Shown: positions 1-19,739 of the stretch, piece after piece
Position numbering within the stretch: the first letter of the stretch is position 1
Layout of the letters: each line of letters starts with the position of its first letter
DNA from: a virus
Taxonomy: Duplodnaviria > Heunggongvirae > Uroviricota > Caudoviricetes
IMG/VR virus record: IMGVR_UViG_2706795442_000001
DNA: 19,739 nt
Direction: 5' to 3' (one strand)
Notes under the pieces: model-generated
The model's database searches: none
The model's input: the letters and a program-made list of their open reading frames with translations, nothing else
Told to the model about the DNA's origin: nothing
Made by a program: the position numbers and the translations under genes

Positions 1-104
1 CCTTCGCTCATATAGAAACCCCACAAAAAGGCAAAAATTGTCCACTCTGAATGGACAAATGTTCGTGTTTTAGTTAAATTTGTTTGTTTTGAGTAGACAA
101 TCAT
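1..104 (-). CDS. Hypothetical protein, partial (MIVYSKQTNLTKTRTFVHSEW...), runs off the window edge
   Basis: Not in the ORF track. ATG at 104 with AAAGGAG SD upstream, directly below the promoter at 135-163; frame open to position 1. Confidence 0.7.
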   Translation of the reverse strand, partial: MIVYSKQTNLTKTRTFVHSEWTIFAFLWGFYMSE

Positions 105-134
105 TGTTTTTTCTCCTTTCTTTATCTTAATTAC

Positions 135-163
135 ATTATATAATAGAAACAAGGGGGTGTCAA
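135..163 (-). promoter_or_regulatory. Sigma-A promoter
   Basis: TTGACA(163-158)-17 nt-TATAAT(140-135), perfect consensus. Confidence 0.85.
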
Positions 164-173
164 CCCCTTTTTT
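145..173. terminator. Probable bidirectional intrinsic terminator with the -35 box in its loop
   Basis: AAGGGG(151-156)/CCCCTT(164-169) stem; T-run on the + side, TTGTTTCT tail on the - side. Confidence 0.5.
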
Positions 174-181
174 ACAATTAA

Positions 182-394
182 TTAAATAAAATCTGTTTTA
201 ATTCCATTAAGCTCAAATCCGTATCTCTCTGCTGCCTCTTTAGCTTCTGGTAAATCATCAAATATCTTAGCTTTGTTTATATCCTTAGTAGTAATTACTA
301 TAGTTTCTGTCACTTCTGAACCATATACCTTAACCTCTTCTTCGAAGAATCTTCCATTTTCCATAATCACATAATAAACCTTTCCTATATCCAA
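182..394 (-). CDS. Hypothetical phage protein (70 aa)
   Basis: ORF track; GGAGTG SD; packed in the leftward operon. Confidence 0.8.
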   Translation of the reverse strand: MDIGKVYYVIMENGRFFEEEVKVYGSEVTETIVITTKDINKAKIFDDLPEAKEAAERYGFELNGIKTDFI

Positions 395-405
395 TTATAT
401 CACTC

Positions 406-732
406 CTAATAAAAATCTACAATGAGAAAGAAATAATAATTATCATTAAATACAACTTTTTTTCTATATTCTATTGCTTCTACTAGATAATCATTTCTAC
501 TAATATCTCTTAGCTCTCTATAGAGCAATCTAACGCTTTCTCTGTCTAAATATAGCTCTCCACTATCTACACATACGCCATACTTAAATAATAATTCTTT
601 TACAACGTCATACATGGAATCAGTCTCTTTATATAACTCTTGAAATATCCATTGATAAGCGTAATTATCATTATATAATAGATATGCTATATCATTTTTC
701 ATTCCAGAATGACACCCATACACACAAAACAT
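406..732 (-). CDS. Hypothetical phage protein (108 aa)
   Basis: ORF track; AAGGAGTG SD. Confidence 0.8.
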   Translation of the reverse strand: MFCVYGCHSGMKNDIAYLLYNDNYAYQWIFQELYKETDSMYDVVKELLFKYGVCVDSGELYLDRESVRLLYRELRDISRNDYLVEAIEYRKKVVFNDNYYFFLIVDFY

Positions 733-743
733 ATTAACACTCC

Positions 744-896
744 TTATATATTAAACAAAAAAGCCATTCCTATTAAAGAAGACAATATTCCTAAAGTGGA
801 AAATACGATAGCTTCTATCTTGTTATTAGAAACATATACCATTATTTCAGAAAATATAATAAATGCTAACATAATAAATACAATTAGCGTTTCCAT
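744..896 (-). CDS. Small two-TM membrane protein (50 aa, METLIVFIMLAFIIFSEIMV...LIGMAFLFNI)
   Basis: Not in the ORF track. GGAGG SD, ATG 896, TAA 746-744, two hydrophobic segments; fills the gap exactly. Confidence 0.8.
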   Translation of the reverse strand: METLIVFIMLAFIIFSEIMVYVSNNKIEAIVFSTLGILSSLIGMAFLFNI

Positions 897-910
897 ATAA
901 AATAACCTCC

Positions 911-950
911 TAAAAAAACTTCCTATACAGTATTATACCATATAAGAAGT
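911..950 (-). terminator. Intrinsic terminator with the -10 box of the next promoter in its loop
   Basis: - strand ACTTCTTATA/TATAGGAAGT 10-bp stem (one G-U) followed by a T7 run. Confidence 0.6.
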
Positions 951-960
951 CATTTGTCAA
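932..960 (-). promoter_or_regulatory. Sigma-A promoter with extended -10
   Basis: TTGACA(960-955)-17 nt-TATAAT(937-932), TGn upstream of -10. Confidence 0.85.
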
Positions 961-966
961 TAAATA

Positions 967-1482
967 TTATTGTAATGTATCTTTAAAATTATTCATATTA
1001 TCTTCAATAAATTCTATTTTTTCATATAAAGATTCAAAATCTATTTCCATTTGTTTCAATAAAAACATATCGGTTACAAATACTTTTTTAAGTGACATTG
1101 AATGAACTAATTCTATTACGTTCTTAGAAAATATATTAACTTTTTTCTCGTATTTAACAACCTTTTTATTAAAATCTATTATCTTGCTTTCTTCTAAATA
1201 GTTTTCAATAGTGCGATTAGGTAAATCACTGTCAAATTCTAAATCGAAAATCTGATTCATCATATTACTATATTTATAATCAATATTTTTACTTAATGTT
1301 ATAAGTTCAGTGAATTTATTACTAAATAATTTCATTTTATTATTATATTCTTCTTCGTCTATAATCTCTAACCCTTTAAAATTAACTAAATGAAGCATAA
1401 TCTCTTTAACAACATCTGTATAAAGTGCCATTTTTTCATTGTAAAAATCAAATTTAAGAACATTTTCTAGTTCCAGTTTCAT
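967..1482 (-). CDS. Hypothetical phage protein (171 aa)
   Basis: ORF track; AAGGAGTG SD. Confidence 0.8.
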   Translation of the reverse strand: MKLELENVLKFDFYNEKMALYTDVVKEIMLHLVNFKGLEIIDEEEYNNKMKLFSNKFTELITLSKNIDYKYSNMMNQIFDLEFDSDLPNRTIENYLEESKIIDFNKKVVKYEKKVNIFSKNVIELVHSMSLKKVFVTDMFLLKQMEIDFESLYEKIEFIEDNMNNFKDTLQ

Positions 1483-1493
1483 ACAAGCACTCC

Positions 1494-1685
1494 TTATTTA
1501 AAACTATTTACATCAATAGGGATAATTTGATGCATTGCTAAGAAATTTTGTTTTTCAACAAATGCTTTAGCTGATTTTTCTGTATCAAATACAAAGAATT
1601 TTTGCTGATTTGTTTTAGTTAATCCAATAACTTGGAAAACTCTACCTTTTCTTTTCATTGCTTTTTTTGTTTCTTCTAAGTTCAT
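1494..1685 (-). CDS. Hypothetical phage protein (63 aa)
   Basis: ORF track; AAAGGAG SD. Confidence 0.8.
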   Translation of the reverse strand: MNLEETKKAMKRKGRVFQVIGLTKTNQQKFFVFDTEKSAKAFVEKQNFLAMHQIIPIDVNSFK

Positions 1686-1688
1686 ATA

Positions 1689-1841
1689 CTATTTTTCTCC
1701 TTTATTTTTATAAATTTTTAATGCTTGTTCTTTGTTATCAGCATTTACTATATATAACTTTTCATTTTCTCTTGATTTTTCTATATTTTTATGAATATGT
1801 CCTATATTATCTGTAAATTCCCTAATTAAGTATTGGGTCAT
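1689..1841 (-). CDS. DUF1381-like small staphylococcal phage protein (50 aa)
   Basis: Not in the ORF track. MTQYLIREFTDNIGHIH...IVNADNKEQALKIY matches the DUF1381 pattern as I recall it (MTQYLI..F.D.TG..H...V.A..KE.A); ATGA overlap with the upstream gene. Confidence 0.75.
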   Translation of the reverse strand: MTQYLIREFTDNIGHIHKNIEKSRENEKLYIVNADNKEQALKIYKNKGEK

Positions 1842-2071
1842 TTAATAGTCACGACCCCTTTAACAACAATAATAGAATCGTGAGAACCATAATCTATATG
1901 TGTTTCATTGTTAACTTCCCAAATTCTTAAATAAGGAGATAAAGGTAATTGTTTTAGTTCTGGTAATTGTTTAGCCATTTCTAACCAACTTGAACCTTTT
2001 ACAACTTCTCCTAATTTAATACCTCTTTTTTGATGATTTTTTCTAAGATAAACTTTAGAATATTCTGTCAT
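1838..2071 (-). CDS. Hypothetical phage protein (77 aa)
   Basis: ORF track; GAGTGAG SD; translationally coupled to the next gene. Confidence 0.8.
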   Translation of the reverse strand: MTEYSKVYLRKNHQKRGIKLGEVVKGSSWLEMAKQLPELKQLPLSPYLRIWEVNNETHIDYGSHDSIIVVKGVVTIK

Positions 2072-2097
2072 GCTAACAACTCACTCTTTCTAATTTG

Positions 2098-2451
2098 TTA
2101 TTTTTTGTTCCATTTTGAATATGGTTTTAATAAACCTTCCGTCTTTAAATCGTCATTTAAACAACGTACTTCATTATCAGAATTATAATAGACTTTTGCT
2201 AAATATCTACCAAAAACATCATCTTTATATGTCTGAATATATATTTTTTGACCTTCAACACATAACTTAGTAAAGTTTGTAGCTTCTCTAAAGTTATCTT
2301 GACCTCTTTCAGGTGTGTCTACGTTAATAAGTCTCAGTCTACGTTCAGCAGATGTCTTAAATCCTAAATCTAATATTACGTCTATTGTATCTCCGTCAAC
2401 TACATTAGTACAAACTCCTTGAAATATATATAAACTATCCTTAATATCCAA
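2098..2451 (-). CDS. Thermonuclease (SNase-like), no signal peptide
   Basis: VVDGDTIDV, RLRLINVDTPE and DVFGRYLA carry the SNase catalytic D/R/D/E/R residues. Confidence 0.9.
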   Translation of the reverse strand: MDIKDSLYIFQGVCTNVVDGDTIDVILDLGFKTSAERRLRLINVDTPERGQDNFREATNFTKLCVEGQKIYIQTYKDDVFGRYLAKVYYNSDNEVRCLNDDLKTEGLLKPYSKWNKK

Positions 2452-2464
2452 ATTATCACTCCTA

Positions 2465-2929
2465 TTATGCTAAACTATAATCATTTCCGTAAATATCTTT
2501 ATATATTTTAATCTTATCTGGAACGCTAGAATGATATTCTTTAATTCCATTCATTACACCTAAGCCAATCATTCTTGCATAGGATTGTGTTTTATAAGTT
2601 TTTGTATAATTAAACATTCTATCCATGATGTTAAATGGTCTCAAGTCACATTCTTTATCGAAAATCACACCAATTTTATCATTTCCCATTATTTCTATGT
2701 CTCTTTTATGTTCTTTTAGAAATCTTTCAGCTACATATAGCTCGTCTTCTGTAAAAATACCGTCAATTTTACTAATAAATACCCCAAATGAGCCACTTTC
2801 AACCATTCTAATAGTCTCGATTTGCATGTTTTTTCCGTCTATTTTATCGTAAAATGTCTCGATTTTCATAACATTATTAACTTTATTTAAGTCACTTACT
2901 TTTAATAAAAAATTCAATTCTTCACACAT
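2465..2929 (-). CDS. Hypothetical phage protein (154 aa)
   Basis: ORF track; AAGGAG SD. Confidence 0.75.
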   Translation of the reverse strand: MCEELNFLLKVSDLNKVNNVMKIETFYDKIDGKNMQIETIRMVESGSFGVFISKIDGIFTEDELYVAERFLKEHKRDIEIMGNDKIGVIFDKECDLRPFNIMDRMFNYTKTYKTQSYARMIGLGVMNGIKEYHSSVPDKIKIYKDIYGNDYSLA

Positions 2930-2956
2930 TTTCCTAATTTCTCCTTATTTTCTTAC

Positions 2957-3286
2957 TTATTTTACCTTATAATTAGTAATTCCACGCATTTTAAACTGTT
3001 TTCTTGCTGCTTTTATATTATTATCTGTTGGATTCTTTAATGTTACCACATATTTACCTCTTTTGTAAAGTATTGTATTAGAACCAGCTACTCTATTAAG
3101 TTCTGATTTTAACAATTCTAAACTTCTTTTACCATTTTCTTTAGAAAATTTATTATTTGCTACTTCTTGTTGCAGTTCTTGTTTACCACTATGTACTATC
3201 CCTAAGAAAATTAGTATAGGCATTATTATAAATTGTCCGATAATTATAAATGAACATATAATAAAAACTAATCCAATTATAAACAT
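2957..3286 (-). CDS. Membrane-anchored hypothetical protein
   Basis: N-terminal hydrophobic helix; AAGGAG SD. Confidence 0.8.
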   Translation of the reverse strand: MFIIGLVFIICSFIIIGQFIIMPILIFLGIVHSGKQELQQEVANNKFSKENGKRSLELLKSELNRVAGSNTILYKRGKYVVTLKNPTDNNIKAARKQFKMRGITNYKVK

Positions 3287-3301
3287 ATTAATCTCTCCTT
3301 T

Positions 3302-3619
3302 TTACACTATTCTAAAGTTTTTGACACCATGTTTAATAAGAATATCATATGTTCTTTCTTCATTTTTCTTATTAACAACATCAATATCAAAATATTTTCT
3401 TTTTATATCATATTCAAAACTACAATTACAATCTTTTTCAACTAATTCTTCAAGTAATTCAGTTCTTTTATATTTTCCAATCTGCTCATCTAAATATTCA
3501 ACAGAATTTTTTCTTTTAGGTGCTAACTTCTTAGCTCCAAGTCCTAACAATCCAATAACTAAAATGTACGACATATATATTAAACCTATAGTCACTCCTA
3601 ATAAAAATAGTAATATCAT
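3302..3619 (-). CDS. Membrane-anchored hypothetical protein, probable paralog of 2957-3286
   Basis: N-terminal hydrophobic helix; shared ELL..EL, KR.KY and G[IV].N[YF][KR][VI] motifs. Confidence 0.8.
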   Translation of the reverse strand: MILLFLLGVTIGLIYMSYILVIGLLGLGAKKLAPKRKNSVEYLDEQIGKYKRTELLEELVEKDCNCSFEYDIKRKYFDIDVVNKKNEERTYDILIKHGVKNFRIV

Positions 3620-3649
3620 TATTAAACACTCCTTTTTGTTTATATATTA

Positions 3650-3677
3650 ATTATAACATATTATTTATCTTTGTCAA
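3650..3677 (-). promoter_or_regulatory. Sigma-A promoter
   Basis: TTGACA(3677-3672)-16 nt-TATAAT(3655-3650) with TGn. Confidence 0.7.
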
Positions 3678-3984
3678 CCTTAAATTCATTAATAATATCT
3701 AAATATTCTTGTCTTTCTTGTTCTCTTTTCTCAATAGCTTGTTGTTTAGTTGAACGTTTATGCTTAATTACTGTTACTAGAATCTCTGTATTACCTTTCT
3801 TTTGTAAGATAAATTCTCTATAATTTTTATAAAATATATGTTTTTTATCTCCAATATTAATAATTCTTTTGTTTTTGAGCGCTTTTAAATCTTTCATTAT
3901 AGCGTCTCTTGTTTTCTTTTGATTATAGTTGATACGTTCTGCATATCTCTCCATTGCATGGTCTGTAATTATGTATTTTGTCAT
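3661..3984 (-). CDS. Hypothetical protein with T-x-HA-x-ER motif (DUF4258/RelE-BrnT-like fold candidate)
   Basis: IITDHAMERYAER N-terminus and ILVTVI strand; AAGGAGTG SD. Confidence 0.7.
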   Translation of the reverse strand: MTKYIITDHAMERYAERINYNQKKTRDAIMKDLKALKNKRIINIGDKKHIFYKNYREFILQKKGNTEILVTVIKHKRSTKQQAIEKREQERQEYLDIINEFKVDKDK

Positions 3985-4015
3985 TTTTAATTCACTCCTT
4001 ATTTGTTATACTCTT

Positions 4016-4044
4016 ATTATAAACTAAAACTCTCAAAGTGTCAA
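4016..4044 (-). promoter_or_regulatory. Sigma-A promoter
   Basis: TTGACA(4044-4039)-17 nt-TATAAT(4021-4016). Confidence 0.85.
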
Positions 4045-4056
4045 CCATGAGAGTTA
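4020..4056 (-). terminator. Probable intrinsic terminator with the -35 box in its loop
   Basis: AACTCTC/GAGAGTT 7-bp stem (4028-4034/4049-4055) and TTAGTTT tail on the - strand. Confidence 0.55.
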
Positions 4057-4742
4057 GAAAAACTAGAAATTTTTCTTTTTTTATTTTTAAATTTTACTTT
4101 CTTAAATTTTTTATAACTCCAGTATCTCATTGAATATAAATCTAAAAGTAACTTTGTATAATCTAAATTTAATTCATTCATAATTTTACAAAAACCAATG
4201 TCTTTTATAATATAAGTTTCGTTTTCTTTTTGAATAATATGATTTGAATCATTTTTTAAATCTTCGCATATTTCAAAAATATATTTTTCGTTAGTATCTA
4301 AAATATCAGCAATTACTTTATGGCTATAATATATTTGTCCATAAAGAACAGAATAAGGAATATTATTCAACTCTGTATTATCGTGTTTGATTCCTTTATC
4401 TTTTGGAACATAAGCCATATCTTTGTTTTTATTATTTTTATTTCTATATTTTCCTAATATTAAATTAGATTTTCTACGTTTCCTATTTCTTCCTTTAAGA
4501 TTTTTTAATAACAATTCATATCCTGTTTGGGATAAATAATATTTATTGTTTTTTAATATTACTATATTTTTTTCTCCTTTTTTTATAGATTTTACAATAG
4601 GAACTATTTTATCTTTTCTTAAATTCAATTGTTCTAATATATCCTCTAACTTAATACAGTATAATATTTTATCTCCTACTTTAAATTCATAAAAATTAAC
4701 ATCTACTTTTACACTATTATTATTAAAATTCTTTTTATACAT
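4041..4742 (-). CDS. Basic putative DNA-binding protein with two similar ~55-aa domains
   Basis: AAGGAG SD; YYLSQTGYELLLKNL and YIIKDIGFCKIMNEL resemble Rha/ORF6N-type signatures. Confidence 0.75.
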   Translation of the reverse strand: MYKKNFNNNSVKVDVNFYEFKVGDKILYCIKLEDILEQLNLRKDKIVPIVKSIKKGEKNIVILKNNKYYLSQTGYELLLKNLKGRNRKRRKSNLILGKYRNKNNKNKDMAYVPKDKGIKHDNTELNNIPYSVLYGQIYYSHKVIADILDTNEKYIFEICEDLKNDSNHIIQKENETYIIKDIGFCKIMNELNLDYTKLLLDLYSMRYWSYKKFKKVKFKNKKRKISSFSNSHG

Positions 4743-4779
4743 ATTGTGTTCTCCTTATTCATACATAATAAAAAAACTA

Positions 4780-5390
4780 TTGTATATTTTTCAGAATGAA
4801 AAATGTAATCAATATATATTTACAATGTGTTTGTTAGTGAGCTAAGCGAACTAACATTACAGATTGTTATATATATTGTAAGTATCTCGATGAAGTGTTT
4901 AGTCGCTAACAAGTTAGCTCCTGTGTGCCAAAAATTACTACGTAATTGTTTGTCACAGTATTTTTTAATTATTATTTTTTAAACACTTAATAACAAACAC
5001 TCAATAAACAATAGTTAAAAAAGTATATACTTATCCCTAATATACTCTCTGTTCTCAAAAACTTTTTTCAAAAAGATACCGCACTTGAAAGCCTAACGGT
5101 AATTACATTGAGACGATACGTACTGAAAAGCACGCCTAAATTCTCCAAGTTAAAGCAACTGTTCTTACGGGAAGTTACAATAACACCCAACCTTTAAGTA
5201 TTTATTGTGCGGACTGGTTTAACCACACTAGAACATAGCTAGATACTCAAAACGAAATAAGTCTAACGTAACAATATACGCAATGCTATGCTGGTCTACT
5301 TTCTAATCATCATCTATTATCGGCGAGACGACCACCTGTCCGTTTATACAAACATAGGACAACTAACAAAACTTAAACTATTTATTTTCT
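4780..5390 (-). ncRNA. Candidate long structured non-coding RNA or leader
   Basis: ORF-free, with many complementary segments, directly below the promoter at 5397-5426. Confidence 0.35.
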
Positions 5391-5396
5391 ATATAT

Positions 5397-5426
5397 ATTA
5401 TAACATACACCTGATATATCTGTCAA
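5397..5426 (-). promoter_or_regulatory. Strong sigma-A promoter firing into the non-coding region
   Basis: TTGACA(5426-5421)-18 nt-TATAAT(5402-5397), TGn, A-rich UP region. Confidence 0.85.
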
Positions 5427-5614
5427 GCGTTTTTTAAAATTTATTTAAAAATATTATATTTTTTTCTTTCTGTATATATTATAACACACAGAGTAATGTT
5501 TGTGTTAATTATTTTATGACAAATTTGTGACATTATTATTCTTATTTATGTAAAAAATTAGTAAACAACACCCGAAAATGCACGTTATTGTTACATATAT
5601 AATGTAAAGGGTTT

Positions 5615-5623
5615 TATACATAT
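5615..5623 (+). promoter_or_regulatory. TATACATA late-region motif, copy 1
   Basis: Upstream of the first rightward gene; one of eight intergenic copies. Confidence 0.5.
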
Positions 5624-5666
5624 AAAAAAGGAAATTGTCATCTTTCTTAAATAGGAAGGTGTAAAA

Positions 5667-5792
5667 ATGACAAGCAATCCAAAATGCTCTAATTGTAACG
5701 GGCAAACTAAACATATAGACACAGACGAATACGAATGTGTTTATTGCGGTTGTGTTCTTGATGAATATGGAGATGTTATTCATGAGATATAA
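5667..5792 (+). CDS. 41-aa TFIIB-type zinc-ribbon protein
   Basis: Not in the ORF track. AGGAAGGTG SD; MTSNPKCSNCNGQTKHIDTDEYECVYCGCVLDEYGDVIHEI has CxxC-x13-CxxCG; overlaps the HNH start. Confidence 0.8.
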   Translation: MTSNPKCSNCNGQTKHIDTDEYECVYCGCVLDEYGDVIHEI

Positions 5793-6183
5793 AGTTTGTT
5801 CACATTGTGGCAGAAGATACGATGCAAACAAACAATGTATTTGTCAAGTAAATAATTCAAATGAATATAGTAAACAATATTATGAACAAAACAAAGAACG
5901 TAAAAAACAATTAAACAGTAAGCGTTGGAAAACTTTAAGAGAGAGAATTATTAAAAGAGACGGTGGAATGTGTAACAGATGTTGGGTAAGTCTTAATGTT
6001 ATAGAAACAAAAGATTTACAAGTACACCATATCAAACCACGTTCTGAATATCCAGAGTTAATGTATGACCCAAACAACTTAATAACAGTTTGTAAAACAT
6101 GTAACCTTGCATTAGGAACAAAAGGTAGTTTAGATTGGGAAGTACAAAAGTTTAATGAAGATATTGACGAACTAAGATTATAA
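5782..6183 (+). CDS. HNH endonuclease, HK97 gp74-like packaging-associated
   Basis: Start reassigned to ATG 5782 (GGAG SD 5769-5772). SKRWKTLRERIIKRD, CxxC, VHHIKP, NLITVCKTCN; adjacent to terS. Confidence 0.9.
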   Translation: MRYKVCSHCGRRYDANKQCICQVNNSNEYSKQYYEQNKERKKQLNSKRWKTLRERIIKRDGGMCNRCWVSLNVIETKDLQVHHIKPRSEYPELMYDPNNLITVCKTCNLALGTKGSLDWEVQKFNEDIDELRL

Positions 6184-6201
6184 ATAAGGAGGGAAAAGGT
6201 A

Positions 6202-6711
6202 ATGTCAAGAGGTAGACCAAAAGCGCCAGCCCAACTTGTAGACCCAAGCAAAAACCATAGATATAATAAATCGCAAGTTGAACAAATGAAAAAATCAGAA
6301 GATGAATTAAAAGGCAAGTCTGAAAAAGTATCTGACATTCCGGAGTACCTATCAGACCTAGCTAAAGAATACTATTCTTTTATAGTTAATGAAATGGAAG
6401 TAAGTGGTGTTTTAAGTAATCTTGATATTCCAGTGGTCGTTCAGATTTCAGAAACGTTAGCGATTATAAGAGAGTGTGATGCTGATATTCAATTAGACGG
6501 ATTGTGGTATTATGAACCAGACAGAAATGGTAGAGATGTTAAAAAGAAAAACCCTTCTGTCGATATTAGAGATAAAGCACTTAATCAATTTAAACAACTG
6601 GCTGTTCAATTAGGTATGACACCGTCATCAAGAAGTAGTTTAGCAGCAGCTAATATAGAAAAGCAAGAAAAAGAAGAAGACCCATTATTAAAAGTTCTTA
6701 ATCAAAAATAA
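6202..6711 (+). CDS. terS: Terminase small subunit (P27 family)
   Basis: MSRGRPKAP start, P.YL...AK..Y, KKNPSVDI, LGMTPSSR C-terminal motif. Confidence 0.9.
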   Translation: MSRGRPKAPAQLVDPSKNHRYNKSQVEQMKKSEDELKGKSEKVSDIPEYLSDLAKEYYSFIVNEMEVSGVLSNLDIPVVVQISETLAIIRECDADIQLDGLWYYEPDRNGRDVKKKNPSVDIRDKALNQFKQLAVQLGMTPSSRSSLAAANIEKQEKEEDPLLKVLNQK

Positions 6712-6776
6712 TATAAGACCGTCATTTGATTGTAAAAGACTACGGACACTAAGTCAATTAGGTTTAGAGGTGTCCA

Positions 6777-6786
6777 TATACATATT
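6777..6786 (+). promoter_or_regulatory. TATACATA late-region motif, copy 2
   Basis: 1 nt after the GGACAC/GTGTCC stem (6744-6775), upstream of the DUF2828 gene. Confidence 0.5.
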
Positions 6787-6810
6787 AAAACTTGAAAGGA
6801 AGTCGTTCCC

Positions 6811-8319
6811 ATGACCTTTTTAGATAATTTAATTAATGAAGATAATAAAACAGTTACAACAAACGGAGAAAATGGTTATAAATCTACTTTAAGCGGTATT
6901 TTAGATTTATCAACTGAAATTGGAAATAGTAGATTTTTAAATATAGATGATTTAACAGATTTAATAATTGAAGCAAGAGATGAAGATTTTTTATTATATT
7001 CTAAATTAATTGCATATGCAAGAGATGTCCGTCAAGGTGGAGGAGATAAACGTTTAGGTCGTTTAGGTTTTGTTGATATATTTGAAAACATTGATATAAA
7101 TAAAATTCCATTTTTGATTACTTTAATTTCAGAGTACGGGAGTTATAAAGATGTAGTTCTTTTATTGTTAGCGCCAGTTACAAACAAGGATAAAAAAAGA
7201 GCGTTAGCACAACATTTAAATAATATCTTAGATTCAGATGATACCAATGAACAAGTTAGTTTATTAGCTAAATATATGCCAACAGAAACTACTAAAGATG
7301 AAGACATGAAATTTGCATATAGAGAATTTATGAAGTATGTAGATATTACACCTAAAGAATATCGTAAAAGAAACACACGAATCAGAAAGAAACTAGACAT
7401 TGTAGAAACTAAGTTAACTGAAAAACGTTATGAAGATATTGACTATTCTCGTGTTCCGTCACAAGCTAATTTGAAATATAGAGACGCTTTTATTAGAAAT
7501 GACAAAGAGCGTTACACAGATTATTTAGAAAAAGTAGATTCTGGAGAAGAAAAAATAAATAGCGGAACTCTCGCTCCTTATCAAATTGTAGACAAAGTGC
7601 GTTATAGTAATAGTTCTTCATTAAATACTCTATGGAATAATATTCCTGCGCCAACTAACAACGGATTAGAGATTCTACCTGTAGTTGACGTTTCTGGTTC
7701 TATGTATGGACTACCAATGGACGTAGCAGTTTCTTTAGGAATATTTTTATCAGAACATAACAAAGGTCAATTTAAAGACCATTTTATCACATTCTCTAAT
7801 GAACCAGAATTGAAAAAAATTAAAGGTAATACTATTCGTGATAAAGTATCTAGTGTTGAATCTTCTAATTGGGGTATGAATACAGATTTAGAAAAAACAT
7901 TTGATTTAATATTAAAAACAGCAATTAACAATGATTTAACACAAGAAGAGTTACCAAAATCATTACTTATTATTTCAGATATGCAATTTGACGAAGCTAC
8001 AACTGGTGGTTTTTTCGCATCAGATGTACCAAAACCAGATGACACATTCTTTGAAAAAATGAAACATAAGTTTAAACAACATGGATATAAATTACCGTTT
8101 ATAGTATTTTGGAATGTAGGATATGGTAACACTAAACCTGTAGTTAAAACAACTAAAAATACAATTTTAGTATCTGGTTTTAGTCAAAACATATTTAACA
8201 GTATTTGTAATCTAGACCTAGATGATTTAGAAAAATATACACCACTTAAAGCATTATTAGAAATTTTAGAATCAGATAGATATAAAGCGATAGAGGGCTT
8301 ATATCAAACAACGGATTAA
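6811..8319 (+). CDS. DUF2828-family protein (Ro60/TROVE-like helical domain + vWA)
   Basis: YARDVRQGGGDKRLGR, LLAKYMPTE, YSRVPSQA..KYRDAF, MIDAS VVDVSGSM, GMNTDLEKTF, IISDMQFD, IVFWNV. Confidence 0.85.
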   Translation: MTFLDNLINEDNKTVTTNGENGYKSTLSGILDLSTEIGNSRFLNIDDLTDLIIEARDEDFLLYSKLIAYARDVRQGGGDKRLGRLGFVDIFENIDINKIPFLITLISEYGSYKDVVLLLLAPVTNKDKKRALAQHLNNILDSDDTNEQVSLLAKYMPTETTKDEDMKFAYREFMKYVDITPKEYRKRNTRIRKKLDIVETKLTEKRYEDIDYSRVPSQANLKYRDAFIRNDKERYTDYLEKVDSGEEKINSGTLAPYQIVDKVRYSNSSSLNTLWNNIPAPTNNGLEILPVVDVSGSMYGLPMDVAVSLGIFLSEHNKGQFKDHFITFSNEPELKKIKGNTIRDKVSSVESSNWGMNTDLEKTFDLILKTAINNDLTQEELPKSLLIISDMQFDEATTGGFFASDVPKPDDTFFEKMKHKFKQHGYKLPFIVFWNVGYGNTKPVVKTTKNTILVSGFSQNIFNSICNLDLDDLEKYTPLKALLEILESDRYKAIEGLYQTTD

Positions 8320-8327
8320 TTTCCGTT

Positions 8328-8337
8328 GATACATATT
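8328..8337 (+). promoter_or_regulatory. GATACATA late-region motif, copy 3
   Basis: At the base of the CAACGGA/TCCGTTG stem (8309-8328), immediately before the stem-loop array. Confidence 0.5.
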
Positions 8338-8338
8338 A

Positions 8339-8546
8339 AAGACACTTACAGCAATCCTGTTAATTCATATTTTACGCTAATTAAAAATGATTATGTGTCT
8401 TGTTTATTTTTATAAAAGTCTCTTACAGCAAACTTTATTAAACATTTTAAAAGATATAATATTATGTTGAGACTTGATTATATTTAAAAAGGACGTACAG
8501 CAAATTATTATTAAAAAACATGGGAACGTTTTTCAAATTGTCCTTT
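8339..8546 (+). repeat. Array of three 59-63 nt stem-loops, each opening with N-TACAGCAA (candidate ncRNAs)
   Basis: 7-bp stems AAGACAC/GTGTCTT (8339-8401), AAGTCTC/GAGACTT (8416-8475) and AAAGGAC/GTCCTTT (8488-8546); TACAGCAA at 8347, 8424 and 8496. Confidence 0.85.
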
Positions 8547-8556
8547 GATACATATT
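8547..8556 (+). promoter_or_regulatory. GATACATA late-region motif, copy 4
   Basis: Directly after array unit 3, before the AAGGAGG SD of the phosphoesterase. Confidence 0.5.
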
Positions 8557-8573
8557 TTAAGGAGGAATATGGA

Positions 8574-9752
8574 ATGAATGAATATTTAAAACGCAACGAG
8601 GAAAGTGTAACATCATATTGGATAAGATTATATAAAAACAGACAATCTTATGGACTAACATTCAAAGAATGTGGTCAGCTTATGAATGAAGTAACAGGAG
8701 AAGATTGGAACGAAGCAAAATGGCGTAGAGAAATGGAAGGTTATCTTAAAGTATCTAGCTATTTACAAGAAGAAAACCCTACAGGAATTAATACAGAACA
8801 ATTAGAAGAAATTCAATCAGAGAAATTGGAACTTGAAAAAGAAAAAATAAAAATGAGAGACCAAAAACGTGAAATGCGTAACACTCTTAGACAAATGGCT
8901 CGTTTAGAACATTTAGTAGATTATGTTGAATCTGCAACAGAAACATTAGAACCATTTGAGTTACCTGTAGAAAGCAAAGATAAAACTAATGATAGTGAAG
9001 CTATGGTAGTTATTTCCGATTGGCATTTAGGAATGAATATAGATAGCCAATTTAATAGATTTAACGAAGATGTAGCACGATACAGAATCACTAAGTTAAA
9101 GCAGAAAACATATGAAAAAGTAATTAAAGACGACATACAGAGATTGCATATAGCTAACTTGGGTGATTTAATTCATGGTGCTATACATGTGTCAACTAGA
9201 ATACAAAGTGAAGAAGATGTTATTCAGCAAGTTATAAGAGCTTCTGAATATCTGAAAGACTTTATTGGAGATTTCTTGAAATTAGGCATTGATGTTAAGT
9301 ATTATAATGTTATAGGAAATCATGGTCGTGTATCTCCTAACAAACAAGATGTGGCAGGAATAGAAGAAAACTTTGAAAAACTTATTCTAACTATATTAGA
9401 TACGGCATTTAGTTCTCAATTAAATTATACGTCTTTTGATTCTAAAGACGGTCTTATTGAAACTACAATAAAAGGACGAAAGGGCGTTCTAGTACACGGA
9501 GATTATGATAAAGGCGCAAGTATTGTTGCTAAATTACCACAACTATTAGGATATGTTCCAGATTTTGTTATAGGTGGACATTTCCATAGAGAATCAATTA
9601 TGGATTATGGTAAGACGACATGTATTACTAATGGTTCTTTATGTGGTAGCGATGATTATGCAATACAAATGAGATTAGGTGGAAAACCTAGTCAAAAATA
9701 TTTAACTTTCACTGATGAAGGTATTGAAGAAAATAATACGATTTATTTATAA
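8574..9752 (+). CDS. Calcineurin-like metallophosphoesterase with N-terminal helical/coiled-coil extension
   Basis: Start reassigned to ATG 8574 (AAGGAGG 8559-8565). ISDWHLG, NLGDLIHG, GNHGR, VHGD and GGHFH are the five metallophosphoesterase motifs. Confidence 0.85.
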   Translation: MNEYLKRNEESVTSYWIRLYKNRQSYGLTFKECGQLMNEVTGEDWNEAKWRREMEGYLKVSSYLQEENPTGINTEQLEEIQSEKLELEKEKIKMRDQKREMRNTLRQMARLEHLVDYVESATETLEPFELPVESKDKTNDSEAMVVISDWHLGMNIDSQFNRFNEDVARYRITKLKQKTYEKVIKDDIQRLHIANLGDLIHGAIHVSTRIQSEEDVIQQVIRASEYLKDFIGDFLKLGIDVKYYNVIGNHGRVSPNKQDVAGIEENFEKLILTILDTAFSSQLNYTSFDSKDGLIETTIKGRKGVLVHGDYDKGASIVAKLPQLLGYVPDFVIGGHFHRESIMDYGKTTCITNGSLCGSDDYAIQMRLGGKPSQKYLTFTDEGIEENNTIYL

Positions 9753-9764
9753 AAATGACCTTAC

Positions 9765-9793
9765 GGGACAACTCATTTGAGAATGTCCCTTTT
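9765..9793 (+). terminator. Intrinsic terminator
   Basis: GGGACA..CTC/GAG..TGTCCC hairpin followed by TTTTACTTT, just after the phosphoesterase stop. Confidence 0.75.
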
Positions 9794-9980
9794 ACTTTGT
9801 TAAAATTACTTTTACTTATATTGGGATAATTAACGTGATTATCTTTGCGTCTAAAAGTCAACAAGACAAAATGGCGACCATATAGGTAAGAGTATTTTTA
9901 AGAGGGTAAAACCTCGATTTCCTTATTCATATTCATTCATAATAATTTCTCCGAGAGGGCTTTGCCCTCTTGTTGATTAA

Positions 9981-10054
9981 CAGAATGTAGTTCAATTTGG
10001 TAGAATACCACATTTGGGATGTGGTGGTTGTTGGTTCAAATCCAGCCATTCTGA
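9981..10054 (+). tRNA. tRNA-Pro(UGG), CCA not encoded
   Basis: Acceptor CAGAATG/CATTCTG + A73, D stem GTTC/GAAT, anticodon stem CCACA/TGTGG with loop TT-TGG-GA (anticodon 10015-10017), T arm GTTGG-TTCAAAT-CCAGC. Confidence 0.95.
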
Positions 10055-10120
10055 TACTGTCTTTTTGGAGTAGCCACCGTTTCACAGTTTTTAAAACGAT
10101 AACTTTTTTAGATGGCTACA

Positions 10121-10130
10121 TATACATAAT
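10121..10130 (+). promoter_or_regulatory. TATACATA late-region motif, copy 5
   Basis: 1 nt after the GTAGCCA/TGGCTAC stem (10070-10119). Confidence 0.5.
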
Positions 10131-10133
10131 AAA

Positions 10134-10318
10134 ATGTGGATTTCATGTCCACCTATCCTAACTCTGAGACTGTGAGATAGTAACTTAAACTAGCTATTTA
10201 AGTGAATGGAGAGATAGGTTAAAAACTAGATTCTCAATGTGGCTTATTGAGTGCTTTGTTGCTATAGAAAAATAGTAATGAAAGAACAAAGGGTAGTTTT
10301 GAATGGTTTGAGCCCTTT
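10134..10318 (+). ncRNA. Candidate structured non-coding RNA (~185 nt)
   Basis: No ORF; at least five 6-7 bp stems; bracketed by TATACATA copies 5 and 6. Confidence 0.35.
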
Positions 10319-10326
10319 ATACATAT
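10318..10326 (+). promoter_or_regulatory. TATACATA late-region motif, copy 6
   Basis: At the base of the AAAGGG/CCCTTT stem, directly before the terL SD. Confidence 0.5.
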
Positions 10327-10342
10327 AAGGAGATGGTAGATT

Positions 10343-10936
10343 ATGATTGATAATTATATAATTGAACATCCATCTTATCAATATGCTTTATCAGTAGTTA
10401 ATAATGAAATTATTTCTGGAAAGTATATCAAAAAAGAATGTCAACGTTTTTTAGATGAATTAGAAAACGAAGATAGCCCATACTTTTTAGAATTAAAAAC
10501 ATTAAAACTAATAGATGATTTAACAAAGTTACTCAACATGGCTGACGGAATGAAAATTGGTAAAAGTGTTAATGAATCATTAGCACCTTTCCAATGGTAT
10601 TTCTTAGTCAACGCTTTATGTTGGAAATATAAAAACAACCCAGAAAAAAGACGTTATGAAAAATCAACATTACTAATTGCTCGTAAATCTGGAAAGAGTT
10701 TCTTAGTAGCTTTGATTTTCATATTATTGTTGCTACTAGAACCTAAAAATTCAGAGTTCTATTCAGTAGCACCAGACAGAGAACTTTCTTCAATTGTAAA
10801 AAAAGAAATAGGTAAAATGATTGAAGCAAGTCCAGCAATTTCTGATAAGTTTAAAGTTATCAAATCAGAAGTAACTTGTCTTTTAAACAATAGTAAAATG
10901 ATTGCATTGGCTACATCTGATAACCGGATGGACGGT
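10343..10936 (+). CDS. terL: Terminase large subunit, exon 1 (198 codons)
   Basis: Walker A IARKSGKS; ends ...SDNRMDG at the U of the P1 U-G wobble. Confidence 0.9.
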
Positions 10937-10984
10937 AACTCAATTTACTGCCGTCGTTAAATCGGGCAAAATCGGTGGAAAACT

Positions 10985-11013
10985 TTGACAATGCCTATAT
11001 TGTATGATATTAT
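10985..11013 (+). promoter_or_regulatory. Intron-internal sigma-A promoter for the homing endonuclease
   Basis: TTGACA(10985-10990)-17 nt-TATTAT(11008-11013) with TGn; AGGAGG SD at 11020-11025. Confidence 0.7.
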
Positions 11014-11033
11014 ATTATTAGGAGGTTAATAAT

Positions 11034-11705
11034 ATGTTTGGATATATTTATAAAACGACTAATAATATAAATGGAAAAATATATATAGGTAAAAAGCACA
11101 GCAGCTCTTTTATTAAGGATTATTATGGAAGTGGAAAACTTATAAATAGAGCTATTGATAAGTATGGTATAGAAAATTTTAGTGTAGAGATAATAGAAGA
11201 ATGCGAAACACTAGAAGAACTTAATTTAAAAGAAAAATATTATATAAAATATTTAGAATCTAACTATAAATTAGGCAAAGGTTATAATATTGCTTCTGGT
11301 GGAGATGGCGGAAACATTATCAGCTTATTACCAGAAATTGATTATAATTCCTTTATTCTTGATTGTAAAAGAAGAGCAAAAGGAAAAAATAATCCTAATT
11401 ATGGGAATGGTAATAAAATATCTGGGGACAATAATCCATCTAAAAGACCCGAAGTTAGGGAAAAATTAAGCAAAGCTACTAGTGGAAAAAACAATCCAAT
11501 GTATGGCAAAAAAGGAAAATTAAGTCATAGATATGGAACAAAACATTCTGAAGAAACAAGAAACAAAATAAAAGAATCTCTAAAAAATAAAGTATATAAA
11601 AAAGTATGTAAGAATTGCAACATAGAATTTAATACTAAATATGCCAGAACTACATATTGTTGTGCTGATTGTAAAAGAGAATACCGAGATAACCATAATA
11701 AATAA
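11034..11705 (+). CDS. GIY-YIG homing endonuclease with NUMOD3-type repeats and C-terminal Cys zinc finger
   Basis: GYIY...IYIG, GKNNPMYG and KHSEETRNKIKESLK motifs, CKNC...YCCADC. Confidence 0.9.
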   Translation: MFGYIYKTTNNINGKIYIGKKHSSSFIKDYYGSGKLINRAIDKYGIENFSVEIIEECETLEELNLKEKYYIKYLESNYKLGKGYNIASGGDGGNIISLLPEIDYNSFILDCKRRAKGKNNPNYGNGNKISGDNNPSKRPEVREKLSKATSGKNNPMYGKKGKLSHRYGTKHSEETRNKIKESLKNKVYKKVCKNCNIEFNTKYARTTYCCADCKREYRDNHNK

Positions 11706-11725
11706 AAATGTTATGGTATTGTAAC

Positions 11726-11752
11726 GCATAGGAATTGAACCTATGCTTTTTT
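11726..11752 (+). terminator. Terminator-like hairpin overlapping intron P7
   Basis: GCATAGG-7 nt-CCTATGC followed by TTTTTT, 20 nt after the endonuclease stop. Confidence 0.5.
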
Positions 11753-11870
11753 ATTAGCATAGAATATAATATTCCCACGAGGGTCCGACAGTAATATACT
11801 GAAAATGTATGCTGAACTATATGGCGACATATAGAAGTGATTGATAAAAAACTATCACGATAACAAAATG

Positions 11871-12986
11871 AGAAAAGCCAACGTGTTCGTTGCTGATGAA
11901 GTTGGGGCACTTAAAAATAGATACCCAATTGAAGCAATGGAATCATCTCAAATGAATATGATTAATAGAACAGGTATTCTTATTTCTACTGCTTATGATA
12001 GCACAGATAATCCAATGGTGCAAGAGGTAGAGTATGCAGAAAAAGTATTAGATGGTTTGATTGATGATGATAGTTATTTTGCTATGTTGTTCAAACCAGA
12101 TGACGTAAGAGATTGGATGTCAGATAAAACATTATACGAATCTAATCCTTTATGTTACACTGTACCTGCTAACTATGATTATTTAGTTAAGAAAAGAAAT
12201 AAAGCATTAGAGATGTCTGATGCTAAATCTAACTTTTTAACTAAACATTTAAACATATTTATTGACGGAGATATTGAAGAATCATTTGTTACTATAGACG
12301 ATTTAAGACAAGGTAAAATAGCAGAAGAAGATTTTGATTGGGACGGTAGAGAAGTTTATTTAGGTATCGACTTAGCAGAAACTGTCGATAATACTGCTGT
12401 TTCAATGGTTTATTATGATAATGATGAAGATAAATTTTATACAAAATGTTGGTCATTTATTCCACAAGAGAAAGCAACAGAAAAATCAAAAAGAGAACGT
12501 ATTAATTATTTCTTAATGCGTGATAAAGGTTGGGCTTTTTTATGTGGAGATAGAGTAATAAGTCAACGTTTTGTTGAAGATTACGTATTAGGAATAGAAA
12601 AGAAATATAATGTTATAGTAAAAGGTATCGGATATGATAGACGTAATGCAATATCATCTGTAAACAGATTTATAGATGAAGGAGATTACGAGTGTATAGA
12701 AGTAAGACAAAATAGTTCGTCACTTGGTCCAACATTTAAAATGATGAGAGATTATATTATAGATGGCAATTTCCTTTACCAAGAAAATGAACTTTTAGAA
12801 AATAACTATAAAAACGCACGAATAACATACGATACTACAATGAATATATATGTCAATAAAAAGAAAAGTGCTGGTAAAATTGACGGTGTTTATGCCACAG
12901 CAGATGCAATGTATCTATGGAAACAAGACATAGATGACGGATTATTGACAAGTAGTTTTGAAGATAGAGGATTATTTATTTTGTAA
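11871..12986 (+). CDS. terL: Terminase large subunit, exon 2 (371 aa; spliced product ~569 aa)
   Basis: Walker B FVADE, ISTA coupling motif, nuclease YLGIDLAETVD and KIDGVYA. Confidence 0.9.
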   Translation, partial: RKANVFVADEVGALKNRYPIEAMESSQMNMINRTGILISTAYDSTDNPMVQEVEYAEKVLDGLIDDDSYFAMLFKPDDVRDWMSDKTLYESNPLCYTVPANYDYLVKKRNKALEMSDAKSNFLTKHLNIFIDGDIEESFVTIDDLRQGKIAEEDFDWDGREVYLGIDLAETVDNTAVSMVYYDNDEDKFYTKCWSFIPQEKATEKSKRERINYFLMRDKGWAFLCGDRVISQRFVEDYVLGIEKKYNVIVKGIGYDRRNAISSVNRFIDEGDYECIEVRQNSSSLGPTFKMMRDYIIDGNFLYQENELLENNYKNARITYDTTMNIYVNKKKSAGKIDGVYATADAMYLWKQDIDDGLLTSSFEDRGLFIL

Positions 12987-12999
12987 AGGAGGTACGTAA

Positions 13000-14475
13000 A
13001 TGGGATTGATTGACGATTTAATGAAGCAATTTTCAAATAATCAAAATAATCAAAACAAACAACAATTAAATAATATGTATGGTAATGTAAATTCAGCTAT
13101 TGTTGGTACTTCCTCTGGTGGTTCCTCAAATTTTACAGAAGAAGAAGCACTTTCAATATCCTCTGTAGCAGCAGCAACTGATTTAATAACATCCACTATT
13201 GCTAGATTACCAATAAGGTTGTATAAAAAAGGCTCTAAAGGAGAATATGTATCATTAGACGATGATAAAAGAGTTTTTTTATTGAATAAAGAACCTAATA
13301 CAACATTAACTGCTATTACATTAAAGAAACGCATTATATTAGATTATCTTTTTCATGGAAACTCATATATATATCCAGAATGGAACAGAAATGAGTTAAT
13401 GGGATTGCATCATATACCAGCTAAAAACGTTTTTGTTGAAAAATACGTAGATGAAAACATACCTTTTGCAGTTAAAGGTCAATTTGAAGTTTTAGGAGCA
13501 GATGCTCAAAAAATAACTTTATTGCCCGATGAATTAATGATTGTGTTAAAAAATTCTGAGAATGGATTAGATTCGAAGGGTATATTAGACCTTAATTCAG
13601 AGTTATTACAACTTGCATTAAACCAACAACAATATAGTTCTTCTATATTGGAGAATGGTGCATTGCCTTTGGCTGTTTTAACTACTCCATCTAGGGTTAC
13701 AGATAAAGCAATGGCAAGAATTAAACAAAGTTGGGAGACTATCTATAAAGGTGGGAAAAATGCTGGTAAAACGGTTATTTTAGAAGATGGTATGGATTAC
13801 AAACCGGTATCTCTCAACCCTAATGAATTAGATTTAAGTACAAGTAAAGAAGCTGTATTATCAGATATTGCAAGAGTTTTTGGTATTCCAGAGTCAATGC
13901 TTAATGCAGATGCAAATAAATATAATTCTAATGAACAAAACAACTTGCATTTCTTACAGTATACATTAGACCCAATTATTACAGCTCTTGAAAGTGCATT
14001 AAATAAATCTTTACTATTAGAATCTGAAAAAGACAAAGGTTACAGTTTCCAAGTTGACAGAGATTCAATATTGGCAACTACAGAAGCAGAGAAATTTGCT
14101 ACTACTATTCAAGCAATGAAAGGCGGATTAATCTCTGTGAATGAAGCAAGAGCTAGACATAACCTTAAACAAATAACTGATGACTACATGATGTGGGGTC
14201 TAGGCAACATTTTCTACAATAAAGAAGACAGTAAAATGACTATTCCAAATATGGGTGCTATTATTGACCCTAATGACCCAGAAAGTGTAGCAAAAGCTAT
14301 GAATAAAGATTCTGAACAAGCTAGTAATGATTTAAAAGATAAACAAAAAGAACAAGAAAAAGAGAATACTGATAAAGATGACAACGAAGAAAAGACTGAT
14401 GATGAGATGAATGAAGATAAAGAAGACAAAGATAAAAAATCTAACAAGGATAAGGATATAAAAGAAGACAAATAA
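13000..14475 (+). CDS. Portal protein, HK97 family, with charged low-complexity C-tail
   Basis: FLLNKEPN, YLFHGNSY, GKTVILEDGMDY, IARVFGIP, NEAR motifs; follows terL. Confidence 0.92.
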   Translation: MGLIDDLMKQFSNNQNNQNKQQLNNMYGNVNSAIVGTSSGGSSNFTEEEALSISSVAAATDLITSTIARLPIRLYKKGSKGEYVSLDDDKRVFLLNKEPNTTLTAITLKKRIILDYLFHGNSYIYPEWNRNELMGLHHIPAKNVFVEKYVDENIPFAVKGQFEVLGADAQKITLLPDELMIVLKNSENGLDSKGILDLNSELLQLALNQQQYSSSILENGALPLAVLTTPSRVTDKAMARIKQSWETIYKGGKNAGKTVILEDGMDYKPVSLNPNELDLSTSKEAVLSDIARVFGIPESMLNADANKYNSNEQNNLHFLQYTLDPIITALESALNKSLLLESEKDKGYSFQVDRDSILATTEAEKFATTIQAMKGGLISVNEARARHNLKQITDDYMMWGLGNIFYNKEDSKMTIPNMGAIIDPNDPESVAKAMNKDSEQASNDLKDKQKEQEKENTDKDDNEEKTDDEMNEDKEDKDKKSNKDKDIKEDK

Positions 14476-14500
14476 CTTTTATATAAGAGAGGTTAGATAA

Positions 14501-15637
14501 ATGGCTAAAGTGGAATTTAGAATGCACGATGCCAAAATGACTAGCGAAGGAGACATGATTGTTGCTGGTTATGTAAACCAAACAGAACAATTTAGTCAAG
14601 AGCTAGGACTGGCAAAACGCTTTAAAGAAAAAATTTCAAAAGGTGCATTCCAACGTGCCATTTCAAAATCAGATAGAGATATTGATTTCTTAGCAGAACA
14701 TGATAGCTCAGTTGTTTTAGCTTCTACTAAGAACGGAACTTTAGACTTAAAAGAAGACGATAAAGGTCTTTATATGGAAGCAAGAGTTATTAATACTTCT
14801 GCTGGTCGAGATTGGTATGAAATGATTAGTTCTGGACTAATTACTAACATGTCATTCGGGTTCCAATCTATCAATGATGAGTGGCGTTCAGTTGGAGAGA
14901 ACCTTTTCGAGAGAACGATTAATGATTTAGAATTATTTGAAGTATCAGCTGTTAGAAATCCAGCTTATGCTCAATCAAGTATCTCAAATCGTGGACTTGA
15001 CACTTCTGACGAAGATATAGTCCCAGAAGACATTGAGGAGGAAAATGTAATGGAACAACGTACAGCAGACCAATTGCTTACAGCAATTTCCGAACTTACT
15101 AATGAAGTAAGAGAATTACGTGGAACATTAGGTACAGATAAAGACGGTAAAACTGTTAATGTACAAAAAGATAATTATGCAGCAGGTCAACAAACATCTG
15201 CACAAGCAGAATCAGATTCAGACCATAAAAGAATTAAAGCAGATGAAGAAAATGGTAAATATGCTGGAGATAAAGAAATCGACGGCAAAGGTTCATATAA
15301 CCATGACAAAAAAGTTCCAGCTGGTAAAGATGATGGTACAGTAGAAAACGAACCAGAATCACAATCTGGTAAAACAGCTTATTATGATGGTTCATTGCCA
15401 GAAGATATTCCTGGAGAACAAAACGGAGAAGATGGAAAACAAGGACGTGTTCAAGAAGATAAAGACACTTCTTCTAGTCAAACAGGTTCACAAGACGACA
15501 CATCTTCATCTTCTACATCTGAAAAACAAGATGATAAAACACAATCTGACAGCACTTCAACAAGTCAAGGCGAAGGACGTTCTATTTCGTTCGCAGAAGC
15601 ACAAAGACGAATTGAAGAATTACGTGGAGGTAAGTAA
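14501..15637 (+). CDS. Prohead protease (HK97-type) fused to an acidic scaffold-like C-terminal region
   Basis: FLAEHD, GLYMEA, MSFGF, LFEVSAVRNPAY; ~210-aa acidic extension ending in a basic helix. Confidence 0.88.
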   Translation: MAKVEFRMHDAKMTSEGDMIVAGYVNQTEQFSQELGLAKRFKEKISKGAFQRAISKSDRDIDFLAEHDSSVVLASTKNGTLDLKEDDKGLYMEARVINTSAGRDWYEMISSGLITNMSFGFQSINDEWRSVGENLFERTINDLELFEVSAVRNPAYAQSSISNRGLDTSDEDIVPEDIEEENVMEQRTADQLLTAISELTNEVRELRGTLGTDKDGKTVNVQKDNYAAGQQTSAQAESDSDHKRIKADEENGKYAGDKEIDGKGSYNHDKKVPAGKDDGTVENEPESQSGKTAYYDGSLPEDIPGEQNGEDGKQGRVQEDKDTSSSQTGSQDDTSSSSTSEKQDDKTQSDSTSTSQGEGRSISFAEAQRRIEELRGGK

Positions 15638-15639
15638 TA

Positions 15640-16800
15640 ATGGAATTAAAAGAGCTTAGAGAACAACGTAACAGCTTGTTAGACAAAATGGACGAAATTA
15701 CTTACAAAGTGAATGAAAATGGCACTGGTAAGGAATCACGCAATTTAACAAGCAAAGAATCAGAAGAATTTGAAAAACTAGTAAATGAAGTAAGAACAAT
15801 TGATTCACAAATTAATGAATTAAAAAATACAAAAGGACAAAAAGTGGAGGAAAGAGAAATGGCAGACAATAAATTAGTAGAACAACGTTCCGCTTTAAAC
15901 TCATTCATTCGTAACGATAGAAAAGGTTTAGAGGAACGTGCTCAATATGTAAACACAACAAATGATGGCGATGTTTTAATCCCAGAACAAATCGCTGATG
16001 AAATCTTACGTAAAATGGAAGAAGCGTCTCCAGTATTCGAACAAGCTCGTAAATACCCATCAGTTAATGGTACTTTGAAAATCGCTAAAGAAAATACTGA
16101 CGACCAAGCAGGTTTCGTTGGAGAAAACGAAGAAATTCCAAGTATCGCATTAAAATTCAAACATGTTACTTTAACTCAAAAACGTGTTGGTGCAGCAGTT
16201 ACTTTAACTCAACAATTGTTAAACGATTCTGCAATGGATTTATTAAGTTATTCAGCTGACCTTTTAGCACGTCGTACAGCTCGTGCAGTTGAAAAATCAA
16301 TCTTTAAAGGTTTAGGTCAAGAAAGAGGATTCGTAGGTATTTTATCTAACGAAGTAACTGATTCAGAAGATTTAAACAAAGTAAAAATTTCTGCGAATGT
16401 TACTGTAGAAGAATTAGCTGACATTACTGGTTCATTAAACCCAGCTTACTTAGACGGCGCAGCTTTCTACATGTCACGTGAAGTATTTAACGGAATCCGT
16501 AAATTGAAAGACGGTACAGGAGATTTCTTATTACAAAATGGTACAGTCAATGGTGTTATTGGTTCTACTATTTTAGGTTTCCCTGTATACGTATCTGATG
16601 TTTTAGATAAAAAAGATGGAATCATCTTTGGTAATATTGGTGCTGCTTATGGTATCATGGTTAAACAAGGATTCTCTCTTAAACATGTTAACGGAGATAC
16701 ACAACAAACATTAAATGGTACACAATTACTAGCATTCGACGGTTATATGGACGGTAACGTTATTAACCCAGAAGCTATTACACTTGCAAATACTAAGTAA
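15640..16800 (+). CDS. Major capsid protein, HK97 fold, with N-terminal coiled-coil delta domain
   Basis: LIPEQIADEI, VGENEEIP, LTQQLLNDS, TILGFPVYVSD, FGNIG motifs. Confidence 0.92.
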   Translation: MELKELREQRNSLLDKMDEITYKVNENGTGKESRNLTSKESEEFEKLVNEVRTIDSQINELKNTKGQKVEEREMADNKLVEQRSALNSFIRNDRKGLEERAQYVNTTNDGDVLIPEQIADEILRKMEEASPVFEQARKYPSVNGTLKIAKENTDDQAGFVGENEEIPSIALKFKHVTLTQKRVGAAVTLTQQLLNDSAMDLLSYSADLLARRTARAVEKSIFKGLGQERGFVGILSNEVTDSEDLNKVKISANVTVEELADITGSLNPAYLDGAAFYMSREVFNGIRKLKDGTGDFLLQNGTVNGVIGSTILGFPVYVSDVLDKKDGIIFGNIGAAYGIMVKQGFSLKHVNGDTQQTLNGTQLLAFDGYMDGNVINPEAITLANTK

Positions 16801-16839
16801 TTGTAGTATAGACGACGAGAAGGTTTTACTTTCTCGTCA

Positions 16840-16850
16840 TATACATATTT
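16840..16850 (+). promoter_or_regulatory. TATACATA late-region motif, copy 7
   Basis: 1 nt after the GACGAGAA/TTCTCGTC stem (16814-16838) that follows the capsid gene. Confidence 0.5.
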
Positions 16851-16867
16851 GAAGGGAGAAGGTAAAA

Positions 16868-17092
16868 ATGTTAAGAGTTTTATTCTTCCAAGATACTTAC
16901 TTATCTGATTATAACACAGCTAGGAGAGTAGGTCAAGAAATAGACCTGCAATTTGATATGGCTTACGAACTTTACAGAGAAGGTAAGGCAGATATTTTAA
17001 ACCCATATTATAACAAAGATTTATTTAAAGATATAGAAAGATACGATAAAGATTGGGAAAGATTTATAAGATTAGAGGGGGATAGACCATGA
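16868..17092 (+). CDS. Hypothetical virion-region protein (74 aa)
   Basis: AAGGGAG SD; ATGA overlap with the connector gene. Confidence 0.75.
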   Translation: MLRVLFFQDTYLSDYNTARRVGQEIDLQFDMAYELYREGKADILNPYYNKDLFKDIERYDKDWERFIRLEGDRP

Positions 17093-17592
17093 CCGATTCA
17101 CTAGAATTAAACTATGTGAAAAATTATCTCCGTGTTGATTATGACGAAGAACAAGAAGATAAATTTATACAAATGTGTATAACTGCTTCGCGTTCTTTTG
17201 TAGAAACCTATATGAATAGGTCTCTTAGCGATTTCAACGAAGATGGTAGTTATCCAGCTGAAATAGATATTGCAAGACTTAACGTTATATCACAGTGGTA
17301 TGACACTAGAACTATAATGTCTCCACGTTCAAACGTTAAAGAAATGGAATATGTATTTGCAGGATTGCTAGACCCACACAGATATTGGAACTTTGCATTT
17401 ATTGATGGAATGCAAAAAAGTGGTCTTGGAGATTTATCAAATATCTTTTATGACAAATCAGCTAACAGATTCTATAGAGCACAACAAGTTGATACTTATA
17501 CAGCATTAACTGGAGAAGACAATACTAATGTTCCTAATACAGGATTTTATAAACCTGTAAATGAAGTTGATTATAATCAAAGGGGGAAATAG
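17089..17592 (+). CDS. Head-tail connector (HK97 gp6/SPP1 gp15-like)
   Basis: VKNYLRVDYDEE, SQWYDTR; synteny. Confidence 0.85.
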   Translation: MTDSLELNYVKNYLRVDYDEEQEDKFIQMCITASRSFVETYMNRSLSDFNEDGSYPAEIDIARLNVISQWYDTRTIMSPRSNVKEMEYVFAGLLDPHRYWNFAFIDGMQKSGLGDLSNIFYDKSANRFYRAQQVDTYTALTGEDNTNVPNTGFYKPVNEVDYNQRGK

Positions 17593-17595
17593 ATA

Positions 17596-17931
17596 ATGCC
17601 TTTGTTAAATGATGCTGGAAAATTAAATCAACGTTGTACTTTTTATTCTATGCAAGAAGTTGAAACTATAAGAGGTAACACCAAAACTGTAGAAAAAGAA
17701 GAATTTTCTTGTTGGTGTACTATTAGACAAGCTAGAATAAGTGAAGTTCAAGCTGCTATAGGAACTGAACATATAAATAGACAAACTCTTATCGTTAGAA
17801 GACAGCAAAGAAAAGAGATAAAAAACGATTGGACTGTAAAAGTAAAAGGTCAAATGTTCGATATAGTAAGTGTTGTACCAGATTATGAAACAGAAATGCA
17901 CGACATGATTGTTCTAAAGGAAAAACATTAA
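17596..17931 (+). CDS. Head closure protein (SPP1 gp16-like)
   Basis: AGKLNQRCTFY, WCTIR, MFDIVSV; synteny. Confidence 0.85.
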   Translation: MPLLNDAGKLNQRCTFYSMQEVETIRGNTKTVEKEEFSCWCTIRQARISEVQAAIGTEHINRQTLIVRRQQRKEIKNDWTVKVKGQMFDIVSVVPDYETEMHDMIVLKEKH

Positions 17932-18347
17932 TGGCTAAAGATGGAACAATAATAACAATCAAAGATTCTGGTATTTCTGATGAGTTAGCGAGATTGGCAC
18001 GAAATGTACCTAAAGTTAGAAATAAAGCGTTAAGAGAAGGTGCTAAACAGTTTGCCGAAGAAGTAGAAGCTGTGACACCCGTAGGACCACCACGTTCGTC
18101 AAATAAATATGGTGGTAAATGGTATTCTACTGTTCATATGAAAGATGACGTAAAATATCAAAAACTACAAGACGAAAGATATATTGTGGGATATGGTAAA
18201 GCTACTGGTTGGCGTGCTCATTTTATTAACGATGGTACTATATATATACAACCAACATTCTTTTTTAATAAAGTGGTAGATGCTAAACTAGGTAACTCAT
18301 ATACAACTATAGAAAATATATTAAGAAGAGAGTTGTTTATGAAATGA
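17931..18347 (+). CDS. HK97 gp10-like tail completion protein
   Basis: KALREGA, TPV, WRAHFINDGT..IQPTFF; synteny. Confidence 0.85.
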   Translation: MAKDGTIITIKDSGISDELARLARNVPKVRNKALREGAKQFAEEVEAVTPVGPPRSSNKYGGKWYSTVHMKDDVKYQKLQDERYIVGYGKATGWRAHFINDGTIYIQPTFFFNKVVDAKLGNSYTTIENILRRELFMK

Positions 18348-18733
18348 TTAGTGTTCAATTATCAGTAAAATTAAAAAGACTTGTAGCTGAACAAGTAAAA
18401 GATATTATACCATCAAAACATGTCTACCTATATAATATTCCAGAAGATGTTGATAGATTAAAAACATTACCGTTTGTTCGTATTAATCATATAACTTCGA
18501 CAGCAACAACACATTCTAGTAACGATATTAATTTCACTAGAGAGCGTTATCAAATTCAATTCTTCTTTGATGATGAAGATGAAAGAGATATAGAAGGAAT
18601 GATTATAAAAACAGACAAACAATTAAGACAACATGGTTTTTATTATTCAACGGGATATGATGGGTATGACCCAGATTTAGAAGGAGTAATAACTGTCACA
18701 CGACAGTATAATTATAGAAATAAAACAGATTAA
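18344..18733 (+). CDS. Tail terminator protein (DUF806-like)
   Basis: LPFVRI, YQIQFF, DPD...VTRQY; immediately before the tail tube gene. Confidence 0.75.
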   Translation: MISVQLSVKLKRLVAEQVKDIIPSKHVYLYNIPEDVDRLKTLPFVRINHITSTATTHSSNDINFTRERYQIQFFFDDEDERDIEGMIIKTDKQLRQHGFYYSTGYDGYDPDLEGVITVTRQYNYRNKTD

Positions 18734-18756
18734 AAATATATAGGAGGAAATATAAT

Positions 18757-19425
18757 ATGGCATCAACAATTGGATTTAAGCGTGCGACTTTCTTTATTTA
18801 TGATAAAGATGATAAAGTTGAAGACACTTATGTAGTAGAAGGTAAAGCAAATAAAGGTGGTACTACAGAGGCTAGTATCTCTGGTTTATCAGCAGAAGCT
18901 GTTAAAGTATACGCTTCAAACGTTGCATACTATGTTGCACAACGTGGTACTGGTTCAGTAGAACTATCACTATCTATTTTAGATATTACAGATGTATTAG
19001 CTGCACGTTTATTAGGACGTAAAGAAAACGAAGACGGTATTTATTTAGTAGGAGAAAATACAGAGCCACCATACGCTGGAGTTCTTATGGAATCAGCAGC
19101 ACTTGACGGACAACCTATTTTCTTTGCATTGTTAAAAGGTAAATTCCGTTTAGATGAACAAAACTTAGCAACAAACGAAGACGAATTATCTGAACCAGAA
19201 GCAGACGAATTAGAAGGTCAATTCGTAGCAGATGCTCATGGTAATACTTATGCAACTGCTCGTGGCGAAGATAAACGAGAAGCATTAAAACAATTATTCT
19301 ACAATATTGCTGGAGACGGTTCAGAAAACACTGACTCTACTCCATCTGGTCGATTAGTAGATGATAGTGAAAAACATGATGAAACTCCAGTAGCAGATTC
19401 AGAAGAAACTACTGACACTCCCTAA
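18757..19425 (+). CDS. Major tail protein, phi13 family
   Basis: IGFKRAT, YASNVAYY, PPYAGVLME, FALLKGKF; ends CCC-TAA. Confidence 0.9.
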   Translation: MASTIGFKRATFFIYDKDDKVEDTYVVEGKANKGGTTEASISGLSAEAVKVYASNVAYYVAQRGTGSVELSLSILDITDVLAARLLGRKENEDGIYLVGENTEPPYAGVLMESAALDGQPIFFALLKGKFRLDEQNLATNEDELSEPEADELEGQFVADAHGNTYATARGEDKREALKQLFYNIAGDGSENTDSTPSGRLVDDSEKHDETPVADSEETTDTP

Positions 19426-19477
19426 GAATGTCTCTGTATCAGCCAGAACAGATTCAGCAATAGTCGATGCAGAGTAA
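19421..19477 (+). other. +1 frameshift extension of the tail protein (PKNVSVSARTDSAIVDAE*)
   Basis: CCC-TAA at 19420-19425; the +1 frame is open for 18 codons to TAA 19475-19477, just before the next hairpin. Confidence 0.75.
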
Positions 19478-19502
19478 TTTTTCAGCCCCTTAATTTGGGG
19501 CT

Positions 19503-19513
19503 TATACATATTT
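19503..19513 (+). promoter_or_regulatory. TATACATA late-region motif, copy 8
   Basis: Directly after the AGCCCC/GGGGCT stem (19484-19502), before the chaperone SD. Confidence 0.5.
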
Positions 19514-19534
19514 AAATAAAGGAGAAGATTATTT

Positions 19535-19739
19535 ATGGCTAAAGAAGTAACAATTAAATTAGAAGACGAGAAAGGTAAAGTACAAGAATACAAAGCAGGT
19601 AAAATTATGGCTCGTACTACACGAGATGCTATGAAGATGTACTCAAAATTAGAAGAAGTAGATAAGAACGGTAATCCAGTAGTATCAGAAGCAGAATCTT
19701 TTGACATGATGATTGATTTAGTAGCAAACTCTATTTTCA
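19535..19739 (+). CDS. Tail assembly chaperone (gpG-like), partial
   Basis: AAAGGAG SD; MAKEVTIKLEDEKGKVQEYKAG...; open to the window end; position after the tail tube gene. Confidence 0.75.
   Translation, partial: MAKEVTIKLEDEKGKVQEYKAGKIMARTTRDAMKMYSKLEEVDKNGNPVVSEAESFDMMIDLVANSIF

What the first reader, a model, noticed from the sequence alone, without database searches (positions are those of the whole stretch)
6712..10342. RNA-handling island inserted between terS and terL
Seen: terS and terL, normally adjacent, are separated by ~3.6 kb containing a DUF2828 TROVE-like/vWA gene, the TACAGCAA stem-loop array, a metallophosphoesterase, tRNA-Pro and a structured tract. Established: Ro60/TROVE proteins bind Y RNAs and damaged RNAs and co-occur with RNA end-healing and ligation enzymes; calcineurin-like domains heal 2',3'-cyclic/3'-phosphate ends in bacterial PNKP. 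Inference: a late-expressed phage ribonucleoprotein module that protects or repairs RNA (for example tRNA cut by host anticodon nucleases or abortive-infection RNases). No RNA ligase is present in this window, so it would have to lie elsewhere or come from the host.
Basis: partly seen in the sequence, partly recalled or inferred. Interest (0 to 1): 0.8.

Follow-up and report, generated by a model that had tools for sequence, protein, structure and literature searches.

The report
Phage Ro60-like protein with partner RNAs
The stretch between the two DNA-packaging genes of this Staphylococcus epidermidis phage is a patchwork: it holds a probable Ro60-like RNA-protein particle with three small partner RNAs, beside an unrelated resident nuclease-like enzyme and a tRNA, so it is not one RNA-repair unit.

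Summary
terS (6202-6711) and an intron-split terL (from 10343) are separated by a DUF2828/DUF7788 gene, three TACAGCAA stem-loops, a metallophosphoesterase (MPE) and tRNA-Pro.

The reading as one RNA-repair island is only partly supported.

1. The DUF2828 protein folds as Ro60 (Z 22.5, intact MIDAS).
2. The three about 65-nt stem-loops belong to a widespread "handle" RNA family: a 7-bp end stem followed by ACAGCAA. These RNAs lie beside DUF2828 genes, on the same strand, in unrelated phages. They resemble Dictyostelium Class I RNAs (Rfam RF01414). They are absent from Sextaecvirus relatives that lack the gene. Gene plus RNAs is therefore one cassette and a probable Y-RNA-like particle.
3. The MPE is an older resident. 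DUF2828-less relatives keep terS-MPE-terL, and in other phage groups it also sits before the terminase. Its fold is nearest DNA exonucleases (PolD DP1, Mre11).
4. The tRNA slot varies between relatives.
5. Relatives do encode a kinase-phosphatase-ligase (Pnkp-like) enzyme elsewhere, but it does not track DUF2828.

This scan has already reported the DUF2828/ACAGCAA pairing and the Dictyostelium likeness on other DNA. I found no published description. No RNA binding or expression is shown.

The parts
6202..6711 (+). terminase small subunit (left border of the stretch)
   Evidence: PF05119 E 4e-19; phrog_83 E 8e-39
6744..6784 (+). Hairpin (GGACAC/GTGTCC) followed by ATACATA. This is the ancestral terS-MPE intergenic signal, now in front of the DUF2828 gene.
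   Evidence: Sequence. It aligns with the terS-MPE spacer of RQ1/SA2/PT94, whose hairpin arms differ in sequence but still pair.
6811..8319 (+). DUF2828 + DUF7788 protein (phrog_850): Ro60-like ring plus vWA/MIDAS domain
   Evidence: Pfam and PHROG hits. AF2 model pLDDT 90. Ro60 chains are the top hits (Foldseek E 1e-7; VIA Z 22.5, 406 residues, rmsd 4.0). MIDAS residues D293, S295, S297, T358 and D390 are invariant.
8309..8335 (+). hairpin after the DUF2828 stop codon, followed by ATACATA
8336..8405 (+). Handle RNA unit 1: 7-bp end stem AAGACAC/GUGUCUU, then U-UACAGCAA and a variable loop
   Evidence: R1 46.9 bits; RF01414 22.4 bits, full length; fold
8413..8479 (+). Handle RNA unit 2: stem AAGUCUC/GAGACUU plus UACAGCAA
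   Evidence: R1 43.1 bits; RF01414 22.4 bits
8485..8550 (+). Handle RNA unit 3: stem AAAGGAC/GUCCUUU plus UACAGCAA. Its 3' arm abuts the ATACATA signal at 8548-8554 before the MPE gene.
   Evidence: R1 44.1 bits; sequence
8574..9752 (+). Calcineurin-like metallophosphoesterase (phrog_284) with an N-terminal helical domain. The ORF is open from 8520, but the probable start is 8574.
   Evidence: Motifs D167/H169, D216, N267/H268, H326, H354/H356. Fold: PolD DP1 Z 18.4, Mre11 15.6. Start site.
9795..9980 (+). strongly structured non-coding tract (long hairpin, about 9800-9900) upstream of the tRNA
   Evidence: MFE -53 kcal/mol, z -6.1. 9727-9959 is about 91% conserved in the relatives PT94 and PT1-1; no tRNA is annotated in the PT94 stretch and the PT94/PT1-1 matches stop before the tRNA-Pro, ARAGORN not run.
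9981..10054 (+). tRNA-Pro (UGG) in a slot whose tRNA content varies between relatives
   Evidence: ARAGORN and Rfam, 65.9 bits. The slot holds tRNA-Asn in PT1-4, five tRNAs in TPWB06 and no annotated tRNA in RQ1 or PT94 (ARAGORN not run there).
10343..10960 (+). terL 5' part (right border); the gene is interrupted downstream
   Evidence: phrog_4914 E 1e-66 and PF03354. GIY-YIG/NUMOD3 gene at 11034-11705. terL nuclease part at 11841-12986.

Best explanation
The 3.6 kb between terS and terL is a mosaic at the head of the late operon. It is not one module, and it has three layers.

(1) A resident metallophosphoesterase with a DP1/Mre11-like nuclease fold. It belongs to the neighbourhood of the packaging genes in this genus and in several other large Firmicute siphoviruses.

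(2) A cassette gained by the S. epidermidis branch of Sextaecvirus: a Ro60-shaped DUF2828 protein plus three about 65-nt RNAs. Each RNA carries the same handle, a 7-bp stem joining its two ends followed by UACAGCAA, and a variable body.

(3) A slot with changing tRNA genes, tRNA-Pro here.

Inferred mechanism: the ring protein binds the handle as Ro60 binds the Y RNA stem, and this forms a late-expressed particle. Elsewhere the variable bodies copy tRNA arms or whole tRNA-like domains. They may let the particle act on tRNA or tRNA-directed enzymes, as decoy, chaperone or tether for a nuclease or repair enzyme.

Shown here: the fold, the RNA family, the gene-RNA linkage, the tRNA linkage and the layered history. 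Inferred only: transcription of the RNAs, binding, and any role in RNA protection or repair.
For: Protein:
- The AF2 model (pLDDT 90) matches Ro60 over its whole length. VIA gives Z 22.5 against 9.7 for the best vWA-only chain.
- The MIDAS residues are invariant.

RNA family:
- In 80 IMG/VR DUF2828 loci, ACAGCAA with a closing stem occurs 223 times on the gene's strand. The opposite strand has 33, and 20 shuffles give 29-52.
- 92 units lie in the 1 kb upstream of the gene and 29 in the 1 kb downstream.
- All 7 stem pairs show double changes.
- On loci not used for training, model R1 gives 34 of 34 hits on the gene's strand. It gives none in seven DUF2828-less control loci.
- Alsa_2, whose protein is 43% identical, has three such units behind its gene.

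Cassette:
- RQ1, SA2 and TPWB06 have no DUF2828 and no R1 hit anywhere in their genomes.
- The insertion borders are visible in the spacer alignment.
- Between the window and S-CoN_Ph2 the array is 99.6% identical, while the ORF is 87.9% identical.

Class I likeness:
- A model built only from Dictyostelium RNAs (RF01414) places its best whole-genome hit beside DUF2828 in 4 of 5 phage records.
- The described features of Class I RNAs match (PMC7919456).

tRNA link:
- 37 of 80 loci have a tRNA within 1 kb, against 21 expected by random placement inside the same loci. All but one locus have the tRNAs on the same strand.
- The same link is seen in Felixounavirus, Listeria, Bacillus, Enterococcus and Campylobacter phages.

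MPE as resident.

Late expression:
- The same hairpin+ATACATAT signal precedes DUF2828, the MPE, terL and the genes downstream of the capsid and tail-tube genes.
Against: - No transcript, RNA end or RNA-protein contact was observed. Contigs of RNA libraries did not cover the array and cannot show transcription.
- The Pfam TROVE model and the Rfam Y RNA/YrlA models do not match.
- The RF01414 score of 22.4 bits is below its gathering score of 41.5.
- The units used for the covariation count were chosen for having a stem.
- The near-identity of the array between relatives could come from recombination or endonuclease-driven co-conversion rather than selection. An HNH gene sits next to the array in S-CoN_Ph2.
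- The bodies of this window's three RNAs show no clear tRNA mimicry.
- The MPE follows DUF2828 directly in Sextaecvirus, L045, L080 and, as phrog_704, Bacillus phage 136. Some functional tie is therefore not excluded.
Confidence: 0.7

Rival explanations
1. One reading: one late-expressed RNA-repair island. The Ro-like protein holds damaged RNA, the neighbouring MPE heals 2',3'-cyclic or 3'-phosphate ends, and a ligase encoded elsewhere seals them. This would counter host anticodon nucleases.
For: - Ro60 fold.
- The MPE is catalytically intact.
- The MPE lies directly downstream of DUF2828 in four lineages.
- A Pnkp-like kinase-phosphatase-ligase is present in S-CoN_Ph2, BE02 and Alsa_2.
- RtcB and Rnl lie within 5 kb of DUF2828 in Listeria phage LP-083-2.
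Against: - The MPE is present at the same place in five relatives that lack DUF2828.
- It sits before the terminase in phiCD211 and SPbeta-like phages.
- Only 2-3 of 80 DUF2828 loci hold it.
- Its best folds are DNA exonucleases. No Pnkp or lambda-phosphatase chain is among the top 50, which does not exclude them.
- The Pnkp-like enzyme already has a phosphatase domain.
- The Pnkp-like enzyme is present in PT94 without DUF2828, and absent from TP1 and Bacillus 136, which have DUF2828.
Confidence: 0.12
2. The three stem-loops are not genes for small RNAs. They are cis-acting signals: terminators, RNA-stability hairpins, protein operators or late-promoter parts that regulate DUF2828 and MPE expression.
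For: - They lie between two genes.
- Unit 3 abuts the ATACATA signal and the MPE ribosome-binding site.
- In most phages the units lie just upstream of the DUF2828 ORF, where a leader element would lie.
- The folding energies are unremarkable, z -0.7 to -1.6.
Against: - The same handle occurs upstream or downstream of the gene, in arrays of up to nine units, scattered among tRNA genes kilobases away, and wrapped around tRNA-like domains. One example is L010 2984-3046, 43 bits to the tRNA model.
- In Alsa_2 the array has its own sigma-70-like promoter.
- The design equals that of Dictyostelium Class I RNAs, which are expressed about 60-nt RNAs.
Confidence: 0.1
3. The DUF2828 protein is a vWA-type assembly or packaging co-factor rather than an RNA-binding protein. 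Its place near the terminase genes would reflect that role.
For: - It lies next to terS/terL here, in Felixounavirus TP1, Bacillus phage 136 and Alsa_2.
- vWA co-chaperones act in virion assembly in some viruses (PMC7824862).
Against: - The whole-length Ro60 match includes the HEAT ring, not only the vWA domain.
- In Tourach, Listeria, Campylobacter and Enterococcus phages the gene lies among early, tRNA or replication genes.
- This reading gives no account of the co-travelling RNA family.
Confidence: 0.05

Closest known systems
Ro60 (Rsr, TROVE + vWA) with Y RNAs, including bacterial and phage YrlA/Yrl RNAs (Chen et al. 2014, PMC4201824; Thermus phage phiLo Ro60, PMC12135203)
   Same: - Ring of helical repeats plus a vWA/MIDAS domain (Z 22.5 to Xenopus Ro60, 14-15 to phiLo Ro60).
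- Partner RNA genes lie beside the protein gene on the same strand.
- The RNAs are closed by a stem joining their 5' and 3' ends.
- In relatives the RNA bodies mimic tRNA.
   Different: - About 10-18% sequence identity, and no hit to the Pfam TROVE model. The family is filed as DUF2828/DUF7788.
- The RNA signature is ACAGCAA next to the 5' arm, not the CGAA/GGUCCGA bulged helix.
- There is no Rfam Y_RNA or YrlA match in the window.
- The units are shorter (about 65 nt) and occur in arrays, often inside tRNA clusters.
Class I RNAs of dictyostelid social amoebae (Rfam RF01414; Kjellin et al. 2021, PMC7919456)
   Same: - Length about 60 nt.
- A short covarying stem joins the two ends.
- A conserved motif lies directly after the 5' arm, with T3, C6, C9, A10 and A11 as in (A/T)CTTACAGCAA.
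- Starts are A-A-G-like and ends C-U-(U)-G-U-like.
- The rest of the RNA is variable.
- The Dictyostelium-only model finds the phage units.
   Different: - The score is below Rfam's gathering cut-off (22.4 against 41.5 bits).
- There is no DUSE promoter.
- Class I RNAs were reported as unique to Dictyostelia.
- Their known direct binder is the RRM protein Rnp1A/CIBP.
- A DUF2828 partner in Dictyostelium was not tested here.
Bacterial Pnkp (kinase + calcineurin-type phosphatase + ligase) RNA repair enzyme
   Same: - Relatives of this phage encode a 766-aa protein with exactly these three domains (TIGR04075 E 1e-19).
- The island's MPE belongs to the same superfamily.
   Different: - The island's MPE is a separate protein without kinase or ligase domains.
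- It has an N-terminal helical domain.
- It is nearest to DP1/Mre11 nucleases by fold.
- It is linked to terminase genes rather than to RNA enzymes.

Membership tests
Ro60 / TROVE ribonucleoprotein | HEAT-repeat ring followed by a vWA domain with a MIDAS site | tested here: met
   VIA Z 22.5, rmsd 4.0 over 406 residues, model 9-472 on Ro60 11-537. D293-x-S295-x-S297, T358 and D390 are invariant.
Ro60 / TROVE ribonucleoprotein | Sequence signature of the TROVE domain (Pfam) | tested here: not met
   Pfam gives only DUF7788 and DUF2828. There is no PDB hit by sequence. Some UniRef entries of the family are nevertheless named 'TROVE domain-containing'.
Ro60 / TROVE ribonucleoprotein | Y RNA partner with the conserved Ro-binding helix (CGAA / GGUCCGA); Rfam Y_RNA or YrlA | tested here: not met
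   No Y_RNA or YrlA match in the window at E up to 10. The partner candidates carry ACAGCAA instead.
Ro60 / TROVE ribonucleoprotein | Direct binding of the protein to the RNA | not testable with these tools
   Needs EMSA, RIP or CLIP.
DUF2828-associated ACAGCAA handle RNAs (undescribed family seen repeatedly in this scan) | End-to-end stem of about 7 bp, 1-2 nt, ACAGCAA, variable body; same strand as and close to a DUF2828 gene | tested here: met
   Three units score 43-47 bits with R1, and the next best hit scores 16 bits. The units were part of the training set.
Dictyostelid Class I RNA (RF01414) | Short stem joining the ends, 11-nt motif after the 5' arm, about 60 nt | tested here: met
   Units 1 and 2 align to all 56 model positions. 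Motif positions 3, 6, 9, 10 and 11 are T, C, C, A, A in units 1 and 2; unit 3 has G at position 3 (PMC7919456).
Dictyostelid Class I RNA (RF01414) | Rfam gathering score (41.5 bits) | tested here: not met
   22.4 bits, E 0.05 on 281 nt; E 0.004 on the whole S-CoN_Ph2 record.
Dictyostelid Class I RNA (RF01414) | DUSE promoter about 60 nt upstream; expression as a discrete small RNA | not tested
   DUSE is a eukaryotic element and was not looked for. Expression could not be shown.
Pnkp-type RNA end-healing phosphoesterase (for the MPE at 8574-9752) | Calcineurin-like catalytic motifs | tested here: met
   D167/H169, D216, N267/H268, H326, H354/H356.
Pnkp-type RNA end-healing phosphoesterase (for the MPE at 8574-9752) | Fusion or operon with a polynucleotide kinase and an RNA ligase | tested here: not met
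   No such domains in the protein or in its neighbours. The neighbours in relatives are terS, tRNAs and terL.
Pnkp-type RNA end-healing phosphoesterase (for the MPE at 8574-9752) | Closest structural relatives are Pnkp or lambda-type phosphatases | tested here: inconclusive
   Top rows are PolD DP1 (Z 18.4), MJ0936, Vps29, Mre11/SbcD and LpxH. Pnkp is not among the 50 rows shown, which does not exclude it.
Mre11/SbcD/DP1-type nuclease | MPE nuclease core with a partner (Rad50/SbcC or polymerase) and DNA substrate | tested here: inconclusive
   The core fold matches (weak NCBIfam DP1 hit). No partner gene was sought genome-wide, and activity is unknown.

The most novel reading that the evidence does not exclude
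The DUF2828 ring protein and the stem-ACAGCAA RNAs would be one ancient ribonucleoprotein shared by phages, giant viruses and eukaryotes. The unexplained Class I RNAs of Dictyostelium would then be its cellular form. They would bind a DUF2828-family protein there, possibly the uncharacterised pull-down partner DDB_G0281243. In phages the particle would present tRNA-like bodies, to protect or to subvert the tRNA pool during infection.
Probability: 0.3. Interest if true: 0.85.

Novelty: new variant of a known kind. Interest (0 to 1): 0.62.

Why it matters
Ro60/Y RNA particles are a classic but narrow family. A second, sequence-unrelated-looking branch would widen the field if it holds. This branch has its own RNA signature, is present in hundreds of phage genomes (707 records by tblastn) and is tied to tRNA clusters. 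It would also give a concrete hypothesis for the Dictyostelium Class I RNAs, which are reported as lineage-specific and of unknown mechanism.

This window is a good test bed:
- The host and phage group (S. epidermidis; 6ec, SEP9, BE02) are cultivable.
- The cassette is small: one gene and three RNAs.
- Nature supplies near-isogenic controls, namely Sextaecvirus members without the cassette.

The analysis also warns against reading gene adjacency at this hot spot as function, because the MPE is a packaging-neighbourhood gene.

Tried and rejected
- Sequence search of both proteins against the PDB gave nothing meaningful.
- PADLOC had no match for either protein. NCBIfam had none for DUF2828.
- A full-text search for 'DUF2828' found 5 papers, none on phages or RNA. 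Burroughs & Aravind 2016 and Avesson 2011 are not held. The supplement of Chen 2014 is not held.
Relatives with 57-80% identical proteins (P0009-P0023) could therefore not be fetched, and orthologous covariation inside the genus could not be measured. The array is 99.6% identical in the two reachable classes.
- A second homologous-protein run with a giant-virus DUF2828 returned only environmental viral proteins. It did not show whether Dictyostelium has the family.
- Sequencing runs: all holders are kept as contigs. Three true RNA libraries hold short pieces (7500-8004, 8193-8343, 8571-9244, 8806-8947, 9835-10055, 10169-10400) but nothing across 8344-8570. This proves neither expression nor silence.
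- The window's own assembly is not held. G001 is a 54-kb fragment without the Pnkp-like gene, so the ligase is shown only in relatives.
- MPE compared with the Tourach MPE (phrog_1649): no similarity.
- I considered that the tRNA-Pro flanks hide a further handle RNA. R1 gives at most 10 bits there.

Full report
WHAT IS THERE

The window is from a Sextaecvirus, a group of about 90-kb Staphylococcus epidermidis siphoviruses that includes 6ec, SEP9 and BE02. Megablast of 6000-13000 finds 34 phage records, and 20 of them cover at least 80% of the query. The best is BE02 at 98.6% identity.

On the + strand the order is:
- an HNH gene (5737-6183);
- terS (6202-6711, PF05119);
- a 502-aa DUF2828+DUF7788 protein (6811-8319, phrog_850 "RNA-binding protein", E 2e-135);
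- a 254-nt spacer;
- a calcineurin-like metallophosphoesterase (MPE; phrog_284);
- a 590-nt spacer with tRNA-Pro(UGG) at 9981-10054;
- terL from 10343.

terL is itself interrupted by a GIY-YIG/NUMOD3 endonuclease gene (11034-11705) before its nuclease half (11841-12986). Portal, protease and capsid genes follow.

TACAGCAA occurs at 8347, 8424 and 8496. There are 4 copies in the window against 0.57 expected, and 0 of 200 shuffles reach 4.

One correction concerns the MPE start. Homologues begin at residue 19 of the long ORF. AAGGAGG lies 8 nt before the ATG at 8574, and BE02 is annotated from that ATG. The third stem-loop is thus upstream of the gene and does not span its start codon.

THE DUF2828 PROTEIN IS RO60-SHAPED

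An AlphaFold model built on 47 homologues has pLDDT 90.3 and pTM 0.90. Foldseek's first 12 PDB matches are all Ro60 chains: Xenopus, human, Deinococcus Rsr and Thermus phage phiLo. They cover the whole length (E 1e-7 to 1e-4). vWA domains follow.

VIA-align gives Z 22.5 (rmsd 4.0 over 406 residues, model 9-472 on Ro60 11-537). The best chain that matches the vWA part alone reaches Z 9.7. The MIDAS residues D293, S295, S297, T358 and D390 are invariant in the family alignment.

By sequence the family is not recognised as TROVE.

THE THREE STEM-LOOPS BELONG TO A WIDESPREAD RNA FAMILY THAT TRAVELS WITH THIS GENE

Each unit has a 7-bp stem joining its ends: AAGACAC/GUGUCUU, AAGUCUC/GAGACUU and AAAGGAC/GUCCUUU. 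One or two nucleotides follow, then UACAGCAA and an AT-rich body.

The same design stands behind the DUF2828 gene of Alsa_2, a Twort-like myovirus whose protein is only 43% identical. It has three units, with stems AAGACCC, AAAGCCC and AAGACAC followed by AUACAGC(C/U)AA. A TTGCAA-17-TGTTATAAT promoter-like site precedes them.

The design also stands next to the gene, on the same strand, in:
- Mycobacterium phage Tourach;
- a Felixounavirus;
- Listeria, Campylobacter and Enterococcus myoviruses;
- a Tsamsa-like Bacillus phage.

In 80 IMG/VR loci fetched with the protein alignment alone, ACAGCAA with a closing stem of at least 6 bp occurs 223 times on the gene's strand. The other strand has 33, and 20 dinucleotide shuffles give 29-52. 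Of the 223 units, 92 lie in the 1 kb upstream of the ORF and 29 in the 1 kb downstream. Elsewhere there are a few per kb.

In an alignment of 67 units, all seven stem pairs show changes on both sides: 95.5% of cells are paired, and the covariation score is 0.83 against 0.25 in shuffles. The units were selected for having a stem, so this count describes the family rather than proving it.

The better test uses a covariance model (R1) on loci not used to build it. All 34 hits at E up to 0.01 are on the gene's strand, most beside the gene. There are none in seven control loci without DUF2828.

In the window, R1 finds only the three units (43-47 bits; the next hit scores 16 bits).

Many units in other phages enclose anticodon-arm-like hairpins with 7-nt CUUUUAA-type loops, T-arm-like sequences (37 units) or a near-complete tRNA-like domain. 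One example is L010 2984-3046, which scores 43 bits on tRNA model positions 6-65. The bodies of this window's three units show no clear tRNA mimicry.

LIKENESS TO DICTYOSTELIUM CLASS I RNAS

No Rfam family reaches its threshold. In a focused search, units 1 and 2 align to the whole of RF01414 (Dicty_Class_I_RNA) at 22.4 bits, E 0.05.

I then searched five complete phage records with that model, which was built only from amoebal sequences. Its best hit in the whole genome lies beside the DUF2828 gene, on the same strand, in four of them: TP1, S-CoN_Ph2, Tourach and Alsa_2.

Kjellin et al. 2021 (PMC7919456) describe Class I RNAs as follows:
- about 60 nt long;
- starting AAG and ending CUGU;
- closed by a short stem with compensatory changes;
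- carrying an 11-nt motif after the 5' arm, in which T3, C6, C9, A10 and A11 are almost invariant;
- otherwise variable;
- "unique to dictyostelid social amoebas".

Units 1 and 2 here read (A/T)CTTACAGCAA, which satisfies those five positions. The score stays below Rfam's cut-off, so I record a strong resemblance and not membership.

The preprint version lists an uncharacterised pull-down partner, DDB_G0281243. I could not check whether it is a DUF2828 protein.

GENE AND RNAS ARE ONE CASSETTE, AND THE ISLAND IS LAYERED

Five relatives have no DUF2828 anywhere in their genomes. They are PT94, RQ1, PT1-4 and SA2, from other Staphylococcus species, and TPWB06, whose record names Arcanobacterium as host. 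All five keep the order HNH-terS-MPE-(spacer)-terL-portal. RQ1, SA2 and TPWB06 also have no R1 hit genome-wide. S-CoN_Ph2 has exactly the three units.

The spacer alignment shows what happened. The ancestral terS-MPE spacer, a hairpin plus TATACATA, now sits before the DUF2828 gene. The ORF and its three RNAs were inserted ahead of the MPE's ribosome-binding site.

The tRNA slot varies: tRNA-Pro here, tRNA-Asn in PT1-4, five tRNAs in TPWB06, and none annotated in RQ1 or PT94. In S-CoN_Ph2 an HNH endonuclease gene has entered between the array and the MPE.

The stretch is therefore a hot spot with three layers of different age.

Between the window and S-CoN_Ph2 the identities differ sharply:
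- RNA array: 99.6% (236/237);
- tRNA spacer: 99.2%;
- DUF2828 ORF: 87.9%;
- MPE ORF: 90.3%.

This may reflect constraint on the non-coding parts. It may equally reflect recombination or endonuclease-driven co-conversion.

THE MPE

All five calcineurin-type motifs are invariant, so the enzyme is probably active. Its model (pLDDT 88) has an N-terminal helical domain, including one helix of about 50 residues, and an MPE core.

The core is nearest to the 3'-5' proofreading exonuclease DP1 of archaeal PolD (Z 18.4, rmsd 2.9 over 223 residues). Next come MJ0936 (16.8), Vps29 (15.9), Mre11 (15.6), SbcD and LpxH (about 15). NCBIfam gives only a weak DP1 hit.

Full-length relatives lie just before the terminase genes in several phages:
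- phiCD211 (MPE, a 299-aa protein, TerL, portal);
- the SPbeta-like phage BUCT083;
- TPWB06;
- L080 (DUF2828, MPE, ClpP-like protein, a 312-aa protein, TerL);
- Bacillus phage 136, as the sister family phrog_704.

Only L045 and L080 among the 80 DUF2828 loci have the MPE directly downstream. L011 has it 8 kb away on the other strand.

The MPE is thus tied to the packaging neighbourhood and only now and then to DUF2828. Its most likely role is a DNA-directed nuclease. This is an inference from fold and synteny, and I hold it at about 0.4. RNA end healing is not excluded, but nothing here points to it.

THE LIGASE "ELSEWHERE"

S-CoN_Ph2 encodes a 766-aa protein with three domains: an AAA_33 kinase (residues 4-135), a Metallophos domain (175-378) and RNA_lig_T4_1 (485-701). 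TIGR04075 bacter_Pnkp matches it at E 1e-19. This is the Pnkp architecture.

Its distribution is as follows:
- present in BE02, there as two pieces (residues 1-70 and 202-766);
- present in PT94, which lacks DUF2828;
- present in Alsa_2;
- absent from RQ1, SA2, TPWB06 and PT1-4;
- absent from TP1 and Bacillus phage 136, which have DUF2828.

The window's own genome is not held.

LINK TO tRNA GENES

DUF2828 adjoins tRNA arrays on the same strand in the Felixounavirus, the Listeria, Bacillus, Enterococcus and Campylobacter phages. In the Felixounavirus the order is a DUF5681 protein, DUF2828, 26 tRNAs beginning with tRNA-Pro, then terL.

In the 80-locus survey:
- 53 loci have a tRNA within 10 kb.
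- 37 have one within 1 kb. Random placement inside the same, already tRNA-rich, loci would give 21.
- All but one locus have the tRNAs on the gene's strand.

EXPRESSION

A hairpin directly followed by ATACATAT stands at eight intergenic sites of the late strand. These include the sites before DUF2828, before the MPE and before terL, and the sites after the capsid gene and after the tail-tube gene. This suggests common late control; it is an inference.

Public RNA libraries hold only contigs with patchy pieces of the stretch and none across the array. This is uninformative.

WHAT IS KNOWN, AND NOVELTY

Canonical Ro60 with CGAA-type Y RNAs is known in phages (PMC4201824, PMC12135203). ROT/TROVE proteins are noted in jumbo phages (PMC7824862).

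I found no paper on DUF2828 in phages or on ACAGCAA RNAs outside Dictyostelia.

After reaching these results I consulted the scan's notes. The DUF2828/ACAGCAA pairing has been reported many times on other DNA, and the Class I likeness at least eight times. My tests agree with these notes.

This window adds three things:
- a within-genus presence/absence contrast that shows gene and RNAs move as one cassette;
- a clean separation of the MPE and the tRNA from that cassette;
- a cultivable experimental system.

VERDICT

- Observation: confirmed.
- Interpretation: partly supported. The Ro-like RNP idea is well supported by computation. The unitary "RNA-repair island" with the MPE as healing enzyme is not.
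- Nothing biochemical is shown.

Noticed in passing
window 10343-12986: terL is split. An ATPase part (10343-10960) and a nuclease part (11841-12986) flank a GIY-YIG/NUMOD3 homing-endonuclease gene (11034-11705), probably inside a group I intron. Relatives carry other numbers of inserts: their terL is annotated in 2-6 pieces.
   Followed up: no
window 5616, 6778, 8329, 8548, 10122, 10319, 16841, 19504 (+ strand): A hairpin of variable sequence is directly followed by ATACATAT at eight intergenic sites of the late strand. The hairpin before DUF2828 differs in its arms from that of RQ1/SA2 but still pairs. This is a candidate late promoter or RNA-processing signal, and relatives encode a sigma-like factor (L003 42552-43535).
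   Followed up: partly
window 9795-9980: Strongly structured non-coding tract (long hairpin, about 9800-9900; MFE -53 kcal/mol, z -6.1) between the MPE terminator and tRNA-Pro. About 91% conserved in PT94, PT1-1 and PMBT8, where no tRNA is annotated in the PT94 stretch and the matches stop before the tRNA-Pro. Function unknown.
   Followed up: partly
window 8320-8556 and 9753-10342 against L002: The non-coding tracts are 99.6% and 99.2% identical to S-CoN_Ph2, while the flanking DUF2828 and MPE ORFs are 87.9% and 90.3% identical. The cause is either constraint or recent recombination/co-conversion.
   Followed up: partly
L003 1542-3842 (-); BE02 record 10061-11958: Relatives encode a 766-aa kinase + metallophosphatase + Rnl1-type ligase (Pnkp-like) next to a guanylate-kinase-like gene. 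In BE02 it matches in two pieces, with residues 71-201 missing.
   Followed up: partly
L002 9116-9682: In S-CoN_Ph2 and several relatives an HNH endonuclease gene is inserted between the RNA array and the MPE gene. This is more evidence that the spot is a landing site for mobile genes.
   Followed up: no
L010 2949-3080; L028 8496-8566; L084 6643-6705 and others: The bodies of handle RNAs in other phages hold anticodon-arm look-alikes (5-bp stem, 7-nt loop such as CUUUUAA) or a tRNA lacking its acceptor ends (43 bits on tRNA model positions 6-65).
   Followed up: partly
L144-L147 about 5184-5226; L117, L120-L122 about 6018-6025: In giant-virus contigs, stem-closed units with the variant ACAGCGA lie just downstream of the DUF2828 gene. 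Some UniRef entries name these viral proteins 'TROVE domain-containing'.
   Followed up: no
L009 1249-1596: ARAGORN calls a tmRNA-like gene (tag AKNEELLAVA) inside the tRNA cluster upstream of DUF2828 in Enterococcus phage EfsSzw-1.
   Followed up: no
L006 5506-5877: In Felixounavirus TP1 the order is a DUF5681 protein, DUF2828, 26 tRNAs (the first is tRNA-Pro), then terL. This parallels the order terS, DUF2828, tRNA-Pro, terL seen here.
   Followed up: no

What the first reader, a model, noticed from the sequence alone, without database searches (positions are those of the whole stretch)
8339..8546. Three covarying TACAGCAA stem-loops directly behind the Ro60-like gene: candidate new small-RNA array
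Seen: three units spaced 77 and 72 nt apart. Each has a 7-bp closing stem, one spacer base, an invariant TACAGCAA, and a variable AT-rich remainder (loops 49, 46 and 45 nt). The stems differ in sequence (AAGACAC/GTGTCTT, AAGTCTC/GAGACTT, AAAGGAC/GTCCTTT) yet pair perfectly, so pairing, loop size and an 8-mer are conserved while stem sequence is not. The array is bracketed by two GATACATA signals and begins 20 nt after the DUF2828 stop. Established: Ro60 orthologs are typically encoded next to their Y RNA partners. Inference: Y-RNA-analogous ligands, guides or decoys for the DUF2828 protein, with constant handles and variable loops, possibly cut into ~60-nt RNAs. They lack the Y RNA bulged-C GGUCCGA helix and the tRNA-like arms of YrlA, and I know no named family for them. 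I recall similar ACAGCAA hairpins near DUF2828 genes in other phages but cannot verify that here.
Basis: partly seen in the sequence, partly recalled or inferred. Interest (0 to 1): 0.9.

Follow-up and report, generated by a model that had tools for sequence, protein, structure and literature searches.

The report
Partner RNAs of phage Ro60-like protein
Three hairpin RNA genes of about 60 nt sit directly behind a staphylococcal phage gene for a ring-shaped Ro60-like protein; they belong to a widespread small-RNA family, absent from Rfam, that travels with this protein in very different phages and is probably its RNA partner, a new relative of the Ro60/Y-RNA particle.

Summary
Three units lie at 8339-8402, 8416-8476 and 8488-8547 on the + strand. 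Each has a perfect 7-bp closing helix, a 2-nt spacer, ACAGCAA, an AU-rich loop, and a G after the 3' arm.

They are real members of a large family. A covariance model built only from 66 units beside distant DUF2828 genes (31-39% protein identity, no staphylococcal sequence) hits the window at exactly these three places (44, 41 and 36 bits; next best 14.5).

Linkage to DUF2828 is strong:
- Sextaecvirus genomes with the gene have three units, and those without it have none.
- Six of six cultured phages of other hosts carry units beside the gene, on its strand.

The protein models as a Ro60 ring (TM 0.53-0.59 to solved Ro60 structures).

Most likely these are Y-RNA-like partner RNAs whose helix plus ACAGCAA is the protein-binding handle. 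Binding, processing and function are untested. A published Felixounavirus homologue counters a host defence.

No Rfam family reaches threshold. The best sub-threshold match is the Dictyostelium Class I RNA, which has the same design.

This scan has already found the same family on other DNA (171 notes). I found no paper that defines it. Verdict: new variant of a known kind.

The parts
6811..8319 (+). Gene for the DUF2828 + DUF7788 protein (502 aa): a Ro60-fold ring plus a vWA domain with an intact MIDAS motif. Proposed protein partner.
   Evidence: Pfam PF11443 (6e-28) and PF25043 (8e-50). PHROG 850 'RNA-binding protein'. AlphaFold2 model pLDDT 86, pTM 0.85. Foldseek finds Ro60 structures 9nfa, 1yvr, 2i91, 9kop and 9l5y at TM 0.53-0.59, probability 1.0, and Swiss-Prot Ro60 of mouse, human, Xenopus and Deinococcus. 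D293, S295, S297, T358 and D390 are invariant in 16 diverse homologues.
8339..8402 (+). Unit 1: helix AAGACAC/GTGTCTT, spacer UU, ACAGCAA, 40-nt AU-rich loop, 3' G.
   Evidence: Model R1: 44.0 bits, E 1e-8, model positions 1-63. Handle invariant and loop variable among orthologues.
8416..8476 (+). Unit 2: helix AAGUCUC/GAGACUU, spacer UU, ACAGCAA, 37-nt AU-rich loop, 3' G.
   Evidence: R1: 41.4 bits, E 5e-8. The loop carries a 7-8-nt indel and many substitutions in BE22 and SEP9, while the handle is unchanged.
8488..8547 (+). Unit 3: helix AAAGGAC/GUCCUUU, spacer GU, ACAGCAA, loop with an inner 6-bp hairpin (AAAAAC/GUUUUU), 3' G (which is the first base of GATACATA).
   Evidence: R1: 36.3 bits, E 8e-7. 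Consensus fold of orthologues.
8309..8335 (+). Hairpin (CAACGGA/TCCGTTG) followed by GATACATA, just after the DUF2828 stop. One copy of the late-region punctuation signal, not part of the RNA family.
   Evidence: (I3).
8547..8554 (+). Second GATACATA, abutting the 3' arm of unit 3 and lying 5 nt before the ribosome-binding site of the next gene.
   Evidence: The same signal precedes the phosphoesterase gene in relatives that lack DUF2828 and the array.
8574..9752 (+). Metallophosphoesterase / 'exonuclease' gene (context only). It is present at this position in all Sextaecvirus examined, with or without the DUF2828 cassette, so it is not shown to be part of the system.
   Evidence: Pfam Metallophos_2 7.7e-6. 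PHROG 284 'exonuclease' 6e-75..
9981..10054 (+). tRNA-Pro(UGG) (context). The RNA family commonly sits in or beside phage tRNA arrays.

Best explanation
The three units are genes, or co-transcribed modules, for small structured RNAs of about 60 nt. They belong to a widespread phage RNA family defined by a 'handle': a 6-8-bp helix joining the two ends, two free bases, single-stranded ACAGCAA, and a G after the 3' arm. The handle closes a freely variable 'payload'.

I propose that the handle is the docking site for the Ro60-fold DUF2828 protein encoded 20 nt upstream. The pair would then form a Y-RNA-like ribonucleoprotein, as Ro60 does with Y RNAs and Thermus phage phiLo Ro60 does with Yrl1/Yrl2.

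In this phage the cassette (gene plus array) was inserted into the late operon between terS and terL. It would be transcribed with that operon, and the units would be released by host RNases.

By analogy with a Felixounavirus homologue (Bas63 gp130), the particle probably serves host takeover or counter-defence.

Shown here: the anatomy, family membership, covariation, strand bias, linkage to the gene and the protein fold.
Inferred: transcription and processing here, direct binding, and the biological role.
For: 1. Family and structure. In 80 IMG/VR loci holding DUF2828 homologues of 31-39% identity, ACAGCAA is heavily over-represented on the gene's strand and clustered next to the gene. A perfect Watson-Crick helix of at least 6 bp ends exactly 2-3 nt before the word in 114-116 of 256 cases, against 8-45 at eight other control offsets. 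In 66 short units all 7 helix pairs covary: score 0.93 against 0.25 for shuffles (0/500) and 0.06-0.19 for slid partners.

2. Membership. Model R1, built without staphylococcal sequences, finds exactly the three units.

3. Linkage.
- Whole-genome scans give 3 hits each in BE02 and SEP9, all behind the gene. PMBT8, SA2 and SpP have none, and they also lack the gene.
- Six of six cultured phages of Listeria, Mycobacterium, Campylobacter, Enterococcus, E. coli and Mammaliicoccus have hits within a few hundred nt of the gene, on the same strand.
- In reverse, of 120 loci fetched by a bare two-motif pattern only 7 hold real arrays. Three of these 7 hold DUF2828 on the locus and a fourth on the same contig, against 1 of the other 113.

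4. Selection on the handle. Among staphylococcal orthologues 0 of 72 handle columns vary against 29 of 122 loop columns (Fisher p = 4e-7). Loop indels of 1, 7 and 8 nt exclude coding.

5. Protein. Ro60 fold over its whole length.

6. Kinship with Y RNAs. About 20 larger units carry a permuted tRNA-like domain that matches Rfam YrlA at 32-50 bits (E down to 8e-11), below that family's cut-off.

7. Literature.
- phiLo Ro60 binds two RNAs encoded beside it (PMC12135203).
- In Listeria phage CKA15 the homologue has three units with a TTGACA box just upstream. The authors report very abundant non-coding transcripts within 2 kb upstream of that gene and guessed Y RNAs (PMC12282133).
Against: - No RNA data cover the array here. 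The only RNA-library contigs found stop at 8605-8800, so transcription, ends and processing are unknown.
- No binding test is possible with these tools.
- Folding energies are not significant.
- The known Ro-binding words (GGUCCGA; GNCGAA/CGAA) are absent, so the mode of binding cannot be transferred from solved complexes.
- In the Bas63 preprint the protein alone, expressed from a plasmid or from T7, sufficed to counter the ppl defence (PMC11482910). At least that activity does not need the phage's own RNAs.
- The units lie on the mRNA of a late operon, so they might act in cis.
- Unit 3's helix also fits the general 'hairpin + GATACATA' punctuation of this phage.
Confidence: 0.72

Rival explanations
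1. Cis-acting mRNA elements. The units stay part of the late polycistronic mRNA (3' UTR of DUF2828, leader of the phosphoesterase gene) and are bound by the DUF2828 protein for autoregulation, or serve as processing or stability signals. They would not act as free small RNAs.
For: They are always on the gene's strand and mostly within a few hundred nt of it. Here no sigma-70-like promoter excess or terminator is seen around the array. Unit 3 abuts the GATACATA signal and the ribosome-binding site of the next gene.
Against: - In other phages units lie up to 2-3 kb from the gene inside tRNA arrays, or are built into tRNA-like and YrlA-like RNAs, which are stable RNA genes.
- In CKA15 and A511 the three units follow a TTGACA box of their own.
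- Arrays of 3-8 units with unrelated loops are hard to explain as one regulatory site.
Confidence: 0.14
2. Small RNAs that work without the DUF2828 protein, for example as decoys or sponges for host tRNA-directed nucleases, tRNA enzymes or RNases. They would be linked to the gene only because both serve the same conflict with the host.
For: Anticodon-arm-like hairpins occur in 43 of 116 family loops against 7.6 in shuffled loops. The commonest 7-nt loop is CUUUUAA, which is like tRNA-Lys. The family sits in tRNA arrays. Bas63 gp130 acts without phage RNAs (PMC11482910).
Against: A decoy needs its payload, not a constant handle. The invariant part is the handle, which resembles no tRNA feature. 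Presence and absence with the gene match exactly within one genus, and adjacency is tight across phyla; both point to physical partnership. The three window units have no anticodon-arm mimic.
Confidence: 0.09
3. DNA-level or purely structural elements: terminators, packaging or recombination sites, or miniature mobile inverted repeats.
For: They are inverted repeats in an intergenic tract of the packaging module. A 16-nt direct repeat (8322-8337 and 8541-8556) flanks the array. In the SEP9 group an HNH endonuclease gene has been inserted right after the array.
Against: - The motif shows strong strand bias, roughly 230 forward against 40 reverse in 80 loci.
- The asymmetric single-stranded word sits at a fixed register to a covarying helix.
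- There is no U tract, and no terminator-like call on the + strand at the units.
- Phage 6ec packages from a cos site at the genome ends (PMC4125762), about 2.7 kb away in SEP9 coordinates.
- Members are embedded in tRNA-like RNAs.
Confidence: 0.03

Closest known systems
Ro60 (Rsr) with Y RNAs, especially bacterial and phage YrlA/YrlB (Rfam RF02553; Chen et al. 2014, PMC4201824)
   Same: A ring-shaped TROVE+vWA-type protein is encoded next to small RNAs whose 5' and 3' ends form a helix carrying a conserved word on the 5' side, with a variable effector module. Larger relatives of the window's units carry the YrlA arrangement of T arm, closed acceptor stem and D arm.
   Different: The protein belongs to Pfam DUF2828/DUF7788, with only 10-17% identity to solved Ro60s. 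The conserved word is ACAGCAA after the helix, not GNCGAA or GGUCCGA. The window units have no tRNA-like domain. No Rfam Y_RNA or YrlA hit in the window, and YrlA hits elsewhere stay below the cut-off of 69 bits.
Thermus phage phiLo Ro60 with Yrl1/Yrl2 (PMC12135203; PDB 9KOP, 9L5Y)
   Same: A phage-encoded Ro60-fold protein with small stem-bulge-stem RNAs encoded right beside its gene. Binding was shown by EMSA and cryo-EM. The window protein's model matches these structures (TM 0.53-0.57).
   Different: The phiLo RNAs were picked by a CGAA motif in a bulge, and there are two of them, upstream of the gene. Here there are three, downstream, with ACAGCAA. The PNPase recruitment shown for phiLo has not been tested for this family.
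Class I RNAs of dictyostelid social amoebae (Rfam RF01414; Kjellin et al. 2021, PMC7919456)
   Same: Same design: 42-65 nt, a short helix joining the ends, an 11-nt word CCUUACAGCAA directly after the 5' arm (units 1 and 2 read CUUACAGCAA), an AU-rich variable remainder, and U/G after the 3' arm. RF01414 is the top Rfam match, full length, for units from three unrelated phages (20-25 bits).
   Different: All scores are below the gathering score of 41.5. Class I genes have their own DUSE promoter and a fully conserved 5' G with 3' CUGU. The only published binder is an RRM protein (Rnp1A/CIBP). I could not test whether dictyostelids encode a DUF2828-type protein. The resemblance may be convergent.
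Bas63 (Escherichia phage JohannRWettstein, Felixounavirus) gp130 (PhageMaP preprint, PMC11482910)
   Same: A Ro60-like protein encoded directly upstream of the tRNA array of a Felixounavirus. Felixounavirus phages carry a DUF2828 homologue in that position, about 30% identical to the window protein and with a family unit beside it. Deleting the gene sensitised the phage to the ppl defence system.
   Different: I did not align gp130 itself; the identification is inferred from genus and gene context. The authors supposed that some annotated tRNAs are Y RNAs and did not define the RNA family. The protein alone protected T7, so the RNAs' role is open.
Listeria phage CKA15 gene CKA15_055 and its abundant non-coding transcripts (PMC12282133)
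   Same: CKA15_055 is the A511 gp57-type DUF2828 homologue, and three family units lie directly upstream of it. The paper reports very highly transcribed non-coding regions within 2 kb upstream, suggests Y RNAs, and found the protein in purified virions.
   Different: The one region whose coordinates the paper gives (26,236-26,727) lies about 700 nt upstream of the units and has no hit to the model. Whether the units are one of the other two regions is not stated.

Membership tests
ACAGCAA-handle RNAs linked to DUF2828 (unnamed; defined in this scan) | A 6-8-bp helix joining the two ends of the unit, with free covariation | tested here: met
   Three different perfect 7-bp helices. In the family, 7 of 7 pairs covary.
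ACAGCAA-handle RNAs linked to DUF2828 (unnamed; defined in this scan) | Two unpaired bases, then ACAGCAA, directly 3' of the 5' arm; a G after the 3' arm | tested here: met
   UU, UU and GU followed by ACAGCAA; G at 8402, 8476 and 8547. The register test peaks at offsets 2-3. The G is at least 90% conserved.
ACAGCAA-handle RNAs linked to DUF2828 (unnamed; defined in this scan) | Significant score against a covariance model trained on other members | tested here: met
   44.0, 41.4 and 36.3 bits, E 1e-8 to 8e-7, full length; the next best hit scores 14.5 bits.
ACAGCAA-handle RNAs linked to DUF2828 (unnamed; defined in this scan) | Same strand as, and close to, a DUF2828/DUF7788 gene | tested here: met
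   The array starts 20 nt after the stop codon. Presence and absence match within the genus.
Y RNA / YrlA (Rfam RF00019, RF02553) | Encoded beside a Ro60 (TROVE + vWA) protein gene | tested here: met
   Met at the level of fold only. The Pfam family is DUF2828/DUF7788, not TROVE.
Y RNA / YrlA (Rfam RF00019, RF02553) | Ro-binding word GGUCCGA (animals) or GNCGAA(N)G / CGAA (bacteria, phiLo) in the terminal helix region | tested here: not met
   Absent from the three units. No Y_RNA or YrlA match at E up to 10.
Y RNA / YrlA (Rfam RF00019, RF02553) | tRNA-like domain (T arm, closed acceptor stem, D arm) in YrlA | tested here: not met
   Not present in the window units. Present in larger family members elsewhere.
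Y RNA / YrlA (Rfam RF00019, RF02553) | Physical binding to the Ro60 protein | not testable with these tools
   Needs EMSA, RIP or a structure.
Dictyostelium Class I RNA (Rfam RF01414) | 42-65 nt, terminal helix, CCUUACAGCAA next to the 5' arm | tested here: met
   Units are 59-63 nt. CUUACAGCAA is present in units 1 and 2 and GUACAGCAA in unit 3. Features as described in PMC7919456.
Dictyostelium Class I RNA (Rfam RF01414) | Score at or above Rfam's gathering score (41.5 bits) | tested here: not met
   22.4 bits for units 1 and 2; 20-25 bits for units of two other phages.
Dictyostelium Class I RNA (Rfam RF01414) | Invariant 5' G pairing with the C of a 3' CUGU; DUSE promoter about 60 nt upstream | tested here: not met
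   The units begin with AA and end in CUUG or UUUG, and no eukaryotic promoter context applies (features from PMC7919456).
Intrinsic terminator | GC-rich short-loop hairpin followed by a U tract | tested here: not met
   Loops are 45-49 nt with no U tract, and the scan makes no + strand call at the units.

The most novel reading that the evidence does not exclude
The handle (terminal helix plus ACAGCAA) is one ancient protein-binding module shared by these phage RNAs and the Class I RNAs of dictyostelid amoebae. Class I RNAs, whose function has been unknown since 2004 and which are thought unique to Dictyostelia, would then be eukaryotic members of the same family. Their missing partner would be a Ro60-fold DUF2828/DUF7788-type protein, a family that also occurs in eukaryotes.
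Probability: 0.12. Interest if true: 0.9.

Novelty: new variant of a known kind. Interest (0 to 1): 0.68.

Why it matters
Ro60/Y-RNA particles are known in animals, some bacteria and a few phages, but their phage biology is barely explored. Three points follow if the reading holds.

- DUF2828 homologues occur in at least 692 cultured phage records, including Felix O1-like, A511/P100-like, Campylobacter, Enterococcus and mycobacterial phages. Several of these are used for biocontrol or therapy. If the ACAGCAA-handle RNAs are the partners of this protein, these well-studied phages carry unannotated, probably abundant small RNAs, some now mis-annotated as tiny ORFs or odd tRNAs.
- The handle gives a simple, testable recognition code: helix plus ACAGCAA. 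The payloads (AU-rich loops, anticodon-arm mimics, permuted tRNAs) suggest a modular way of presenting RNA baits. One homologue is already tied to counter-defence.
- This staphylococcal phage offers a minimal, clean case: one gene and three short RNAs, with natural relatives that lack the whole cassette. That makes it a good experimental entry point.

The match to Dictyostelium Class I RNAs, if it reflects common descent or a shared partner, would give a first mechanistic lead for that RNA class.

Tried and rejected
- Folding energy. z-scores of single units (-0.5 to -1.8) and of the whole tract (-1.0) are not significant on either strand, so they are not used as support.
- Rfam. No family reaches threshold in the window or in 25 related loci; only tRNA does, plus sub-threshold YrlA and Class I.
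- Bare pattern TACAGCAA-N(50-80)-TACAGCAA over IMG/VR. It was useful only as a reverse-linkage control.
- G-U versus A-C mismatches in near-perfect helices. The count is 30 against 13, but the control register also gives 2:1, so it does not decide the strand.
- Guide hypothesis. The longest antisense matches of the three loops to the BE02 genome are 12-14 nt, no better than shuffled loops. The host genome was not tested.
- Expression. The run search found no true RNA library holding the array. RNA-library contigs cover only 8605-8800 and one carries adapter remnants, so nothing is learned about the array.
- Own assembly is not held. BE02 (99.8% identical here) was used as a stand-in.
- Does Dictyostelium encode a DUF2828 protein? 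Swiss-Prot fold hits show none, AFDB cluster organisms are hidden, and the atlas searches show only broad taxa. Avesson 2011 is not held. The question is left open.
- S-CoN_Ph17 (L005) shows broken genes and many indels through the array, probably from sequencing errors, and was not used.
- A guessed accession for Bas63 turned out to be Bas51. Only the genus was confirmed.
- Complex prediction was not used, because it does not take RNA.

Full report
**Where the window lies.** The window is from a lytic Staphylococcus epidermidis siphovirus of the genus Sextaecvirus. It is 99.8% identical over the tested 501 nt to vB_SepS_BE02. Earlier notes of this scan name the genome as phage 6ec.

On the + strand the gene order is as follows:

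| Feature | Coordinates |
|---|---|
| HNH endonuclease | 5737-6183 |
| Small terminase (terS) | 6202-6711 |
| DUF2828 + DUF7788 protein | 6811-8319 |
| Non-coding tract of the finding | between 8319 and 8574 |
| Metallophosphoesterase / 'exonuclease' | 8574-9752 |
| tRNA-Pro | 9981-10054 |
| Large terminase (terL), split by a GIY-YIG endonuclease insert | 10343-12986 |
| Portal | 13000-14475 |

**The observation.**
- Units are at 8339-8401, 8416-8475 and 8488-8546, spaced 77 and 72 nt.
- Three different, perfectly paired 7-bp helices close loops of 49, 46 and 45 nt.
- TACAGCAA lies one base after each 5' arm.
- GATACATA lies at 8328 and 8547.

TACAGCAA occurs four times in the window against 0.57 expected, and no shuffle of 200 reaches four. 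Folding energies are unremarkable. The case therefore rests on comparison.

**Close relatives.** In BE22, S-CoN_Ph1 and SEP9 (90-97% identical DNA) the three units are present. None of the 72 handle columns varies (arms, spacer, ACAGCAA, 3' G), whereas 29 of the 122 loop columns do (Fisher p = 4e-7). Loop indels of 1, 7 and 8 nt rule out the small ORFs annotated there in some records. A local pairing of ACAG with CUGU predicted in unit 1 is broken in SEP9, so the word is probably single-stranded.

**Presence and absence within the genus.** PMBT8, SA2, RQ1, SpP and PT1-4 have terS followed directly by the phosphoesterase gene. They have no DUF2828 gene and no TACAGCAA hairpins in between. Whole-genome scans confirm this. 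BE02 and SEP9 each have the gene and exactly three model hits, all behind it. PMBT8, SA2 and SpP have neither. Gene and array therefore behave as one inserted cassette.

**Distant relatives.**
- The protein has about 1956 homologues at E <= 1e-10 among 8000 scored candidates and is found in 692 cultured phage records.
- I fetched 80 IMG/VR loci around homologues of 31-39% identity. ACAGCAA is massively enriched there on the gene's strand and clustered just upstream or downstream of the gene.
- A perfect helix of at least 6 bp ends 2-3 nt before the word in 114-116 of 256 instances, against 8-45 at eight other control registers.
- The 116 units found have a median length of 66 nt.
- In an alignment of 66 short units all seven pairs covary: score 0.93 against 0.25 for shuffles and 0.06-0.19 for slid partners.
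- A covariance model from these 66 units (R1) finds the window's three units as its only significant hits (44.0, 41.4 and 36.3 bits).
- R1 also finds units next to the gene, on its strand, in Listeria A511 and CKA15, Mycobacterium phage Archie, Campylobacter CPX, Enterococcus phiSHEF13, E. coli CL1 and a Mammaliicoccus Twortvirinae phage. In Archie and the Mammaliicoccus phage there are three units directly behind the gene, as here.
- Reverse linkage holds too. Among 120 loci pulled out by a bare two-motif pattern, 7 hold true arrays, and at least 4 of those have DUF2828 on the locus or contig. Only 1 of the other 113 does.

**What the payloads look like.** The handle is constant and the payload is free.
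- Many loops hold an anticodon-arm-like hairpin: 43 of 116 against 7.6 in shuffled loops. CUUUUAA is the commonest loop.
- About 20 units of 90-125 nt hold a circularly permuted tRNA-like domain (T arm, closed acceptor stem, D arm). This domain matches Rfam YrlA significantly but below its cut-off, 50.3 bits at best.
- The handle is also found inside over-long tRNA genes, as an insertion of about 48 nt in the anticodon arm.
- The three window units belong to the minimal class. They have AU-rich loops, no anticodon mimic and no tRNA-like part.

**The protein.** An AlphaFold2 model (pLDDT 86, pTM 0.85) matches Ro60 structures over its whole length. These include Xenopus and human Ro60, the phiLo phage Ro60 crystal structure and its cryo-EM complex with RNA (TM 0.53-0.59, probability 1.0). 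It also matches Swiss-Prot Ro60s. The MIDAS residues of the vWA domain are invariant in 16 diverse homologues.

**How it most likely works.** By analogy with Ro60 and Y RNAs (Chen et al. 2014, PMC4201824) and with phiLo Ro60 and Yrl1/Yrl2 (PMC12135203), the helix plus ACAGCAA is the docking site for the ring protein. The loop is then the effector or gating part.

Two published observations on homologues bear on the role.
- In the Felixounavirus Bas63 a Ro60-like gene directly upstream of the tRNA array counters the ppl defence system, and it does so even when moved alone into T7 (PMC11482910). Felixounavirus phages carry the DUF2828 homologue in that position.
- In Listeria phage CKA15 the homologue was detected in purified virions, and very abundant non-coding transcripts arise within 2 kb upstream. 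The authors suggested Y RNAs (PMC12282133). I find the three family units there behind a TTGACA box. The one region with published coordinates is a different, neighbouring non-coding RNA.

In the present phage the cassette sits in the packaging operon. That placement would fit late expression and perhaps loading into particles, but this is inference. Transcription, processing, binding and role are all untested here.

**Rivals.** The rivals are a cis-acting mRNA role, RNAs that act without the protein, and DNA-level elements. The last is nearly excluded by strand bias, register-locked covariation and members built into tRNA-like RNAs. The 'guide' idea finds no support in the phage genome.

**The GATACATA brackets.** [T/G]ATACATA occurs nine times on the + strand of the window. 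In the eight late-region copies (5615 onwards) it sits right after a hairpin and shortly before a ribosome-binding site; the copy at 4736 shows neither. The copy before the phosphoesterase gene exists in relatives without the cassette. It is a separate punctuation signal of the late region. Unit 3's helix merely takes the place of the usual hairpin.

**Comparison with known families.** The system works like Ro60/Y RNA, but it fails the sequence-defined membership tests for Y_RNA and YrlA: it has a different word and no tRNA domain in these units. The protein is also in a different Pfam family.

The top Rfam match for short units from three unrelated phages is the Dictyostelium Class I RNA (20-25 bits against a gathering score of 41.5). 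Its published design is the same: 42-65 nt, a terminal helix, CCUUACAGCAA after the 5' arm and a variable AU-rich rest (PMC7919456). Whether this is convergence or kinship I could not test. I give the kinship reading 0.12.

**Novelty.** I found no paper that defines this RNA family. DUF2828 appears in five unrelated papers, and ACAGCAA with Ro60 gives only chance hits. Two papers merely guess at Y RNAs near homologues. This scan, however, has met the same family many times on other DNA (171 notes), with the same reading. My tests here were run independently of those notes. Relative to the public record this is a new variant of a known kind. Relative to the scan it is one more, unusually clean and minimal, member.

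Noticed in passing
window 4736, 5615, 6777, 8328, 8547, 10121, 10318, 16840, 19503 (+ strand); 13246 (- strand): [T/G]ATACATA occurs 10 times against 3.5 expected, 9 of them on the + strand. In the eight late-region copies (5615 onwards) it directly follows a 5-8-bp hairpin and lies 5-25 nt before a ribosome-binding site; the copy at 4736 shows neither. It looks like a late-promoter or RNA-processing punctuation signal of this phage.
   Followed up: partly
window 6752-6784; L007:2925-2968: The hairpin before the TATACATA upstream of DUF2828 (GGACAC/GTGTCC) is homologous to one in phage SA2 (GTGCG/CGCAC) that precedes the phosphoesterase gene there. The pairing is kept through changed bases, which marks the old terS-phosphoesterase junction into which the cassette was inserted.
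   Followed up: partly
window 10343-12986: The large terminase gene is in two pieces (ATPase 10343-10960, nuclease 11841-12986) separated by a GIY-YIG/NUMOD3 endonuclease gene (11034-11705). This is presumably an intron with a homing endonuclease.
   Followed up: no
L003:2846-3512 and L004:2949-3515: In SEP9 and most S-CoN phages an HNH endonuclease gene with about 120 nt of leader is inserted right after the array's closing GATACATATTAAAT, between the array and the phosphoesterase gene. The window and BE22 lack it.
   Followed up: no
L141:2397-2510, L170:2139-2254, L134:2453-2575 and others: Phage tRNA genes of 114-139 nt carry an insertion of about 48 nt with the helix-ACAGCAA handle in the anticodon arm. 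ARAGORN does not call them, whereas Rfam's tRNA model does, at 46-53 bits.
   Followed up: partly
L222:2018-2509 (cka15 26,236-26,727): The most highly transcribed region of Listeria phage CKA15 (PMC12282133) lies between tRNA-Pro and the DUF2828 units. It follows a TTGACA...TATAGT promoter at about 1953-1985 and has no hit to the handle model, so it is a different, unexplained abundant RNA next to the system.
   Followed up: partly
window 8605-8800: Contigs from three unrelated metatranscriptome or metagenome runs (wastewater, digester, marine) match this piece of the phosphoesterase gene at 100% identity and stop there. One carries Nextera adapter remnants at both ends. This may be cross-contamination rather than biology.
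   Followed up: no
L005 (S-CoN_Ph17, OR354840): This record has DUF2828 and the phosphoesterase gene split into fragments, many single-base indels through the array, and 268 features in 88 kb. It looks like an error-rich assembly rather than real decay.
   Followed up: no
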